Assembly: GCF_965279625.1 (NCBI RefSeq)
Contig: NZ_OZ257251.1
Coordinates: forward strand, 2,282,061-2,346,060
Length of the DNA: 64,000 nucleotides
Origin: Reyranella sp.
GTDB taxonomy: Bacteria > Pseudomonadota > Alphaproteobacteria > Reyranellales > Reyranellaceae
Direction: 5' to 3'
The notes beneath the pieces are model-generated. The model was not told the origin of the DNA. It saw nothing but the letters and a program-made list of their open reading frames with translations, and did no database searches. A program made the translations under genes and the position numbers. This document shows, in pieces, positions 1 to 64,000 of this stretch. How positions within the stretch are numbered: the first letter of the stretch is position 1; each line of letters opens with the position of its first letter.

Positions 1-2
1 TG

Positions 3-1481
3 GGCCGTCCGGTGAAGTGGACCGACGACCGCTCGGGCAGCTTCCTCAGCGACCAGCACGGGCGCGACCATGATTTCGATGCCGAGCTGGCCCTCGACAA
101 GGACGGCACCTTCCTGGCCGTGCGTCTCAAGGGCTACGCCAATCTCGGTGCCTACCTCTCGAATGTCGGTGCGGCCATGGGCGCGCTGGGCGTCTCTCGC
201 AATCTCGCCGCGGTCTACCGTACGCCGCTGATCGAGGTGCAGACCAAGGTGGCCTTCACCCACACCTCGCCGATCGGCGCCTATCGCGGCGCCGGCCGGC
301 CCGAGGCCAACTATTTCATGGAACGCCTGATCGCCACCGCCGCCCGCGAGATGGGTCTCGACCAGATGGAGATGCGCCGGCGCAATCACATCAGGCCCGA
401 TGAAATGCCCTACAAGACCGCGTCGGGCACGACCTACGACAGCGGCGAGTTCACCGTGCTGCTCGACAAGGCGCTGGAGCTGGCGGACGTGTCGGGCTTT
501 GCCGCCCGCAAGCAGGAGAGCGCCAGCCGCGGCAAGCTGCGCGGGCTCGGCATCGGCGACTATCTCGAAGTGACGGCGCCGCCCACGAACGAGATGGGCG
601 GCCTCCGCTTCGAGGAGAATGGCGACGTCACGATCATCACCGGCACGCTGGACTATGGTCAGGGCCACTGGTCGGCCTTCGCGCAGGTGCTCACGACCAA
701 GCTCGGCATCCCGTTCCACCGGATCAAGCTGAAGCAGGGCGACAGCGACCTGCTGATCGCCGGCGGCGGCACCGGTGGCTCCAAATCGATCATGGCGTCG
801 GGCGCGGCGATCGTCGAAGCGTCTGACAAGGTGATCGAGAAGGGCAAGGAGATCGCGGGCGTCGCACTCGAAGCCTCCGCCGCCGACATCGAATTCAAGC
901 TCGGCCGCTTCGAGATCGTCGGCACCGACCGCGGCATCGGCATCCTGGAACTGGCCAGCAAACTGCGCAGCGGCATGAAGCTGCCCGAGGGCGTGCCCAC
1001 TACGCTCGACGTCAGCCACGTCCACGAGGCGGCTCCGTCGGCCTATCCCAACGGCACCCATGTCGCGGAGGTCGAGATCGACCCCGATACCGGCCATGTT
1101 GAGGTCGTGAAGTATACGATGGTCGGCGACTTCGGCACGGTGATCAATCCCCTGCTGGTCGAGGGCCAGAGCCATGGCGGCGTGGTCCAGGGCATCAGCC
1201 AGGCGATCTTCGAGCATGTCGTCTACAGCGAGGAAGGCCAGCCGCTCACCGGCAGCTTCACCGACTATGCGATCCCGCGGGCGGGCGACGCCCCGTCCTT
1301 CAAGATCGACTACCATTCGGTGCCGGCGAAGACGAATGTGCTGGGCGCCAAGGGCTGCGGCGAGGCCGGCTGCGCGGGCTCCCTGCCCTCGGTGATGAAC
1401 GCCATTTCCGACGCGCTGGGCGGCAAGCACATCAACATGCCGGCGACGCCGGAGCGGGTGTGGGCGGCGCTCAACGGCTGA
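3..1481 (+). CDS. Xanthine dehydrogenase family molybdopterin-binding subunit (form II CoxL/CutL-like), 5'-truncated by the window edge
   Basis: Frame is open from the window start (GRPVKW...). Molybdopterin-contact motifs AYRGAGRPEA, GQGH, GGTGGS and AKGCGEAG. Confidence 0.9.
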   Translation, partial: GRPVKWTDDRSGSFLSDQHGRDHDFDAELALDKDGTFLAVRLKGYANLGAYLSNVGAAMGALGVSRNLAAVYRTPLIEVQTKVAFTHTSPIGAYRGAGRPEANYFMERLIATAAREMGLDQMEMRRRNHIRPDEMPYKTASGTTYDSGEFTVLLDKALELADVSGFAARKQESASRGKLRGLGIGDYLEVTAPPTNEMGGLRFEENGDVTIITGTLDYGQGHWSAFAQVLTTKLGIPFHRIKLKQGDSDLLIAGGGTGGSKSIMASGAAIVEASDKVIEKGKEIAGVALEASAADIEFKLGRFEIVGTDRGIGILELASKLRSGMKLPEGVPTTLDVSHVHEAAPSAYPNGTHVAEVEIDPDTGHVEVVKYTMVGDFGTVINPLLVEGQSHGGVVQGISQAIFEHVVYSEEGQPLTGSFTDYAIPRAGDAPSFKIDYHSVPAKTNVLGAKGCGEAGCAGSLPSVMNAISDALGGKHINMPATPERVWAALNG

Positions 1482-1547
1482 CGGGCACCGCGAGGAACGA
1501 TTGCCTCCCGTTGGAGAGACGCCGCTGATCGGCTATGAGCAGGCCCG

Positions 1548-2801
1548 ATGAAGCACAAGCGTCTCTGGTTCTCGGGCATCTTCGCGGTCCTGCTCGTGGC
1601 GGTCACGGTGGCCGGCCTCGAACTGCTGAGCTCATTCGTCGTGCCGCCCTGGCCGGCGCGTGAGTTGCGGCCGATCGAGGTTTCCAACGCGTCCGTCGCG
1701 AGCACGCTCACCGGCACACAGCCGGTTCCGACCTACAACAGCTGGGGCATGCGCGATCGCGAGCATCCGCTGCAGAAGCCGGCCGGAACCTTCCGGACGG
1801 TCCTCGTCGGTGACAGCTTCCTCGAAGGCGCCTTCGTCGAAAAATCGGTCGGCATGAGGCTGGAGCAGCTCTGGCAATCGCAAGGCCACCGCGACTGGGA
1901 GGTGACCAGCCTCGGCATCTCCGCGACCGGGCCGCCTCAATACTACTACCGCATCCGCAACATCGCCCTGTCGCTGCAGCCGGACGCGCTGGTCGTCATG
2001 TTCTTCTCGGGCAACGACTTCGTGTCAGATGCGCTTTCGCCGTGGCGCATCCCGCCGCCCATCGCCGAGCGGCCGCAACCTTCATGGCTCGGCGCCGTCG
2101 CTCCCCGTCTCACCTGGTTGCTCGTGAACCGGCTTGGCCTGTCGGAGTTCGGTCGCGGCAACAAGGCGCCGCCGGACGAGGCGCAGAAGATCATCAAGCT
2201 GCCGCGTGCCGAACGCCTCGATGCGATGGTCCGGCTGGTCAAGACCTACTACTACCCCGACAAGGACGAGAAGGTGATCCGCGAGATCCTGTCGCGCGGC
2301 GGCGACAAGTTCTGGGACCGGCTCGAACCGCGCGACCGCGACGAGGAGTATATCCAGGCCTGGTGGCTCGCCAGCATGGTCGACTGGGAGACCGCCAACT
2401 GGACGGTGCCGTTGACCCCGGCGGAGCTCGAACAATCCTTGGACAAAAAGGCGATCGCCGCGACCATGACCTGGCTACTGGGTGCCCGCGACCTGGCGCG
2501 CGAACGCGGGATCGAGTTCGCGATCGCTCTGGCCCCCGTAGGCGTGGTCGATCCAAGCTATGCCGAATTCTGGAGCCCCTGGCCGCAATACATGAGCTTC
2601 CCCAGGCAGCGCGAGCTCATGCATCGCAAGTTGCGTGCGGAGCTGGAAGCGCAGGGCATAACGGTCGTCGACCTGGAAGACGATTTCAAGGGTGTGGCGA
2701 ACACCTACCGGGTCTCGGACGGCCATTGGACCGAGCTCGGCACCGAAATCGCGGCCAAGCGCCTGGCCGCCGCGCTCGCGAAGATGCGGGAGGCTCGCTA
2801 G
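1548..2801 (+). CDS. SGNH/GDSL-fold protein, AlgX/AlgJ-like, N-terminally membrane anchored
   Basis: Hydrophobic N-terminus, block I VGDSF, GND motif (FSGND), C-terminal DGHW catalytic motif. Confidence 0.7.
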   Translation: MKHKRLWFSGIFAVLLVAVTVAGLELLSSFVVPPWPARELRPIEVSNASVASTLTGTQPVPTYNSWGMRDREHPLQKPAGTFRTVLVGDSFLEGAFVEKSVGMRLEQLWQSQGHRDWEVTSLGISATGPPQYYYRIRNIALSLQPDALVVMFFSGNDFVSDALSPWRIPPPIAERPQPSWLGAVAPRLTWLLVNRLGLSEFGRGNKAPPDEAQKIIKLPRAERLDAMVRLVKTYYYPDKDEKVIREILSRGGDKFWDRLEPRDRDEEYIQAWWLASMVDWETANWTVPLTPAELEQSLDKKAIAATMTWLLGARDLARERGIEFAIALAPVGVVDPSYAEFWSPWPQYMSFPRQRELMHRKLRAELEAQGITVVDLEDDFKGVANTYRVSDGHWTELGTEIAAKRLAAALAKMREAR

Positions 2802-2820
2802 AGCCTCCCGCTGAACGACG

Positions 2821-3216
2821 TCAGGCCGGCGTGAACATCGGCAGCGGCGGGCCGCCATCGGTCGGCTTGAAGACCACCGTCACCGCCTGTTCGCACTTCA
2901 GCTTGTCGAAGTCGCAGTCGACGATGTTGGTCAGCATGCGCGGACCTTCGGCCAGGGTGACGTAGCCGATCGCGTAGGGCACCGGCGCGCGGCGCATCAC
3001 GCTGTAGGAATAGATCGTGCCCTTGCCCGACGCCTCGACCCATTCGGTCTTGTCGCTGAAGCAGAACGGGCAGATCGTGCGCGGATAGTGGTGCGCCTGG
3101 CCGCAGCTCGTGCACTTGCGCACCAGCAGCTTGCCCTTGCCGGCGGCGTCCCAGTAGGCCTGCGTCTCTTCGCTGATGGCGGGAGGCGGCAGCTTGCGTT
3201 CCTTGGTGTCGGCCAT
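2821..3216 (-). CDS. DUF35 Zn-ribbon/OB-fold acyl-CoA-binding protein
   Basis: CTSC...CPFC zinc ribbon followed by OB-fold (GTIYSYS...GPRMLTNIV); directly downstream of a thiolase-like gene. Confidence 0.9.
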   Translation of the reverse strand: MADTKERKLPPPAISEETQAYWDAAGKGKLLVRKCTSCGQAHHYPRTICPFCFSDKTEWVEASGKGTIYSYSVMRRAPVPYAIGYVTLAEGPRMLTNIVDCDFDKLKCEQAVTVVFKPTDGGPPLPMFTPA

Positions 3217-3219
3217 GGT

Positions 3220-4392
3220 CTACTCTCTCTCCAGAATGACGGTCGCGCTGCCGTGGCGCAGGCCGAGCGAGCCGCCCGTGCCGTGCGCGATCGCCAGATC
3301 GCAGTTCTTCACCTGCACCTTCGGGTGCGCCTCGCCGCGCAACTGGCGCACGGCCTCCAGCACCTTGGTGAGGCCGCCACGGTTGGCGGGATGGTTGCTG
3401 CACAGGCCGCCGCCATCGGTGTTGAACGGCAGCTTGCCGGTGCCCGAGATCAGGTTTCCATCGGCCACGAAGGCGCCGCCCTTGCCCTTCTCGCAGAAGC
3501 CGAGATCCTCGAGCTGCATCAGCACCGTGATGGTGAAGCTGTCGTAGATCGAGGCGTACTTCATGTCGGAAGGCTTGACGCCGGCTTCGGCGAAGGCGGC
3601 CGCGCCGGTGAAACGCGCGCCCGAGTAGGTGAGATCGACCTTTCCACCCATCTGCGTCTTGATGAACTCCGACGAGCCCAGCAGCTTGACCTTCGGCCGC
3701 TTGAGCTTGGCCGCGATCTCCGGTGCCACGACGACGATGGCGCCGCCGCCGTCGGTGATGACGCAGCAGTCGAGCCGGTGCAGCGGATCGGAGATCATCG
3801 GCGAGTTCACGACCTCCTCGACCGTGACCACGTCCTTCAGTAGCGCATGCGGATTGTATTGCGCGTGATGCGAGGCCGCGACCTTGATCCAGGCGAGCTG
3901 CTCGGAGGTCGTGCCGAACTCGTACATGTGACGCATGGCGCAGTTGGCGTACATGTTCACGACCGTCGGGCCGTAGGGGAATTCGAACGGGTCATCGGGG
4001 GTCGGCGTGCCGCCGCGGCTGCGCGGCACGGTGCCGGTCGCCATGCCCTCGGCGCGCGGCCGGCCAGCCAGGGTGATCAGGGCCACCTTGCACTTGCCCG
4101 CGGCGATCGCTTCGGCAGCGTGGCCGACATGCAGCACGTAGGACGAGCCGCCGGTGTCGGTCGAATCGACGTGACGGACCTTGAGGCCCATGTACTCGAC
4201 CATGGACATCGGCCCGAGGCCCGGTGCGTCGCCGGCGCAGAAATAGCCGTCGACATCGTCCTTGGTGAGACCCGCATCCTCGAGCGCGCCCTTGGCACAC
4301 TGCGCGTGGATCTGCGCGAGCGAGATATCCTTCGCGAGTCGCGTCGGATGCTCGTAAATTCCGGCAATATAGGCCTTGCCCTTGATGCTCAT
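3220..4392 (-). CDS. Thiolase-like protein (SCP-x/Ltp2-type superfamily)
   Basis: Start moved to ATG 4392 (MSIKGKAYIAG). Motifs IYDSFT and PFNTDGGGL; paired with DUF35. Confidence 0.85.
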   Translation of the reverse strand: MSIKGKAYIAGIYEHPTRLAKDISLAQIHAQCAKGALEDAGLTKDDVDGYFCAGDAPGLGPMSMVEYMGLKVRHVDSTDTGGSSYVLHVGHAAEAIAAGKCKVALITLAGRPRAEGMATGTVPRSRGGTPTPDDPFEFPYGPTVVNMYANCAMRHMYEFGTTSEQLAWIKVAASHHAQYNPHALLKDVVTVEEVVNSPMISDPLHRLDCCVITDGGGAIVVVAPEIAAKLKRPKVKLLGSSEFIKTQMGGKVDLTYSGARFTGAAAFAEAGVKPSDMKYASIYDSFTITVLMQLEDLGFCEKGKGGAFVADGNLISGTGKLPFNTDGGGLCSNHPANRGGLTKVLEAVRQLRGEAHPKVQVKNCDLAIAHGTGGSLGLRHGSATVILERE

Positions 4393-4520
4393 CGGCGAGC
4401 CATCCCCCTGGTCAATTGTGCAGCGCACATGGTGGGGGATCGGAGCCTCACAGGAAAGTGCGCACTTTCGCAGCGAAGAACGATGCTAGGCTCTGCGAAA
4501 CGACCGGGGAGCCACGTCAC

Positions 4521-5333
4521 ATGATCTTCCGTCTTCTTTTCGCAACCCTGGCGGCGGTCTTTGCGGTTGCGGGCGCCGTACAGGCCCAGGGTAAGGCCGA
4601 GCTTCTCTGGTACAGCCAGGCCGCCTTCAAGCTCACGACCCAGAGCGGCAAGGTCATCATGATCGACCCCTGGATCATGGGCGCCACCCGGATCCCGCCG
4701 GAACTGAAGGATCTCGACAAGATCGGCAAGGTCGACCTGATCCTGGTGACCCATGGCCACGGCGACCATCTCGGCGACGCGATGGAGATCTCGAAGAGGA
4801 ACAATGCGCCCATCTGGGCGCCGGCCGGCCTCAACCAGACCCTGGCGACGCTCGGCCTGATGCCGGCGAATCTCGTGCCGCGCATGAGCAAAGGCGGCAC
4901 CATCGAGCCCTTCCCTGGCGTGAAGATCACCATGGTCCACGCCGACCATTCCTCGGAAATGATCCTGAAGGACCCGGCAACCGGCAAGGACACGAGTTTC
5001 GCTGCGGGAGAGCCCTGCGGCTTCATCATCGAGCTCGAGGACGGCTTCAAGATCTACCACATGGGCGACACCGGCCTGTTCGGCGACATGAAGCTGATCG
5101 GCGAATACTACAAGCCCGACCTGGTCCTGATTCCGATCGGCGGCCACTATGTGATGGATCCGAAGGCCGCCGCCTATGCCACCAAGGAGCTGATCAAACC
5201 CAAGATGGCCTGGCCGATGCACTATGCCAGCAACCCGTTCCTCAGGGGCACGCCCGCGCAATACAAGGCGGCGATGGGCCAGACCTCGATCGAGGTGATC
5301 GACGCCGAGCCGGGCACCAAGAAGCAATTCTAG
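4521..5333 (+). CDS. Metal-dependent hydrolase, MBL fold (UPF0173-like), with predicted signal peptide
   Basis: Start moved to ATG 4521 after GGGGAG. Motifs IDPW, THGHGDH, HMGDT, PIGG, PMHY. AxA-type signal peptide. Confidence 0.85.
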   Translation: MIFRLLFATLAAVFAVAGAVQAQGKAELLWYSQAAFKLTTQSGKVIMIDPWIMGATRIPPELKDLDKIGKVDLILVTHGHGDHLGDAMEISKRNNAPIWAPAGLNQTLATLGLMPANLVPRMSKGGTIEPFPGVKITMVHADHSSEMILKDPATGKDTSFAAGEPCGFIIELEDGFKIYHMGDTGLFGDMKLIGEYYKPDLVLIPIGGHYVMDPKAAAYATKELIKPKMAWPMHYASNPFLRGTPAQYKAAMGQTSIEVIDAEPGTKKQF

Positions 5334-5411
5334 TGCTGGGGGCGCGCCACTCCAGTGGCGCGATCATCAGGCAAAAGAAAGACGCGCCACTGGAGTGGCG
5401 CGCCCCCAGCA
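5334..5411. repeat. REP/REPIN-like inverted-repeat element, family A copy 1
   Basis: Perfect 29-bp inverted repeat TGCTGGGGGCGCGCCACTCCAGTGGCGCG (5334-5362 vs 5383-5411), between convergent genes. Confidence 0.9.
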
Positions 5412-5415
5412 ATGA

Positions 5416-6630
5416 CTAGTCACCCGCGACGTCGCGCGCGCCGGGCGTGCGGTTTCGGAACTCCTCGGGGGCTTCGCGGCCGGCGTCTGTGAAGGCCTTT
5501 TTCACCGCGGCGACGTTGGGTCCGAAGATGCCCTTGCGGTTGTCCTTGGCCCACTGGTTCGAGTTGACGATCGTGTCGAGCGAGCCCTGGAAGCGCGGCA
5601 TCACATAGCGCGCGAACAGCTCGTAGGAGCGCAAGATCTGCTCCCGCGTCGCCCATTCGTGGGCGCGGAACAGGACGCCGCCGAAGCCGCCATTGGAAAA
5701 GCCCAGCAGGCGCTCGATGCCCTTGGCCACCGTGTCCGGGCTGCCGACCAGGGTCGTACCCATCTTCACGCCGTCGCGCAGTGGATCGTCGGCGCGGCCC
5801 GGCGGGCGGCCCAGCGTATCCTCGAAATAGGTCACGGTCTCGCGGCGCTCGCCGGCATGGACCTCGCGCAGCGCCTGCTCGTCATCCTCGGTCACGTGGC
5901 AGTTCACTACCACGCGCCACTTGGAACGGTCGGCGGTCTTACCGTGCTTGGCGGCGGTCTCCTCGTAGATGCCCCACTGCTTGCCGAGCATCTCCGGCCC
6001 GCCGGGGATGCCGGCGCCGATCGACAGTACGCCGAGCCCGTGCTTGCCGGCGGCGATCATGCCGGAGGGCGTGATGGTGCTGGCGCAGGCGATGGGGAAA
6101 TGCGGGTAGCTGTAGGGCGCGAGGTGCAGCCGGGCCTCCTTCAGCTCGAACCAGTCGGTCTTCATGGTGACCGGCTCCTTGCATTCGAGCAGGCGCATGA
6201 TTGCCTCCAGCGCCTCCTCCATGCGCGGCCGCTGGGTCGAGGGGTCGATGCCCATCATGTAGGCATCCGACGGCAGCGCACCGGGCCCGCAGCCCAGCAT
6301 GGTACGGCCGCGCGACATGTGGTCGAGCTGCACGAAGCGGTTCGCGACCATCAGCGGATGGTGATAGGGCAGGCTGGTGACGCCGGAGCCAAGGCGAATG
6401 TAGCGCGTGCGCTCGATCGCGGCGCCGATGAAGACTTCCGGCGACGCGATGGTCTCCCAGCCGGCGGAATGATGCTCGCCGATCCAGGCTTCGTCGTAGC
6501 CCAGCTCGTCGATCCACTCGATCAGCTCCATGTCGCGCGCCATCGCGAGAGTGGGATTCTCGCCGACGCGATGGAACGGCGCCAGGAAGATGCCGAACGT
6601 TAGTCCCTTGTGATTACCGGTCTGTGCCAT
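5416..6630 (-). CDS. Luciferase-like (LLM) flavin-dependent monooxygenase, LimB/CamP-like
   Basis: FGIFLAPFH, WIGEHH, TRYIRLGSGV and SLPYHHP motifs; GGAGG RBS. Confidence 0.9.
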   Translation of the reverse strand: MAQTGNHKGLTFGIFLAPFHRVGENPTLAMARDMELIEWIDELGYDEAWIGEHHSAGWETIASPEVFIGAAIERTRYIRLGSGVTSLPYHHPLMVANRFVQLDHMSRGRTMLGCGPGALPSDAYMMGIDPSTQRPRMEEALEAIMRLLECKEPVTMKTDWFELKEARLHLAPYSYPHFPIACASTITPSGMIAAGKHGLGVLSIGAGIPGGPEMLGKQWGIYEETAAKHGKTADRSKWRVVVNCHVTEDDEQALREVHAGERRETVTYFEDTLGRPPGRADDPLRDGVKMGTTLVGSPDTVAKGIERLLGFSNGGFGGVLFRAHEWATREQILRSYELFARYVMPRFQGSLDTIVNSNQWAKDNRKGIFGPNVAAVKKAFTDAGREAPEEFRNRTPGARDVAGD

Positions 6631-6707
6631 TGAAGTCCTCCGTCACCCGCGACGGTAGCATGCACGCGACGTTGACCGCAGCACCGGCTTGCGCAGATCA
6701 TCGATCG

Positions 6708-9056
6708 ATGACCGAGGCCTCTTCTCTCCCGCTCGCACGTTTCAAAATCGTCGAAGTGAACGACGCAAACGTGCCATTCTGCCTGCGTTTGGCGACGTCG
6801 CTTGCCGCAAAGATCGCCGCCGATCTCGGCGCCGACGTGCTCAAGCTCGAACCACCGGGAGGCGATCCGGTCCGGCGCGCGCCACCCTTGCTGCCGCAGG
6901 GCGAAAGCGCGCTCTTTCATTTTCTCAACACGTCGAAGCGGTCTCTGGCGCTCGATCTGTCGAGCGAGGCCGGTCGCGCCACGCTCGCCAATCTGGTCGA
7001 CGGCGCCGACGCCGTGCTGTTCGAGGAGACGGCTTCCGTTGCGGCGATATTGCGCGCGGGCAAGGCGACGCCGATCGAGATCGCCGCCTTCCCGATCGAG
7101 ATGGATGCGGCGCAACGTCCGGTCAGCGAACTGGTGATCCAGGCGCTGGGCGGGCTGATGCATATGGTCGGTGAGCCGGCGCGCAAACCGCTCAAGCTCG
7201 GCGGTCATCAGGCTTCGTATCCCGCCGGGCTCACCGCCTTCACCGGACTCATGTCAGCCCTCGCCGCGCGGGACACAGGACGCCGGGCGCCTCCGGTACG
7301 CGTGTCGCTCGCCGAGGTCATGCAGTGGGTGAACTGGAAGGCGGCATCCGGCGCTGCCGCGTCGGGCACCTCGCCCGGCCGAGAGGGCAGGAACTCGGAG
7401 TTCCAGGTCCTGCCTTGCCGCGACGGTCATGTCGCCGTCGTCTACACCTTGACGCAGTGGCCGGCGACGCGCGCCCTGGTCGGCGATCCCCGGCTCGACG
7501 ATCCGAAATTCAGCACGCGCGCCGGCCGTCGCCAGAACATCGCCGAACTCTATGCGGCGCTCGCGCCGTGGTTCACCGACAAGACCCGCGAGGAAATCCA
7601 GAAGGTCGCGCAGGCCAGGGGCGTGCCCTTCGGTCCGATCTTCTCGCCCGCCGAACTGCTGCAGACCGAGCAGTATGTCGCGCGTGGCTTCCTGGCCGAC
7701 ATGGCTCATCCCACCGAGGGCACGCTGCGCCTGCCGCAATTGCCCGTCCAATGGAACGGCCGCTCCTTCGCGCCACGGCCCGCGCCTGCCCTCTCTCCTC
7801 CCCATTCAAATGGGGTGGTGCCCTCGTCGCACGAGGGCGGAGGGGTCAGGAACGGCCGCTCGCAATTCATGCCCCCTCCGTCGCGGAAGACCGCCACACC
7901 TCCCCATTTGAACGAGGAGGAGAGGAGGAGTGGTGATCGTCCCCTCGCCGGCGTGCGCGTACTCGATTTCGGTCTGCTCACGGCCGGCGCGAACACCTCG
8001 GCCATGCTGGCCGATCTCGGGGCCGACGTGATCAAGATCGAGTCCGGGGCCTATCTCGATCCCTTCCGCGTCATCGGCAAGATCGACAATGATGAGGGCT
8101 GGTGGAACCGCTCGCCGCAGTTCCGCTTCACCAACCGCAACAAGCGCGGGCTGACGCTGAACCTCAAGGATCCCGAGGGCCAGCGCGTGATCCGCGAGCT
8201 GGCCGCGAAGTGCGATATCGTGGTCGAGAACTTCCGCCGCGGCGTGCTCGACCGCGCCGGCCTCGGCTACAAGGATCTGAGCGCCCTCAATCCGCGTCTG
8301 GTGTTCGCCGCCATCTCCAGCCAGGGCGATACGGGACCGGAGCGTATGAACGTGTCGTTCGGCAGCACGCTCGACGCGACCTCGGGCATCGCCTCGCTCA
8401 CCGGTTACGAGGGCGAGGAGCCGCGCATCTCCGGCATGGACGTGAACTATCCCGACCAGATCGTCTCGTTGTTCGCCACCGGCATCGTCATCGCGGCCGT
8501 CACGGAAGCGCGCCGCACCGGCCAGGGCGCCTTCCTGGATTTTTCCCAGCGCGAAGTCGCCTCGTTCACCCTGGGCGAGGAGATCCTCGCGGCTTCGGCC
8601 GATCCGAACCATCGGCTGGCGCCACGCGGCAATACCGAAGCGGGCGTGGCGCAGCAGAATTCCTATCAATGCGGCGACGGCAAATGGCTGGCCGTGACCC
8701 TCGACACAGCTGATCCGTCGATGGCGACCTTCTGCGCCGGCAAGGACCGCGACGCTGCACTGAATGCACTGCTGGCCAAAGGCATTGCCGTAGCGCCCTG
8801 CCTCGACGGCAACGACCTGCTGCGCGACACCGCGCTCCAGGGCGTCACGCTGGTGCGCGACGAGAAGGGCGGCCTCGTGAAGGGACTGCCCTACCGGCTC
8901 GACGGTGAAGGCCTCGTCATCGAGCGGCCGGCGCCGGATCTCGGCCAGCACACCGATGAGGTGCTGCGCGAACTCCTGGGCTACGACGATGCCCGCCTGA
9001 AGCAATTGAACGACAGCGGCGTGACCTCGACCACGCCCACCATCGGAGAGGTTTGA
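6708..9056 (+). CDS. Two-domain class III (CaiB/BaiF) CoA-transferase
   Basis: Two ADLGADV(L/I)K(L/I)E repeats, NxxKR motifs and C-terminal APDLGQHTDEVL. Start uncertain (6660 or 6708). Confidence 0.85.
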   Translation: MTEASSLPLARFKIVEVNDANVPFCLRLATSLAAKIAADLGADVLKLEPPGGDPVRRAPPLLPQGESALFHFLNTSKRSLALDLSSEAGRATLANLVDGADAVLFEETASVAAILRAGKATPIEIAAFPIEMDAAQRPVSELVIQALGGLMHMVGEPARKPLKLGGHQASYPAGLTAFTGLMSALAARDTGRRAPPVRVSLAEVMQWVNWKAASGAAASGTSPGREGRNSEFQVLPCRDGHVAVVYTLTQWPATRALVGDPRLDDPKFSTRAGRRQNIAELYAALAPWFTDKTREEIQKVAQARGVPFGPIFSPAELLQTEQYVARGFLADMAHPTEGTLRLPQLPVQWNGRSFAPRPAPALSPPHSNGVVPSSHEGGGVRNGRSQFMPPPSRKTATPPHLNEEERRSGDRPLAGVRVLDFGLLTAGANTSAMLADLGADVIKIESGAYLDPFRVIGKIDNDEGWWNRSPQFRFTNRNKRGLTLNLKDPEGQRVIRELAAKCDIVVENFRRGVLDRAGLGYKDLSALNPRLVFAAISSQGDTGPERMNVSFGSTLDATSGIASLTGYEGEEPRISGMDVNYPDQIVSLFATGIVIAAVTEARRTGQGAFLDFSQREVASFTLGEEILAASADPNHRLAPRGNTEAGVAQQNSYQCGDGKWLAVTLDTADPSMATFCAGKDRDAALNALLAKGIAVAPCLDGNDLLRDTALQGVTLVRDEKGGLVKGLPYRLDGEGLVIERPAPDLGQHTDEVLRELLGYDDARLKQLNDSGVTSTTPTIGEV
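7793..7924. mobile_element. Palindromic MITE/REP-like element lying in frame within the CoA-transferase linker
   Basis: 23-bp terminal inverted repeats with 21/23 match (7793-7815 vs 7902-7924), inner GGAGGGG/CCCCCTCC arms, length 132 bp = 44 codons. Confidence 0.75.
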
Positions 9057-9059
9057 GCC

Positions 9060-10040
9060 ATGCCGCGCGCCGAAGTGCACAAGTTGATGGAGCGCATGGC
9101 GATCCCCGCCATCGCCGCCCCGATGTTCCTGGTTTCCAATCCCGCTCTGACGCTGGCGTGCTGCGGCGAGGGTCTGATGGGCAGCTTCCCCGCCCATGGC
9201 ACGCGCAGCCGCGAGGAGTTCCAGGCCTGGCTCGACGAGATGGTCGAGGGCATGAAGCGGCTGGAGGATGCCGGCAAGAAGCCGGCGCCCTGGGCCGTGA
9301 ACCTCGTCGTCCATGCCTCGAACCCGCGCTACCAGGGCGACCTCGAACTGGTCGAGAAGTACAAGGTGCCCGTGGTGCTCACCTCGAAGGGCGCGCCGGG
9401 CGATGCCATCAAACGCATCCATGGCTGGGGCGCCGTCGCCCTGCACGACATCGCCAACCGGCGTCATGCCGAAAAGGCGCTGGAAGCCGGCGTCGATGGC
9501 GTGATCGCGGTCGCGGGCGGCGCCGGCGGCCATACCGGCACGATCAATCCCTTTGCGCTGATGAACGAAGTGCGCCAGCTCGGGGACAGCTTCGCCGTCG
9601 TGCTGGCCGGCGGCCAGACGACCGGCCGCGACGTGCTGGCGGCCGAGGCGATGGGCGCCGACCTCGCCTATATTGGCACGCGCTTCATCGCCACCCAGGA
9701 GGCGATGGCCGCACAGGCGCACAAGGACATGATCCTCGCCACACGTGCCACGGACGTGTTCCTCACCGCCTCGGTCGACGGTGCCCCGGCAAACTGGCTG
9801 ACACCGAGCCTGCTCGCGGCCGGCATCGACCTCGACGTGCTACGCACGACCCTGCCCGGCAAGATCGTCGGCGCCCAGGAGAACAAGAAGCGCTGGAAGG
9901 ACATCTACACGGCCGGCCACGGCGTCGGGAACATCGACGACGTGCCGACTGCGGCGGATCTCGTCCGGCGCCTCGTCAGCCAATACCGCGAGGCGAAGTC
10001 TGAAATGGCACGCGCTCTCACCGGCCGCGCCGCAGCGTAG
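9060..10040 (+). CDS. Nitronate monooxygenase / 2-nitropropane dioxygenase family flavoprotein
   Basis: IAAPMFLVS, GAGGHTG and GADLAYIGTRFIAT motifs. Confidence 0.9.
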   Translation: MPRAEVHKLMERMAIPAIAAPMFLVSNPALTLACCGEGLMGSFPAHGTRSREEFQAWLDEMVEGMKRLEDAGKKPAPWAVNLVVHASNPRYQGDLELVEKYKVPVVLTSKGAPGDAIKRIHGWGAVALHDIANRRHAEKALEAGVDGVIAVAGGAGGHTGTINPFALMNEVRQLGDSFAVVLAGGQTTGRDVLAAEAMGADLAYIGTRFIATQEAMAAQAHKDMILATRATDVFLTASVDGAPANWLTPSLLAAGIDLDVLRTTLPGKIVGAQENKKRWKDIYTAGHGVGNIDDVPTAADLVRRLVSQYREAKSEMARALTGRAAA

Positions 10041-10097
10041 ACGATGGGCGCCCCCCTGCTCTAGGTTTCGGCTCCAGAGTTTCGAGGGGGTATCCGC

Positions 10098-11210
10098 GTG
10101 AAGACAAAGGCAGCCGTCTGTTTCGAGGCCGGCAAGAACCTCGAGATCGAGACCGTCGATCTCGAAGGGCCGAAGTTCGGCGAGGTCCTGGTCGAGATCA
10201 AGGCGTCGGGGGTCTGCCACACCGACGAGTTCACACGCTCCGGCGGCGATCCCGAGGGCCTGTTCCCGGTGATCTTCGGCCATGAGGGCGCGGGTGTCGT
10301 GGTCGATGTCGGACCGGGCATCGTGTCGCTGAAGAAGGGCGACCACGTGATCCCGCTCTACACGCCGGAATGCCGCCAGTGCAAATCCTGCGTGTCGGGC
10401 AAGACCAACCTCTGCACATCGATCCGCGCCACCCAGGGCCAGGGCGTGATGCCCGATGGCACCTCGCGATTCTCGATCAAGGGCAAGAAGATCCATCACT
10501 ACATGGGCTGCTCGACCTTCTCGAACTACACGGTGCTGCCGGAGATCGCGCTGGCGAAGATTCGCCCCGACGCACCGTTCGACAAGGTCTGCTACATCGG
10601 CTGTGGTGTCACGACCGGCATCGGCGCCGTCATCAACACCGCCAAGGTCGAGGCCGGCGCCAATGTCGTGGTGTTCGGTCTCGGCGGCATCGGCCTCAAC
10701 GTGCTGCAGGGCGCGCGCATGGTCGGCGCCAACATGATCGTCGGCGTAGATCTCAACCCGGCCCGCGAGGCGCTCGGTCGCCAGTTCGGCATGACGCACT
10801 TCGTCAATCCGAAGGACCTCGGCGACAAGGACCTGGTCGCGCATCTGGTCGAGCTGACCGACGGCGGCGCGGATTACAGTTTCGAATGCGTCGGCAGCAC
10901 CAAGCTGATGCGCCAGGCGCTGGAATGCTGTCATCGCGGCTGGGGCAAGTCGGTCATCATCGGTGTCGCCGGCGCCGGCCAGGAGATCGCCACGCGCCCG
11001 TTCCAGCTCGTCACCGGCCGCACCTGGATGGGCACCGCCTTCGGTGGCGCCAAGGGCCGCCGAGACGTGCCGAAGATCGTCGACTGGTACATGGACGGGA
11101 AGATCGACATCGATTCGCTGATCACCCACACGATGCCGGTCGAGAAGATCAACGACGCGTTCGACCTGATGCACAAGGGCGAGTCGATCCGCAGCGTCGT
11201 CACGTTCTGA
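10098..11210 (+). CDS. frmA: S-(hydroxymethyl)glutathione dehydrogenase / class III alcohol dehydrogenase
   Basis: GVCHTD, GHEGAG, structural-Zn CRQCKSC...NLC, HYMGCSTFS and GRTWMGTAFGG motifs. Confidence 0.95.
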   Translation: MKTKAAVCFEAGKNLEIETVDLEGPKFGEVLVEIKASGVCHTDEFTRSGGDPEGLFPVIFGHEGAGVVVDVGPGIVSLKKGDHVIPLYTPECRQCKSCVSGKTNLCTSIRATQGQGVMPDGTSRFSIKGKKIHHYMGCSTFSNYTVLPEIALAKIRPDAPFDKVCYIGCGVTTGIGAVINTAKVEAGANVVVFGLGGIGLNVLQGARMVGANMIVGVDLNPAREALGRQFGMTHFVNPKDLGDKDLVAHLVELTDGGADYSFECVGSTKLMRQALECCHRGWGKSVIIGVAGAGQEIATRPFQLVTGRTWMGTAFGGAKGRRDVPKIVDWYMDGKIDIDSLITHTMPVEKINDAFDLMHKGESIRSVVTF

Positions 11211-11250
11211 TCGTTCCCTTCCAGCTGCGCATTCCGGAGGAAGCCACGCC

Positions 11251-12129
11251 ATGACCGTGCGAAAGCTGGGCGGAGCCACCATCGAGAAGGTCGAGGAAAT
11301 CTGCGGTCCGGGTTTCAAGCCCGGCCGCATGTTTCCCCGGTTCGACCAGGAGGCCTTCGACGCCCAGAAGGGCTGGATGGTGCCGGAGCACGTGCAGGAG
11401 GGCAGCGACCGGCTGATCGGCTCGGTCCACACCTGGATCGTGAAAACGCCCCGGCACACGATCCTGATCGACACCTGTCTCGGCAATCACAAGCAGCGCC
11501 ACAATGCCGGCTGGAACAACCTCGACACGCCGTTCCTCAACCGGCTCGAGGCCTGTGGCTGCCCCGCGGAGTCCGTCGACTTCGTGATGTGCACCCATCT
11601 GCACGTCGACCATGTCGGCTGGAACACCAAGCTTGAGAACGGCCGCTGGGTGCCGACCTTCCCCAATGCGAAATACCTGTTCGCCAAGCGCGAGTACGCG
11701 CACTGGGAGAGCGAGCGAAAGGCGCAGGGCGAAGGCAAGGTGAACGACGGCTCGTTCGACGATTCGGTGCTGCCGATCGTCGAGGCCGGCAGGGCGGTGA
11801 TGATCGAGAGCGACCACCAGCCCGATCCGCTCCTCACCATAAAAGACTATCCCGGGCACACGCCGGGTTCGGTCGCGATCAACCTGAAAGATCAGGGAAA
11901 GCAGGCCTGCTTCTCGGGCGACATCATGCATCACCCGATTCAGGTCTATCACCCCGACTGGTCGAGCCAGTTCTGCTGGGACCAGGCGATGTCGGCCATC
12001 TCGCGCCGCAAGCTTCTCGAGGACTGCGTCGAGAGCAATGCCCTCCTCTGCCCCGCACACTTTCCCGGCGCCAATGCGGGCTACGTCAAGCCCGAAGGCA
12101 ACTCCTTCCGTATCGAGTGGGATCGATGA
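11251..12129 (+). CDS. MBL-fold metallo-hydrolase (lactonase/YtnP-like)
   Basis: THLHVDHVGWN, PTFPNAKY, PGHTPG and GDIMH motifs. Confidence 0.85.
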   Translation: MTVRKLGGATIEKVEEICGPGFKPGRMFPRFDQEAFDAQKGWMVPEHVQEGSDRLIGSVHTWIVKTPRHTILIDTCLGNHKQRHNAGWNNLDTPFLNRLEACGCPAESVDFVMCTHLHVDHVGWNTKLENGRWVPTFPNAKYLFAKREYAHWESERKAQGEGKVNDGSFDDSVLPIVEAGRAVMIESDHQPDPLLTIKDYPGHTPGSVAINLKDQGKQACFSGDIMHHPIQVYHPDWSSQFCWDQAMSAISRRKLLEDCVESNALLCPAHFPGANAGYVKPEGNSFRIEWDR

Positions 12130-12140
12130 CCCGACGCTTG

Positions 12141-12219
12141 GCTGGGGGCGCGCCACTCCAGTGGCGCGATCATCTCGGGAACCAGCAAAGACGCGCGACT
12201 GGAGTGGCGCGCCCCCAGC
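12141..12219. repeat. REP/REPIN-like element, family A copy 2
   Basis: GCTGGGGGCGCGCCACTCCAGTGGCGCG (12141-12168) with inverted arm 12192-12219 (one mismatch); near-identical to 5334-5411. Confidence 0.9.
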
Positions 12220-12229
12220 AGGACGCATC

Positions 12230-13069
12230 ATGAAGCTCGAACCGCTGCTCACCGGCCTCACCTTCGGCGAAGGTCCGCGCTGGCACGACGACCGGCTCTA
12301 TTTCTCCGACTTCTATGTCCACCAGGTGCGGACCGTCGACGAGAGCGGCAAGACCGAGACGATCGTCGAAGTGCCCGGACAGCCCTCCGGGCTGGGCTGG
12401 CGTCCCGACGGCACGATGCTGATCGTCAGCATGACCGACCGCCGGCTGATGCGCTTTGCGGGCGGCAAGCTCGGCGTCGAGGCCGAGTTGGGCGCGATCG
12501 CGACCGGCCTGTGCAACGACATGATCGTCGATGCCAAAGGCCGCGCCTATATCGGCAATTTCGGCTTCGACCGTCACGCCGGCGAGAAGCCGCGTCCCGC
12601 CGTGTTGGCCCGCGTCGATCCCGACGGCTCCGTCCATGCCGCCGCCGACGACTTGATGTTTCCTAACGGCACCGTCATCGCGCCCGACGGCAAGACGATG
12701 ATCATCGGCGAGACCTTCGCCAAGCGGCTCACGGCGTTCGACATCGGCGAGGACGGCACCTTGTCCAACCGGCGCGTCTGGGCCGAGACGCCGACCTGTA
12801 ACCCCGACGGCATATGCCTCGATGCCGAGGGCGGCATCTGGGTCACCGGCGCCTTCACCCATCATATGATCCGCGTGCTCGAAGGCGGCAGGGTCACCCA
12901 CGACCTCGATCTCGGCGAACGCGCGGCCTATGCCTGCATGCTGGGCGGCCGCGACCGCCGCACCCTGTTCGTCGTGACCAACAGCGGCAGCGGACCGGCC
13001 ATCGCCGGGAAGAAGGACGGCCGCATCGAGACGATGCGGGTCGACGTGCCGGGCGCCGGCCTGCCCTAG
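12230..13069 (+). CDS. SMP-30/gluconolactonase/LRE family protein
   Basis: Start moved to ATG 12230 (MKLEPLL). FGEGPRWHD, CND, PNG and PDGICLD motifs. Confidence 0.9.
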   Translation: MKLEPLLTGLTFGEGPRWHDDRLYFSDFYVHQVRTVDESGKTETIVEVPGQPSGLGWRPDGTMLIVSMTDRRLMRFAGGKLGVEAELGAIATGLCNDMIVDAKGRAYIGNFGFDRHAGEKPRPAVLARVDPDGSVHAAADDLMFPNGTVIAPDGKTMIIGETFAKRLTAFDIGEDGTLSNRRVWAETPTCNPDGICLDAEGGIWVTGAFTHHMIRVLEGGRVTHDLDLGERAAYACMLGGRDRRTLFVVTNSGSGPAIAGKKDGRIETMRVDVPGAGLP

Positions 13070-13078
13070 GAGGAATTC

Positions 13079-13900
13079 ATGAAGGGTCCCGAGGACGATG
13101 CCGGTCTGGCCGGCAAGGTGGCGATCATTTCTGGCGGCGGCGCGGCCGGGGACGGTATCGGCAACGGCCGCGCAGCGGCGATCCTGCTGGCTCGCGCCGG
13201 TACCCACGTGCTGGTGGCCGACCGCGACCTCAAGCTCGCGGAGCGCACGGTCGAGATGATCAAGGCCGAGGGGGGCCTGCATGCCGCGGCCCATGCCGGC
13301 GACATGACGCAGGAGGCCGAGTGCAAGCGGCTGGTCGACGCCGCCGTCGACCGATGGGGCCGGCTCGATTTCCTCGACAACAATATCGGCATCGGCAGCC
13401 GTGGCTCGGTCGTCGAGGAAAAGCCCGAGGACTATCGCCGCGTGATGCAGGTGAACGTCGAGACGATGTTCCTGCTCTCCAAGCATGCGATCCCGGCGAT
13501 GATCAAGACGGCCAAGGGCGGCGCGATCGTGAACATCTCGTCGATCTCCGCGCTGCGGCCGCGCGGCCTCACGACCTACACGACCTCGAAGGCCGCCGTG
13601 ATCGGCCTCAGCCAGGCGATGGCGGTCGACCACGGCCGCGACAATATCCGCGTGAACTGCATCTGCCCCGGCCCGGTCTACACACCGATGGTCTATGCCC
13701 GCGGCAACGGCATGAGCGAGGCCGCGCGCGCCCAGCGCGCCAGGGCCTCCGTCCTCAAGACCGAGGGCACGGGCTGGGACGTCGGGCACGCCGTGCGCTT
13801 CCTGCTGAGCAATCATGCCCGCTACATCACCGGCCAGGTCCTCGTCGTCGACGGCGGTGTGACCCTGCAGGGGCCGGAACGCGATTCACAAGATCACTGA
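13079..13900 (+). CDS. Short-chain dehydrogenase/reductase
   Basis: SGGGAAGDGIG cofactor loop, NNIG, NISS, YTTSK. Confidence 0.9.
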   Translation: MKGPEDDAGLAGKVAIISGGGAAGDGIGNGRAAAILLARAGTHVLVADRDLKLAERTVEMIKAEGGLHAAAHAGDMTQEAECKRLVDAAVDRWGRLDFLDNNIGIGSRGSVVEEKPEDYRRVMQVNVETMFLLSKHAIPAMIKTAKGGAIVNISSISALRPRGLTTYTTSKAAVIGLSQAMAVDHGRDNIRVNCICPGPVYTPMVYARGNGMSEAARAQRARASVLKTEGTGWDVGHAVRFLLSNHARYITGQVLVVDGGVTLQGPERDSQDH

Positions 13901-13932
13901 AGCAACGAACCAGTAAGGGAGAAACAACCAAG

Positions 13933-14487
13933 ATGGCCCGCCTGCCCTATCTCGAGCCCGACCAGGTCGCGCCCGAGTATCGCGACATGCTCAAGCGCAA
14001 CACCAACCTGCACAAGCTTCTGGTCAACTCGCCCGACATGGCGCGGGCCTTCAGCGGGCTGGGCGGCTACATCCGGTTCAAGAGCAAGCTCGATCCCCGG
14101 CTGCGCGAGCTGGCCATCCTGCAGGTCGGCTGGCTGGAGAAGTCGGAATACGAATTCACCCACCATGTGAAGATCGGCAAGGAATTCGGCGTCACCGACG
14201 AGGACATAAAGGGCCTGATCGCCGAGACCGAGGGGAAGCCCTCCCAGCTCGAACCGCTCGCCAAGGTGATCCTAAGAGGCGCGCGCGAGATGGTGAAGGA
14301 CCTCGCGATGTCCGACGCGACCTTTGCGGAGATCAAGAAGGACCTGTCCGACGAGCACATGACCGACCTCGTGCTCACCATCGCCTTCTACTGCGCCGTC
14401 GTCCGCGTGCTCGCCACCATGCAGATCGACAACGAGCCGCAGTACAAGGAAGTACTGAAGCAGTATCCGATCCCGGGAGTGAAGTGA
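13933..14487 (+). CDS. Carboxymuconolactone decarboxylase/AhpD-like family protein
   Basis: Start moved to ATG 13933 (MARLPYL) after AGGGAG. LDPRLRELAIL and YEFTHH motifs. Confidence 0.8.
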   Translation: MARLPYLEPDQVAPEYRDMLKRNTNLHKLLVNSPDMARAFSGLGGYIRFKSKLDPRLRELAILQVGWLEKSEYEFTHHVKIGKEFGVTDEDIKGLIAETEGKPSQLEPLAKVILRGAREMVKDLAMSDATFAEIKKDLSDEHMTDLVLTIAFYCAVVRVLATMQIDNEPQYKEVLKQYPIPGVK

Positions 14488-15287
14488 TGCGCCTGAAAGA
14501 TCGAGTCGCCATCGTCGTCGGCGCCGGCCAAAGCCCGGGCGAAGGCATGGGCAACGGTCGCGCCACCGCCCTCACCTTCGCGCGCGAAGGCGCCAAGGTC
14601 GTCTGCGTGGATCACAATCTCGACTCGGCGAAGGAAACCGTCGAGATGATCGGCGTCAACCAGGGCACCGCGGCCGCCTTCAAGGCCGACGTGACCAGCA
14701 ACGCCGACCTCAAGGCGATGGTCGACGACGCGCACGCCCGCTGGGGCCGCATCGACATCCTGCACAACAATGTCGGCGTCTCGCTGTCCGGCGGCGACGC
14801 GGAGCTGCTCGACATCACCAGCGAGGCCTTCGACCGCTGCGTGGCGATCAACCTGAAGAGCTGCATCTTTGCCGCCAAGTACGTGCTGCCGATCATGCGC
14901 GAGCAGCAGAGCGGCGTGATCATCAACATCTCGTCGATGGCGGTCATCACCACCTATCCCTACGTCGCCTACAAGGCGACCAAGTCGGCGATGGTGTCAT
15001 TCACCGAGCAGCTCGCCTACCAGAACGCGCAATACGGCATCCGCGCCAACGTCATCCTGCCCGGCCTGATGAACACGCCGATGGCTGTCGACACGCGGGC
15101 GCGCACGTTCAACAAGAGCCGCGCCGAGGTCGAGGCCGAGCGCGATTCCAAGGTGCCGCTGCGCAAGAAGATGGGAACCGGCTGGGACGTCGCCAATGCC
15201 GCCCTCTTCCTCGCGTCGGACGAGGCGAGCTTCATCACCGGCGTGACCCTGCCGGTCGATGGCGGCGCCAGCGTGCGGCGCGGCTAG
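14487..15287 (+). CDS. Short-chain dehydrogenase/reductase
   Basis: TGATG overlap with the upstream stop. GAGQ...GNG, NNVG, NISS, YKATK. Confidence 0.9.
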   Translation: MRLKDRVAIVVGAGQSPGEGMGNGRATALTFAREGAKVVCVDHNLDSAKETVEMIGVNQGTAAAFKADVTSNADLKAMVDDAHARWGRIDILHNNVGVSLSGGDAELLDITSEAFDRCVAINLKSCIFAAKYVLPIMREQQSGVIINISSMAVITTYPYVAYKATKSAMVSFTEQLAYQNAQYGIRANVILPGLMNTPMAVDTRARTFNKSRAEVEAERDSKVPLRKKMGTGWDVANAALFLASDEASFITGVTLPVDGGASVRRG

Positions 15288-15314
15288 GGCACGATCCTTG
15301 CGTCGGTTGATGCC

Positions 15315-16073
15315 ATGAACCGACTTGCCGGCAAGACCGCCCTCATCACCGGTGCCTCCTCGGGCATCGGCCGTGCCATTGCCAAGAAGTTCCAGGCGGA
15401 AGGGGCGACCCTCCTGCTGATGGACATCACGGAGACGGTGGTCGAAGGCGGCGAGCCGACACACAGGATCCTGAACGTGCCCTTCTTTCAGGGCGACGTG
15501 TCGAAAGAGGCAGACGTCGAGGAGGCGGTGCGCCGGGCGGCGCTGCCGACAGGCCGGCTCGACATCGTGGTCAACGACGCCGCTATCCGTTCGGCGAAGA
15601 AGCTCACCGACACCAGCCTCGAGGAATGGAACCGGGTGATGGAGGTGAACGTCACCGGCGTGTTCCTGATGTGCCGCGCCGCAGTGCGCCGGATGCTGAC
15701 GCAGGAGATCCGCAACGAGGCGCGCGGGCGCATCGTCAACATCTCCTCGCAGCACGGCATGATCTCCTCGCCCGAGGATTTCTCCTACGGCGTCTCGAAG
15801 TCGGCCGTCGTCTACATCACGCGCCAGATCGCCTCCGACTACGGCCGCGACAGCATCATCTGCAACGCCGTAGCGCCGGGCAAAATCCTGACCGGCAAGA
15901 CCGGCCGTGCGATCGAGCCGCGCTTCATTGACTATTCCCATGCCCGCACGCCGCTGCCGCGCCTCGGACGTTCCGAGGATGTGGCCAATGCGGCCCTTTT
16001 CCTGGCCTCCGACGAAGCGACCTTCATCACCGGCGAGAACTTGATGGTCGACGGCGGCTGGATGGCGAACTGA
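15315..16073 (+). CDS. Short-chain dehydrogenase/reductase
   Basis: TGASSGIG, NISS, YGVSK and DGGWMA motifs. Confidence 0.9.
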   Translation: MNRLAGKTALITGASSGIGRAIAKKFQAEGATLLLMDITETVVEGGEPTHRILNVPFFQGDVSKEADVEEAVRRAALPTGRLDIVVNDAAIRSAKKLTDTSLEEWNRVMEVNVTGVFLMCRAAVRRMLTQEIRNEARGRIVNISSQHGMISSPEDFSYGVSKSAVVYITRQIASDYGRDSIICNAVAPGKILTGKTGRAIEPRFIDYSHARTPLPRLGRSEDVANAALFLASDEATFITGENLMVDGGWMAN

Positions 16074-16938
16074 CCGGCAGCAGGCCGGCGAGCACCTGAA
16101 GGAAGGCGTGCACGAGACGCGCCTTCTGACGTTCCTTGAGATGCACGACATGGGCGTAGGTATAGATCTCGGCATCCGCGATCGGCAGCTTCCGGATGCG
16201 CGGATCGGGGATGAACTCCGCCTCCGACACCACGCCCATGCCGATCCCCTTGGCCACGGCCTCGCGGATCGATTCGCGGCTGCCGATCTCCATCACGACC
16301 TTGGGCCGTACATCGGCCTCCCGCATCGCCTGGTCGAAGGCGCGGCGCGTCGTCGATCCCGCCTCACGCACGATCAGCCGCTGCCCCTCCATGTCGCGCG
16401 CGCGGATGCTGCGGCGCTGCGCGAAAGGATGATCGATGGGACAAAAGGCGATCACCCGGTGGCGGCGATAGGGAATGGCGACCAGCCGCGGATCGGGATC
16501 GACATGGGCCAGGACCGCCACGTCGGTCCGGTAGTCCAGAAGATCGCGTAGCGTGTCGCGCGAATTGCCGACGGTGACCGAGACATAGAGGCCGGGATGG
16601 CGCGCGTTGAAGGCCGCCAGCATGTCGGTGACATGATAGGGACCGACAGCGCCCACGCGCAGGTGACCGGTCTTGAGGCCGCGCGTTTCGTTGAGATAGT
16701 CGGCCGCTTCCTTCTCATCGGCAAAGAGCCGGCGCGTGATGTCGAGAAGTCCGCCGCCGGTCTCGGTGAGTTCGATGCGCCGGCCGCGGCGCACGAACAG
16801 TTCGACGCCGAATTCCTGCTCCAGCGACTTCACCTGCGTGGTGATGGTGGGCTGGCTCACGCCCAGCTCGCGCGCGGCAGCCGTGAAGCTCAACCGCTGC
16901 GCAACCGCGTGGAAGGAGCGGAGCTGCGTATGCCTCAT
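16027..16938 (-). CDS. LysR-family regulator, phosphonate-catabolism associated (PhnR-like)
   Basis: HTH QLRSFHAVA...SFTAAARELGVSQPTITTQVKSLE; divergent from Fe-ADH/phnDCE. Confidence 0.85.
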   Translation of the reverse strand: MRHTQLRSFHAVAQRLSFTAAARELGVSQPTITTQVKSLEQEFGVELFVRRGRRIELTETGGGLLDITRRLFADEKEAADYLNETRGLKTGHLRVGAVGPYHVTDMLAAFNARHPGLYVSVTVGNSRDTLRDLLDYRTDVAVLAHVDPDPRLVAIPYRRHRVIAFCPIDHPFAQRRSIRARDMEGQRLIVREAGSTTRRAFDQAMREADVRPKVVMEIGSRESIREAVAKGIGMGVVSEAEFIPDPRIRKLPIADAEIYTYAHVVHLKERQKARLVHAFLQVLAGLLPVSSPSSRRRPSSSRR

Positions 16939-16954
16939 ATTGATTTTCTCAATG

Positions 16955-16978
16955 CCAATTCAAGAATGTTTGAATTGG
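16955..16978. promoter_or_regulatory. Operator-like palindrome in the divergent LysR/Fe-ADH promoter region
   Basis: Perfect CCAATTCAA-N6-TTGAATTGG in an AT-rich intergenic stretch. Confidence 0.55.
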
Positions 16979-17055
16979 TTAAATGTGAGAGCCGGCCGGA
17001 AGATTGTCAAAAGGACGACAAGTCCAAGCCAATGAGCCAGGGGAGTAACGCGCGG

Positions 17056-18168
17056 ATGTGGCGCTACCGGAATCCGGTCGACGTGAAGTTCGGCGCCGGC
17101 GTCTTCGAGACGCTGGGCAAGGTGCTGGCGGGCCGGCCCTATTGCCTCGTGACCTACGACGACGCCAATGGCGGCGGTGTCTTCGCCGATCTCGCCCGTC
17201 GGGTCGTCGCCCAGGCCGGCGCGCCGGCGGTGACTGTGAGCAACATCGGCCCCAACCCCGATTTCGTGGGACTCACCCAGTCCTGCCGCACCTATGCGAC
17301 GGCCCCACGGCCCGTCGAGGCCATCGTGGCGCTGGGCGGCGGCTCGGTGATGGATGCCGCCAAGGTCCTGGCGGCGGCATCGGGAGACTTCGAGACGGTG
17401 CGGCGCCACCTTGTGAGCGGCAATGACGGCGAGGCGCTGGGCTGCACGCCGATCATCGCCATTCCCACGACGGCGGGCACCGGCAGCGAGGTCACTTCCT
17501 GGGCCACCGTGTGGGACACCGGTGCGATGAAGAAGTACTCGCTGGCGCGCGAGACGCTCTATCCCGAGGTGGCGCTGGTGGACCCGCTGCTGACGCTCGG
17601 CCTGCCGCGCGCCATCACGATCAGCACCGGCCTCGATGCGCTCAGCCACGCGCTGGAGAGCATCTGGAACGTCAATGCCAACCCGGTGTCGGGTTCGCTC
17701 GCCGAGGTCGCCGCACGCGAGGTGATCGAGGCCTTGCCATTGCTGGCCGACGATCTGCGCAACGAGGCGCTGCGCACGCGGCTGGCGCGCGCCAGCCTGT
17801 TCGCCGGTCTCGCCTTCTCCAACACGCGCACCGCGCTCGCCCATTCGCTGTCCTATCACCTCACCCTACACCACGGCGTCCCGCACGGCATCGCCTGCTC
17901 GTTCAGCCTGCCCATGGTGATGCGCGCCGTCGCGGGCTGTGACGCCGCCTGCGATGCCTCGCTGCGGCGCATCTTCGGCAACGACCTGCTGGCGGGTGCC
18001 GCACGTCTCGAAACCTTCCTCAAGAACCTCGGCATCTCGCCCGACGCCACCGCACACGGGATCGCCGCCCGCGACTGGGCGCGCCTCGTCGACGACGCTC
18101 TGGCAGGCGACCGCGGACGCAACTTCATCGGACGCCGGGAGGCGCTGCTGGCCGAAATGGCCGCTTAG
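17056..18168 (+). CDS. Iron-containing alcohol dehydrogenase, phosphonate-metabolism associated clade
   Basis: Start moved to ATG 17056 after GGGAG. GGGSVMD, PTTAGTGSE, DALSHALE, HSLSY and HGIAC motifs. Confidence 0.85.
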   Translation: MWRYRNPVDVKFGAGVFETLGKVLAGRPYCLVTYDDANGGGVFADLARRVVAQAGAPAVTVSNIGPNPDFVGLTQSCRTYATAPRPVEAIVALGGGSVMDAAKVLAAASGDFETVRRHLVSGNDGEALGCTPIIAIPTTAGTGSEVTSWATVWDTGAMKKYSLARETLYPEVALVDPLLTLGLPRAITISTGLDALSHALESIWNVNANPVSGSLAEVAAREVIEALPLLADDLRNEALRTRLARASLFAGLAFSNTRTALAHSLSYHLTLHHGVPHGIACSFSLPMVMRAVAGCDAACDASLRRIFGNDLLAGAARLETFLKNLGISPDATAHGIAARDWARLVDDALAGDRGRNFIGRREALLAEMAA

Positions 18169-18204
18169 TCAGTCAAAGAAAAGAAAACCACGGAGGAAAC
18201 AAAA

Positions 18205-19095
18205 ATGACCAGGATGACGCGTCGCGATTTCGGGCTTTTGACCGCCGGCTCGCTGCTGGCCGGCGGGACACTCGGCACCTGGGGCGCGGCTCACGCCCAG
18301 GCCCAGCAGGTGCTCAAGGTCGGACTGATCCCCTCCGAGGATTCGCGGGCGATGCTGGCCCAAAGCAAGGATATCCTCGACGCGGTCGAGAAGAATTCCG
18401 GGATGAAGGTCCAGGGCTTCGTCGCCACCGACTATAACGGCGTCATCGAGGCGCTGCGCGCCAAGCACCTCGACATCGCCTATCTCGGGCCGTTTTCCTA
18501 CGTGCTGGCCACCACCGTGACGCCGGTCGAGGCCTTCGCCATCGCCGAGACCGCCAAGGCCGGCCGCACCTACTATCACTCCAAGATCATCGCCCTGAAG
18601 TCGAGCGGCATCAAAACCCTCGACGATCTCAAGGGCAAGAACTTCGCCTTCGTCGATCCCGCCTCGACCTCGGGCTATGCCTTCCCACTGGCGGGCCTGC
18701 TCAAGGCCGGCATTGAGCCCAAGCGCGACTTCAAGACCGTGCTGTTCACCGGCGCGCATGACGCCAATGCGTTGGCCGTCGCCAACGGCAAGGTCGATGC
18801 CGCGACCATCGCCGACCGCATCCTCGATGCCGCCATTGCCAAGGGCCACATCAAGGCCGACCAGATCCAGGTCGTGTGGGAATCGCCGCCGATCCCGGAA
18901 TCGCCGATGGTGTGGCGCAAGGACCTGTCGCCCGAGACGAAGGCCAAGGTGAAGGCCGCCTTCCTGTCGATCAAGGACCTCAACTGGTCCGACCAGGGCA
19001 AGCTGAACGGCTTCAAGGAAACCAACGACCAGGCCTACGACATCGTTCGCGAGACAGCCAAGCTCGCGAACATCGATCTCAAGAAGCAGAAGTAG
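18205..19095 (+). CDS. phnD: Phosphonate ABC transporter substrate-binding protein
   Basis: Twin-arginine-like signal; ATDYNGVIEALR, DPASTSGY and GAHDA motifs. Confidence 0.9.
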   Translation: MTRMTRRDFGLLTAGSLLAGGTLGTWGAAHAQAQQVLKVGLIPSEDSRAMLAQSKDILDAVEKNSGMKVQGFVATDYNGVIEALRAKHLDIAYLGPFSYVLATTVTPVEAFAIAETAKAGRTYYHSKIIALKSSGIKTLDDLKGKNFAFVDPASTSGYAFPLAGLLKAGIEPKRDFKTVLFTGAHDANALAVANGKVDAATIADRILDAAIAKGHIKADQIQVVWESPPIPESPMVWRKDLSPETKAKVKAAFLSIKDLNWSDQGKLNGFKETNDQAYDIVRETAKLANIDLKKQK

Positions 19096-19123
19096 CCCAG
19101 GCCCACACCAGGGAGATCGAGCG

Positions 19124-19951
19124 ATGATCGAAATCCGCGGCCTCGCCAAGTCCTATGGCGACCACCAGGCGCTGCACGATGTCAGCCTCTCGATCCGGCC
19201 CGGCGAGTTCGTCGTCGTGCTGGGACCGTCGGGCGCCGGCAAATCGACCTTGCTGCGCTGTATCAACCGGCTGATCGAGCCGACCGCCGGCGACATCGTG
19301 GTCGACGGCACGCCGCTGTCGTCCAACCGCCGCGACCTGCGCCTGCTCCGGCGCAACGTCGCCATGATCTTCCAGCAGCACAATCTGGTGAAGCGCCTCA
19401 GCGTGCTGAAAAACGTGCTGGTCGGCCGCATGGCCGACCTCTCGCCGATCCTCAGCAGCCTGCAGCTTTTCCCCGAGGCCGATGTGAAGATTGCTCTGCA
19501 TTGTCTCGAGCAGGTCGCGATGTCCCACAAGGCCCGCAATCGCGCCGATGCGCTGTCGGGTGGCGAGCAGCAGCGGGTCGGCATCGCCCGCGCGCTGGCG
19601 CAGCAGCCCAAGTTCATGCTGGCCGACGAACCGGTGGCGAGCCTCGATCCCAAGACCTCGCGCACCGTGCTGAATTACCTGAAGAAGAGCTGCAAGGAAT
19701 CCAACATTGCGGTCCTCTGCAATCTCCACCAGATCGACTATGCGCTGGAGTTCGCCGAGAGGGTCGTCGGCCTCTCGGCCGGACGCGTTGTCTATGACGG
19801 TGCGCCGGCCGGTGTGAGCGGCGACGTCATCCGCAGCATCTATCCCGGCCTCGACGATCCCAACGTGCTCGATGCCGCCCAGCGTCTCACCGAGCGCCGC
19901 CGTGCCGCGGCGGAGGCGGAAACCGCTCTCGCTCTCGAAGGGAGGGCCTGA
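19124..19951 (+). CDS. phnC: Phosphonate ABC transporter ATP-binding protein
   Basis: [28 protein letters not shown]. Confidence 0.92.
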
Positions 19952-19953
19952 AA

Positions 19954-20748
19954 GTGTCCCTGCAATTCGTCGTCAACAAGCCGCGCGGTCCGCTCGGCTG
20001 GTGGATCATGGTCCCGATCCTGGGTGTCACCGTCGCTACCCTCTGGTGGTCGGCCGTCGGTACCCGTCTCAGCATAGGCGGCTTCATCGACGGGCTGCCG
20101 TGGATCGGCGACTTCATCGGCCGCATGCTGCCGCCCAACTTCGCCTTCATGCAGAAGCTGGTGCAGCCCGCCATCGAGACCGTGCAGATCGCGCTGTGGG
20201 GTACCCTGCTCGGCATCGTGCTGGCCCTGCCGGTCTGCTTCTTCGCCGCGCGAAATCTCTCGCCCTATGCCTGGGTGTTCCACGGGCTGCGTCAGGTGTT
20301 GAACGTGATGCGCGGCATCAACGAGATCATCCTGGCGCTGATCTTCGTTGCCGCCGTGGGCCTCGGCCCCTTCGCCGGCGTGCTCGCCATAGCGCTGCAC
20401 GGCGCCGGCATGCTGGGCAAGTTCTTCGCCGAGGCGATCGAAGAGATCGACGAGGGTCCGCTCGATGCCTTGCGCGCGGCCGGCGCAGGCACCCTGCAGC
20501 GCATCGTGTTCGGCGTGTTGCCACAAGTCCTGCCGGCCTGGATCGGCGTTGTGCTCTATCGCTTCGAGACCAACATCCGCGTCTCGACGGTGCTGGGCAT
20601 GGTGGGCGCGGGCGGCATCGGTTTCGAGCTGATCAGTTCGATGAAGCTGTTCGCCTACGAGGATACGGCGTCCTGCGTCATCGTCATCCTGATCCTCGTA
20701 CTCGCCGCCGACCTGATGTCGTCGAAACTGCGTGCCATGATCCGATAG
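19954..20748 (+). CDS. phnE: Phosphonate ABC transporter permease
   Basis: GMLGKFFAEAIE, YRFETNIR and VGAGGIG motifs. Confidence 0.92.
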   Translation: MSLQFVVNKPRGPLGWWIMVPILGVTVATLWWSAVGTRLSIGGFIDGLPWIGDFIGRMLPPNFAFMQKLVQPAIETVQIALWGTLLGIVLALPVCFFAARNLSPYAWVFHGLRQVLNVMRGINEIILALIFVAAVGLGPFAGVLAIALHGAGMLGKFFAEAIEEIDEGPLDALRAAGAGTLQRIVFGVLPQVLPAWIGVVLYRFETNIRVSTVLGMVGAGGIGFELISSMKLFAYEDTASCVIVILILVLAADLMSSKLRAMIR

Positions 20749-20836
20749 AACAAATCCGCCAGCCGGACGGGCGCCCTCGACGCCGGACCTCCATCACGCC
20801 ATCCTCTCTGCAATTGGGTTTGGGAGGACTAAGTTC

Positions 20837-22429
20837 ATGCGTTTATCGGTCGGATTTCTCGGTGTCGTGGCGGCGCTCGGCCTGTCGGCCGCGCCTGCGC
20901 TCGCGCAGAAGAGCGGCGGCACCCTCAAGATGTATATCGCGGACAATCCGCCCAGCACCTCGATCCACGAGGAAGCGACGACCTCCACCGTCGTGCCCTT
21001 CATGGGGCTCTACAACAACCTCGTCGTCTTTGATCAGCAGATCCCGCAGAACAGCCTGGAGTCGATCCGTCCGGATCTGGCCGAAAGCTGGGCGTGGAGC
21101 GAGGACGGCAAGAAGCTGACCTTCAAGCTGGTGGGCAATGCCAAGTGGCATGACGGCAAGCCCTTCACATCCGCCGACGTGAAGTGCACCTGGGACATGC
21201 TGACGGGCAAAAGCGAGACCCAGAAGCTGCGCAAGAATCCGCGCATTTCCTGGTACTGGAACCTCCAGGAAGTCACGACCAACGGCGACCGCGAGGTGAC
21301 CTTCCATCTCGGCCAGCCGCAGCCTTCGCTGCTGATCCTGCTCGCCTCGGGCTACAGCCCCGTCTATTCCTGCCACGTGCCGACGGCGCAGATGCGCACC
21401 AAGCCGATCGGCACCGGTCCCTTCAAGCTCGGCGAATTCAAGCAGAAGGAAATCGTGAAGCTCGTCCGCAATCCGGACTACTTCAAGAAGGGCAAGCCCT
21501 ATCTCGACGGCATCGAGATGCCGATCGTGCCGGCGCGGGGCACCGCCATGCTGGGCTTCGTCTCCGGCCGCTACGACCTGACGTCGCCCTACGCCGTCAC
21601 CATCCCGCTGCTCAAGGACATCAAGGCGCAGGCCTCCAACGCCGTCTGCGAGGTCGCGCCGATGAACAACAGCACCAACCTGATCGTCAACAGCGAAGCG
21701 CCGCCGTTCAACAATGCCGACATCCGTCGCGCCATGCTGCTCACCATCGACCGCAAGGCGTTCATCGAGATCCTCGCCCAGGGCGCCGGAGAAGCTGGCG
21801 GCGTCATGGAGCCGGCGCCCGGCGGCGTCTGGGGAATGCCGAAGGAGATGTTCGACACGGTGAAGGGCTACGGGCCCGACGTCGCCAAGAACCGCGTCGA
21901 AGCGCAGGCCCTGATGAAGAAGGCGGGCTACGGCCCCGACAACAGGCTGAAGCTCAAGGTCTCGACCCGCAATCACCTGCTCTATCGCGACCCGGCGGTG
22001 ATCCTGATCGACCAGCTCAAGGAGATCTACATCGACGGCGAACTCGACCTCGTCGACACCGCCCTGTGGTTCAACAAGGTCGCGCGCAAGGACTACTCGG
22101 TCGGCCTCAACACGACCGGCAACGGCGTCGACGATCCGGACCAGACCTACTTCGAGCACTATGCTTGCAAGTCGGAGCGCAACTATGTCGGCTACTGCAA
22201 TCCCGAGATCGAGAAGCTGTTCCCGATCCAGTCGGCCGAGCGCGACATCGAAAAGCGCAAGAAGCTCGTCTGGGAAATCGACAAGCAGATCCTCGAGGAA
22301 GGCTTCCGCCCGATCATCATGTGGAACGCCTCGGGAACCTGCTGGCATCCCCACGTGAAGGGCTACCGTCCGATGGTGAACAGCCTCTACAACGGCTCGC
22401 GCTTCGAGGATGTCTGGCTCGACAAGTAG
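20837..22429 (+). CDS. Family 5 (peptide/nickel) ABC substrate-binding protein, no adjacent permeases
   Basis: Signal peptide; PDLAESW, KWHDGKPFTSADV and PIGTGPF motifs. Confidence 0.9.
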   Translation: MRLSVGFLGVVAALGLSAAPALAQKSGGTLKMYIADNPPSTSIHEEATTSTVVPFMGLYNNLVVFDQQIPQNSLESIRPDLAESWAWSEDGKKLTFKLVGNAKWHDGKPFTSADVKCTWDMLTGKSETQKLRKNPRISWYWNLQEVTTNGDREVTFHLGQPQPSLLILLASGYSPVYSCHVPTAQMRTKPIGTGPFKLGEFKQKEIVKLVRNPDYFKKGKPYLDGIEMPIVPARGTAMLGFVSGRYDLTSPYAVTIPLLKDIKAQASNAVCEVAPMNNSTNLIVNSEAPPFNNADIRRAMLLTIDRKAFIEILAQGAGEAGGVMEPAPGGVWGMPKEMFDTVKGYGPDVAKNRVEAQALMKKAGYGPDNRLKLKVSTRNHLLYRDPAVILIDQLKEIYIDGELDLVDTALWFNKVARKDYSVGLNTTGNGVDDPDQTYFEHYACKSERNYVGYCNPEIEKLFPIQSAERDIEKRKKLVWEIDKQILEEGFRPIIMWNASGTCWHPHVKGYRPMVNSLYNGSRFEDVWLDK

Positions 22430-22456
22430 CCGACGGAGCGAAAGCTGCAACACTGC

Positions 22457-22486
22457 CGAAAGCCGCGCCCCGTTGCGCGGCTTTCG
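22457..22486 (+). terminator. Stem-loop downstream of the SBP gene (possible terminator or mRNA stabiliser)
   Basis: Perfect 12-bp stem CGAAAGCCGCGC/GCGCGGCTTTCG with a 6-nt loop; no long U-tract. Confidence 0.5.
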
Positions 22487-22580
22487 CGCGATGGGGCCTG
22501 ACAGTGCCGCGGCCTTGAGAGTACTGTCGAGACTAACAGAGCGAGCAACGCCGCCCCATAGAATCCCGGGAGGGACATAC

Positions 22581-23585
22581 ATGAAATCATCATCACGCCA
22601 GGTTCTGACGCGTCGGCACGCCCTGACGGGCACGCTGCTCCTCGGCTCGACAATGCTCGCAACGGGCAAGGCGATGGCGGCAGAGTGGCCCGAGCGGCCG
22701 ATCCGCATGATCATTCCGTTCGCGGCGGGCGCCGGCGCCGACATCGTCGGCCGCACCTTCGGTGAGGAACTGGCGAAGGCGCTGGGCCAACCGGTCGTCA
22801 TCGACAACAAGGGCGGCGCCGGCGGACTTCTCGGCACCGCCGAGGGCGCGCGGGCGCCGGCCGACGGCTACACGCTGCTGCTCACCTCGCAGGGCGCGAC
22901 GGTCTTCAACATGGGTCTCTACAAATCGCCGGGGTACGATCCGCTGAAGGATCTCATTCCGATCTCGACGACCGGCATCCTCACCAACGTCATGGTCGTC
23001 TCGACCGCCAACCCGGCCAACACCGTCGCCGACGTGATCGCGCAGGCGCGTGCCAAGCCGGGGGAACTCACCTACGGGTCGAGCGGCGTCGGGAGCAGCC
23101 TGCACATGTCGGGCGTAATCACCGAACAGCGCACCGGCGTGAAGCTTCAGCACGTGCCCTATCGCGGCGCGCCGGCCGCCGTCCTCGCGGTGGTGAACGG
23201 CGAAGTGACGATGGGCTTCTTCAACGCACCGACCGTGGTGGGCCAGATCAAGGCCGGCAAGCTGAAGGCGCTGGCCGTGACCACCAAGGACCGTTCAAAG
23301 ATCCTGCCCGACGTGCCGACCATGATGGAGGCGGGCCTGCCCGACTTCGTGGTCGCGACCTGGCTGGGCTTCGCGGTGCCGACCGGCACGCCCGCGCCGA
23401 TCGTTTCACGCCTCAATGCCGAGATCGGCCGCATCGCCCAGATGCCGCAGGTGAAGGAGAAGCTTCTGGTCCAGGGCTTCGAGGTGCTGCCGCCCGACAC
23501 GCCGGCTCAAGCCCGCAAGCTGATCGAAGACGATCAGGCGCTGTGGCTTCCGATCATCAAGCAGTCGGGCGCGACGGCGGAGTAG
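22581..23585 (+). CDS. Bug/TctC tripartite tricarboxylate transporter substrate-binding protein
   Basis: Start moved to ATG 22581 after GGAGGGA. WPERPIRMIIPFAAG and HVPYRGAPAA motifs. Confidence 0.9.
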   Translation: MKSSSRQVLTRRHALTGTLLLGSTMLATGKAMAAEWPERPIRMIIPFAAGAGADIVGRTFGEELAKALGQPVVIDNKGGAGGLLGTAEGARAPADGYTLLLTSQGATVFNMGLYKSPGYDPLKDLIPISTTGILTNVMVVSTANPANTVADVIAQARAKPGELTYGSSGVGSSLHMSGVITEQRTGVKLQHVPYRGAPAAVLAVVNGEVTMGFFNAPTVVGQIKAGKLKALAVTTKDRSKILPDVPTMMEAGLPDFVVATWLGFAVPTGTPAPIVSRLNAEIGRIAQMPQVKEKLLVQGFEVLPPDTPAQARKLIEDDQALWLPIIKQSGATAE

Positions 23586-23609
23586 AGAGGCCGACAACGG
23601 CCCACTACT

Positions 23610-23697
23610 TGTCATCCTGAGCGCAGCGAAGGATCTAACGTCGGCTGTGGAGTACTTTGTTTGCTCCGCTAGGTCCTTCGCTGCGCTCAGGACGACA
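23610..23697. repeat. GTCATCC-type palindromic repeat, family B copy 1
   Basis: GTCATCCTGAGCGCAGCGAAGGATCT (23611-23636) with inverted arm 23671-23696, 24/26 match; between convergent genes. Confidence 0.85.
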
Positions 23698-23713
23698 GTG
23701 AGGCTGGCCTGAG

Positions 23714-24448
23714 CTAGTCAGTAGCCGCCAACTTCGTGCGCGGGGAGCCGGCGATCTCCTGGATAAGCTTCTTCGTCATCGACCGGCCGAAGTCTCCGTG
23801 GCTCTCGGCCACGATCGTGAAGGCGCCGGGGCCGCCGATGACATTGTCCTGAAAGTACTTCTCCAGACCGCCCGGCGGATTGGTGTGCTCGGGGCGGAAC
23901 GCCTCCTCGATCGGCGTCAGGATCACCAGCGCGTTGATCGTGACGTTCTTCGCCACGGCATCGTCGCGCGCATCGGTGACCAGGCGACCGGCGATGTTGT
24001 TGCCGTCACCCGACACGTCGATCACCCGGCGATCCGAGACGAAGGGCGCCCGCTCGAACTGTCCCACCGCGAAGTCGATGGCGGCGCTGATCGAGGTGCT
24101 GCCGGCAAAGGAGCGCGGCGTCTCGATCAGCTTGTCGCCGAAAGTGCGCGCCGAGGCGCCGTCACCGATCACCATCCAGTCGATCACGACGTTCTGCATA
24201 TTGGCGGATGCCCATTCGACGAAGCAGACCGCAATGCGCCGGTTGGGGCCCGACGTGATGGCCCGCACCACGTCGGGATGGGTGATGGCGGCGGCGGCGC
24301 CTTCGCGCTGAAGCCTGAACTTGGGATCGGTCACGCTGCGCGACACGTCGGCGGCCAGCACCAGCAGCATGTCGACGGGCTCCGCCGCCCGTACCGACGG
24401 GGCGAGGAGCAGCAGTACGGTACCCAGCAGCGCAACAATCCGCTTCAT
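23714..24448 (-). CDS. DUF1194 (vWA-like) exported protein
   Basis: Start moved to ATG 24448. LAADVSRSV MIDAS-like motif, TSISAAI, IDVSGDG, YFQDNVIGGPGAF. Confidence 0.85.
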   Translation of the reverse strand: MKRIVALLGTVLLLLAPSVRAAEPVDMLLVLAADVSRSVTDPKFRLQREGAAAAITHPDVVRAITSGPNRRIAVCFVEWASANMQNVVIDWMVIGDGASARTFGDKLIETPRSFAGSTSISAAIDFAVGQFERAPFVSDRRVIDVSGDGNNIAGRLVTDARDDAVAKNVTINALVILTPIEEAFRPEHTNPPGGLEKYFQDNVIGGPGAFTIVAESHGDFGRSMTKKLIQEIAGSPRTKLAATD

Positions 24449-24480
24449 CGCACGCGACCCTCGCTCACCCGGTTCGTCCG

Positions 24481-24486
24481 AGTATA
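24481..24486 (-). promoter_or_regulatory. Sigma70-type -10 hexamer for the DUF1194 gene
   Basis: TATACT on the minus strand, 32 bp upstream of the ATG. Confidence 0.4.
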
Positions 24487-24698
24487 GGACGGCCCCGCCC
24501 ATCCGCGAGCCGATCCGGCGGCTTTCGACAAGAGGCCCCCGATAGCGGCGGGGCCTGCAGAAAATCCTTCCGCCAATCGTCAAAGATACGCGACATTCTG
24601 CTATTGCGAATTATTTGCGACTCTGGCTATTCATGCTGCACCGCACTATATTCCGTCTCTGCCGGTGACAGGCCGGACCGTTGCGTAGGAGCGTTTGC

Positions 24699-25469
24699 GT
24701 GAGCGCGTTGAGAAACGAGACCGTTTTGTCGGTGCATCACTGGACCGACGAGTTGTTCAGCTTCCGGACCACCCGCGACAAGGGGTTCCGCTTCGCCAGC
24801 GGCCAGTTCACCATGATCGGCCTCAAGGTCGAGGGTAAGCCGGTGCTGCGGGCCTACTCCATCGCCAGCCCCCATTACGTGGACGAGCTGGAGTTCTTCT
24901 CGATCAAGGTGCCCGACGGCAAGCTGACCTCGCACCTCAAGAACCTGATGCCGGGCGATCCCGTGCTGGTCGGCGCCAAGGCCGTCGGCACCCTGTTGCT
25001 CGACAGCCTGACCCCTGGCCGCAATCTCTACCTGCTGGGCACCGGCACCGGCCTCGCCCCCTTCCTTTCGATCGTGCGCGATCCGGAAGTCTACGAGCGT
25101 TTCGAGAAGGTCATCCTGGTCCATGGCTGCCGCCATGTCCGCGACCTCGCCTACCGCTCGGCCCTGGCCGACGAACTGCCGGCCGACGAGATCCTGGGCG
25201 ACCTGGTCCGCGACAAGCTGGTCTACTACCCGACCGTGACCCGCGAGCCCTTCAAGTATCGCGGCCGCATCTCGCACCTGATCGAGAACGGCACCCTGGC
25301 GAAGGACGTCGGCCTGCCGCCGATGTCGCGCGAGAACGACCGCTTCATGCTCTGTGGCAGCATGCAGATGCTGGCCGACATCCGCGACCTCCTCGAAGGC
25401 ATGGGCCTTACCGAGGGCAGCACCACCACCCCGGGCGAGTTCGTCGTCGAAAAGGCCTTCGTCGAGTAG
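24699..25469 (+). CDS. fpr: Ferredoxin-NADP+ reductase
   Basis: GTG start after AGGAG. RAYSIAS, GTGTGLAPF, MLCGS and C-terminal EKAFVE. Confidence 0.93.
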   Translation: MSALRNETVLSVHHWTDELFSFRTTRDKGFRFASGQFTMIGLKVEGKPVLRAYSIASPHYVDELEFFSIKVPDGKLTSHLKNLMPGDPVLVGAKAVGTLLLDSLTPGRNLYLLGTGTGLAPFLSIVRDPEVYERFEKVILVHGCRHVRDLAYRSALADELPADEILGDLVRDKLVYYPTVTREPFKYRGRISHLIENGTLAKDVGLPPMSRENDRFMLCGSMQMLADIRDLLEGMGLTEGSTTTPGEFVVEKAFVE

Positions 25470-25572
25470 AAGGTTCCGCTTCGCGAGCCTCTTCAAGTAG
25501 CGTGCGACGGTCGCCGGCGGCTAGGATGTCGGCGACACACGCAGGCCATCAGGCTCGGGAAGAGGATTGCAA

Positions 25573-26712
25573 GTGACACTACCGCTCGAGGGAGTTCGCG
25601 TCATCGAGGTGGGCCAGGCGCTGGCCGGTCCGCTGGCCGGGGTGATCCTGGCCGACATGGGCGCCGACGTGATCAAGATCGAGAAGCCCGATGGGGGCGA
25701 CGATGCCCGCATCTGGGGCCCTCCGTTCGGCCCCGACGGCAAGACCTCGCTCTACTTCTACTCGCAGAACCGCAACAAGCGCTCGGTCGTGCTCGACCTC
25801 AAGCTCGCCGAAGACGTCGACAAGCTGCACAAGCTTTGCGAGACGGCCGACATCCTGATCCAGAACCTGCGGCCCGGCGTGGTCGACGAGGTCGGCATCG
25901 GCCCCGAGACGATGCTCGCGCGCCATCCGCGCCTGATCTACTGCTCGATCTGGGCGTTCGGCTATCAGGGACCGCTGCGCATGAAGCCGGCCTTCGATCC
26001 GCTGCTGCAGGCCTATGGCGGCATGATGAGCGTGACCGGCCGGCCGGAGGATCCGCCGACCTTCTGCGGCGCCTCGATCAACGACAAGGCGACCGGCATG
26101 TTCTGCACCATTGGTGCGCTGGCGGCACTTCGGCTGCGCGACAAGACCGGCAAGGGCTGCCTGGTCGACACCTCGCTCTTCGACTCGGCGGTGCATTGGG
26201 TCGAGGGCCAGGTGAACGGCTACATCGCCAACGGCACCGTTTCCCAGCGGCACGGCACCGGCAGTCCGGTAATCGTGCCCTACCAGACCTTCGACACGGC
26301 CGACCATCCGATCTGCCTGGCGCCCGGCAACGACCGGCTGTGGGCGCGCTGCGCCAAGGTGCTGGGCCGTGACGAATGGGCGACCGACCCGAAGTTCGCC
26401 AAGAGCGCGCAACGGGTCGCCCACAAAGCCGAGCTGCTGCCCATGATCGCCGAGGCGTTGAAGGCCAGGCCGCGCGCCGAATGGCTGGAAGCCATGGAGA
26501 AGGCCGGCGTTCCCTGCGCCGCCGTTAACGATATCGGCGAGCTGGCGCGCACCGAGCAGATGGAAGCATCGAAGCTCATCCAGCAACTGCCCGGCGGACC
26601 AAAGGTGGTCGGCCTGCCGATCTCGTTCGATCATGTGCGGCCGCATTCGCCGCGCTCGGCGCCAACCTTGGGCGAGCATACCGACGAAGTGCTGGGAAGC
26701 CTGTCCAAGTGA
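25573..26712 (+). CDS. Class III CoA-transferase (CaiB/BaiF)
   Basis: GTG start 6 nt after AGAGGA. ADMGADVIKIE, NRNKRS, catalytic Asp in SINDKATG, APTLGEHTDEVL. Confidence 0.9.
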   Translation: MTLPLEGVRVIEVGQALAGPLAGVILADMGADVIKIEKPDGGDDARIWGPPFGPDGKTSLYFYSQNRNKRSVVLDLKLAEDVDKLHKLCETADILIQNLRPGVVDEVGIGPETMLARHPRLIYCSIWAFGYQGPLRMKPAFDPLLQAYGGMMSVTGRPEDPPTFCGASINDKATGMFCTIGALAALRLRDKTGKGCLVDTSLFDSAVHWVEGQVNGYIANGTVSQRHGTGSPVIVPYQTFDTADHPICLAPGNDRLWARCAKVLGRDEWATDPKFAKSAQRVAHKAELLPMIAEALKARPRAEWLEAMEKAGVPCAAVNDIGELARTEQMEASKLIQQLPGGPKVVGLPISFDHVRPHSPRSAPTLGEHTDEVLGSLSK

Positions 26713-28820
26713 CCGGCGCCGCCCCGTCTTCCGCCCCAGCTTCCGGAATGGGCCTCGTCGCCCCCTGGCGCATCGGCGTCGACGTGGGCGGCACCTTCAC
26801 CGACATGGTGCTGCGCGACGCCGCCGGCGCCGTGCGCATCTTCAAGTCGCCCTCGGTTCCGGCCGATCCCAGCGAAGGCGTGCTGGGCGTGCTGCGGCTT
26901 GCGGCCAAGCAACTCGATATCACGCTGACCGCACTCCTGCGCGACTGCGCGCTGTTCGTGCACGGCTCGACGGTGGCGACCAACACGATCCTGGAGAAGA
27001 AGGGCGCCAAGGTCGGCATGCTGACGACCGAGGGCTTCCGCGATTCGCTGGAGATCCGTCGCGGCATCCGCGAGAATCAGTGGGACCATCGTGCGCCCTT
27101 CCCGCAGGTTCTGGTGCCGCGCTACCTGCGGCTCCCGGTGCGCGGCCGCATCGCCGCCGACGGCACCGAGCTGGCGCCGCTGAAGCCTGAAGACGTCGAC
27201 GCCGCGGCCAGGATCTTCGCGGAAGAAGGCGTCGAGTCGGTCGCGGTATGCCTGTTCAACTCCTTCCTCGATGGCGCGCACGAACGCGCCGTCGGTGGCC
27301 AGCTCGCCAAGAGCTGGAACGGCAAATGGGTCTCGCTGTCGAGCGAGGTCATGCCGACCATGGGTGAATACGAGCGCGGCTCGACCGCCGTCGTGAATGC
27401 CTATGTGGCGCCCAAGGTGACGAGCTACCTGCGCGCCCTCGACGAACAATTGCGCCAGTTCGGCCTTCCGCGATCGCTGCTGCTGCTGCAGAGCAATGGC
27501 GGCGCGGTCTCGGTCGACCAGGTGGCGGCGCGGCCGGTGATGCTGGTTCTCTCCGGCCCCGCGGCCGGTGTCGGCGCGCTCAAGGGATGCGCGGCGCCGG
27601 GCGAGAAAGCCAACCTGATCTCGATGGAGATCGGCGGCACGAGCTGCGATGTGATGGTGATGGCGAGCGGCGACGTGCCGGTCACCGACGAACTCACCAT
27701 CGACGGCTACCATCTCACGACGCCGTCGGTTGAGATCCATACGGTCGGCGCCGGCGGCGGCACGATCGCCTGGGTCGACGATGCGGGCCTTCTTCACGCC
27801 GGGCCACAGGGCGCCGGCGCCCGACCCGGCCCCGCAGCCTATGGGCTGGGCGGCGAGAACCCGACCGTTACCGACGCGCAGCTTGTGCTGGGCCGGCTGC
27901 GTCCTGGCCCGCTGGCGGGCGGCGCCGTCACGCTCGACGCGGAGCTTGCCCGCAAGGCCATCGAGACCAAGCTCGCCAAACCGCTCGGCCTCTCGGTCGA
28001 AGAGGCGGCGGCCGGCGTCATCCGCCTGCTGGAGCAGAACCTGCTGCATGCGGTCGAACGGCTCAGCATCGAGCGTGGCCACAATCCCGCGACCTTCACC
28101 CTGGTCGCCGCGGGCGGTGCCGGGCCGATGCACGGCACCGCCGTCGCCCGCGCCCTGGGCAGCCGCCGCGCCCTGCTGCCGCGCGCCGCCGGGGCGTTCT
28201 GCGCCATGGGCATGCTGCAGTCCGACGTGCGGCAGGACTACCTGCAGGTCTTCTTGGCCGATCTCGACAAGGTCGAGACAGCCGCGCTGGAGGCAGGCTT
28301 TGCCCAGCTCGAAGCGCGCGCGCGCGAGGCGCTGGCGCGGGATGGTTTCGGCGAAGGCGAGGTCGCGATCGAGCGTCAGCTCGACCTGCGCTACGACGGC
28401 CAGCAATGGCCGGTGCGCGCGCCGCTTTCTGCATCCGGCTTCGATGCCGCCGCGGCGCGCCAGGCCTTCGAGACCGAGCACCAGCGCCTGTTCGGCCATA
28501 TCCAGCCGGGCGGCCGCATCGACATCACCGCGCTGAGAGTCGTGGCCCGAGGCCGCCTCGACTGGACACCACCCGCGGCGCGCTCAGCCCAGACCGACAC
28601 GCCCAAGCCGCGCGAGACCCGCAAGGTCTGGATCGATCCGGCGACCGGCTGGCTCGACGTACCGATCTACGACGGCGCCGACCTGCGCCCCGGCTGTCGC
28701 CTCGACGGCCCGCTGCTGGTCGAGGAGCGCACGACGACGGCGTTCGTCGGTCCCCGCGACGTGCTCGAAGTCGACGAGCGCGACGATTTCCTCGTGCATG
28801 TCGGCGCCAATGCCACGTAG
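26709..28820 (+). CDS. Hydantoinase/oxoprolinase A subunit (ATP-binding)
   Basis: GVDVGGTFTD, HGSTVATN, LSGPAAG, EIGGTSCD and GAGGG motifs; GTGA overlap with the upstream gene. Confidence 0.9.
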   Translation: MTGAAPSSAPASGMGLVAPWRIGVDVGGTFTDMVLRDAAGAVRIFKSPSVPADPSEGVLGVLRLAAKQLDITLTALLRDCALFVHGSTVATNTILEKKGAKVGMLTTEGFRDSLEIRRGIRENQWDHRAPFPQVLVPRYLRLPVRGRIAADGTELAPLKPEDVDAAARIFAEEGVESVAVCLFNSFLDGAHERAVGGQLAKSWNGKWVSLSSEVMPTMGEYERGSTAVVNAYVAPKVTSYLRALDEQLRQFGLPRSLLLLQSNGGAVSVDQVAARPVMLVLSGPAAGVGALKGCAAPGEKANLISMEIGGTSCDVMVMASGDVPVTDELTIDGYHLTTPSVEIHTVGAGGGTIAWVDDAGLLHAGPQGAGARPGPAAYGLGGENPTVTDAQLVLGRLRPGPLAGGAVTLDAELARKAIETKLAKPLGLSVEEAAAGVIRLLEQNLLHAVERLSIERGHNPATFTLVAAGGAGPMHGTAVARALGSRRALLPRAAGAFCAMGMLQSDVRQDYLQVFLADLDKVETAALEAGFAQLEARAREALARDGFGEGEVAIERQLDLRYDGQQWPVRAPLSASGFDAAAARQAFETEHQRLFGHIQPGGRIDITALRVVARGRLDWTPPAARSAQTDTPKPRETRKVWIDPATGWLDVPIYDGADLRPGCRLDGPLLVEERTTTAFVGPRDVLEVDERDDFLVHVGANAT

Positions 28821-28835
28821 CTCTCACCCACACCA

Positions 28836-28945
28836 CCTCATCCTGAGGAGCACGCGGCAGGCGTGCGTCTCGAAGGATGGGCAACAGGCAAGGTGCTCGT
28901 GCCGACCCTTCGAGACGGCCGCTGCGCGGCCTCCTCAGGGTGAGG
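28836..28945. repeat. RIME-like palindromic element (CCTCATCCTGAGGAG type)
   Basis: CCTCATCCTGAGGAG...CGTCTCGAAGG / CCTTCGAGACG...CTCCTCAGGGTGAGG nested inverted repeats. Confidence 0.85.
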
Positions 28946-28967
28946 CAAGCGACTGGAGGATCAGCCG

Positions 28968-30695
28968 ATGAACCTCGATCCCGTCACGCTCGCGCTGGTG
29001 CAGAACCGGCTCGACCATATCTCGCACCAGATGGGCTGGGTGATGACGCGCACCGCGCGCTCGCCGATCTTCAGCCAGAGCCACGATTTCTCCTGCTTCA
29101 TCGCCGACGCGCGCGGCACCCTGATCAGCCAGGCCGACGGCATCCCGATCCATACCGGTGGTGGCGGTTTCGCCGTGCGCGCCATCCTGCGCGACTTCAG
29201 GGACGCCATCGCGCCCGAAGACGTCTTCCTGCTGAACGATCCCTATACGGCCGGCGGCAACCACCTGCCCGACTGGGTGATCACGCGGCCTGTGTTCGTC
29301 GGGGCCAAGCTGGTGGCCTTCGCCTGCAACCGCGCCCACCAGGCCGATATCGGCGGCGGGGCGGCCGGCACCTACAATTCGGCGGCGACCGAGATCTTCC
29401 ACGAAGGCATCCGCCTGCCGGTGCTGAAGCTGATCGAAGCGGGCAAGGTGCGTGACGACCTGTGGCGCCTCTTGATGCTGAACACGCGCCTGCCCGACGC
29501 ACTCGATGGCGACCTGCGCGCCATGATCGGCTCGACCCGCATCGGCGCGGAGCGGCTGGCGCTGCTGGTCGAGGAGCTCGGCGTCGATCGCGCCGACGAG
29601 TTCTTCGAAGGCGTGCTCGATCATGCCGACCGGCGCTTCCAGACCTGCATCGACCGTCTCGCGCAAGGCGTATGGAAGGGCGAGGAGCCGGTCGACAACG
29701 ACTGCTTCGAGCCAATCGACGCGAGGATCGCCGTCGCGATCACGGTGAAGGACCGCAAGCTGGTCGTGGATTTCGCCGGCACCTCGCCGCAGGTGCGCGG
29801 CTTCAAGAACAGCTCGATCGCCAACTCGACCTCGGCGGTCTTCATGTCGCTGGCCTCGTTCTTCGAGCCTGACCTGCCGAAGAACGAAGGCGCCTTCCGC
29901 AGCGTCGAGATCCGGCTGCCCGAAGGCACGCTGGTGAACGCGCGCATGCCGGCCCCGATGACCATGAACACGGTGTTCGTGGCACACGAGATCATCCACG
30001 CGATGTGGAAGGCGTTGGCGCAGGCACTGCCCGAGCGCGCCTCAGCCGGCTGGTCCAAGGCCGTTCATGCCGTCACGGCAGGCCTCCGCGAGGATGGCGG
30101 GCGCTACGTCATGTACCAGTGGGCCGGCGCCCCGGCCGGCGGCGGAGTCGAGGGCCGCGACGGCTTCCACCTGATCGGCCACCTCATCACCCTGGGCGGG
30201 CTCACCCTGCCCAACCTCGAGACCTATGAGCAGCTCTATCCCGCCCGTTTCCGCCGACAGGAGCTGCGCTGCGACACCGCGGGTGCCGGCCGCTTCCGCG
30301 GCGGCGCCGGCTGCGACTACGAGGTCGAGATCTTCACCCCGGCCGACTATGCCTTTCGCGGCGAGGGCGCCGGTGCCCCCTCGAGCTTCGGCGTCGCGGG
30401 CGGCCGGGCCGGCGCCGGAGGCGAGGTCGTTCTCACCCTGGCCGACGGTGAACGAATCCAGGCACCGAAATACGGCGTCGAACGCCATGGACCCGGCGCC
30501 TATCGCGCGCTGTCGCCGGGCGGCGGCGGCTATGGCGATCCTCGGACGCGCGATCCGGAGCGTGTGCTGCGCGACGTGCGCGACGGGATCGTGAGCGTCG
30601 AAAGTGCCGAAAAGGACTATGCCGTCGCGATCGCCGCGAACGGCAGCAGCGTGGATGCCCTGCGCACGGCGGAGTTGCGCAAGCCCCTGCCCTGA
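28968..30695 (+). CDS. Hydantoinase B/oxoprolinase subunit
   Basis: RTARSPIF, HDFSC, LNDPY.GGNHLPD, HQADIGG and GGGGYGDP motifs. Confidence 0.92.
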   Translation: MNLDPVTLALVQNRLDHISHQMGWVMTRTARSPIFSQSHDFSCFIADARGTLISQADGIPIHTGGGGFAVRAILRDFRDAIAPEDVFLLNDPYTAGGNHLPDWVITRPVFVGAKLVAFACNRAHQADIGGGAAGTYNSAATEIFHEGIRLPVLKLIEAGKVRDDLWRLLMLNTRLPDALDGDLRAMIGSTRIGAERLALLVEELGVDRADEFFEGVLDHADRRFQTCIDRLAQGVWKGEEPVDNDCFEPIDARIAVAITVKDRKLVVDFAGTSPQVRGFKNSSIANSTSAVFMSLASFFEPDLPKNEGAFRSVEIRLPEGTLVNARMPAPMTMNTVFVAHEIIHAMWKALAQALPERASAGWSKAVHAVTAGLREDGGRYVMYQWAGAPAGGGVEGRDGFHLIGHLITLGGLTLPNLETYEQLYPARFRRQELRCDTAGAGRFRGGAGCDYEVEIFTPADYAFRGEGAGAPSSFGVAGGRAGAGGEVVLTLADGERIQAPKYGVERHGPGAYRALSPGGGGYGDPRTRDPERVLRDVRDGIVSVESAEKDYAVAIAANGSSVDALRTAELRKPLP

Positions 30696-30810
30696 AACCG
30701 CCATCTGCCGTTCGGCTGGCGGTCGGAGGGATTGCGCCCGCCTTGCCGCAGCGCGAACTCCCGACTTAGTTTCCACCCCGAAAATGAAAACAATCAGGGA
30801 AGGACTTCAG

Positions 30811-31773
30811 ATGATCCAGCGCCGTACGTTCGTGGCCGGCACTGCCGCCGCCCTCACCCTGCCGTCGATCGCCTTCGGTCAAAGCGGGCAGCTCCGGCTC
30901 GTCGTGCCGTATGGGCCCGGTGGCTCGACGGACACGGCCGGCCGCGTCCTGGCCGAGCGCATGTCGGCTGACACCGGCAAGACGATCGTGGTCGAGAACC
31001 GGCCCGGCGGCGGCACGATGATCGGCATGGTGAACGTCGCCAAGAGCAAGCCGGACGGCACCAGCCTCATGATCCTGACGACCACAGCGGCGCTGCAGCC
31101 GGCCTTCGACATTCCCATGCCGATCGACCCGCAGAAGGACCTCGCGATGGTGGCGCAGCTCGCCGACATTCCCTGCGTGCTGGCGGTCAACGCGAACAAC
31201 CCGGCCAAGACCTTCGCCGAGTTCATCGAATGGGTGAAGGCGCAGCCTGGCCCCGTCCACTATTCGACGTCGAGCTCGGGCGGCCTGCCGCATCTCTGGG
31301 GCGAGGTGATCGCCACGCGCACCAACGGCAAGCTCCAGCACATCCCGTACAAGGCCGCCGCCGAGGCGTTGCGCGACGCAGTCGCCGGCCACGTGCCGGC
31401 CTTCGTCGACGTGACCACGCCGGTCGACGCGCAGATCCGCGCCGGCACGATGCGCGGCCTGATCTGCGGCGCCAAGAGCCGCGTCGCCAACATCCCGGAC
31501 GTGCCGGTGGCCAGCGAACTCGGTGCGCCGGAACTCGAGGCCGCCGTCTATTTCGGCGTGGCGACGACGGCAGGCACGCCGCCGGAGATCATCCAGCAGC
31601 TCAACGCGGCCGTGAATGCCGCGCTGAAGGTCGAGGCGGTGCGCGAGAGACTGATGTCCCTCGGCTTCATCCCGACCGGCGGCACGCCCGAAGCCTATGC
31701 CAAGCGCCTGGCCGACGAGACCGTGCGCTGGCGCAAGGTGATCAAGGACGCGAATATCCCGGCGCCGACCTGA
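30811..31773 (+). CDS. Bug/TctC substrate-binding protein
   Basis: Start moved to ATG 30811. VPYGPGGSTD, VENRPGGG and HIPYK motifs. Confidence 0.9.
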   Translation: MIQRRTFVAGTAAALTLPSIAFGQSGQLRLVVPYGPGGSTDTAGRVLAERMSADTGKTIVVENRPGGGTMIGMVNVAKSKPDGTSLMILTTTAALQPAFDIPMPIDPQKDLAMVAQLADIPCVLAVNANNPAKTFAEFIEWVKAQPGPVHYSTSSSGGLPHLWGEVIATRTNGKLQHIPYKAAAEALRDAVAGHVPAFVDVTTPVDAQIRAGTMRGLICGAKSRVANIPDVPVASELGAPELEAAVYFGVATTAGTPPEIIQQLNAAVNAALKVEAVRERLMSLGFIPTGGTPEAYAKRLADETVRWRKVIKDANIPAPT

Positions 31774-31796
31774 GCGACGGGCTCGTCAGGACCATC

Positions 31797-32507
31797 CTAG
31801 AACGAGCCGGTGAACTCGAACTCGATCGAGTTCCTCACATTGTCGATCTTCCAGGAGCTGAGGCGGCGCAGGAAGCTCTGCCCCAGCAACGCCCGGCTGC
31901 GCGCCGGACTGACGGACGCCATGACGTTCTCCATCGTACGCTCGCCGATCCTGATCGTGCGGAGACGCACGATGCGCTGCTGAAGGCCGCTGCCGTCGGC
32001 CAGGGTGAAGCGCCGCTGGCCCAGCGAATCGGCCTCGGTGAGCGTGCCGTTGCGCTTCATCTCCTCGGCGAGCTCCTCCGGGATCTGGACGTTGGCCGCG
32101 CCGGAATCGACGATGAAATAGGCCGTCGAGGTACCGTTCACCGTCGCCGGCAGAACGAACACGCCCCCCATTCTCTGGAACCGCTCGGTCGCGCGCGCCA
32201 GCGCCGCATCCTTGAGGGCCTTGGCGCTGGGCTGGCCGGCCACCGGATCGCCGCCGCACGGCGTCCAGCCCGGAGGCGCCCCTTCGACAGGCCCGTAGCA
32301 ATAGTTCGAGGCCGACAGCAGCTTCGAATAGGTATCGCGCTGCTCGCAGGCGGCGATCGCTTCGAGCGCGGGTGTGGCCGGCGCGCGGCAGGCCGCATTG
32401 CTCTTCTGCCATTGCGCGACGAACTGCGCCGCCTCCTGCGCCTGAGGTGCTCCAGCTTCGAAGAGGAGCGTCGCGGCGAGCGTCGCCAGGAAGAGCGTCT
32501 GTCTCAT
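31797..32507 (-). CDS. Exported retropepsin-like (clan AA) aspartic protease
   Basis: Signal peptide; FIVDSGA catalytic motif, LADGS flap, LLGQSFL. Confidence 0.8.
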   Translation of the reverse strand: MRQTLFLATLAATLLFEAGAPQAQEAAQFVAQWQKSNAACRAPATPALEAIAACEQRDTYSKLLSASNYCYGPVEGAPPGWTPCGGDPVAGQPSAKALKDAALARATERFQRMGGVFVLPATVNGTSTAYFIVDSGAANVQIPEELAEEMKRNGTLTEADSLGQRRFTLADGSGLQQRIVRLRTIRIGERTMENVMASVSPARSRALLGQSFLRRLSSWKIDNVRNSIEFEFTGSF

Positions 32508-32766
32508 CGTTTCCGTCCGATCACTATTGCAGCCGGTTGGACACTCCCGCGCGCAACCTGTACGAAGTCTATACCATCGCCCACCAAACGGTTGGCCTGC
32601 GATGGCTGAGAGATGTGTGTGCTCCCGCCCCTACCGAGGCGACGCGCATCTGGGCCGGCCCGAGTTGCCGCCCCCGTTCATGAGTTTCCTCGTTCTGTCG
32701 ATCGCCGGCTGCGCAATTCTGCGCGCGCCGGCTGGCGGGGGCTGCATGGCCCCGGAAGGATTTCCC

Positions 32767-33129
32767 ATGGAAATGCCAAAGAACATCTCGACCCTGATCT
32801 GGAGCGCCGTCGGTGGCGCCGTCCTCTCAATGGCCGTGGGCTTCACCTGGGGCGGTTGGGTCACGGGTGGAACGGCGCGCAAGGATTCCGCAGCGGCGGC
32901 CCATGATGCCGTCGTCGTCGCCCTGGCGCCGATCTGCGTCGATCGCTTCAAGCGCCAGGACGACGCCGCGACGAAGATCACCGAACTGGGCAAGGCCAGC
33001 ACCTGGGACCGCGGCAACGTGATCGCCAAGAGCGGCTTCGCCACGATGCCCGGCGCCAAAGATGCCGATTCCGACGTAGCCCGCGCCTGCGCCGAGATCC
33101 TGGCCAACCCGGCGACGCCCAAGACCTGA
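32767..33129 (+). CDS. Conserved-type hypothetical membrane-anchored protein (120 aa)
   Basis: Start moved to ATG 32767 after GGAAGGA. TM segment, GFTWGGW, two Cys; biased codon usage. Confidence 0.7.
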   Translation: MEMPKNISTLIWSAVGGAVLSMAVGFTWGGWVTGGTARKDSAAAAHDAVVVALAPICVDRFKRQDDAATKITELGKASTWDRGNVIAKSGFATMPGAKDADSDVARACAEILANPATPKT

Positions 33130-33166
33130 ACGAAGTAGACGCCGGTCTCACCGGCCGGCGTCGCTC

Positions 33167-34099
33167 CTACGGCTTGCTCTGCGTGCGCGCCCGACGCGCC
33201 TCGTAGGCCTTGAGATGGGCGTAGGCGAGCCGCAGCACGGGGAAACCGTCCGCCGTACCGCTGCGCTTCAGCAGGTCGCCCAACATGTGATCCGCTTCGA
33301 TCGGCCGGCCGCCTTCGACGTCGCGCAGCATCGATGCAGTGAACGGCGAACCCGCGGTCGTGAGCATGGTCCGGCCGCGCTGCACGGAAGCCGGCCTTGG
33401 CGCGAAGCCCTGTGACGCGGCGATCGACGAGATCTCGTCGAACAGGGCCAGCGTGCGATCGGCCGCTCCCGCCGCCACGATGTCCCCCACCGCGGCGCGC
33501 ATCAGGCAGGTGATGCCCGCGGCCGTGGAGATGAACACCCACTTCTCCCACATCTCCTGAAGGATGGTCTCGCTCCCGCCGCCTTGGACCTGGGCGGCGG
33601 CGAAGGCTTCCGCGATCGCATCGATGCGCGCGGTCCGCGAACCGGAGCGCTCGCCGAAGGAGATCGTGCCGCCATCGTTCAGGTGCAGCACACGGCCCTC
33701 GGGATCGAGCACCAGCGAGATCGCGCACTGACCGCCCAGGACGGCATGCTCGCCGAAGCGCGTCACCAGCGAATCGAGATGGCTCATGCCGTTCAGCAAC
33801 GGGAGGATCGCCGAGTCCGGCCCGACGGCCGGCGCAAACGAATCAATCGCATTGTCGAGATCGAAGGCCTTGCAGCTCAACAGGATGAGGTCGTAAGGCC
33901 CGGCCAACCTGTCGGCCGTAACCGTTGGCGGCGCCGGAAGGTCGAGATCGCCCAGCTTGCTCTTCACCACCAGGCCGGTCCTGGCGAGCTGCGCCGCCCG
34001 GCCCGGCCGCACCAGAAAAGTGACGTCGCGCCCCGCCGCCAGCAGCCGCGCGCCGAAATAGCCGCCGATCGCGCCGGCACCGACCACCAGAATACGCAT
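33167..34099 (-). CDS. panE: 2-dehydropantoate 2-reductase (ketopantoate reductase)
   Basis: MRILVVGAGAIGGYFG, LLNG, WEKW and SMLRD motifs. Confidence 0.85.
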   Translation of the reverse strand: MRILVVGAGAIGGYFGARLLAAGRDVTFLVRPGRAAQLARTGLVVKSKLGDLDLPAPPTVTADRLAGPYDLILLSCKAFDLDNAIDSFAPAVGPDSAILPLLNGMSHLDSLVTRFGEHAVLGGQCAISLVLDPEGRVLHLNDGGTISFGERSGSRTARIDAIAEAFAAAQVQGGGSETILQEMWEKWVFISTAAGITCLMRAAVGDIVAAGAADRTLALFDEISSIAASQGFAPRPASVQRGRTMLTTAGSPFTASMLRDVEGGRPIEADHMLGDLLKRSGTADGFPVLRLAYAHLKAYEARRARTQSKP

Positions 34100-34206
34100 G
34101 TCCAGATCCCTCAGGCTTCGATGCACCTGACCTTAGTGAAGGCGGGATCCGGCTTCGCGCGACAATTCCTTGGAACGCCCGAAGAATTCCTGCCGTGAGG
34201 CCTGAT

Positions 34207-34671
34207 CTACTTGCGTCGCGCCTTCTTCAGGGTCTTGCGCGGCTTCTTGCTCGTTTCGGCGTCGAGTTCGTCGAACGCTTCCTTCATGGTCATCAACGCA
34301 TTGGTGGCTGCCGGAAAGCCGCAATAGGCGATCATCTGGGTGATGATCTCGGTCACTTCGGCACGCGAGGCGCCGCAACGTAAGGCCGCCTTCACGTGCA
34401 GCTTCAGCTCGACCAGGGAGAAGCCCTGTACCGTAAGCGCCGCGACGGTGCAGAGTTCGCGCGTCTTGAGATCGATGACATCGCGCGTGTAGAGCTCGCC
34501 GAACGGGAAGGTGACATTCACCCAGGCGAATTCCGGCGCCAGCGCCTTGATGTTGCGGATATAGGAATCCGCCATTGGTCCGAGCTGCTTGCGGATCTCA
34601 TGCATACCCCGTTGATATTCCGCCGAGCGCTCGTCGTGCGGATTCGCCACGCTCTTCTTCGTTCGTGCCAT
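34207..34671 (-). CDS. Carboxymuconolactone decarboxylase family protein
   Basis: Start at ATG 34671 after GGAAAGCGAGG. FGELYTR, TRELCTVAAL, EIITQMIAYCGFPAA; Lys-rich tail. Confidence 0.85.
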   Translation of the reverse strand: MARTKKSVANPHDERSAEYQRGMHEIRKQLGPMADSYIRNIKALAPEFAWVNVTFPFGELYTRDVIDLKTRELCTVAALTVQGFSLVELKLHVKAALRCGASRAEVTEIITQMIAYCGFPAATNALMTMKEAFDELDAETSKKPRKTLKKARRK

Positions 34672-34807
34672 GGTGGACCTCGCTTTCCGCCGAGACCCTA
34701 GCCGCACTCTCCTGTGTGGAGAAGCTTCAATGCCGTCGCTACCGCAGCCACGACAGGCCCTCCGCGCTCGGGCATAGTCATCCCGACTTGAGTCTGGGAG
34801 ATGTCGA

Positions 34808-36466
34808 ATGAGCGACCCGAAGAACGGCGCACACCTGCTGGTACGCAACCTCGAAGCCCAGGGCGTGGAGTACATATTCGGCATTCCCGGCGCCAAGATC
34901 GACCCGGTCTTCGATGCGCTTGCCGATTCGAAGATCAAGCTGGTCGTCTGCCGGCACGAGCAGAACGCGACCTTCATTGCGGGTGGCCTGGGCCGGCTGA
35001 CCGGCAAGGCCGGCGTGGTGCTCGTGACGTCTGGCCCCGGCGTCTCAAACCTGGCAACCGGCCTGGCCACCGCCAATACCGAGGGCGACCCGGTCGTGGC
35101 ACTGGGCGGCGCCGTACCGATCGCCGACCGGCTGAAGCAGGCGCACCAGAGCATGGACACGGTGGCATTGCTGCGCCCCATCACCAAGTATGCCGCCGAG
35201 ATCGATTCGCCGTCGGCGATCTCCGAAGCGACCGCCGCCGCCTTCCGCGCCGCCGAATCGGGCCGTCCGGGTACAGCCTTTCTCGGCCTGCCCAAGGACG
35301 TCATGAAGGCGCCCGCTCCCGGCGTTGTACTCACCCCCGCGACCATCCCGGCGCTCGGCGCGGCCAACACGGAAGCGATCGCCGCCGCCGCCGCCATGAT
35401 CGACGCGGCGGAACGGCCGGTGATGCTGCTCGGCATGCTGGCGAGCCAGGGGCCCGTCTCCCTGGCGGTGCGTGCGCTGCTCTCACGCACGCGGCTGGCC
35501 GTCGCCGGCACCTACCAGGCCGCGGGCGTGGTCCCGCGCGACCGGCTCGACTGTTTCGGCGGAAGGGTCGGGCTGTTCCACAACCAGCCGGCCGACCGAC
35601 TGCTCGACGAGGCGGACGTCGTCATCACCGTGGGTTTCGATCCGGTGGAATACGACCCGGCGCTCTGGAACGCCGGACGCAAGCGCAAGCTGATCCACAT
35701 CGACTTCATCCCGGCGGACTACGACCAGTACTACCGCCCCGACATCGAACTGATGGGCGACAGTGCCGCCACCCTGCGTGCCCTGTCGGCGCTGTTGCAG
35801 CCGAAGGATCGCCCGACGCAGACGGCGCTGCTGGCGGAGATCCAGCGCGAGCGCGCCACCGTGGCTGCCGAGGCCGCCAAGCGCTCCGGCGCCCCGGTCC
35901 ATCCGCTGCGGCTGGTGCATGAGCTGCAGAAGCTGATCGACGAGGACGTGACGCTCTGCTCCGACATGGGCTCCTTCCATATCTGGATGGCGCGGCACCT
36001 CATCAGCCACCGGCCGCGGCAGATCATGATCAGCAACGGCCAGCAGACCTTGGGCGTCGCCCTCCCATGGGGCATCGCCGCCTGCCTGGCGGAGCCCGGC
36101 CGCAAGGTGATCTCCATCTCCGGCGATGGCGGCTTCCTGTTCTCCGCGGTCGAACTCGAGACGGCGGTCCGCCTCAAGTGCAACTTCGTGCACGTCGTCT
36201 GGATCGACGGCAGCTACAACATGGTCGGCATCCAGCAGGTCGCGGCCTACGGCCGCGATTCAGGCGTGCATTTCGGCCCCGTGGACCTGGTGAAGTTCGC
36301 CGAGGCGATGGGCGCGCAGGGCCTGATGATCAAGGACGCCGACGATGTCGGCCCGACGCTCCGGAAGGCGATGGCGATGGATGGCCCGGTCCTGGTCGGC
36401 GTGCACGTCGACTATCGCGACAATCCGAGCCTGATGGCCGCGATGCACGAGGACGTCATCATCTGA
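34808..36466 (+). CDS. alsS: Catabolic-type acetolactate synthase
   Basis: GIPGAKID, RHEQNA, HQSMD, SNGQQTLGV and ThDP motif GDGGFLFS. GAKID and NGQQTLGV typify the AlsS/BudB type. Confidence 0.85.
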   Translation: MSDPKNGAHLLVRNLEAQGVEYIFGIPGAKIDPVFDALADSKIKLVVCRHEQNATFIAGGLGRLTGKAGVVLVTSGPGVSNLATGLATANTEGDPVVALGGAVPIADRLKQAHQSMDTVALLRPITKYAAEIDSPSAISEATAAAFRAAESGRPGTAFLGLPKDVMKAPAPGVVLTPATIPALGAANTEAIAAAAAMIDAAERPVMLLGMLASQGPVSLAVRALLSRTRLAVAGTYQAAGVVPRDRLDCFGGRVGLFHNQPADRLLDEADVVITVGFDPVEYDPALWNAGRKRKLIHIDFIPADYDQYYRPDIELMGDSAATLRALSALLQPKDRPTQTALLAEIQRERATVAAEAAKRSGAPVHPLRLVHELQKLIDEDVTLCSDMGSFHIWMARHLISHRPRQIMISNGQQTLGVALPWGIAACLAEPGRKVISISGDGGFLFSAVELETAVRLKCNFVHVVWIDGSYNMVGIQQVAAYGRDSGVHFGPVDLVKFAEAMGAQGLMIKDADDVGPTLRKAMAMDGPVLVGVHVDYRDNPSLMAAMHEDVII

Positions 36467-36491
36467 CGTCCTCTTCGCTCACGGTCCGCGA

Positions 36492-37001
36492 TCAGCGCAG
36501 GCCGTAGGACCGGCGGCCGGCCGACGTCAGGTCGAGCGCCCAGGCACCGAGCAGGCAGAGGAACGCCAGGATCGCGCCAAGCGTGCGGACGTGGTTCCAC
36601 AGCGCCCACGGCACGGAGAAGTCCTTCCAGTAGCTCGCGGCGTTGGCGTCGGCACCCGCCACGGTGGCCAGCGTCTCGTTCAGCGGCACATTGACCTGCA
36701 AGGTGACACCGATCACCGCGGCGGCATGGATCAGCGCGGCGAGGCCGGCAAGTCGCGCCGCGCTGCGATGGCCGGCCGAGCGAGCGCCCAGCGCCGCCAG
36801 CAGCGGCAGGATCAGAGCGCCGAAGAAGACGATGGCGAAGATCGGGCCGCGCACGGTGGTGTTCATGCCGTGCATGGCGTTGACGGCCGAGGCGGCGCCG
36901 CCGAGATCGAGGCCCGGCATGATGATGGTCGAGAAGGAATAGAAGATGCCCGCGCTCAGCGCGGTGCACAGCAAGGCGAGGACGAAGAAGACGTGGCGCA
37001 T
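36492..37001 (-). CDS. DUF1772 / anthrone oxygenase family membrane protein
   Basis: AGIFYSFS..IMPGL, NVPLN and WALWNHVR motifs. Confidence 0.85.
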   Translation of the reverse strand: MRHVFFVLALLCTALSAGIFYSFSTIIMPGLDLGGAASAVNAMHGMNTTVRGPIFAIVFFGALILPLLAALGARSAGHRSAARLAGLAALIHAAAVIGVTLQVNVPLNETLATVAGADANAASYWKDFSVPWALWNHVRTLGAILAFLCLLGAWALDLTSAGRRSYGLR

Positions 37002-37040
37002 CCCTGAAACTCCGCTGACCCACCCTACGAAGCTGCAGCC

Positions 37041-38237
37041 CTAGCCGAGGCCGTTGCCGCCGTAAAGCCACTCGAGCGTATCGAGCCACTGGTCCTGGGT
37101 CCGCGCGCCCATGATGGCGTTGCGCAAGGCCGCATGCGGGCCGGCCGGATGATAGACGTGATCGCCCATCTCGCGGGACATGAGCTGTGTTCTTGCCGTG
37201 CGCAGGACACGACGGTCACGATAGGTGACGAGACCGGTCTCGATGGAATCGCCGCTGGACAGCGAATCGGCGAGGCACACGGCATCCTCCATCGCCATGC
37301 AGCCTCCCTGTGACATGTACTGCAGCATGGGGTGTGCAGCGTCGCCCAGCAGAGCCACCCGCCCGTCGACCCAGCGGTCGACCGGGTCACGGTCACAGAG
37401 AACCCACATGTGCCAGTTCTGGCCACGACGTATGATGTTCTGCGCCCGTTCGCAGACATGCAAGAAGCCCTCGCGCACCTCTTCCGTGTCTACCGGCTTG
37501 CCGGCGACCGGCTCGGGGGCATGGTTGTGATAGGTCACGACCAGATTGAACAGCTTCCAGCCCGACAGCGGATAGTGGACGATGTGGCACTTCGGGCCCG
37601 CCCACAGGGTGGCGGCGTTCCAGCGCAGGTCCTCGGGCATCTGATCGGTCGGAATCACCGAGCGGTAGGTCGTGTGTCCCGACACGCGCGGCGGACCGTC
37701 ATTGGTCACCTGCGCACGCACGTTCGACCACAGCCCATCCGCACCGATCAGGGCAAGGCCCTCGACCGTCTCGCCGTTGCGGAGCCGGGCGACGACCGAG
37801 GTGCCATCCTGAACGTATCCGGCGACCTCGGCGCTGGTGCGAAGCTCGATCAGCGGATGATCCTGGCAGCCTTTCAGCAGCACGCCATGAAGATCACCGC
37901 GATGGACGACGGCATAGGGATTGCCAAAACGTGCGCGGAACCTGTCGCCGAGATCGATATGGCAGATCTCGCCGTCGGCCAGCGCATCCATCAGCCGCAG
38001 CTGGTCGATATAGACCGCCATGCTGCGTGCGGCTTCGCCGACCCCGAGCCGATCGAAACAGTGGAAGGCGTTGGGGCCGAGTTGGATGCCGGCGCCGATC
38101 TCCCCGAGGCGGCTCGCTTTCTCGAGCACCTGCGAGGCGATGCCCTTCTGGGCGAGCGCCAGCGCCGCCGCCAGTCCGCCGATGCCGCCGCCGGCGATGA
38201 GAATCCTATCGGGGGCCACCGATGACCTTGTCGTCAT
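37041..38237 (-). CDS. Group A FAD-dependent monooxygenase, 3-hydroxybenzoate 6-hydroxylase-like
   Basis: GGGIGG, EIGAGIQLGPN, IGADG and GDAAHPMLQY motifs. Alternative start GTG 38219. Confidence 0.8.
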   Translation of the reverse strand: MTTRSSVAPDRILIAGGGIGGLAAALALAQKGIASQVLEKASRLGEIGAGIQLGPNAFHCFDRLGVGEAARSMAVYIDQLRLMDALADGEICHIDLGDRFRARFGNPYAVVHRGDLHGVLLKGCQDHPLIELRTSAEVAGYVQDGTSVVARLRNGETVEGLALIGADGLWSNVRAQVTNDGPPRVSGHTTYRSVIPTDQMPEDLRWNAATLWAGPKCHIVHYPLSGWKLFNLVVTYHNHAPEPVAGKPVDTEEVREGFLHVCERAQNIIRRGQNWHMWVLCDRDPVDRWVDGRVALLGDAAHPMLQYMSQGGCMAMEDAVCLADSLSSGDSIETGLVTYRDRRVLRTARTQLMSREMGDHVYHPAGPHAALRNAIMGARTQDQWLDTLEWLYGGNGLG

Positions 38238-39420
38238 GCAAACGGGCGATCTCGTGCCCGGGCAGGCCGAGGATACCGGAAAGGATCTCGTCCGTATGCT
38301 GGCCGAGGACGGGCGCCGGCTGCGGCGGCTGCCGCGGCACGGCGCCGAACTGCATCGGCGAGGCGGCGACGGGATAGCGGCCGATGCCGGGCTGTTCGAG
38401 GATGGTGAACATCGGATTGTCGAGCACGTTCGCTCTGTCGGCGGCCAGCTCGCGGAACGTCTGGTAGGGCGCCCAGAGGGCGCCGGCCTTCTTCAAAGCC
38501 GCCGAGACGTCCGCCGCATCGTGGGCAGCGACCCACGGCTCGATCACGGCAATGAGCTGCTGGCGGGCGTCCCAGCGGCCGGCATCGCTCTTGAGATCGA
38601 CGCCGGTCTCGACCTCGATCTTCCGGAAGGCGTCCGTGAATCCACCGGCCGCCGCCAATGCGTCGACGTGGCGGTCCGAGAAGATGCAGATCATCACGAA
38701 GCGGCCATCCTTCGTGCGGAAGTCGCGGCCGAAGGTGCCGAAGATCTCGTTGCCGAAGCGCGGCCGGTCGACGTCGTTCACGACCGCTTCGCCGAGATAG
38801 CCCAGCGCCGAAGTGGTCGCGAGCGCCATGTCCTGCAGCGGCAGCACGATCTTCTGCCCCTGCCCCGTCATGCGGCGATGGCGTTCGGCGGCCAGAAGCG
38901 AGAGGGCGCCGGCATAGGCGGCGGCCAGATCCCACGGCGGGCAGACCGCGTTCACCGGTCCTTCATGGCCGACCGGGCCGGTGACCATGGGGAAGCCGGT
39001 AATGGCGTTCACCGTGTAGTCGACATGGGCTGAACCGTCGCGCGCGCCGATGATGTTGAGCGCGATCAGGTCGGTGCGCTTCTTCGCCAGCTCCTCGTAG
39101 GCGAGCCAGCCGCGCGCCGGCATGTTGGTGGTGAAGATGCCCGCACCCTCGCCCGGCGCGGTGATCAGCGCCGTCAGCAGCTCGCGCCCTTTGGGATTGC
39201 GCAGATCGACGGCGATCGAACGTTTGCCCTTGTTGAGACCGGCCCAGTAGATCGAGCGGCCATCTTGCGTGACTGGCCAGCGCTCATTGTCGAGACCGCC
39301 CTTGATGTCGTCGAAGCGGATCACGTCGGCGCCCATCTGGGCGAGCGTCATGCCGCCCAGCGGCGCAGCGATGAATGCCGAGCCTTCGACGATGCGGAGG
39401 CCCGCGAGAATGCCTGTCAT
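38206..39420 (-). CDS. mct: Class III CoA-transferase, mesaconyl-CoA C1-C4 transferase (Mct)-like
   Basis: N-terminus GILAGLRIVEGSAFIAAPLGGMTLAQMGADVIRFD, RWPVT, WAGLNKGKRS and FGRDF match my recollection of Chloroflexus Mct; catalytic Asp in WDL. Confidence 0.75.
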   Translation of the reverse strand: MTGILAGLRIVEGSAFIAAPLGGMTLAQMGADVIRFDDIKGGLDNERWPVTQDGRSIYWAGLNKGKRSIAVDLRNPKGRELLTALITAPGEGAGIFTTNMPARGWLAYEELAKKRTDLIALNIIGARDGSAHVDYTVNAITGFPMVTGPVGHEGPVNAVCPPWDLAAAYAGALSLLAAERHRRMTGQGQKIVLPLQDMALATTSALGYLGEAVVNDVDRPRFGNEIFGTFGRDFRTKDGRFVMICIFSDRHVDALAAAGGFTDAFRKIEVETGVDLKSDAGRWDARQQLIAVIEPWVAAHDAADVSAALKKAGALWAPYQTFRELAADRANVLDNPMFTILEQPGIGRYPVAASPMQFGAVPRQPPQPAPVLGQHTDEILSGILGLPGHEIARLHDDKVIGGPR

Positions 39421-39459
39421 GTACGTTTCCCGTGTCTTGGTTCGTTGTCGCGCGCGTCG

Positions 39460-40581
39460 CTATTTGCGCCCGAGCGTGTGCTCGCGCTTCTCCAGCCACC
39501 AGCCGTATTCCGGCGTCCACAGCTCGAAGTCGGGATCGCAGCCCAGCGCCTGCGCGGCGTGCAACGCCCAGAACGGCTCGTAGAGCGCCTGGCGGCCGAT
39601 CGCGATCAGGTCGGCGTCGCCCGACTGCAGGATCGCCTCGGCCTGCGGCCCGTCGAGGATCAGGCCGACAGCCATCGTGGCGATGCCCGCCTGCTTCTTC
39701 ACGGCCGAAGCGAACGGCACCTGGAAACCAAGGCCGCGCTTCACACCGGCCGCGGTCGCGGCACCGGCGATACCGCCGGAGGAGCAGTCGATCACGTCGA
39801 CGCCGATCGCCTTCAGCTCCTGGGCGAAGGCCACCGTGTCATCGACGTCCCAGCCGCCGCCGCCATCGACGGCAGAGACGCGCACGAACAGCGGCTTGTT
39901 CTCCGGCCACGCCTCACGCACGGCGCGCGCCACGTCGAGCGGGAAGCGCATGCGGCCGGCGCGGTCGCCACCATACTGATCGTTGCGTGTGTTGCTGATC
40001 GGCGAGAGGAACTGCGCCAGCAGGTAGCCATGCGCACCATGCACCTCGAGCACGTCGTAGCCCGCTGCATCGGCCCGCTTCGCCGCGGCCGCGAACTTCT
40101 GCACCAGCTCCTCGATCTCGGCAACCGACAGGGCTCGCGGCTTCAGCCACCCTTCGGCCGCCGCAAGATCGGTCGGGCCGACCACTTCCCATTTCTGCCA
40201 GCCGGCGCCTTCGGGTCCGAACTGGCCGCGCTTGTCGAAGGTACGCGGCGTCGAGCCCTTGCGACCCGAGTGGGTGATCTGGGTCGCCGACAGCACGCCC
40301 TCGCCGCGGATGAAATCGGTCAGTCGCTTGTGGCTCGCGATCTGGCCGTCGTCCCACAGGCCGAGATCGCCCTGCGTGACGCGGCCTCTCGGTTCAACGG
40401 CGCAATTCTCGGTAAAGACGGTGCCGAACTTGCCCAGCGCGAACTTGCCGAGATGGACGAGGTGGAAATCGTTCACCAGCCCGTCCGTCGCGCGGAACTG
40501 GACCATGGGGGAAACGACGCAGCGATTGGGTGCGGTGACGCCGCGCATCTTGAGCGGCGTGAAGAGAAGCGGTTTCTGCAA
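39460..40581 (-). CDS. NADH:flavin oxidoreductase / Old Yellow Enzyme (YqjM-like)
   Basis: TTG start inferred. VVSPMVQF, HGAHGYLLAQFLSP, DQYGG motifs. Confidence 0.88.
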   Translation of the reverse strand: MQKPLLFTPLKMRGVTAPNRCVVSPMVQFRATDGLVNDFHLVHLGKFALGKFGTVFTENCAVEPRGRVTQGDLGLWDDGQIASHKRLTDFIRGEGVLSATQITHSGRKGSTPRTFDKRGQFGPEGAGWQKWEVVGPTDLAAAEGWLKPRALSVAEIEELVQKFAAAAKRADAAGYDVLEVHGAHGYLLAQFLSPISNTRNDQYGGDRAGRMRFPLDVARAVREAWPENKPLFVRVSAVDGGGGWDVDDTVAFAQELKAIGVDVIDCSSGGIAGAATAAGVKRGLGFQVPFASAVKKQAGIATMAVGLILDGPQAEAILQSGDADLIAIGRQALYEPFWALHAAQALGCDPDFELWTPEYGWWLEKREHTLGRK

Positions 40582-40647
40582 AGGTCGGTCCCCCGGACGG
40601 GATGGCTTACGGAAAGCCCAACATAGACCGGGGCGACCCTCAGGGCC

Positions 40648-40662
40648 TATCCTCCCCCCATG
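40648..40662 (+). promoter_or_regulatory. Leaderless-type promoter: -10 hexamer 6 nt before the ATG
   Basis: TATCCT-CCCCCC-ATG with no Shine-Dalgarno. Confidence 0.5.
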
Positions 40663-42366
40663 TTTGACCTCGTCATCCGAAACGGAACCGTGATCGACGG
40701 CTCGGGCGCCCCGCGCCGAATCGCCGATGTTGCAGTGCAAGGTGATCGCGTCGCCGCCGTCGGTCCCAAGCTGGGACAGGGCAAGCGCGAGATCGACGCC
40801 GACGGGCTGATCGTTGCCCCAGGCTTCGTCGACATCCACACCCACTACGATGGACAGGCGACCTGGGACCCGTTCGTCACGCCGTCCTCCTGGCATGGCG
40901 TCACGACGACGGTGTTCGGCAATTGCGGCGTCGGCTTCGCGCCGGTGCGGCCCGGCGCCTCGGGTTACCTCATCAACCTGATGGAAGGCGTCGAGGACAT
41001 TCCCGGCACCGTCCTCAGCGAGGGCGTGAAGTTCAACTGGGAATCCTTTCCCGATTATCTCGATGCGCTGGCCTCGATGGATCGCGCGGTCGACGTGGCC
41101 GCACAGCTGCCGCATGGCGCGCTGCGCTTCTACGTGATGGGCGATCGCGGTGCCGAGCATGCCGAGGTGCCGACCGAACGCGAGATCGAGGAGATGGCCC
41201 GTCTCACCGAGGAAGCGCTGCACGCCGGCGCCATGGGCTTCACCACCTCGCGCACCACCAAGCACAAGGCCCGTGACGGCCGCTTCACGCCCACGCTCAG
41301 CGCCCGCGAGGCCGAGTTGCTGGGCATTGCCCAGGGCATGAAGCGCGCCGGCCGTGGCGTGCTGCAGGTCAATTCCGACTTCGGGCCGGGCGAGTTCGAA
41401 GCGCTGGACGCGGCCGCGAAGCTGGCCGGCCGTCCGCTCTCCTGCCTGCTGGTACAGGTCGACGCGCAGCCCAAGCTTTGGCGCGAGACACTCGACCAGA
41501 TCAACGCCGTGCGCCGCAGCGGCCGCATGGCCAACGCGCAGGTGGGCTCAAGGCCGATCGGCGTCATCATGGGCCTCGAGACGACGGCGCATCCGTTCGC
41601 GGGTCATCGCGCCTGGCTCGACATGCGCAAACTGTCGCCCGAGGAGCGCTACCAGCGCCTCGCCACCGACGCCGACCTGCGCATGGCGCTCACCGAGACG
41701 CAGCAGGAGCCCAACCCGCGCGCCTTCATGGCCGAGGCCTTCGACCGGATGTTCCCGATCGGCGAGCGGCCCGACTACGAACCCGACACCAAGGATTCGA
41801 TCGCGTCCATCGCGCAGCGCACGGGACGCACGCCGCAGGCGGTGGCACTCGAGGAGATGATGTCACGCGGCGGCAAGGGTCTCCTGATGCTGCCCTTCGA
41901 GAACTATGCCTATGGCAGCCTCGACGTGGTGCACGAGATGATCACCGACCCCGCATCGGTGCTGGGCATCGCCGACGGCGGTGCCCATGTCGGCGTGATC
42001 TGCGACGCCTCCTCGCCGACCTCGCTGCTGACCCTGTGGGGCCGCGACCGCACCCGAGGACCGAAGCTCGACCTCGAATTCCTGATCGCCAAGCAGACGC
42101 GTGGCACGGCCGAGGCCTATGGGCTGATGGACCGCGGGCTGCTGGCGCCGGGCCACAAGGCCGACATCAACGTGATCGACTTCGACGCCCTGACCCTGAA
42201 GCGCCCCGAGGTTGCCTACGACCTGCCGACTGGCGGCCGCCGCCTGATCCAGCGCGCCTCGGGCTACCGGCACACGTTCAATGCCGGCGTCGAAACGCTG
42301 CAGAACGACGATTTGACCGGCGAACGCCCCGGCCGGCTGGTGCGCGGTGCGCAGACGGCGCGATAG
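40660..42366 (+). CDS. N-acyl-D-amino-acid deacylase family amidohydrolase
   Basis: APGFVDIHTHYD, GVTTTVFGNCG and ADGGAH motifs. Confidence 0.9.
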   Translation: MFDLVIRNGTVIDGSGAPRRIADVAVQGDRVAAVGPKLGQGKREIDADGLIVAPGFVDIHTHYDGQATWDPFVTPSSWHGVTTTVFGNCGVGFAPVRPGASGYLINLMEGVEDIPGTVLSEGVKFNWESFPDYLDALASMDRAVDVAAQLPHGALRFYVMGDRGAEHAEVPTEREIEEMARLTEEALHAGAMGFTTSRTTKHKARDGRFTPTLSAREAELLGIAQGMKRAGRGVLQVNSDFGPGEFEALDAAAKLAGRPLSCLLVQVDAQPKLWRETLDQINAVRRSGRMANAQVGSRPIGVIMGLETTAHPFAGHRAWLDMRKLSPEERYQRLATDADLRMALTETQQEPNPRAFMAEAFDRMFPIGERPDYEPDTKDSIASIAQRTGRTPQAVALEEMMSRGGKGLLMLPFENYAYGSLDVVHEMITDPASVLGIADGGAHVGVICDASSPTSLLTLWGRDRTRGPKLDLEFLIAKQTRGTAEAYGLMDRGLLAPGHKADINVIDFDALTLKRPEVAYDLPTGGRRLIQRASGYRHTFNAGVETLQNDDLTGERPGRLVRGAQTAR

Positions 42367-42418
42367 CGCGAAGTGATTTAAAAGCTGACCGGTAAACGGG
42401 ATGACAATTAGCCCCTCA

Positions 42419-42506
42419 TGTCATCCTGAACGAAGCGAAGGATCTCACGCCAGCACGGGAGTCCTTTGGTCGACGCGCAAGGTCCTTCGCTTCGCTCAGG
42501 ACGACA
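42419..42506. repeat. GTCATCC-type palindromic repeat, family B copy 2
   Basis: GTCATCCTGAACGAAGCGAAGGATCT (42420-42445) with inverted arm 42480-42505; between convergent genes. Confidence 0.85.
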
Positions 42507-42548
42507 ATTAATGATATCTGCCTTTTAAGCGCCGCCTTGGCCGGCGAC

Positions 42549-43250
42549 TTACACCGTCATGTGCTTGCGCACGGCCTCGACATCGAACGTCTCGCGGGTG
42601 CCCGAGAGAACGACTTCGCCGCGGTCCATGACCGCGAAGTCGTCGGCGAGTTCATGGGCGAAATCGAGATATTGCTCGACCAGCACGATCGCCATGTCGC
42701 CGCGCTGGCGCAGGTAGACGATGGCGCGGCCGATATCCTTGATGACCGAGGGCTGGATGCCTTCGGTCGGCTCGTCGAGCAGCAGCAGCTTGGGCCGCAT
42801 GGTGAGCGCGCGGCCGATCGCCAGCTGCTGCTGCTGGCCGCCCGAGAGATCGCCGCCGCGGCGCTTCAGCATCGACTGCAGCACCGGGAAGAGCTCGAAC
42901 ACCTCGTCCGGCACCTTCTTGTGCTCGCGGCCGACCGGCGCGAATCCGGTCTCGAGATTCTCCTTCACCGTCAGCAGCGGGAAGATCTCGCGGCCCTGCG
43001 GCACCAGCGCCACGCCGCGGCGGGCGCGTTCGTAGGGCGGCAGTTTCGAGACTTCCTGGCCATCGACCTGGATGGTTCCCGAAGCAATCGACTGCATGCC
43101 GGAGATCGCACGCAGCAGGCTGGTCTTGCCGACGCCGTTGCGCCCGAGCAGGCAGGTGACGCGACCGATCGTGGCCGTCAGCGACACGCCGCGCAGCGCC
43201 TGGGCAGCGCCGTAGTAGAGATTGACGTTCTGGGCTGAAAGCATCGTCAT
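42549..43250 (-). CDS. urtE: Urea ABC transporter ATP-binding subunit
   Basis: GRNGVGKT, VPQGREIF, LSGGQQQQLAIGRAL, DEPTEGIQP. Confidence 0.93.
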   Translation of the reverse strand: MTMLSAQNVNLYYGAAQALRGVSLTATIGRVTCLLGRNGVGKTSLLRAISGMQSIASGTIQVDGQEVSKLPPYERARRGVALVPQGREIFPLLTVKENLETGFAPVGREHKKVPDEVFELFPVLQSMLKRRGGDLSGGQQQQLAIGRALTMRPKLLLLDEPTEGIQPSVIKDIGRAIVYLRQRGDMAIVLVEQYLDFAHELADDFAVMDRGEVVLSGTRETFDVEAVRKHMTV

Positions 43251-44017
43251 CGTCCGAGATACACTTCGACAACACGCGGGTCGGCGCTCACCTGGTCGAG
43301 CGAACCCTCGGCCAGGGTCGAGCCCTCGTGCAGCACGGTCACCTTGACGCCGAGAGCGCGCACGAAGCTCATGTCGTGCTCGACCACGACGACCGAATGC
43401 GATTTGTTGACCTCGCGCAGCACCTGCGCGGTGGTCTCGGTCTCGACGTCGGTCATGCCGGCGACCGGCTCGTCGACCAGCATCAGCTTGGGATTCTGCG
43501 CCAGCAGCATGCCGATCTCGAGCCACTGCTTCTGGCCGTGGCTGAGCCGGGCGCCCAGCATGTGCTGCTGCGGTCCCATGCGGATGATCGACAGGATCTC
43601 CTCCAGCCGGTCGTTCTCGGCCTTGCTGGGCGCCGCCATGAGCAACTGGTACCAGCCCCGCATGCCGGCCAGCGCCAGCAGGAGATTGTCGCGCACCGTG
43701 TGGTTGTCGAACACGGTGGGCTTCTGGAATTTGCGGCCGATGCCGAGTGTGGCGATGCTGGCCTCGTCGAGCTTGGTGAGGTCGGCCCTGCCGTCGAACA
43801 CCACCTCGCCCGAGTCGGGCCGGGTCTTGCCGGTGATCACGTCCATCATGGTGGTCTTGCCGGCGCCATTGGGCCCGATGATCGCCCGCATCTCACCGGG
43901 CTCGATCAGGAGGGAGAGATTGTTCAGCGCCTTGAAGCCGTCGAACGAGACGCTGACGCCGCTGAGATAGAGAAGCGCCGACGTGGAGCGCGCGTGAGTG
44001 ATGCCGGGGGCCTTCAT
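43247..44017 (-). CDS. urtD: Urea ABC transporter ATP-binding subunit
   Basis: GPNGAGKT, GIGRKFQKP, LSHGQKQWLEIG. Confidence 0.93.
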   Translation of the reverse strand: MKAPGITHARSTSALLYLSGVSVSFDGFKALNNLSLLIEPGEMRAIIGPNGAGKTTMMDVITGKTRPDSGEVVFDGRADLTKLDEASIATLGIGRKFQKPTVFDNHTVRDNLLLALAGMRGWYQLLMAAPSKAENDRLEEILSIIRMGPQQHMLGARLSHGQKQWLEIGMLLAQNPKLMLVDEPVAGMTDVETETTAQVLREVNKSHSVVVVEHDMSFVRALGVKVTVLHEGSTLAEGSLDQVSADPRVVEVYLGR

Positions 44018-45132
44018 GCCGCAGCCCTCGCCTGTCGCTCGCGCGATCGATTCCTGAACTGGTTCCACAGGCCGACGACGCCCTTGGGCAGCAGCAGCGT
44101 CACGACGATGAACAGGGCGCCGAGCGCGAACAGCCAGACCTCCGGCAGCGCGCCGGTGAGCCAGGTCTTGCCGAAATTCACGATGAAGGCGCCGATCACC
44201 GGCCCGATCAGCGTGCCCCGCCCACCGACCGCGACCCACAGCACCGCCTCGATCGAATTGCCGGGCGAGAACTCACCGGGATTGATGATGCCGACCTGCG
44301 GCACGTAGAGCGCGCCCGCGATGCCGGCCATTGCCGCCGACAGCACGAAGACGAACAGCTTGTAGCGCTCGACCCGGTAGCCCAGGAACCGCATCCGACT
44401 CTCGGCGTCGCGTACCGCGGTCAGGGCCTTGCCGAAGCGCGAGCCGACAACGGCCGCCGAGATCACCAGGAAGATCGCCAGCGCGAGGGCCGAGACAAAG
44501 CACAGCACGGCGCGCGTCGTGTCGGACTGGACCGAATAGCCGAGGATGTCCTTGAAGTCGGTCAGGCCGTTGTTGCCGCCCAGCCCCATGTCGTTGCGGA
44601 AGAAGGCCAGCAGCAGGGCGAAGGTCATCGCCTGGGTGATGATGGACAGATAGACGCCGGTGACGCGGCTGCGGAAGGCGAACCAGCCGAGCCCCAGCGC
44701 GAGCAGGCTCGGCACCAGCACGATCATCGGTGCAGCAAACCAGAAGCTGTCGAAGCCGTGCCAGAACCAGGGCAGTTCCTTGTAGTTCAGGAACACCATG
44801 AAGTCCGGCAGGAGGGGATTGCCGTACACGCCGCGCGTGCCGATCTGGCGCATCAGGTACATGCCCATGCAGTAGCCGCCGAGCGCGAAGAAGGCGGCAT
44901 GGCCGAGCGTGAGGATGCCGCAGAAGCCCCAGACGAGATCGACGGCCAGCGCCAGCGAGGCGTAGCAGAGATACTTGCCGACGAGCTGTACCGCCCAGGA
45001 CGGCATGCGAAAGGCACTGTCGACCGGCAGCAGCAGGTTCGACAGCGGCACGAGGATGCCGACCGCCAGAACCAGCAGGACGAAGAGGCGCAGGTTACGG
45101 GTCATGCCCTGCCAGAGGAACCGTGTGACCAT
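44014..45132 (-). CDS. urtC: Urea ABC transporter permease
   Basis: GNPLLPDFM, YLSIITQA, NDMGLGGNNGLTDFK motifs. Confidence 0.93.
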   Translation of the reverse strand: MVTRFLWQGMTRNLRLFVLLVLAVGILVPLSNLLLPVDSAFRMPSWAVQLVGKYLCYASLALAVDLVWGFCGILTLGHAAFFALGGYCMGMYLMRQIGTRGVYGNPLLPDFMVFLNYKELPWFWHGFDSFWFAAPMIVLVPSLLALGLGWFAFRSRVTGVYLSIITQAMTFALLLAFFRNDMGLGGNNGLTDFKDILGYSVQSDTTRAVLCFVSALALAIFLVISAAVVGSRFGKALTAVRDAESRMRFLGYRVERYKLFVFVLSAAMAGIAGALYVPQVGIINPGEFSPGNSIEAVLWVAVGGRGTLIGPVIGAFIVNFGKTWLTGALPEVWLFALGALFIVVTLLLPKGVVGLWNQFRNRSRERQARAAA

Positions 45133-46745
45133 TATTCGACCGAACGTCCCTTCAGCGCGAACAACCCGCGCGGCCGGCGCTGGATGAAGAGGATGATGAA
45201 CACCAGCACCAGGATCTTGCCCAGCACGGCGCCGGCGTAGGGTTCGAGGAACTTGTTCACGACGCCGAGCGTCAACGCTCCGATCAGGGTGCCGAACAGG
45301 TTTCCGACGCCACCGAACACCACCACCATGAAGGAGTCGATGATGTAGCCCTGACCGAGGTTGGGGCTGACATTGTCGATCTGGCTCAGCGCCACGCCCG
45401 CCAGGCCGGCGATGCCGGAGCCGAGGCCGAAGGTCAGCGCGTCGACCCGCGGCGTGCGGATGCCGACGGCCGACGCCATCGGCCGGTTCTGCGTGACGGC
45501 GCGCATGTAGAGGCCGAGCGGCGTCTTGCGCAGCAGCAGGATCAGCGAGGCGAACACGATCAACGCGAACACCACGATCCAGAGGCGTCCATAGGTGATG
45601 TTGAGCTGGCCAAGCTGGAAGGCCCCCGACATCCACGACGGCGCCCCGACCTCGCGGTTGGACGAGCCGAAGATCGAGCGCACCGCCTGCTGCAGCACGA
45701 GCGACAGTCCCCAGGTCGCAAGCAGCGTGTCGAGCGGGCGGCCATAAAGGAAGCGGATGATGGTGCGTTCGATCAGGATGCCGATGGCACCCGAGACGAG
45801 GAAGGCGAGCGGCAGCGCGATCACCAGCGAGACGTCGAACAGATGCGGCGCCGAGGTGCGGATGACTTCCTGGACGACGAAGGTCGTGTAGGCGCCAAGC
45901 ATGACCATCTCGCCATGCGCCATGTTGATCACGCCCATGGTGCCGAAGGTGATGGCGAGGCCGATGGCGGCCAGCAGCAGCACGGAGCCGAGAGAGATGC
46001 CGTACCAGACGTTCTGCGCCATCTGCCAGGCGGCCAGCGTCTGCTCGATCGAATCGGCCGCCGCCGTGGCAGCCGTCTTGACCTCGCCGTCGGAGCTGGC
46101 AGCGACGGTCTTGAGAATGCCCAGCGAATCGCGGTCGGCACGGTCACGAACCACGCCGATCGCGGCGAGCTTCTGCGCCGACGGCGAATCAGGGGTCGCG
46201 AGCACGATGGCGGCACGCGCCTCGCTCATCGCGCGCTTGATGCCGGGATCCTTTTCGGTGGCCAGCGCCTGGTCGAGGGCCGCCAGAGCCGTGGCATCGC
46301 GGCGCTTGAAGAGCGCGTCGGCGGCGTTGAGCCGGACCTTGGCATTGGGGCTCATCAGGGTGAGCGAACCGACCGCGGCCTCGATCGTGCCGCGCAGGCG
46401 GTTGTTGACCCTCACGCGTTCCAGGTCGGCCTCGACGGCACTGCCCGCCGGCTTGCCGGAGATCGCTTCGCTCAGCGCCAGCCTGTTGCCGTCGACCTTG
46501 CCGATGACCACGAGCTTGTCGGAATTTCGGATATAGAGCTGCCCGGCCCCCAGGGCTTCGAGGATCGGCGCGGCGCGTTCGTCGCCCGACGTCGCCAGCG
46601 CAGTGATCGCCGCCTCGCGCTCGCCCAAACCGCCGGAGGTCAGATTCCCGACGAGGGCCGTGAGGTCGGCCGCGAGGGCCGCTCCGGCCAGTGCCAGCGA
46701 CGCCAGCACGGAGAGCAGGACCGAGAACGGTCGATAAAGAAGCAT
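45132..46745 (-). CDS. urtB: Urea ABC transporter permease with long N-terminal helical-repeat extension
   Basis: AAIGLAITFG.MGVINMAHGE and IDSFMVVVFGGVG; about 240-aa HEAT-like N-terminal region. Confidence 0.9.
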   Translation of the reverse strand: MLLYRPFSVLLSVLASLALAGAALAADLTALVGNLTSGGLGEREAAITALATSGDERAAPILEALGAGQLYIRNSDKLVVIGKVDGNRLALSEAISGKPAGSAVEADLERVRVNNRLRGTIEAAVGSLTLMSPNAKVRLNAADALFKRRDATALAALDQALATEKDPGIKRAMSEARAAIVLATPDSPSAQKLAAIGVVRDRADRDSLGILKTVAASSDGEVKTAATAAADSIEQTLAAWQMAQNVWYGISLGSVLLLAAIGLAITFGTMGVINMAHGEMVMLGAYTTFVVQEVIRTSAPHLFDVSLVIALPLAFLVSGAIGILIERTIIRFLYGRPLDTLLATWGLSLVLQQAVRSIFGSSNREVGAPSWMSGAFQLGQLNITYGRLWIVVFALIVFASLILLLRKTPLGLYMRAVTQNRPMASAVGIRTPRVDALTFGLGSGIAGLAGVALSQIDNVSPNLGQGYIIDSFMVVVFGGVGNLFGTLIGALTLGVVNKFLEPYAGAVLGKILVLVFIILFIQRRPRGLFALKGRSVE

Positions 46746-46774
46746 GTGCTGTGACTTAACCCCGGGAGATGGAA

Positions 46775-46801
46775 ACGGGGCGACCAACAAAGTCGCCCCG
46801 T
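46775..46801 (-). terminator. Stem-loop between urtA and urtB
   Basis: 10-bp perfect stem ACGGGGCGAC/GTCGCCCCGT with 7-nt loop; typical of mRNA-stabilising hairpins after SBP genes. Confidence 0.55.
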
Positions 46802-46823
46802 CCTGTGAGTCCTGCGCGTCGAC

Positions 46824-48128
46824 CTACTTGGCCGCCTTGCCGATGCACTTGTTGGCGACGGTGTCGAAGTTTCCGCAGTTCACGGGCTTCGTCCAATCAG
46901 CCTTCAGGTTCTTGGAGTCGTCGAGGATCGGCGACCACGCGGCGCCCGGGACGAGGCCGGGAGTCTTCCACACCACGTCGAACTGGCCATTGCCCTCGAT
47001 CTCGCCGATCAGCACCGGCTTGGTGATGTGATGGTTCGGCAGCATCTCGGAGACACCACCCGTCAGGTTGGGGACCTTGATGCCGATGATCGCGTCGATC
47101 ACCTTGTCGGGATCGGTCGTGCCGGCCTTCTTGACCGCCTCGACCCACATGTTGAAGCCGATCACCGAAGCTTCCATCGGATCGTTGGTCACGCGCTTCG
47201 CGTTCTTCGTGAAGGCCTGCCAGGTCTTGATGAACTCCGCGTTGGTCGGATCCTTGACCGACTGGAAGTAGTTCCAGGCCGCGAGATGGCCGACCAGCGG
47301 CTTGGTGTCGATGCCGGCGAGCTCTTCTTCGCCGACCGAGAAGGCCACGACCGGGATGTCCTTGGCCTTGATGCCCTGGTTGCCGAGTTCCTTGTAGAAG
47401 GGAACGTTGGCGTCGCCGTTGATGGTCGACACGACGGCGGTCTTCTTGCCGGCCGAGCCGAACTTCTTGATGTCGGCCACGATCGACTGCCAGTCGGAAT
47501 GACCGAACGGCGTGTAGTTGATCATGATGTCTTCCTTCGCGACGCCCTTCTGGAGCAGGTACGCCTCGAGGATCTTGTTGGTCGTGCGCGGATAGACGTA
47601 GTCGGTACCGGCCAGGACCCAGCGCTTCACTTCGCCGCCGTCCTTGCTCATCAGGTAGTCGACGGCCGGGATCGCCTGCTGGTTCGGCGCGGCGCCGGTG
47701 TAGAACACGTTACGCTGGCTCTCCTGGCCCTCGTACTGGACCGGGTAGAAGAGGATGCCGTTCAGCTCCTCGAACACCGGCAGCACGGACTTGCGGCTGA
47801 CCGAGGTCCAGCAGCCGAACACCACGGCGACCTTTTCCTTCTGCAGCAGCTCGCGCGCCTTCTCGGCGAACAGCGGCCAGTTCGACGCCGGGTCGACCAC
47901 CACGGCCTCGAGCTTCTTGCCCAGAAGGCCGCCCTTCTTGTTCTGCTCCTCGATCATCATCAGCACGACGTCCTTCAGGGTCGTCTCGCTGATCGCCATC
48001 GTGCCCGACAGTGAATGGAGGATACCGACCTTGATCGTCTCCCCCGCCTGGGCGAACGCGCTGGTCGCCGCGCTGGCCACGAGGCCGGCGGCAACGAGGC
48101 CCGTCCGCATGAGTGTTCCCAATTTCAT
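46824..48128 (-). CDS. urtA: Urea ABC transporter substrate-binding protein
   Basis: Start moved to ATG 48128 after AAGGAG. GILHSLSGTMAISE, FGCWTSVSRK, YPVQYEG motifs. Confidence 0.95.
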   Translation of the reverse strand: MKLGTLMRTGLVAAGLVASAATSAFAQAGETIKVGILHSLSGTMAISETTLKDVVLMMIEEQNKKGGLLGKKLEAVVVDPASNWPLFAEKARELLQKEKVAVVFGCWTSVSRKSVLPVFEELNGILFYPVQYEGQESQRNVFYTGAAPNQQAIPAVDYLMSKDGGEVKRWVLAGTDYVYPRTTNKILEAYLLQKGVAKEDIMINYTPFGHSDWQSIVADIKKFGSAGKKTAVVSTINGDANVPFYKELGNQGIKAKDIPVVAFSVGEEELAGIDTKPLVGHLAAWNYFQSVKDPTNAEFIKTWQAFTKNAKRVTNDPMEASVIGFNMWVEAVKKAGTTDPDKVIDAIIGIKVPNLTGGVSEMLPNHHITKPVLIGEIEGNGQFDVVWKTPGLVPGAAWSPILDDSKNLKADWTKPVNCGNFDTVANKCIGKAAK

Positions 48129-48177
48129 CCCGCTCTCCTTGTCTTTCGACGGACTCTCCCCGCCGGAATTCAAGGAA

Positions 48178-48194
48178 TGCGAAAGTCGTGCCAA
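48178..48194 (-). promoter_or_regulatory. Sigma-54 (-24/-12) promoter motif upstream of urtA
   Basis: TTGGCACGACTTTCGCA (GG-N10-GC), 50 bp upstream of the ATG. Confidence 0.65.
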
Positions 48195-48221
48195 ACCCGC
48201 CGGATGCCCTTGGGATAAGGA

Positions 48222-48794
48222 TTAGTTGGCGATCAGGACGAGCGCGCCCCCGGCCATCACCGCGCCGCCCAAGGCGCGCAATCCCAGGTCGCCGACGGCG
48301 CGGCGTGCAACCCAGCCGAGTCCCAGGCCTGCAGCGTGCAGCAAGGCCGTGGCCGCAACGAAGCCCAGAATGTAGAGGGCAGTCCCGCTCGCGGGCGCTT
48401 CCGTGGCGTGCGCGTAGCCGTGGAACACCGCAAAAAGTCCAACGACAGCCATGGCCAACGCAGACGGCACACGCACTGCAGCTATGATGAGTGCGCCTAG
48501 CATCAGCACCGATGCGACGATCACCGCCTCCACCAGAGGCAGTTTGATGCCCGCGAATCCGGCAGCTGCTCCGACGAGCATCATCGCGATGAAGGAAGCC
48601 GGCACGAGATACGCGGCCGCCGGGCGCTTCACGGCCAGCAAGGAGGCCCATATGCCAACACCGATCATCGCCAGCAGGTGATCGACGCCGGTAAAGGGAT
48701 GAGCGAATCCCGAGGTCTCATGCCCCGGATGGGCCAGCACCGGGCTTGCCACCATAACGAGCAAAACCGCCAAGCGGATCGTTCGAATGTTCAT
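48222..48794 (-). CDS. ureJ: HupE/UreJ family nickel-transport accessory protein
   Basis: AHPGH, GFAHPFTGVDHLLAM and FHGYAH motifs. Confidence 0.9.
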   Translation of the reverse strand: MNIRTIRLAVLLVMVASPVLAHPGHETSGFAHPFTGVDHLLAMIGVGIWASLLAVKRPAAAYLVPASFIAMMLVGAAAGFAGIKLPLVEAVIVASVLMLGALIIAAVRVPSALAMAVVGLFAVFHGYAHATEAPASGTALYILGFVAATALLHAAGLGLGWVARRAVGDLGLRALGGAVMAGGALVLIAN

Positions 48795-48810
48795 TGAGTG
48801 CTCCTATCTT

Positions 48811-49430
<620 letters not shown>

Positions 49431-49434
<4 letters not shown>

Positions 49435-49859
49435 TTGTCCAGTTCTCCAGCCACCAGGGCGATATATCCCACGCCGAGCAACAGGCAGTAAGGCGAATAG
49501 TATCGTCTGTTGCGCGTGGCAAACGGTTCGATGGTGAAATGCGCCCGCCAGCGATGGCTGAAGCCCGCGATCCCGCGCGCCGCGAAGATGCCGGCGATCA
49601 TGTAGGTGCCCGCCAACACCGCAGGCTGGTCGATACGACCCAGCACGTACCAGGGCCATAGGGCCATCACGGCGAGGACGAGCGCCACCAGGAAGCACTG
49701 CCAGGCCGGCGGCATGCGGCGGCGTCCGTCACCGACGACGCTCCGGGCCAGGGCCTCCTCACTCGCCTCCGGCCAGTGGCTACCCAGCCCCCAAACCACA
49801 TGGATGACGGCAATGGCGCCGACGCCGATCGTGAGAAGAAGAGCCATCAGGGCTGTCAT
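49431..49859 (-). CDS. DUF3995-like membrane protein between ureF and ureG
   Basis: 142 aa, four hydrophobic segments, IHVVWG.G..WP and YYSPYCL; 4-bp overlaps with both neighbours. Confidence 0.75.
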
Positions 49860-50539
49860 GAACGAAAAAGCCGCGTGTACTGGGTTTCGTGACGGAGCGA
49901 GCACCAGTCGAGGAGCGGCGCCGCCGTCCCGACCTCGTCCAGGGAGTCGACCGCGATGGCGGCCCGGGTCGTTTCGTTGACCGAATCTTCGAGCGCAGCC
50001 AAGGCGACCTGGCCGTCGGTCTGACCGAGCGGCACGGCGCGCAGTGCGGCCGAGATCAGGTTGGCCGTGAAGGCATGGAGATAGGCCGCCAGCGCCTGTT
50101 CGAGCGCGATGCCATGGGCCGCGGCGGCGAGCGCCACGGCGACCGGCAGGGCCAGCTCGCCGTCGAGGCGCTGGTGGGCCTCGTCGAGGGCGGCATGCGG
50201 CCAGGCCGTCCGGGTGATGGAGAGGAACGAGCCGCCCTGCTGGCGCGATTCCAGCGCCATTTCCGAGGTGCCGCGCCAGGCAGCGGCGCGCTCGGCAATG
50301 GCGTCGAACCCAGGCCAGTCGGCCGCGCCGACCGCCCGCCAGCCCGCCGCGAACAGGGCGCCGTCGACGGCGCCGGTGCCGCGCCGCAGGACGCTGTCCA
50401 GCCACGCCACCAGCGTGGCGCGGTCCCGGATCAACCCCTCTTCCACCGCAGTCTCGACGCCGTGGCTGTAGCTGAAGGCGCCGATCGGATAGGAGGGCGA
50501 GAGCCAGGCAAGCAGCCTATACAGCGGGTCGCTAGCCAT
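49856..50539 (-). CDS. ureF: Urease accessory protein
   Basis: WLSPSYPIGAFSYSHGVE, PLGQTDGQ and C-terminal [11 protein letters not shown]. Confidence 0.95.
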   Translation of the reverse strand: MASDPLYRLLAWLSPSYPIGAFSYSHGVETAVEEGLIRDRATLVAWLDSVLRRGTGAVDGALFAAGWRAVGAADWPGFDAIAERAAAWRGTSEMALESRQQGGSFLSITRTAWPHAALDEAHQRLDGELALPVAVALAAAAHGIALEQALAAYLHAFTANLISAALRAVPLGQTDGQVALAALEDSVNETTRAAIAVDSLDEVGTAAPLLDWCSLRHETQYTRLFRS

Positions 50540-51020
50540 GACGCTCCGCGTGCAGCTCACCGTGGCGATGACCGGTGTCGTGATTGTGCTGGCCGTAGGC
50601 GCCGCCCTCCGGATCGAAGGGGGCGCGGACCTTGCGCACCTCGGCGCCGAGGCCCTTCAGCATGTCGACGATGACGTGATCGTCGCGGATCAGGATGCGA
50701 TCGCTGTCGATCTGCGTCGGCAGGTGGCGATTGCCGAGATGCCAGGCGAGACGCGCGAACGCCGCGGCATCGCGCCCGCGCACCTCGACGAGATCCTCGT
50801 CGGCGGCCTTCACCTCGACGAAGCCGCCCTCCTCCAGCCGCAGCCCGTCGCCAGTGTGCAGCACCACGGGTTCGACCAGGTCGAGCAGAAAGTCGAGCCC
50901 GTCGTCGCCCAGCATCCGCAGGCGGCGCCGGTAACGGTCGTCGAACAGCAGGGTGACGGTGTCGGTGCGCTCGGAGGCCGGCCAACCGCCGGCACGCACG
51001 ACCTCGATGGCGCGCTTCAT
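50532..51020 (-). CDS. ureE: Urease nickel chaperone
   Basis: DDRYRRR, AWHLGNRH, FDPEGGAY and His-rich tail. Confidence 0.95.
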   Translation of the reverse strand: MKRAIEVVRAGGWPASERTDTVTLLFDDRYRRRLRMLGDDGLDFLLDLVEPVVLHTGDGLRLEEGGFVEVKAADEDLVEVRGRDAAAFARLAWHLGNRHLPTQIDSDRILIRDDHVIVDMLKGLGAEVRKVRAPFDPEGGAYGQHNHDTGHRHGELHAERHG

Positions 51021-51047
51021 TGGCATGCCCTCGCGCAACTCTCATCC

Positions 51048-51120
51048 ATTGTCATCCCGAGCGCAGCGAGGGACCTTTGAAACAACAGGAAGGGTCCCTC
51101 GCTACGCTCGGGATGACAAT
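51048..51120. repeat. GTCATCC-type palindromic repeat, family B copy 3 (inside the urease operon)
   Basis: ATTGTCATCCCGAGCGCAGCGAGGGACCT (51048-51076) vs 51092-51120, 27/29 match. Confidence 0.85.
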
Positions 51121-51142
51121 CTTGGGGTCGCATGCGCTGTGC

Positions 51143-53188
<2,046 letters not shown>

Positions 53189-53199
53189 GGCGTCTCTCC

Positions 53200-53502
53200 T
53201 CAACGAATCGGCGCATGGACGGTGACGAGCTTGGTGCCGTCGGGAAAGGTCGCCTCGACCTGGATTTCGGCCAGCATGTCGGCGATGCCGTCCATGACCT
53301 GGCCCCGCGAGATCACATGCGCTCCGTCGCGCATCAGGTCGGCGACCGAGCGGCCATCGCGCGCACCCTCGACGACAAAATCGGTGATCAAAGCCACGGC
53401 CTCGGGATAGTTGAGCTTCACGCCGCGCTCCAGGCGGCGGCGCGCCACAATGGCTGCCATGGCCACCAGCAGCTTGTCCTTCTCGCGCGGCGTCAGATTC
53501 AT
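53200..53502 (-). CDS. ureA: Urease gamma subunit
   Basis: [11 protein letters not shown]...[14 protein letters not shown], 100 aa. Confidence 0.97.
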
Positions 53503-53550
53503 CGACCGTTTCCCCCTGCCGGTTGGACCCGACTATAGCGCGACCGGGTT

Positions 53551-53567
53551 TGCATCAAACATGCCAA
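53551..53567 (-). promoter_or_regulatory. Sigma-54 promoter motif upstream of ureA, overlapping the ureD stop codon
   Basis: TTGGCATGTTTGATGCA (GG-N10-GC), about 49 bp upstream of the ureA ATG. Confidence 0.55.
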
Positions 53568-54373
53568 ACGCGAGGCAGACGACGGCCGCGAAACTCGGTC
53601 AGGAACCGGATCGTCGCATGGCGCACAGCGGTCGCTTCCCCGAGCAGACGCGCCACCAGGATGCCGTTCACGACGGTGACGCCCGCCCGCACCTGGTCTG
53701 CAGCTTCGAGCAAGGCGCGGGCCTTCTCGAAATGCGTTTGGGGCGCATCCCACACGCCGATCACGGTCGCCAGAGCATTGGCCGCCCCGAAACCGGCGCC
53801 GTCCGGTGTCTCGCCTTCGACGCGTAAGGTATCGGTCCAGACCAGACGACCGGGACGGCGCACCGACCAGGCGTCGAGCAGCAGGCCGGACGTGAAGCGT
53901 TCGCCCGAAGCGCCGCGGCCAAGGACCACCATCTCGCAGGCGAAAAGCGAGCCGCCTTCGACCACTTCGGCCACCGTCCGGCGCTTCAAACGCGCGCCCT
54001 CGAACACGATGGTCTCCTGCGGCAGCCAGTCGAGCGTCGCGCCCTCGGCCACCCGCACGTCGACGTCGATCGTGCAGGGAGCGCTCCCCCGCGAGGCCCG
54101 GTAGATCTTCTCGGCCGCCTGCGTAGTCGCTACCGCCTCCGCTCCGGGTCCGATCTCGACCGCCATCTTCAGGGCATCGCCGCCCGTCACGCCGCCCGAG
54201 GTGGTGATCATCACGGCCTGCGGCGGTTCGCCCGGCTCGGATTTTGGGAACAAAACCCGGCAGGGGTCGCGTTGATAGAGATCGCCCAGGCGTGTCTTGC
54301 CGTCCCGCAGGTCGAAGGTGACCCGGCTTTCGCCGGAAGCGCGCTGCATGCGGGGGGAGAGACTGGTGGTCAT
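53555..54373 (-). CDS. ureD: Urease accessory protein
   Basis: TTSGGVTGGD, TTQAAEKIY, WLPQETI motifs. Confidence 0.92.
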   Translation of the reverse strand: MTTSLSPRMQRASGESRVTFDLRDGKTRLGDLYQRDPCRVLFPKSEPGEPPQAVMITTSGGVTGGDALKMAVEIGPGAEAVATTQAAEKIYRASRGSAPCTIDVDVRVAEGATLDWLPQETIVFEGARLKRRTVAEVVEGGSLFACEMVVLGRGASGERFTSGLLLDAWSVRRPGRLVWTDTLRVEGETPDGAGFGAANALATVIGVWDAPQTHFEKARALLEAADQVRAGVTVVNGILVARLLGEATAVRHATIRFLTEFRGRRLPRVWHV

Positions 54374-54403
54374 CGGCCCCGACTTGATAGATTAAGGATC
54401 GAA

Positions 54404-54955
54404 ATGAGCAAGGCCTTCACCAAGGAAAGCGACGACGGCGACGAGGACGACCTGCCCGACGATGTCGGCGGATTGCCTCCCGGCGCCAAGAATTACATGA
54501 CCCCGCAGGGCTTCGAGCGCATGCGTGAGGAACTGATGACGCTCATGCGCAAGGAGCGGCCCGAAGTCGTACAGGTCGTGTCCTGGGCTGCCGCCAACGG
54601 CGACCGCTCGGAGAACGGCGACTATCTCTATGGCAAGAAGCGCCTGCGCGAGATCGACCGCCGCATCCGCTTCCTCAGCAAGCGGCTGGAGCGCTCCGAG
54701 GTCGTCGATCCGGCCAAGCGCCCCAAGACCGACCGGGTGTTCTTCGGCGCCACCGTCACCTACGTGAATTCGAAGGACGAGGAACGCACGGTCAAGATCG
54801 TGGGAGTCGACGAGGTCGATCCCGCCCGCGGCCACGTCAGCTGGATCTCGCCCATCGCCCGCGCCGTCATGCGGGCGAACGAAGGCGACTCCGTGCGGAT
54901 GAACACCCCCGGCGGCGAGGAAGAGATCGAGATCCTGAAGGTCGAGTACGTTTAA
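54404..54955 (+). CDS. greB: Transcription elongation factor GreB
   Basis: Start ATG 54404 (MSKAFTKE). NYMTPQG, WAAANGDRSENGDY, ISPIARA. Confidence 0.95.
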   Translation: MSKAFTKESDDGDEDDLPDDVGGLPPGAKNYMTPQGFERMREELMTLMRKERPEVVQVVSWAAANGDRSENGDYLYGKKRLREIDRRIRFLSKRLERSEVVDPAKRPKTDRVFFGATVTYVNSKDEERTVKIVGVDEVDPARGHVSWISPIARAVMRANEGDSVRMNTPGGEEEIEILKVEYV

Positions 54956-54964
54956 CAAACACTC

Positions 54965-55075
54965 CGTCATCTCGACCGGAGCGCGCAGCGCGGAGCGGAG
55001 ATCTCTCTCCACGACTTGCCGGCTTTTGGCAGAGCGAAGGTCTCTCCGCTCCGCACCTTCGGTGCTCCCGTTCGG
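54965..55075. repeat. Degenerate CGTCAT-type palindromic repeat
   Basis: CGTCATCTCGACCGGAGCG...GCGGAGCGGAGATCT with inverted AGGTCTCTCCGCTCCGC; outer right arm decayed; between convergent genes. Confidence 0.7.
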
Positions 55076-55125
55076 GCGGTGTAACCCCCGCCCTGAGACG
55101 ACGAATGTTTCTGGCTTCGGAGTTC

Positions 55126-56709
55126 TTACATCGCCACCAACGCCAGGTCCTGGAACCAGCTCTGGGCCTGGGTGTACGACTTGATCCGCGCCGACAGGGC
55201 GCGCGGTGTCCTGTCGTGATAGATCCAGATCATCACGGCATCGTCCACGGCCTTGGCGTGGATTTGCGCTGCCAGGGCATCCTGCTTGGCGGGGTCGAAC
55301 GTGTTCTGCAGTTCGACCACCAGCCGGTCGACCTCGGGATTCTTGTAGCTGCTCCAGTTCACGCCGACCGGCGCCACCTGGTCCGAGGCGAAGAAGCGGT
55401 TCACCGCGTAGAAGGGATCGGATGTGACGTGGGTGACGTTGGTCGCGGTCACGTCCTTGTTCATCTCGGCCTTGGCGCCGCCCCGCCACCCCGTCATCAG
55501 CGCCTCGAGTTCGACGGGCTTGAAGTCGATGGCGATGAAACTCTCCTTCAGCATCTCCTGGATGGCTTCGTTGACCATCTGGTTGGTGCCGCCGGCCTGG
55601 ATGGTGATCCTGGCCTTCATCGGATTGGCCTTGCCGTAGCCAGCCTCGGTCATCAGCTTGCGCGCCGCGTCCGGCGCGTACTTGATCTCGAAGGTGGGCT
55701 TGCCGAACCAGGGGCTCGTCCGGTCGACCTCGCCATAGGCAGGCTGCACCAGCCCGTTGAGCAGCTTGACGATCGCGTCGCGGTCGATCGCGAGATTGGC
55801 GGCCTTGCGCACCCTGATGTCGGTCCAGGGCGAGCCCTCGACCAGCGAAGGGTGATAGTTGAAGACATGCGGCGTGACGTTGGTGCTGATGCGCGCCCCG
55901 CTCTGCTTCAGGCGATCGATGATGTCGGGCCCCGGCGCATCGATCATGTCGAAGGCGCCTGAGATCAGTGCGGCACTGCGACCGGAATCCTCGGGCGCGC
56001 AGATCAGGACGATGCGATCGACCTTGGGCATGCGCTTGGGGTTCCAGTACTCCTCGTTCTTCACCAGTTCGGCCCGCTCGCGCGGCACCAGCCGGGCGAG
56101 CCTGAACGGACCGGTACCCGCGGGCGCGGAGGCAAACTTGTTCCAGTCCCGGCCGACCTTCTCCCACTGCGCCGGGCTCGAGACCAGGAACCACAGCAAC
56201 TGATAGGGGAAGAGCGAGTCGACGGACTTGGTCTTGATCTCGACTTCCATTGGAGCGGTCTTGCGATAGCTGACCATGCTTGGCAGGCGCGGCCGCACCT
56301 GGGCGGCCTGGCGCTGGTCGAACTGCGCGGCATCCTTGTTGAAGATCTTCTCGAAGTTCCAGATCACCGCATCGGCGTCGAAGGCCGATCCGTCATGGAA
56401 TTTCACGCCGTCGCGCAGCTTGAAGGTCCACAACGTCTTGTCCGCGTCGCCGACCTTCCACTCGGTCGCGAGTCCCGGGATCATCTTGCCCGGCCGGTCC
56501 GACACGTCGAGTTCCCAGGCAATCAACGGATCGTAGAGGGTGAGGCCGGTATATTGATAGGCATTGGCGCCGCGATCCGGCTGGCCCGTCGTCAGCGGAA
56601 TGTCGGTCATCGGGATGCCGTAGCGAACGATCTTTTCCTGCGCCCAGGCGCCCCCAGGCAGGGAAAGCGCTGTCGTTCCAGCCAACAACGAACGGCGCGA
56701 GAGCTTCAT
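55126..56709 (-). CDS. Family 5 ABC substrate-binding protein, no adjacent permeases
   Basis: Tat-like SRRSLL signal; PGLATEW, KFHDGSAFDADAV and GTGPF motifs. Confidence 0.9.
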   Translation of the reverse strand: MKLSRRSLLAGTTALSLPGGAWAQEKIVRYGIPMTDIPLTTGQPDRGANAYQYTGLTLYDPLIAWELDVSDRPGKMIPGLATEWKVGDADKTLWTFKLRDGVKFHDGSAFDADAVIWNFEKIFNKDAAQFDQRQAAQVRPRLPSMVSYRKTAPMEVEIKTKSVDSLFPYQLLWFLVSSPAQWEKVGRDWNKFASAPAGTGPFRLARLVPRERAELVKNEEYWNPKRMPKVDRIVLICAPEDSGRSAALISGAFDMIDAPGPDIIDRLKQSGARISTNVTPHVFNYHPSLVEGSPWTDIRVRKAANLAIDRDAIVKLLNGLVQPAYGEVDRTSPWFGKPTFEIKYAPDAARKLMTEAGYGKANPMKARITIQAGGTNQMVNEAIQEMLKESFIAIDFKPVELEALMTGWRGGAKAEMNKDVTATNVTHVTSDPFYAVNRFFASDQVAPVGVNWSSYKNPEVDRLVVELQNTFDPAKQDALAAQIHAKAVDDAVMIWIYHDRTPRALSARIKSYTQAQSWFQDLALVAM

Positions 56710-56745
56710 GGTCGCCTCCAGACGGGGAAATGCCTGCCATGGGCA

Positions 56746-56762
56746 TGCGACTCCCGTGCCAG
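56746..56762 (-). promoter_or_regulatory. Sigma-54 promoter motif upstream of the SBP gene
   Basis: CTGGCACGGGAGTCGCA (GG-N10-GC), 37 bp upstream of the ATG. Confidence 0.5.
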
Positions 56763-56785
56763 AGTGGGCAGCACCGCCCCGCGGA

Positions 56786-58087
56786 TCACCTCCGCTTCAG
56801 GTCCGCCAGCAGCCGATTGACGAACTTGGGCGAATAACCAACCAGGGCCGTAAGGTCGGCCAGCTCGGTTTCGAGCCGACCCAGCGCCTGGGCGAAGGAT
56901 CCGCCCTTGGCCAGCGCCTGCTCGACCAGAGCATGCGCCTCCCGCTTCCCCATCTTCCGGGCCAGCAGAAACGTCGCGCGCTCGGCCAGCACGGCGGCCT
57001 CGGCGGCGTCCATATTGTCCTGCAGCGCCGCTGTATCGATGGTGAGACCCGACGCGACCTCTGCCATCACCTCGACGGCCGATCCCAATGTTTCAACGAG
57101 CGCCGCGAGCGTCGGCCATTCGGCCTGCCAGCCGCCGAGTGCACGCTCGTGTTCCTGAGGCATGGCCGACACGATGGTTGCCGCCAGCATCGGCGCCCGC
57201 GTCGCGGCCGACAGCACGAGGGCCGCGCCGACCGGATTGCGCTTGTGCGGCATGGTCGAAGAGCTGCCGCGCCCCGGCCCCGACGGCTCGGAGGCCTCAC
57301 CGACTTCGAACTGCATCATCAGCGCAATGTCGCGCGAGGCCTTGGCGAGCGCCCCGACGACCAGCGCGCAATCCTGCGCGAAGGCCGCGACCCGGACCCG
57401 TTGCGTGAACCACGGTCCCGGCGGCAGTGCGAGCTTCAACTGCTTCGCCAGCACCTTCATCACCTGTTCGGCTTCCGGACCCAGCGCCGTCAGGCTTCCC
57501 GAGGCGCCGCCGAACTGCACGATTTGCGTTTCGCCGAAACTCTCCGTGAGCCGCCGCCTGGCGCGGTCGATGTCGGAAGCCCAGCCCGCGATCTTCTGCC
57601 CGAGCGCGAGCGGCGTGGCCGGCTGCAACAGGGTGCGGCCCAGCATGGGCGTTGCACGATGCTTCCTTGCCTGGCGCGCCAAGGCAGAGACGATGCCGTC
57701 GAGCGCCTTCAGGAGCGGCGGCACCGCCTCGCCGAGTTGCAGCACCATCGCGGTGTCGAGGACATCTTGGCTGGTCGCGCCCCAATGGACATAGTCCGCG
57801 GCGCTGGCGTCGCGCCGGGCGACTTCCTGGGTCAGCGCCTTCACCAGTGGCACCGTCAGCGTCGCCGTCCGGCGCGCCGCCTCGCCGAGCGGTGCCGGAT
57901 CGTAGAGCGAGGCATCGCACGCCGTCACGATCACGGAGGCCGCGCGCTTGGGGATCAGACCGGCGGCCGCCGTTGCCACGGCAAGCGCGGCTTCGAAGCG
58001 AAGCATGTGGCGCAAGGTGGCTGTGTCGGAAAAGGCTTCGGCCGTCGCAAACGACGAACCCAAGGCAGTGACGAGACGGCCGGCCAT
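56786..58087 (-). CDS. pcaB: 3-carboxy-cis,cis-muconate cycloisomerase
   Basis: HWGATSQD, GRTLLQPA, SSTMPHKRNP fumarase/aspartase signature, HERALGGWQAEW. Confidence 0.93.
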   Translation of the reverse strand: MAGRLVTALGSSFATAEAFSDTATLRHMLRFEAALAVATAAAGLIPKRAASVIVTACDASLYDPAPLGEAARRTATLTVPLVKALTQEVARRDASAADYVHWGATSQDVLDTAMVLQLGEAVPPLLKALDGIVSALARQARKHRATPMLGRTLLQPATPLALGQKIAGWASDIDRARRRLTESFGETQIVQFGGASGSLTALGPEAEQVMKVLAKQLKLALPPGPWFTQRVRVAAFAQDCALVVGALAKASRDIALMMQFEVGEASEPSGPGRGSSSTMPHKRNPVGAALVLSAATRAPMLAATIVSAMPQEHERALGGWQAEWPTLAALVETLGSAVEVMAEVASGLTIDTAALQDNMDAAEAAVLAERATFLLARKMGKREAHALVEQALAKGGSFAQALGRLETELADLTALVGYSPKFVNRLLADLKRR

Positions 58088-58091
58088 GCGG

Positions 58092-58655
58092 TCAGCAGTC
58101 GAAGAAGACGGTTTCGTGGGCGCCGCCCAGATAAAGAGGCAGCCGCCAGACGCCTGCCTCATCACGTGTGGCAATCAGGGTGGCGCGCCGCGCGGGATCG
58201 ACGAGCTTCAGCACAGGATCCTCGGCCAGCGCCGGATCGCCCTCGAAGTAGAGCCGGGTCGCGAGGCGATTGAGGACACCGCGCGCAAACACGGAGATGT
58301 TGATGTGCGCCGCCTGCAGTCCGCCCGCCGGCCACGGCACGCGACCGGGCTTCACCGTGCCGAAGCGCGCGCAGCCCGTCGTGTCGGTCGACGCCCGGCC
58401 GAAGCCTTCGAAGCCGACATCGAGCGGCAGATTGCGGCGATCCTCAGGGTGGTTGTAGCGGCCGTGGCTGTTGGCCTGCCAGATCTCGAGCAGGCCGTCC
58501 GGCACGATCGCGCCCTCAGCGTCGTGCAAGGTGAGCGCGATCTCGATCTTCTCGCCCGCGACGCCGGGCACCGCCAGGTCCTGGCGATAGGCGTTCGTGA
58601 CGGTGCCGAAATAGAACGGGCCGATCGTCTGCGACGGCGTCAGCGCGCGGCTCAT
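58092..58655 (-). CDS. pcaG: Protocatechuate 3,4-dioxygenase alpha subunit
   Basis: TPSQTIGPFY, EIWQAN, TVKPG and LNRLATRLYF; ATGA overlap with pcaH. Confidence 0.95.
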   Translation of the reverse strand: MSRALTPSQTIGPFYFGTVTNAYRQDLAVPGVAGEKIEIALTLHDAEGAIVPDGLLEIWQANSHGRYNHPEDRRNLPLDVGFEGFGRASTDTTGCARFGTVKPGRVPWPAGGLQAAHINISVFARGVLNRLATRLYFEGDPALAEDPVLKLVDPARRATLIATRDEAGVWRLPLYLGGAHETVFFDC

Positions 58656-59353
58656 GGGTTCTCCATCGGCGTGGCGTCGCGGCCGCGCAGCACGATGTCG
58701 AAGCGATATCCCAGCGCCCAGCCCGGCTGCGTCGCGTCCATGTCGAAGGCGGCCTGCAGCCGTTCCCGCGCGCCTTCCGGCACCGAGTTGTAAATCGGGT
58801 CGAAGGCCAGAAGCGGATCGTCCTGGAAATACATCTGCGTGATCAGGCGCGTGGCGAAGGCGGGCCCGAACAGCGAGAAATGGATATGCGCCGGCCGCCA
58901 GGCATTGTGGTGGTTGCCCCACGGATAGGCGCCGGGCTTGATGGTGATGAACCTGTAGTTGCCGTCGGCATCGGCGCGGGCGCGGCCGCCACCGTAGAAA
59001 TTCGGATCGAGCGGCGCATCGTGCTGGTCGCCGGGATGGTGGTAGCGACCGGCCGCGTTGCACTGCCAGATCTCGACCACCGCCTCAGGGACTGGCCGGC
59101 CGTCCTCGTCGAGGACGCGACCGTGCACGATGATGCGTTCGCCGAGCGGCGCGCCCATGCGCTTACGGGTGAGATCGTTCTCGCCGGCATCGAGCCGCTC
59201 CTCGCGCAGCAGCGGCCCTGTGATCTCCGACAGCGTGTGCGGCAGCACGATCGCCGGCTTCGAGGGCGATCGGCTGACCGTCGACTTGTAGGCCGGCGAG
59301 AGATTGGGCGGGTGATGCCCCGCGGCAGGACGACGGTAGGTTTCCTCTTTCAT
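58652..59353 (-). CDS. pcaH: Protocatechuate 3,4-dioxygenase beta subunit
   Basis: Iron ligands GRYHH, PGAYPW, WRPAHIHFS. Confidence 0.96.
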   Translation of the reverse strand: MKEETYRRPAAGHHPPNLSPAYKSTVSRSPSKPAIVLPHTLSEITGPLLREERLDAGENDLTRKRMGAPLGERIIVHGRVLDEDGRPVPEAVVEIWQCNAAGRYHHPGDQHDAPLDPNFYGGGRARADADGNYRFITIKPGAYPWGNHHNAWRPAHIHFSLFGPAFATRLITQMYFQDDPLLAFDPIYNSVPEGARERLQAAFDMDATQPGWALGYRFDIVLRGRDATPMENP

Positions 59354-59368
59354 GCTGCCGAGCTTAGC
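59351..59368 (-). promoter_or_regulatory. Leaderless-type promoter for pcaH
   Basis: GC-TAAGCT-CGGCAGC-ATG, no Shine-Dalgarno. Confidence 0.5.
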
Positions 59369-59374
59369 CCCGGC

Positions 59375-60913
59375 TCAGGCCGCGCGCACCTCCAACCCCT
59401 GCGGCGTGGCGCGATAGCCCGTGAGGGTCCGCTCGGCATAGCCCAGCCGCCAGTCCAGCATCTTGCGGGCATAGTCGGCGACCGTGGCCGCATAGGCCGG
59501 ATCGGTGGCGCAGTTGACGAACTGGCCGGGATCCTTTTCGAGGTCGAACAGGAGCGGCGGCAGGGCCGCGAAGTGCACGTACTTGAATTTTTCGTCCTGC
59601 ACGACGGCCAGCGAGCATTTGTCCATCGGCACACCCAGCGCCGATTCAGGCTTGGTGTAATGGAGGTCGCGGAAGTCGAACTCGTAGTGGACCTCGGTGC
59701 GCCAGTCGGCCGGCACCGTGCCTTCGCAGAAGGGAAGCAGCGAGCGGCCGTCGCACTGGCGCGGCACCGGCAGCCCCATCCAGTCGAGGAGGGTCGGCAT
59801 GGTGTCGATCGTCTCGGTGAAGCGATCGACGATCGTGCCCCGGGTACCGTTCGCCTCGGCCCGCGGATCGCGGATGACCATCGGGATGCGATAGGATTCG
59901 TCGAAGTAGCCGATCTTGCCCAGCAGGTGATGATCGCCGCCCTGCTCGCCATGGTCGCAGGTAAAGACGATCAGCGTGTCGTCCCACTGTCCCGTGTCCT
60001 TCAGATAGTCGAAGACGCGGCCCAGATGATCGTCGATCTCGCTCATCAGGCCGCAATAGGTGGCGCGCATCTGCGCCACTTCGGCCTCGGTCATGTCCGA
60101 ACCGAGCGCCTGCCCGTCCTGGAAGAAGCTCGCCTGCTTGATGTTGCGCACATAGTAGTCGAGCAGCGCGTTCTGCTTGCCCTCTTCCGCCGCGGACGCC
60201 GCGCGCACCGGCTTCGGCATGTCCTCGGGGCGATACATGGAATTGTAGGGCTCGGGCGCGATGAACGGCGGATGCGGCCGGTAGTAGCCGAGATGCAGGA
60301 ACCACGGCTTGCCGCCGCGCCCCCGCAGATAGTCAAGGCCACGCTCGGTGAACCAGGCGGTGTCGGACAGTTCCTTCGGAATGACAGCCGGCCGCCCCGT
60401 CGCGCCGGCGCCCGCCTCTCCTTGCGGCAGCCAGATCTCCTCGCGGGTCTTCGGCAGTTCGAAGCCCTGGCTGGCAATCCAGCCGAAATAGGCGTCACGG
60501 TTCTCGAAGGCGCCGACCGAATGGAAGCCCTCCATGATGTCGCCCAGCACGAAGAAGCGCGGATCGTTGGGCGCGGTCTGGCGCGGATCGGGCGTCGTCG
60601 TCGTATAGCCCACGAGCGCGGGATCGTAGCCGCCGCGCCGCAGCTCGTGCGCCAGGTTGGTGAAGCGCGAGGACAGCGGAATCGTGTTCTGCACCGCGCG
60701 ATGGTTCATCATGTACTGGCCCGTGAGCAGGCTGGCGCGCGCCGGGCCGCAGGGCACGGCCTGGGTGAAATGGTTGCGGAACGTCACGCCCTCGGCGCAC
60801 AGCCGGTCGAGATTGGGCAGCTTCAGGTAGTCCGCGCCCAGCTTGGGCAGCATCAGCCCGCGCCACTGGTCGACGACGATCAACAGGACATTCTTGGACG
60901 CAGGCATGTTCAT
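59375..60913 (-). CDS. pehA: Phosphonate monoester hydrolase / phosphodiesterase (alkaline phosphatase superfamily)
   Basis: IVVDQWR, formylglycine motif CGPARASLLTG, GYTTTTPDPR, YRPHPPF, DHGEQGGDHHLLGK; closely matches my recollection of Burkholderia/Rhizobium PMH. Confidence 0.85.
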   Translation of the reverse strand: MNMPASKNVLLIVVDQWRGLMLPKLGADYLKLPNLDRLCAEGVTFRNHFTQAVPCGPARASLLTGQYMMNHRAVQNTIPLSSRFTNLAHELRRGGYDPALVGYTTTTPDPRQTAPNDPRFFVLGDIMEGFHSVGAFENRDAYFGWIASQGFELPKTREEIWLPQGEAGAGATGRPAVIPKELSDTAWFTERGLDYLRGRGGKPWFLHLGYYRPHPPFIAPEPYNSMYRPEDMPKPVRAASAAEEGKQNALLDYYVRNIKQASFFQDGQALGSDMTEAEVAQMRATYCGLMSEIDDHLGRVFDYLKDTGQWDDTLIVFTCDHGEQGGDHHLLGKIGYFDESYRIPMVIRDPRAEANGTRGTIVDRFTETIDTMPTLLDWMGLPVPRQCDGRSLLPFCEGTVPADWRTEVHYEFDFRDLHYTKPESALGVPMDKCSLAVVQDEKFKYVHFAALPPLLFDLEKDPGQFVNCATDPAYAATVADYARKMLDWRLGYAERTLTGYRATPQGLEVRAA

Positions 60914-60978
60914 TCACCGAGGTTGGACGGCGGCGGGATTGCGATAGAGTGCCGCCAAATCGATGGAGGAGACAACAC

Positions 60979-62010
60979 GTGGCGCGTTTCAAGATCGTGA
61001 CGACGGGACCGGGAAAAACCGATCATTCGCTGGAAATGGAGACCCTTGGCCCCATCGGCGCGGAAATCGTCGAGGTTTCGGGCGACGAGGCCGAGCTCAT
61101 CAAGGCGGTAGCCGATGCCGACGCCATCTACGGCAAGGGCCGCCCCCGGATCACCGCCAAGGTGATCGAGGCAGGCAAGAAGCTGAAGGTCGTGTCGCTG
61201 GGCAGCGTCGGTGTCGATTCGGTCGACGTGGACACGGCCACCCAGCTCGGCATCCCGGTCACCAACGTTCCCGACACCTTCATCGAGGAAGTGGCCGACC
61301 ATGCCATGACACTGATCCTGGCAAGCTGGCGGCGCCTGGTGGTGCAGGACCAGATGGTGCGCAAGGGCGAGTGGGCCAAGGGCCGGCCGCACCTCTACCA
61401 GTTCCCGCGCCTGATGGGCATGACCCTGGGCTTCATCTCGTTCGGCCACGTCGCCCGCGCCGTCGCCAAGCGCGCCGCGCCGTTCGGCTTCCAGATGCTG
61501 GCCTATGATCCCTATATCGAGGAACTGGTGATGTCCGACTACGGTGTCCAGCCGGTCGGCTATGACGAGCTGCTGCAGCGATCCGACATCGTCAGCATGC
61601 ACGCGCCCGGCACCAAGGACGCCCATCACCTGATGAAGGAACAGCACTTCCGCCAGATGAAGAAGACGGCGCTGTTCGTGAACACCGGCCGCGGCTCGAC
61701 GGTCGACGAGCCGGCCATGATCAAGGCGCTGCAGGAAGGCTGGATCGCCGGCGCCGGCCTCGACGTGCTGGAGACCGAGCCGGTCGGCCACAACAACCCC
61801 CTGCTCGGCATGGACAACGTCATCCTGACCGCCCACGTCGCCTCGGCCTCGAGCCGCTTCGATCCCGCACGCAAGCGTCGCGTCGGCGCCGAACTCGCCC
61901 TGGTGCTGGGCGGCAGGTGGCCGCGCGCCTGCGTCAATCCGATGGTGCTGGAGAAATCCAAGCTGCAGCGCTGGCAGCCCTTCTCGATGGAGCGCGGCCC
62001 CGGCAACTAG
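60979..62010 (+). CDS. D-2-hydroxyacid dehydrogenase family (CtBP-like)
   Basis: GTG start after GGAGGAG. GFISFGHVA, NTGRG, DVLETEP, TAHVAS. Confidence 0.88.
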   Translation: MARFKIVTTGPGKTDHSLEMETLGPIGAEIVEVSGDEAELIKAVADADAIYGKGRPRITAKVIEAGKKLKVVSLGSVGVDSVDVDTATQLGIPVTNVPDTFIEEVADHAMTLILASWRRLVVQDQMVRKGEWAKGRPHLYQFPRLMGMTLGFISFGHVARAVAKRAAPFGFQMLAYDPYIEELVMSDYGVQPVGYDELLQRSDIVSMHAPGTKDAHHLMKEQHFRQMKKTALFVNTGRGSTVDEPAMIKALQEGWIAGAGLDVLETEPVGHNNPLLGMDNVILTAHVASASSRFDPARKRRVGAELALVLGGRWPRACVNPMVLEKSKLQRWQPFSMERGPGN

Positions 62011-62033
62011 GCCGGCGCCCTATCCTCTGCGGC

Positions 62034-62216
62034 TCAGGACTTCTGTTGCTCAAGCCGGTCGCGCATCGCCCGGTCGCACTGCGCCAGGCTTTCGAACGGC
62101 CCGATGATGACATGGCCACCGTCATCCATCGCATACCATCCGGTCTGGGTGAGGTTGTAGTCGCCCAGATCCTCACTCGGGACATGGACGGCGATCAGAT
62201 CCTTCGGCGTGCGCAT
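62034..62216 (-). CDS. Small hypothetical protein (60 aa)
   Basis: Fills the gap between two convergent genes; GC3-biased codons; GWY and GPF motifs. Confidence 0.6.
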   Translation of the reverse strand: MRTPKDLIAVHVPSEDLGDYNLTQTGWYAMDDGGHVIIGPFESLAQCDRAMRDRLEQQKS

Positions 62217-62247
62217 TCACTGCACATGCGCCCGCCGAGGGGCCTTT

Positions 62248-63228
62248 TCAACCCCGGCGGGTCCAGCTCCCAAGATTGACCGCGTCGGGCGGCACCTCGC
62301 CCTTCACCAGCGCCTCGACCTGACGGACCGTGTCCATCGCCTGGCTCTCGCTGGCAGGCGGCGTCAGACCGCCGATATGCGGCGTCGCGATGACGTTGGG
62401 CAGGCGCGCCAGCTCGGGCGACGGCATCTGGTCAGGTGCGCGTCCGACATCCATCGCCGCGCCGGCTATGCCTCCCGCGCGCAGAACCTCCGCGAGGGCC
62501 GCCTCGTCGACCAGGTTGCCGCGCGACATGTTGATGAAGAAGGCGTCCGGCTTCATGCGGGCGAAGGCTGCGGCATCCAGCAGGTTCTCGGTCTCTTCGT
62601 TGGCGATGGCGAGACAGATCACGTAGTCGGCCTTCGCCAGCAGGTCCTCCATCGGCAGCTTCACGTACCGGGGATCGTCGACCTGGGCATAGGGATCGGA
62701 CACCAGCACGGTCATGCCGAGCTGAGCCAGCACCGGTGCCAGCGCGCGCGAGATGCGGCCGTAGCCGATGATGCCGACGGTCGATCCGCCCAGCTGCCGG
62801 CCGACCTTGATCTCCGGCTTGCGGCCTTCGTGATAGACCGTTGCCGCCCGCGTGATGCCTCGCGACAGATCAACCAGGAACCCGAGCGCGAGTTCGACCA
62901 CCGACGGGACGAAGCCCGCTTCCGCATGGGTCACGAGCACGCCCGCCTTCGTGGCCGCCGCGACGTCGATATTGCGGATGTCGATGGCGCTGCGCATCAC
63001 CACCCGAAGCCCCGGCAGGCTTTCGAACACGATCGCCGGTATCGCCGTCGCGCGATCGGCAACGATGAAGTCGACGCCGCGCGCCATCGCGATCACGTCC
63101 TGAGGATCGAGCGGCACCTCGCCCTCATGCAGCACGACCTCGACCAGCTCCTGCAGTCGCGTGAGGGCGCGGGTTCCATAGTATTGCCGCCGGGCGAGCG
63201 GGGCGTGGGTCAGGAGAAGCTTGTTCAT
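62248..63228 (-). CDS. D-2-hydroxyacid dehydrogenase family protein
   Basis: GIIGYGRI, NMSRG, TPHIGG motifs. Confidence 0.88.
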   Translation of the reverse strand: MNKLLLTHAPLARRQYYGTRALTRLQELVEVVLHEGEVPLDPQDVIAMARGVDFIVADRATAIPAIVFESLPGLRVVMRSAIDIRNIDVAAATKAGVLVTHAEAGFVPSVVELALGFLVDLSRGITRAATVYHEGRKPEIKVGRQLGGSTVGIIGYGRISRALAPVLAQLGMTVLVSDPYAQVDDPRYVKLPMEDLLAKADYVICLAIANEETENLLDAAAFARMKPDAFFINMSRGNLVDEAALAEVLRAGGIAGAAMDVGRAPDQMPSPELARLPNVIATPHIGGLTPPASESQAMDTVRQVEALVKGEVPPDAVNLGSWTRRG

Positions 63229-63241
63229 GCCGCCGAGCTTA
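63226..63241 (-). promoter_or_regulatory. Leaderless-type promoter
   Basis: TAAGCT-CGGCGGC-ATG, 15/16 identical to the pcaH upstream sequence. Confidence 0.5.
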
Positions 63242-63370
63242 CGCCGGCAGCGCGCCGAAAGAACGTAGCAGGCGGTCGTAACAGGCTTTCAGGAGTGCCA
63301 ACGAGCAACATTGTTGCGCCAACGGTCGCCGCGACCCGGGATTCAGGGGGTGCGACATTCGTTGCAGTTG

Positions 63371-63401
63371 TTTCGTTTATTTCGTTTGTTTCGTTTATTC
63401 G
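63371..63401. repeat. Short tandem repeat (TTTCGTTTR)x3
   Basis: TTTCGTTTA TTTCGTTTG TTTCGTTTA TTCG in an intergenic region. Confidence 0.8.
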
Positions 63402-63429
63402 CCCTGACCCCGACGTTTTCAACGGCCTG

Positions 63430-63828
63430 CTAGCTCTTCATCGGCGTCGCTTCGCCCAGCAGGGACACGTGGGCGGCGACGATGCGCCAACCCTCCGGGG
63501 TCCGCATCCAGGTGTGGCTCTGCCGGCCGGGCTTGCTCGCGCCGTGCCGCTGGAACTCGCAGTTGGCCGTGCCGAAGTCGCGGCCGTAGGTGACGATCCA
63601 GAGCTTCAGCAGGTCGCGGTTCGGCACGAACTGCGGATTGCGGCCCGAGCGGAAGGCGGCGATCTGGTCGTGCCCGTAGAGCTGCTCGCCGACGCCGTAG
63701 CGCAGCGTGTGCGGGCTCTTCCAGAAGAGTTCGTCCAGTACCTCGACGTCGTTGCTGTTGAGCGCCGCCTCGTAGCGATTGAACGCGGCCGTCACCTCGG
63801 CGACGACTTCCGGGATGTTGATCTCCAT
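63430..63828 (-). CDS. hpxZ: HpxZ/AtzH-like (DUF3225, SnoaL-fold) protein
   Basis: [35 protein letters not shown]. Confidence 0.88.
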
Positions 63829-63837
63829 GACTACTCC

Positions 63838-63999
63838 TTACGCAGGCGGCGCGGCGGCGACGCCGAGCTTCTGCAGATGGGCGGCCACGCGCAACGCGGC
63901 CTGTTCGTTGTAGGGCTTGGCGATGAGCTGCACGCCGATCGGGAGACCACCCGGCCGCTGCAAGGGCGCCACGGCGACCGGCAGGCCGATGAAGGAGAT
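63838..63999 (-). CDS. C-terminal fragment of an amidase-signature enzyme (AtzE-like), truncated by the window edge
   Basis: Manual translation ISFIGLPVAVAPLQRPGGLPIGVQLIAKPYNEQAALRVAAHLQKLGVAAAPPA*; directly upstream of hpxZ. Confidence 0.8.
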   Translation of the reverse strand: MSFIGLPVAVAPLQRPGGLPIGVQLIAKPYNEQAALRVAAHLQKLGVAAAPPA

Positions 64000-64000
64000 C

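Follow-up and report, generated by a model that had tools for sequence, protein, structure and literature searches.

A palindromic five-hairpin repeat read in frame as the inter-domain linker of a fused CoA-transferase in Reyranella

In a 64,000-nucleotide stretch of Reyranella DNA (hereafter the window), a palindromic repeat element lies in frame between the two domains of a fused CoA-transferase gene. It is likely that this copy was inserted into the linker of an already-fused gene and was then inherited and eroded as a passive disordered spacer, with a later fission of the gene in one lineage. The copies of the repeat family are units of about 130 bp, composed of two inverted half-units that form five hairpins (T1, h2, central, h4 and T1'), and they usually reside between genes, a few bases past a stop codon; the distribution of the copies suggests that the one in the window arrived in the inter-domain linker by insertion. 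Since the frames are open and the element length is a multiple of three, it is translated as a spacer, in this case of 44 Pro/Gly/Ser-rich residues, predicted to be disordered and presumably tolerated by the enzyme. According to this history, the fused state would have been continuous and the encoded peptide would have served as a mere passive spacer; the copy would then have been eroded by several in-frame deletions and, in one sister lineage, the element would have been lost and the gene split into two translationally coupled genes.

The host gene and its parts are the following:
6708 to 9056, plus strand: fused two-domain family III CoA-transferase gene, 782 aa (from the ORF, Pfam, orthologues and the AF2 model)
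6708 to 7792, plus strand: N-terminal CoA-transferase half (D1), with Gln in place of the catalytic Asp
7925 to 7940, plus strand: leftover native linker (RRSGDR codons), preceding the conserved PLAGVRVLDFG that starts D2
7941 to 9056, plus strand: C-terminal CoA-transferase half (D2), with the catalytic Asp motif STLDATSG kept

The ATG at 6708 is taken as the start, the mechanical ORF (6624-9056) opening at GTG 6624, and orthologues are annotated at 779 aa. Pfam finds PF02515 (CoA_transf_3) in three stretches (1.1e-138) that cover both sides of the element. The protein is a single-chain pseudo-heterodimer with the catalytic Asp in the second half only: this residue, equivalent to Asp169 of FRC, is present in D2, its place in D1 being taken by Gln here and by Ala in distant fused homologues, and D1 lacks the catalytic Asp in every fused homologue examined. 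The AF2 model has a pLDDT of 90.4 and a pTM of 0.92; in Foldseek, SUGCT, BbsEF and FRC each match half of it (TMt 0.78-0.81), and the PDB sequence matches are SUGCT, BbsF and FRC.

The element itself is organized as follows, no strand being assigned to the hairpins:
7793 to 7924, plus strand: palindromic five-hairpin repeat, in frame, encoding 44 linker residues predicted to be disordered (from repeats, fold, HMM, AF2 and codons)
7797 to 7818: terminal hairpin T1 (CCTCCCCATTCAAATGGGGTGG), family helix 1, 98.7% paired
7820 to 7838: hairpin 2 (GCCCTCG TCGCA CGAGGGC), helix 2, whose stem varies across the family with compensatory changes, 4 of 7 pairs being changed on both sides
7839 to 7879: central hairpin (GGAGGGGTCA ... 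TGCCCCCTCC), helix 3, with a variable loop
7880 to 7897: hairpin 4 (GTCGCGG AAGA CCGCCAC), helix 4, with 5 of 7 pairs changed on both sides
7899 to 7920: terminal hairpin T1' (CCTCCCCATTTGAACGAGGAGG), helix 5, partly decayed in the window copy
Within the linker: predicted tryptic peptide of the linker, e.g. TATPPHLNEEER

The initial annotation, made from the sequence alone, had described an in-frame palindromic element at 7793-7924, read without a stop and with atypical codons, and this description stands. The ORF remains open through the element and yields LSPPHSNGVVPSSHEGGGVRNGRSQFMPPPSRKTATPPHLNEEER, the peptide noted at that time, and codon usage there is the poorest in the gene: the CAI-like index of the 44 element codons is 0.407, below both the median (0.647) and the minimum (0.428) of gene windows that do not overlap the element, and rare codons make up 27% of it versus 12% of the rest of the gene. 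Likewise, the proposal that a repeat had turned into a linker peptide is consistent with the single-protein orthologues that carry the element and with the AF2 model, in which pLDDT falls below 50 at residues 366-408 only, the sole internal segment of the protein predicted to be disordered. Contigs from four public runs match positions 7746-8033 with 0 differences, so the element is not an assembly artefact.

The family profile HMM sets the element at 7794-7923, between inverted arms (7793-7820 and 7897-7924) of 28 nt that are 89% complementary, and inner hairpins were detected at 7797-7818, 7820-7838 and 7838-7880. What had first been seen as terminal inverted repeats is one and the same self-complementary 22-nt hairpin, CCTCCCCATTCAAATGGGGAGG, repeated at each end, and the ends therefore score as direct as well as inverted repeats. 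A 148-nt stretch folds to -88.1 kcal/mol; shuffled versions average -57.7 (z -7.1), and none of 200 reaches the real value. In 100 shuffled versions of the window the terminal 21-mer never matched, and its matches in the real window are the two element ends only, there being one family copy within these 64 kb. The Rfam search of positions 7000-8700 returned only a chance-level plant miRNA match (E 0.05, far under the gathering score), which indicates that no curated RNA family includes the element.

Beyond the window, 109 stretches contain the terminal 21-mer; they come from about 40 assemblies, with few exceptions of Reyranella or Rhodospirillales, and the family is specific to Reyranella and its relatives and seemingly undescribed. 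In line with the selfish repeat proposed in the initial annotation, it is dispersed, with many intergenic copies: the fetched loci hold 135 family places and 89 full-length copies, 84 of these outside the CoA-transferase locus. Full-length copies are 75-85% identical, and reverse-complementing the right half reveals its homology to the left one. Covariation in the five hairpins of the family is strong: the helices are 89-99% paired across 58 copies, the proportion of paired helix cells is 95.2%, against 86.8% in shuffles and 44-57% when the partners are slid, and 192 cells are changed on both sides compared with about 60 in shuffles.

The copies occupy a well-defined niche, since a gene ends 1-38 nt from the element in 84 of the 87 cases measured, with a median stop-codon distance of 8 nt. 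Flanking gene pairs are mostly tandem (36) or converging (16), and just 2 are diverging; in tandem pairs the copy is oriented with transcription in 26 cases and against it in 10, these being strand calls that differ by just 0-7 bits in a near-symmetric element. At many copies GGAGGAGA lies 2-13 nt upstream of an ATG, and the GGAGG of the terminal hairpin is often found just upstream of the start codon of the next gene. Read-through with a coding signature on both sides is confined, among the 89 full-length copies, to the CoA-transferase orthologues. The normal site of the family is thus a stop/start junction and insertion into an intact ORF is exceptional (one locus), a point that speaks against the insertion history preferred here. 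A second CoA-transferase, at L077, was considered as a carrier of an in-frame copy and rejected, its copy being an ordinary one 13 nt upstream of the start codon.

By exact matching of the 21-mer, complete genomes contain only 1-2 matches each, and the 367-kb contig NZ_SCVC01000030.1 has at least nine 8-kb stretches with a match. Peptides of the element in three frames, searched against a protein database, recovered only 30 short ORFs of 55-169 aa, in a search that also missed known CoA-transferase positives. The repeat also breaks assemblies, L063 ending within the element, and creates spurious small ORFs in annotation. The mobility initially ascribed to the element was not borne out: next to 60 full-length copies, no direct repeat that could represent a target-site duplication was seen, nor was any transposase identified.

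Orthologous copies at the same site were found in L002, L038, L059, L097 and L063, as well as in proteins P0001-P0068; the orthologues that carry the element are annotated as single proteins of 752-790 aa, and the element holds its site across orthologues 73-91% identical to the window protein. The left boundary is identical in all linker variants. To the right of it the linkers differ: clade A, to which the window belongs, shows at least five different in-frame partial deletions of the element, clade B retains solo-T1 remnants, and the linker peptide is read in different frames, with different deletions, according to lineage. Homologues at 30-67% identity are already fused and have element-free linkers, some of them in the same operon. 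Among these, P0078-P0120 have short linkers; P0078 is followed by the NMO gene as at the window locus, and P0071 lies in the same operon with full synteny. Finally, in one clade of orthologues (S) the element is missing and the two halves are encoded by separate genes, whose stop and start codons overlap as ATGA. The outcome that the initial annotation named as a refutation does not hold: the linker sequence is absent from distant orthologues, and other genomic copies of the element exist. An apparently in-frame short linker in L110 comes from an indel-prone assembly and was dropped as evidence.

The order of these events was examined with a custom-written likelihood analysis under a simple Poisson+F+gamma model, with the close outgroup P0071. 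In the best tree, ((A,S),B), the split clade is sister to clade A, inside the element-bearing group, so that fission would be derived. Forcing A and B into a clade without the split forms lowers the likelihood by 25 lnL units (z 2.2, RELL 0.006 or less); a tree in which the split forms are paraphyletic to clade A is just 3.2 lnL units worse (RELL 0.31). The A/B/S node is short-branched, quartet counts rest on few sites, and the gene contains no informative indels outside the linker; the split forms have the derived residues LLMPQ and GVS in common. Neighbour-joining trees that used the distant L115 as outgroup were unstable whether or not NMO was added, and the likelihood analysis with P0071 was preferred. 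This evidence points to the split as a derived state that arose via later fission, and the two domains were probably fused before the element arrived. The idea, first put forward with the discovery of the element, that it might have joined two formerly separate genes is accordingly disfavoured by element-free fused homologues back to 30-46% identity and by the position of the split clade inside the element-bearing group.

A modified form of that idea deserves consideration, in which the stem lineage, after parting from P0071-like relatives, carried two separate genes, the element landed at the stop/start junction and read-through re-fused the genes, the split clade having kept or regained two genes. 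The split orthologues are genuine, with a conserved junction: gene 1 ends in ...RPAPSLERAELAA*, and GGAG-N8-ATGA follows, in seven Illumina contigs as well as in L111 and L114, and such junctions are precisely the normal niche of the family. In L106, where the element lies between hyuA and hyuB, HyuA runs 53 nt into the element and halts at a central TGA, beyond which the frame is open into hyuB, such that one indel would fuse both. Moreover, the 130-nt consensus equals 1 mod 3, the shift required to pass from the frame of gene 1 to that of gene 2, and the clade A sequence directly 3' of the element resembles the start region of split gene 2 (TGA-TCGTCCCCTCGCC in the window, TGACTCGTCCCCTCGCC in L158, compared by eye). 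However, all outgroups are fused without the element, P0071 even in the same operon, and re-fusion would require an extra fission and an extra fusion; the likelihood analysis rejects the clade of all element-bearing forms that excludes the split ones; the same left boundary and frame pattern in clades A and B make the fused-with-element state older than their separation; and the 20-nt tail of gene 1 (ERAELAA) is absent from both sides of the element. Re-fusion is therefore unlikely. Conversely, if the split junction were an eroded element, as could be expected under the preferred history of insertion and later fission, it should resemble one, and this likeness is only marginal, which counts against that history: collinear alignment of the 35-nt junction with the element gives p 0.01-0.12 against shuffles, which is not enough to identify it as a decayed copy.

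A broader proposal, which we regard as doubtful, is that stop-proximal repeats with open frames and a GGAGG couple or uncouple operon neighbours, read-through fusing subunit genes and decay splitting them. If this were true, the linker copy would be a fusion fossil, the hyuA-hyuB copy of L106 a fusion in waiting and the ATGA split clade the reverse step.

Even less probable is that the linker types (A-type, B-type, solo-T1) trace back to separate insertions into one hot spot, or to gene conversion there from genomic copies elsewhere. In support of such turnover, L113 (B-type) and L038 (A-type), of one host clade, carry different T1 sequences, read their right halves in different frames and are set apart by four base pairs in hairpin 2. 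A linker copy resembles the other linker copies no more than it does non-orthologous ones, L042 for instance (86-92%), and nucleotide identity among them far exceeds that of neutral sites. Nevertheless, the left boundary is the same in all variants, clades A and B contain no empty-site fused orthologue, and neutral divergence is near saturation, so that compensatory drift could also have remodelled a 7-bp stem. A sliding-window comparison gave no sign that the clade A linker came from clade B by recombination. Least plausible, and improbable in our view, is that the hairpins were kept for a role in DNA or mRNA (a translational pause between the halves, mRNA protection or the binding of a protein that recognizes the family). 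In its favour, linker copies are 88.6% conserved versus 63% at four-fold sites of the same gene, with no difference among the three codon positions; most of the hairpin structure has survived long divergence, a highly stable fold is predicted, and covariation in the family means that structure matters somewhere. Against it, the partial deletions of clade A, the solo-T1 remnants of clade B and the loss of the element in the split clade show that the full structure is dispensable to the host gene. The conservation above four-fold sites is nonetheless left unexplained by a passive spacer role, and in this respect it weighs against the insertion history.

With regard to known systems, the enzyme can be compared with BbsEF (PDB 9fn0), a two-subunit family III CoA-transferase of which the Reyranella protein is the single-chain equivalent, each half of the model superposing on BbsE, BbsF, SUGCT or FRC chains; the differences are that the Reyranella halves are fused and that the N-terminal half lacks the catalytic Asp. 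As for the repeat, it extends "selfish DNA inside proteins", a phenomenon known chiefly from Rickettsia, which are obligate intracellular bacteria, to an alphaproteobacterium that is free-living and rich in G+C. The locus provides a natural series for the evolution of linkers, fusion and fission (element-free fusion, fusion with the element intact, fusion with it eroded, and two separate genes), and the clear covariation and tight stop-codon association make the family a good system for how repeats choose or survive at sites.

The parallel with Rickettsia palindromic elements (RPEs) drawn in the initial annotation is valid for in-frame insertion, but not for the habit of the family, which is intragenic at one locus among the 89 full-length copies and otherwise hugs stop codons, whereas RPEs are often intragenic, close to half of those in R. 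conorii lying within genes (Ogata et al. 2000, summed up in PMC10969869). By description, both are palindromic repeats of about 100-150 bp in an alphaproteobacterium, located in frame in a metabolic gene and translated where the fold tolerates it (PMC10969869). In contrast, the host is a free-living Reyranella with about 67% G+C and not a Rickettsia, and the peptide is read in different frames per lineage instead of being conserved as in RPEs.

The REP/REPIN/BIME elements of gamma- and other proteobacteria are alike in several respects: units that are imperfect palindromes and come in inverted pairs flanking a spacer that is short and variable; an extragenic location, at the 3' ends of genes and where genes converge; compensatory changes in stems; and no target-site duplication seen. 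They differ in that the Reyranella half-unit comprises two hairpins together with one half of the long central stem, giving five hairpins overall, and in that its terminal hairpin bears a GGAGG which, judging from its position, would often be the ribosome-binding site of the next gene. Of the features that define MITEs, terminal inverted repeats are present, each end being itself a palindrome, and target-site duplication is not. Intragenic ERIC/MITE copies yield in-frame fusions (Delihas 2007, cited in PMC10969869), and the Reyranella element resembles them as a small, non-autonomous, open-frame repeat that at times lies within an ORF and adds a peptide. Apart from the absence of a visible target-site duplication, it is distinguished from them by a copy that is fixed, inherited across many species and marks a later split point. 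The Reyranella linker copy is a new example of a known phenomenon.

When the linker of the two-domain family III CoA-transferase gene is folded and aligned against itself, the palindromic element resolves into the parts listed here together with the two enzyme halves that flank it.

Features of the CoA-transferase gene (window coordinates, + strand)
6708-7792, first CoA-transferase half
7793-7924, palindromic element, in frame
7793-7820 and 7897-7924, inverted arms of the element, 28 nt, 89% complementary
7797-7818, 7820-7838 and 7838-7880, inner hairpins of the element
7941-9056, second CoA-transferase half

The single-strand fold of 7785-7932 reaches -88.1 kcal/mol against a shuffle mean of -57.7 (z -7.1; 0 of 200 shuffles equal it), and the terminal 21-mer, CTCCTCCCCATTCAAATGGGG, matches the window at the two element ends only and is absent from 100 shuffles of the window. 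The ORF 6624-9056 stays open across the element, translated as LSPPHSNGVVPSSHEGGGVRNGRSQFMPPPSRKTATPPHLNEEER, with a Pfam CoA_transf_3 domain on either side; its likely start is the ATG at 6708, hence 782 aa, and orthologues are annotated as one-chain CoA transferases of 752-790 aa. The 44 element codons show the worst codon usage in the gene (index 0.407; non-element windows have a median of 0.647 and none falls below 0.428), with 27% rare codons versus 12% in the rest, and four publicly available sequencing runs of this organism match 7746-8033 with zero differences. Fold, frame, codon index, 21-mer matches and sequencing runs thus confirm in full what the initial annotation had observed, namely an in-frame palindrome read through with atypical codons. 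Contig depth in runs X1-X4 is 1.5- to 2.6-fold higher at 7751-7832, the end carrying the terminal hairpin (T1), so other sequences in those samples share this end.

The 21-mer recurs in 109 stretches from about 40 assemblies of a species-representative genome collection, named nearly all as Reyranella, Rhodospirillales or unclassified Alphaproteobacteria. Within these loci, blastn and an iterated nhmmer profile located 135 places, 89 of which are full-length copies of about 120-135 bp that share 75-85% identity with the one in the window, where no other copy occurs. Rfam holds no corresponding family, and a literature search on Reyranella repeats returned nothing relevant. Across 58 aligned copies, the family shows five local hairpins in a row. 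T1 (CCTCCCCATTCAAATGGGGAGG) opens and closes the series; between its two occurrences stand hairpin 2, with a 7-bp stem whose sequence varies, then a central stem (GGAGGGGTCAT...ATGACCCCTCC) enclosing a variable loop, and hairpin 4. The arms once described as terminal inverted repeats are therefore present, but are really one self-complementary hairpin standing at both ends; and since the left half is an imperfect reverse complement of the right, the element consists of two half-units in inverted orientation. Standard pairs occupy 95.2% of the cells, versus 86.8% with 3' partners shuffled and 44-57% with partners slid, and 192 cells are changed on both sides, versus about 60 and 20-52, respectively. 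These compensatory changes fall mostly in hairpins 2 and 4; pair 30-42, for instance, is GC in 32 copies, CG in 20 and AU in 5. Inspection of 60 copies for target-site duplications revealed none.

Contigs of several MAGs stop inside or beside a copy (L063 at 14-34, within the CoA-transferase linker, and the locus ends of L059, L057 and L089), so the repeat breaks short-read assemblies. The Reyranella-type element also occurs in assemblies labelled Rhizobium sp. Q54, Asaia bogorensis, Candidatus Binatia and Candidatus Kuenenia (L038, L003, L021 and others in CAMDOT01; L040, L060 and L079 in CALRZP01; L087; L089), which suggests mislabelling or mis-binning of these MAG contigs; L038 has a Reyranella-type operon besides.

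Outside the CoA-transferase locus, 87 neighbouring gene ends were measurable around 84 full-length copies: 84 of them have their stop codon 1-38 nt away from the element edge (median 8 nt), and the other three have it within the element. Tandem genes flank 36 copies and converging genes 16, while diverging starts account for only 2. On the outer side of the terminal hairpin, GGGGAGGAGA often stands 2-13 nt upstream of the next ATG, which would be the position expected for a ribosome-binding site. Judged by third-position G+C, a frame coding on both sides crosses copies only at the CoA-transferase, in the window and at L002, L038 and L059 (the CoA-transferase copy at L097 being truncated by its locus end).

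The AlphaFold2 model of the enzyme (65-sequence alignment; pLDDT 90.4, pTM 0.92) has a sole internal segment with pLDDT <50, residues 366-408, and the element codes for residues 363-406. The solved family III CoA-transferases SUGCT, BbsEF and FRC, also matched at sequence level, each superpose on a single half of it (TM about 0.8 relative to the target). The catalytic Asp motif STLDATSG is retained in the second half, whereas the first has Gln at that position (ELVIQALGG), where solved enzymes have Asp and distant fused homologues have Ala in their first half. Because Asp is found only in the second half, the fused enzyme is a pseudo-heterodimer in a single chain and probably has one active site; the catalytic asymmetry is old. 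The conserved cluster runs Lactamase_B_2, luciferase-like monooxygenase (minus strand), CoA-transferase, NMO-type oxidoreductase, zinc alcohol dehydrogenase and Lactamase_B. It is bracketed by two copies of a second palindromic family (GCTGGGGGCGCGCCACTCCAGTGGCGCG and its complement; arms 28-29 nt, 96-100% complementary), one at 5334-5411 that fills the space separating the convergent Lactamase_B_2 and monooxygenase genes and one at 12141-12219, 12 nt past Lactamase_B. A third family (TGTCATCCTGAGCGCAGCGAAGGA and its complement; arms 31-32 nt, 84-94% complementary) has window copies at 23610-23697, 42419-42506 and 51048-51120.

Fused homologues reach down to about 30% identity, as distant as Chloroflexi, and outside the Reyranella clade all have short element-free linkers; one 46% identical (P0078) likewise has the NMO gene downstream, and one 67% identical (P0071), in the full conserved cluster, is fused via a different long linker. 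In the Reyranella clade itself, clade A (86-91% identical to the window protein) and clade B (73-77%) carry the element at one common boundary, two codons past RPAP.

Linker variants among fused orthologues
Window type, left half in frame +0, right half in frame +1
L113 type, frame +0 throughout
Hybrids of these two types
In-frame internal deletions, at least five different
Short linkers retaining a single T1-like hairpin

Given these frames and deletions, only frame continuity is conserved, not the peptide as such, and the many partial deletions show that an intact element structure is dispensable for the gene. Comparing L002 (clade A) with L038 (clade B) gives 88.6% identity in the element, even across codon positions (89/91/86), but just 63% at four-fold sites of flanking codons. 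Linker copies resemble one another no more than they do non-orthologous copies. The conservation could stem from family-wide structural constraint, palindrome self-correction or gene conversion by other copies, but not from selection on the linker peptide.

An element-free, two-gene form was first hinted at by three indel-prone contigs, with the halves in different frames in two (L111, L114), and scanning metagenomes for the junction motif then turned up the same arrangement in seven Illumina-assembled contigs (split-form loci: L158, L123, L170, L146, L134, L154, L129, L111, L114). Gene 1 ends in ...RPAPSLERAELAA, its TGA overlapping the ATG of gene 2 (ATGA); gene 2 begins M-x-x-PL-x-G-VRVLDFG, with GGAG 8 nt upstream, and 35 nt separate the RPAP codons from CCCCTC. 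The two-gene form is real and conserved, so the proposal that the element had joined two subunit genes was worth testing. A half-unit (T1 plus hairpin 2) lies at L114 1279-1330, near split-type genes; genomes with the split form thus carry the family too. All split forms (S) share the derived residues LLMPQ and GVS and one junction, which argue for a single clade. In neighbour-joining trees with a close outgroup, S groups with clade A in 72-99% of bootstraps, and A with B never; rooting on the distant L115 gives unstable trees.

Likelihood test of eight topologies (custom Poisson+F+gamma model, 666 columns; short internal branches, few site-pattern counts)
((A,S),B), best, dlnL 0, RELL 0.58
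S paraphyletic to A, dlnL 3.2, RELL 0.31
Topologies with an A+B clade, dlnL 25-34, z 1.9-2.3, RELL 0.006 in total

The element-free fused homologues and the split clade beside clade A speak against gene joining: fusion of the two halves is most probably older than the element. The simplest history, because of ((A,S),B) and the boundary and frame pattern common to A and part of B, would be one insertion, predating the divergence of A, B and S, into a gene that was fused by then, followed by loss of the element in S together with gene fission. The similarity of the split junction to the element is marginal (p 0.01-0.12). A transient split with re-fusion through the element is mechanistically plausible, a stop/start junction being the family's normal niche, but unlikely, as it requires two extra events. 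How near such a fusion can lie is seen between the hydantoinase/oxoprolinase genes hyuA and hyuB.

Element copies between hyuA and hyuB
L106 4548-4673, sharing a contig with L097 and its fused CoA-transferase
L001 864-993

In L106, HyuA runs 53 nt into the element (…SAPPPHSNGEVPASSRAEGS), which supplies its final 17 residues and its stop codon, the central-stem TGA; past that codon, the same frame meets no stop in the remainder of the element (…LTPPSRMTAPPPHLNGEE…) and continues into hyuB. Both genes thus lie in one frame, parted by that single stop, and from the sequence one indel would join them through the element.

The core of the initial annotation, a dispersed palindromic repeat turned protein linker, holds, with 89 full-length copies and in-frame read-through. 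Further interest comes from how cleanly the hairpins covary, from the association with stop codons, and from a single locus that presents fused, eroded and split genes as a natural series. The likeness drawn to Rickettsia palindromic elements is apt for the phenomenon but not for family habits: those elements are often intragenic (PMC10969869), whereas the Reyranella family almost never lies within genes. In build and location, it is closer to REP/REPIN/BIME than to a classical MITE.

Follow-up and report, generated by a model that had tools for sequence, protein, structure and literature searches.

A mesaconyl-CoA C1–C4 transferase (Mct) family gene in a flavoenzyme operon of Reyranella

The gene at 38206–39420 of the 64,000-nt stretch of Reyranella DNA analyzed here (the window; genome positions 2.282–2.346 Mb) is confirmed, on sequence criteria, as encoding a family III CoA-transferase of the Mct family. 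It is a further member of this known family and an ordinary one in an unusual setting: an operon, specific to the genus, that also encodes an aromatic hydroxylase and a flavin reductase. The protein is probably a genuine Mct—at a probability of roughly 60%—that would act on the mesaconyl-CoA pool. Mct is usually treated as a signature of the autotrophic 3-hydroxypropionate (3-HP) bi-cycle and of a small number of symbionts whose cycle is partial.

The operon and its surroundings feature the following elements:

36438–36484, no strand: imperfect inverted repeat with 21-nt arms, 76% complementary, and a 10-bp perfect core
36492–37001, minus strand: DUF1772/anthrone-oxygenase-like membrane protein, 169 aa (PF08592, 56 bits; weak match to ChrI)
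37041–38237, minus strand: FAD-dependent 3-hydroxybenzoate 6-monooxygenase (3HB6H) homologue, 398 aa (NF006021, 561 bits, above the cutoff of 459)
38206–39420, minus strand: Mct-family gene (ORF, TIGR04253, PF02515, 8APQ, Mct clade, signature residues)
39460–40581, minus strand: OYE-type NADH:flavin oxidoreductase, approximately 373 aa from TTG at 40581 (PF00724, 223 bits)
40582–40659, no strand: 78-bp divergent intergenic region between the OYE and amidohydrolase genes, from their coordinates
40660–42366, plus strand: amidohydrolase gene, divergent from the OYE gene

Family membership and signature residues

The ORF runs on the minus strand from ATG at 39420 to TAG at 38206–38208 and encodes 404 aa. 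The family III CoA-transferase domain PF02515 is matched over its full length (residues 5–376 against model positions 1–366, 195 bits). The best NCBIfam match is TIGR04253 with 513 bits over model positions 1–403, the next family reaching 103 bits, and the best PDB matches are Mct of C. aurantiacus (8APQ, E 9e-146) and MCT of Roseiflexus (7XKG, E 9e-143). Mct has been characterized in both structure and kinetics, and the identity to these crystal-structure proteins of Chloroflexus and Roseiflexus is approximately 55% end to end with only two one-residue indels, which argues for a genuine Mct and leaves, in the alignment with 8APQ, no room for an extra Gly-rich gating loop. The same genome encodes approximately 40 family III CoA-transferases; its own paralogues are only 26–29% identical to the Mct-family protein.

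The Mct residues described by Pfister et al. in 2022 are L43, R47, R75, N100, F101, R104, D135, Y136, and D165; a Leu or Ile at position 43 narrows the active-site entrance and is, according to that paper, a conserved feature of intramolecular transferases (PMC9813914). In the numbering of the Chloroflexus enzyme (Cfx), L43, R47, R75, N100, R104, D135, Y136, and D165 are all present in the Reyranella protein, a further point in favor of Mct. Cfx Asp165, Tyr136, Arg75, Asn100, Arg104, and Phe101 correspond to Asp164, Tyr135, Arg74, Asn99, Arg103, and Met100 in Reyranella. The resemblance to Mct with a retained catalytic Asp, noticed in the first-pass annotation, is thereby borne out by the TIGR04253 score, the two structural matches, and Asp164. 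The free-carboxylate binders Arg47 and Tyr135 are present, and Arg47 is predicted to fill the space of the Gly-rich gating loop. The residues of the CoA "cork" comprise the conserved Arg74, Asn99, and Arg103, while the adenine-stacking Phe101 is replaced by Met; position 101 is F, L, or M across the Mct family, Meh-adjacent members included. The paralogues of the same genome deviate at residues 43, 100, and 136, with D or V at 43 and P, S, V, or L at 136.

It is very improbable that the protein only resembles Mct and works as an intermolecular family III CoA-transferase of the ordinary kind, such as a succinyl-CoA:dicarboxylate transferase. The large number of such enzymes in the genome and a TIGR04253 score under the cutoff would fit this reading, but the distance to the next-best family (103 against 513 bits), the low identity of the paralogues, their lack of the Mct-specific Leu43, Asn100, and Tyr136, and the missing space for a gating loop all speak against it.

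The curated equivalog cutoff of TIGR04253 is 725 bits, and the lower score of the Reyranella protein counts against Mct. Chloroflexi, with 852–903 bits, are the sole group that passes; all 10 alphaproteobacterial homologues tested score 383–605 bits, six of them adjoining a Meh gene, and those directly beside Meh score 383–572 bits. A sub-cutoff score was considered as a refutation of membership and rejected, since Meh-adjacent homologues fall short as well and Chloroflexi alone pass. The scoring that the first-pass annotation had proposed as a check thus came out formally against its reading (513 < 725), but with a cutoff that does not discriminate.

At 123 conserved family columns, the Reyranella protein deviates in five and Meh-adjacent members in 6–16, which favors Mct; two of the five, A163P and G169A, flank the catalytic Asp and weigh against it. 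No loss of conserved residues beyond the normal spread of the family, as a sign of neofunctionalization, was found in these columns, and the earlier suggestion of a paralogue for another dicarboxylyl-CoA gains no positive support at the residue level.

In a tree built from a quick search, with four own-genome family III paralogues as the outgroup, the Mct clade including Reyranella is separated from other family III CoA-transferases with 100% SH-aLRT, in support of Mct. Chloroflexi Mct is nested among alphaproteobacterial sequences. Relative to the Reyranella branch, Meh-adjacent members occur in basal as well as in derived positions, which again supports Mct; none of them is among the six rows of the Reyranella subclade, which counts against it, and no consistent context was found among the neighbors within this subclade. 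In sum of likenesses, Mct of Chloroflexus and Roseiflexus shares with the Reyranella protein its length, domain, clade, and catalytic, carboxylate-, and CoA-binding residues at the identity given above, whereas Chloroflexi Mct differs in its higher bit scores and in carrying Phe instead of Met at position 101.

The operon and its conservation

The OYE gene is the first of the operon and ends 39 nt upstream of the Mct start. The 3HB6H gene starts with ATG at 38237 or with an in-frame GTG at 38219, so that its first 32 or 14 nt are shared with the 3′ end of Mct. The DUF1772 gene is the last; at the DNA level, it is co-linear in approximately five same-genus genomes and missing in others. A gene-calling rule of GC1 > GC2 with high GC3 reproduced the homology-supported genes. 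The intergenic region 40582–40659 presumably serves as the operon's promoter region; a scan for sigma-70-like sites, uninformative for a GC-rich alphaproteobacterium, detected none in it. The inverted repeat at 36438–36484 lies between the convergent ends of the DUF1772 gene and alsS, is devoid of a T-run, and is possibly a bidirectional terminator; a terminator scan found nothing, this repeat included.

The best NCBIfam match of the OYE protein is the C-terminal OYE half of salicylyl-CoA 5-hydroxylase (SdgC, PRK08255) with 357 bits, followed by NamA with 317 bits against a cutoff of 431. The 3HB6H homologue is the only one of its kind in the genome and is 63% identical to enzymes of Azospirillum and Phaeobacter inside gentisate clusters. 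In approximately 22 of 24 same-genus genomes, with DNA identity as low as 77%, the order OYE–Mct–FAD monooxygenase is kept. Neighbors of this type, a flavin reductase and an aromatic hydroxylase kept across the genus, could indicate another, operon-linked substrate and are counted against Mct.

This leads to a reading that is considered rather unlikely: a Mct-family enzyme tied to its operon partners, either with a shifted substrate or with mesaconate derived from methylgentisate. In the first form, it would act on another dicarboxylyl-CoA from gentisate-type catabolism (citraconyl-, maleyl-, fumaryl-, or ring-derived); in the second, mesaconate would originate from methyl-substituted gentisates made by the co-transcribed 3HB6H, with OYE as an ene- or quinone-reductase. 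Cleavage of methylgentisate can give citraconate or mesaconate plus pyruvate, which favors this reading. The tight spacing and overlap of the three genes, the persistence of their order, and the single 3HB6H orthologue of the genome all favor an operon-linked role. So does the best match of OYE to salicylyl-CoA 5-hydroxylase, a fusion of an FAD monooxygenase and an OYE that acts on a CoA thioester. The Reyranella operon resembles SdgC in that it combines an FAD monooxygenase and an OYE with an enzyme that handles CoA; unlike SdgC, the genes are separate, and the monooxygenase is no relative of the SdgC N-domain. It is instead orthologous to 3HB6H, which uses the free acid as substrate in related gentisate clusters.

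Against such a role, the arrangement turned up in no other genus, with an OYE or 3HB6H neighbor at none of 34 other alphaproteobacterial Mct loci. In the sister family, an 80%-identical 3HB6H orthologue adjoins a Flavin_Reduct protein and no Mct, and the canonical gentisate clusters of Azospirillum and Phaeobacter contain 3HB6H without any CoA-transferase. Some Reyranella genomes carry spacers of 110–420 bp between the Mct and hydroxylase genes, and the substrate-binding residues of Mct are unchanged. The placement of Mct between OYE and 3HB6H is genus-specific and, probably, no mechanistic requirement. Recruitment of a Mct-family enzyme into an aromatic-acid operon of 3HB6H, the SdgC-like OYE, and the anthrone-oxygenase-like protein, serving either a C5 or other dicarboxylyl-CoA set free when (methyl)gentisate is degraded or a dicarboxylyl-CoA that is new as a substrate, is unlikely; if true, it would be a so far undescribed link between gentisate-type catabolism and CoA-ester isomerization.

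An intramolecular family III CoA-transferase is also known from anaerobic naphthalene degradation, namely ThnP (PMC11659651). Compared by description only, ThnP likewise belongs to family III and shifts CoA from one carboxyl to another within the same molecule, whereas its substrate and context are unlike those of the Reyranella Mct (PMC11659651).

Partner enzymes in the genome and across Alphaproteobacteria

The complete 5.8-Mb genome of the host—described as a soil or freshwater heterotroph and a non-phototrophic alphaproteobacterium—was searched by tblastn with six proteins of a Chloroflexus mct locus. None of the best non-Mct matches, at 0.70, 1.54, 2.72, and 3.04 Mb, falls into the window, and no mch, meh, mcl, or smtAB was found within it. 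Both the absence of these genes from the window and the position of the Mct-family protein outside any 3-HP bi-cycle cluster, as claimed earlier, hold up. The gene thus differs from the Chloroflexus mct locus in being unclustered with mch, mcl, meh, and smtAB and in its operon with OYE and 3HB6H.

Candidate partner genes are present elsewhere in the genome and count in favor of Mct: Mch at 60–63% identity, a Meh-like hydratase at 47%, encoded at genome positions 1536649–1537500, and Ccr (615 bits, cutoff 379) with Mcd directly after ccr. Mcl is the exception. The best match to Mcl of Chloroflexus and Roseiflexus is 31% identical over 278 aa, so that a close Mcl is absent, and the cutoff of the citramalyl-CoA-lyase model is passed by none of the lyases of the genome; both points weigh against Mct. 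Ten CitE/HpcH-type lyases are encoded, and their assignment as citramalyl-CoA lyase, Mcl1, or Mcl2 was attempted and could not be made. The best SmtAB matches (39%, at 2.72 Mb) show an identity typical of generic family III paralogues. The subgroup of the Meh-like protein is equally common in genomes without Mct, and a same-family genome without Mct retains the Meh-like orthologue, which likewise counts against Mct, as does the finding that no partner adjoins the Mct gene. This lack of clustering means little because the genome has its gentisate pathway genes scattered as well.

The search for mch, meh, and mcl recommended by the first-pass annotation has thus yielded Mch and a Meh-like protein and no close Mcl. 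Its proposal of a dispersed route for glyoxylate/propionate co-assimilation stands insofar as partners are scattered over the genome; the specific route does not follow, because a close Mcl is lacking, the SmtAB matches are generic, and the Meh-like subgroup also occurs without Mct. A true Mct in a partial 3-HP bi-cycle co-assimilating glyoxylate and propionyl-CoA—via β-methylmalyl-CoA, mesaconyl-C1-CoA, mesaconyl-C4-CoA, and citramalyl-CoA, as has been proposed for Riegeria, Kentron, and Accumulibacter—is decidedly unlikely. Mch, Mct, and Meh-like homologues are all encoded, and an alphaproteobacterial symbiont is described as having the same partial pathway next to that of ethylmalonyl-CoA (PMC6486704; PMC6593406), but a close trifunctional Mcl is missing, and Mch is explained by the ethylmalonyl-CoA pathway, with Ccr and Mcd present and the Mch gene adjoining a CitE-like gene and sdhCDAB. 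In addition, Mch shows no positive association with Mct in Alphaproteobacteria (8 of 36 Mct genomes, 91 of 265 others). Ca. Riegeria santandreae, Kentron, Thiosymbion, and Accumulibacter resemble Reyranella as non-autotrophic or mixotrophic proteobacteria with Mct, Meh, and Mch homologues in addition to an ethylmalonyl-CoA pathway (PMC6486704, PMC6593406); they differ by their own recognizable Mcl and Smt.

The paper on Ca. Riegeria states that Mct and Meh have no homologues in Rhodospirillales (PMC6486704). Set against this, the Mct family is widespread in Alphaproteobacteria: The Mct clade is present in 36 of 301 sampled genomes, that is, in Reyranella and 35 others. At nine of 35 alphaproteobacterial loci, a Meh homologue directly adjoins the Mct homologue, and at approximately eight, a Mcd-like extended acyl-CoA dehydrogenase is near. 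Meh is present in 28 of 36 genomes with Mct compared with 58 of 265 without, and Mct in 18 of 23 genomes with Mcd but no Mch compared with seven of 89 with both. These four observations speak for Mct. The Mct–Meh(–Mcd) modules share with Reyranella the family, the TIGR04253 range of 383–605 bits, the residues, and L or M at position 101; in Reyranella, by contrast, the Meh-like and Mcd genes are megabases distant and the neighbors are unrelated flavoenzymes.

The co-occurrence of Mcd, Mct, and Meh where Mch is missing is a wider pattern noticed in passing. Mct as a marker of a Ccr-dependent variant of the ethylmalonyl-CoA pathway was rejected as generally valid because Ccr is missing from five genomes that carry Mcd and Mct and lack Mch, and because one same-genus genome (G074) keeps the operon without Mcd; the latter also counts against Mct. 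A literature search of incomplete coverage, by which absence is not proven, found no paper on Mct in Reyranella or on a natural Mcd–Mct–Meh route.

Proposed role and implications

The analysis shows that the protein belongs to the Mct family and keeps its signature residues, that candidate partner genes exist, and how the operon is built; we infer that the enzyme is active as Mct, in which direction flux would run, and what purpose it would serve in Reyranella. By analogy with the Chloroflexus enzyme, Asp164 would attack the thioester to form a mesaconyl-aspartyl anhydride. CoA would stay bound and plug the tunnel, held by Arg74, Asn99, and Arg103, with Met100 substituting for Phe and Leu43 making the entrance narrower. 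Free mesaconate, bound by Arg47 and Tyr135, would then turn in the sealed pocket and take up CoA on its other carboxyl. In this role, Mct would connect the mesaconyl-C1-CoA pool with that of mesaconyl-C4-CoA. The former may be made through Ccr and Mcd and interconverted through Mch, all encoded in the genome; the latter may be converted by the Meh-like hydratase and a CitE/HpcH-type lyase to (S)-citramalyl-CoA and on to acetyl-CoA and pyruvate, or in reverse.

For the genus Reyranella, the link of Mct with an aromatic hydroxylase and an ene-reductase is stable and unexplained. For the family, the cutoff of 725 bits labels the sampled alphaproteobacterial members as generic "CoA transferase," so that pathway reconstructions miss them. 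The Mct family is common in free-living Alphaproteobacteria—beyond the autotrophs of the 3-hydroxypropionate bi-cycle and the symbionts.

Identity of the Mct protein

The Mct gene (mesaconyl-CoA C1-C4 transferase) runs on the minus strand from an ATG at 39420 to a TAG at 38206-38208 and encodes 404 aa, precisely as the first-pass annotation had placed it; its observation as a whole, an Mct family member in a window devoid of partner genes, is confirmed. The source genome is complete, with a single contig of 5.8 Mb, and the window copy is its sole Mct-like gene among ~40 family III CoA-transferases. The protein matches PF02515 (family III CoA-transferase) over its full length. Its top NCBIfam match is TIGR04253 (2-methylfumaryl-CoA isomerase) with 513 bits over model positions 1-403, against 103 bits for the runner-up family, and the closest solved structures, 8APQ (C. 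aurantiacus Mct, E 9e-146) and 7XKG (Roseiflexus MCT, E 9e-143), align from end to end, interrupted by no more than two single-residue indels, which bears out the strong Mct resemblance noted from the sequence. It is 54-55% identical to Mct from genomes of Chloroflexus and Roseiflexus.

The 513 bits fall below the TIGR04253 cutoff of 725, an outcome taken beforehand to speak against the assignment, yet this cutoff is uninformative on function in Proteobacteria. The genuine mct products of Chloroflexus and Roseiflexus, whose loci were obtained from genomes by a back-translated pattern, score 852-903 bits, and ten alphaproteobacterial homologues score 383-605 bits—10/10 under the cutoff, although six of them directly adjoin a Meh gene. 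The cutoff therefore divides Chloroflexi from the rest and is silent on proteobacterial function. By all other sequence-level criteria, the window protein classifies as a member of the Mct family, and it is predicted to work like Mct.

In Mct, Asp165 is the catalytic residue, the free carboxylate is held by Arg47 and Tyr136, Leu43 narrows the entrance of the active site, and a CoA "cork" is held by Ile74, Arg75, Asn100, Phe101, and Arg104; Leu or Ile at position 43 is stated to be conserved in intramolecular transferases (Pfister, Zarzycki and Erb, PMC9813914). The aligned window residues are Asp164—the catalytic Asp, retained as first noted—Arg47, Tyr135, Leu43, Leu73, Arg74, Asn99, Met100, and Arg103. 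Only Phe101 is replaced by a residue of different character, Met, at a position that is F, L, or M across 44 family members and L in several Meh-adjacent ones. Positions 43, 100, and 136 are family-specific, since they differ in four own-genome paralogues.

A quick maximum-likelihood search with SH-aLRT support placed 48 sequences in a tree, the same four paralogues serving as outgroup. Against these, 100% support unites the Mct family in one clade, in which the Chloroflexi (n=8) are nested within alphaproteobacterial diversity and the Reyranella sequences fall in a six-row subclade with 99% support. Meh-adjacent members are both basal to and derived from this subclade; because they bracket it, the function ancestral to the Reyranella lineage would be that of the Mct-Meh pair.

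Partner genes and the alphaproteobacterial family

Partner genes of the 3-hydroxypropionate (3-HP) bi-cycle were searched for in the whole genome with the Chloroflexus locus L108, ordered Meh, SmtA, SmtB, Mct, Mcl, Mch as published. As first noted, no mch, meh, mcl, or smtAB lies in the window. A Mch homologue with 60-63% identity to Chloroflexi is located at 3.035 Mb. There, Mch is accompanied by a gene for a CitE-like lyase or thioesterase, the two lying directly upstream of sdhC-sdhD-sdhA-sdhB in apparently one gene string (contig C1:3031568-3037403, minus strand). The genome holds three Meh homologues: one with 47% identity at 1.537 Mb (C1:1536649-1537500, plus strand), adjoining purB, and two weaker paralogues at C1:4571541-4572386 and C1:400942-401757, the latter adjoining a family III CoA-transferase. 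The Meh family (mesaconyl-C4-CoA hydratase) is essentially without a curated model; its alphaproteobacterial members have no Pfam or NCBIfam match, the own copy giving only a weak match to FAS1_DH_region (hot-dog). The best SmtAB matches have 39% identity and resemble generic family III proteins. No close Mcl is found in the whole genome (best match 31% identity), and none of the ten HpcH/CitE-type genes is assignable as citramalyl-CoA lyase. The interpretation in the first-pass annotation is thus supported in part, for a true family member with dispersed candidate partners; the glyoxylate/propionate route itself stays a hypothesis. Ccr is present (615 bits vs cutoff 379), its gene directly followed by one for an Mcd-type extended acyl-CoA dehydrogenase; the ethylmalonyl-CoA pathway is therefore expected to yield mesaconyl-C1-CoA here.

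Further genes of the contig are as follows.
C1:698204-702336, plus strand: putative itaconate/methylsuccinate/mesaconate degradation cluster with acyl-CoA dehydrogenase, MaoC-type hydratases, CoA-transferase, and CitE/Ccl-like lyase
C1:3170952-3172088: gentisate 1,2-dioxygenase (548 bits vs cutoff 442)
C1:940542-941204: maiA
C1:3327356-3328057: FAH-family hydrolase

The first of these looks like a cluster for itaconate, methylsuccinate, or mesaconate degradation; its CoA-transferase reaches 449 bits with the model for succinyl-CoA:mesaconate CoA-transferase (cutoff 700). Dispersal of pathway genes is normal for this genome: the gentisate pathway is fully dispersed, with 3-hydroxybenzoate 6-hydroxylase (3HB6H) at 2.32 Mb in the Mct operon and gentisate dioxygenase (3.17 Mb), maiA (0.94 Mb), and FAH (3.33 Mb) 0.85-1.4 Mb away from it.

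Among 301 evenly drawn alphaproteobacterial species, 36 carry a Mct homologue (E <= 1e-80). Within 10-kb flanks, Meh directly adjoins Mct in 9/35 loci, and an Mcd-like dehydrogenase is near in ~8/35. Meh is present in 28/36 Mct genomes vs 58/265 without Mct, a comparison that, like all Mct, Meh, Mch, and Mcd counts here, is descriptive because relatives are not independent. No positive association with Mch is found (8/36 Mct genomes vs 91/265 without Mct); Mct occurs in 18/23 genomes with Mcd but without Mch and in 7/89 with both. Genes for Mct, Meh, and an Mcd-type extended acyl-CoA dehydrogenase commonly form a cluster, in many cases together with an AMP-ligase gene (loci L049, L050, L053-L055, L057, L062, L063, L068, and L072). 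The pattern suggests a natural route in such genomes from methylsuccinyl-CoA via mesaconyl-C1-CoA, then mesaconyl-C4-CoA, to citramalyl-CoA. Five genomes with Mcd and Mct but without Mch lack Ccr; their module resembles such a route, catabolic and starting at methylsuccinyl-CoA, rather than a variant of the ethylmalonyl-CoA pathway. There are caveats for the Reyranella genome itself: its Meh-like protein belongs to a subgroup equally present in genomes without Mct, and a same-family genome without Mct retains its orthologue.

Across the sample, co-occurrence and neighborhood fit an alphaproteobacterial Mct family acting on mesaconyl-CoA. The window Mct is best explained as a bona fide intramolecular mesaconyl-CoA transferase with a role in C5-dicarboxylyl-CoA metabolism, with a probability of about 0.6.

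The Reyranella operon

The Mct gene is the second of four genes on the minus strand.
39460-40581, minus strand: old-yellow-enzyme-type (OYE) flavin oxidoreductase, first in gene order; best match to the OYE half of salicylyl-CoA 5-hydroxylase
38206-39420, minus strand: Mct
37041-38237, minus strand: FAD monooxygenase, NF006021 (3-hydroxybenzoate 6-monooxygenase) 561 bits, cutoff 459
36492-37001, minus strand: DUF1772/anthrone-oxygenase-like protein, last in gene order
36438-36484: inverted repeat, perfect 10-bp core, where the 3' ends of the DUF1772 gene and alsS converge

Gaps of 39 nt separate OYE from Mct and the monooxygenase from DUF1772, and the first 14-32 nt of the monooxygenase gene overlap the end of the Mct gene. 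The inverted repeat, which has no T-run, may be a bidirectional terminator. The genome has no 3HB6H orthologue other than this monooxygenase. Among NCBIfam models, OYE scores highest on the C-terminal half of PRK08255, the fused salicylyl-CoA 5-hydroxylase/oxidoreductase (357 bits, model positions 396-745), with NamA next at 317 bits; the pairing of FAD-monooxygenase with OYE modules is therefore recurrent, both within one fused protein and between neighboring genes.

By DNA search, the OYE-Mct-monooxygenase block is present in ~22/24 same-genus genomes, down to 77% identity, with a Mct-monooxygenase spacer of 110-420 bp in some; one of the 24 is without it. No such block was seen outside the genus, where 0/34 other alphaproteobacterial Mct loci have an OYE or 3HB6H neighbor. 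A further caveat on the mesaconyl-CoA reading comes from the complete same-genus genome G074, which has the block, a Meh-like gene (73%), and Mch (86%) and yet no Mcd orthologue (best match 44% identical and confined to the ACAD core); hence, the ethylmalonyl-CoA pathway genes vary within the genus and the Mct block does not. In the sister-family genome G329 (L133:7118-9034), the gene after an 80%-identical monooxygenase orthologue encodes a Flavin_Reduct protein of 167 aa, without Mct. Flavin_Reduct here takes the place of OYE and Mct, giving the same hydroxylase another reductase partner. Azospirillum and Phaeobacter feature a 63%-identical monooxygenase within textbook gentisate clusters. 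On the simplest reading, co-transcription of the hydroxylase-reductase pair with the Mct gene arose in the Reyranella ancestor.

This gene order is the sole argument for the main rival, an operon-linked substrate shift of the Mct-family enzyme—for example, to mesaconate from methylgentisate or to a new dicarboxylyl-CoA—which we consider unlikely. The Reyranella protein deviates at 5/123 strongly conserved family columns (V17I, A163P, G169A, T249S, and W253V), two of which flank the catalytic Asp; Meh-adjacent members deviate at 6-16. Neither these columns nor the named residues give any sign of a remodeled active site.

Relation to known systems

Outside Chloroflexi, partial 3-HP bi-cycles that include Mct are known in Ca. 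Riegeria, Kentron, Thiosymbion, Competibacter, and Accumulibacter (PMC6593406; PMC6486704). The Riegeria paper states that Rhodospirillales have no Mct or Meh homologues (PMC6486704); given the Mct homologues seen here, the breadth of the family is under-appreciated. The reaction sequence Ccr, Ecm, Mcd (as oxidase), Mct, Meh, Ccl serves, in engineered form, as a module of the synthetic THETA cycle (bioRxiv 10.64898/2026.01.16.699985), and the suggested natural Mcd-Mct-Meh route in Alphaproteobacteria resembles this "methylsuccinate module." No description of such a natural route was found in the literature searched, whose coverage is incomplete. The genus-specific operon and the complementarity of Mct and Mch are the points most worth following.
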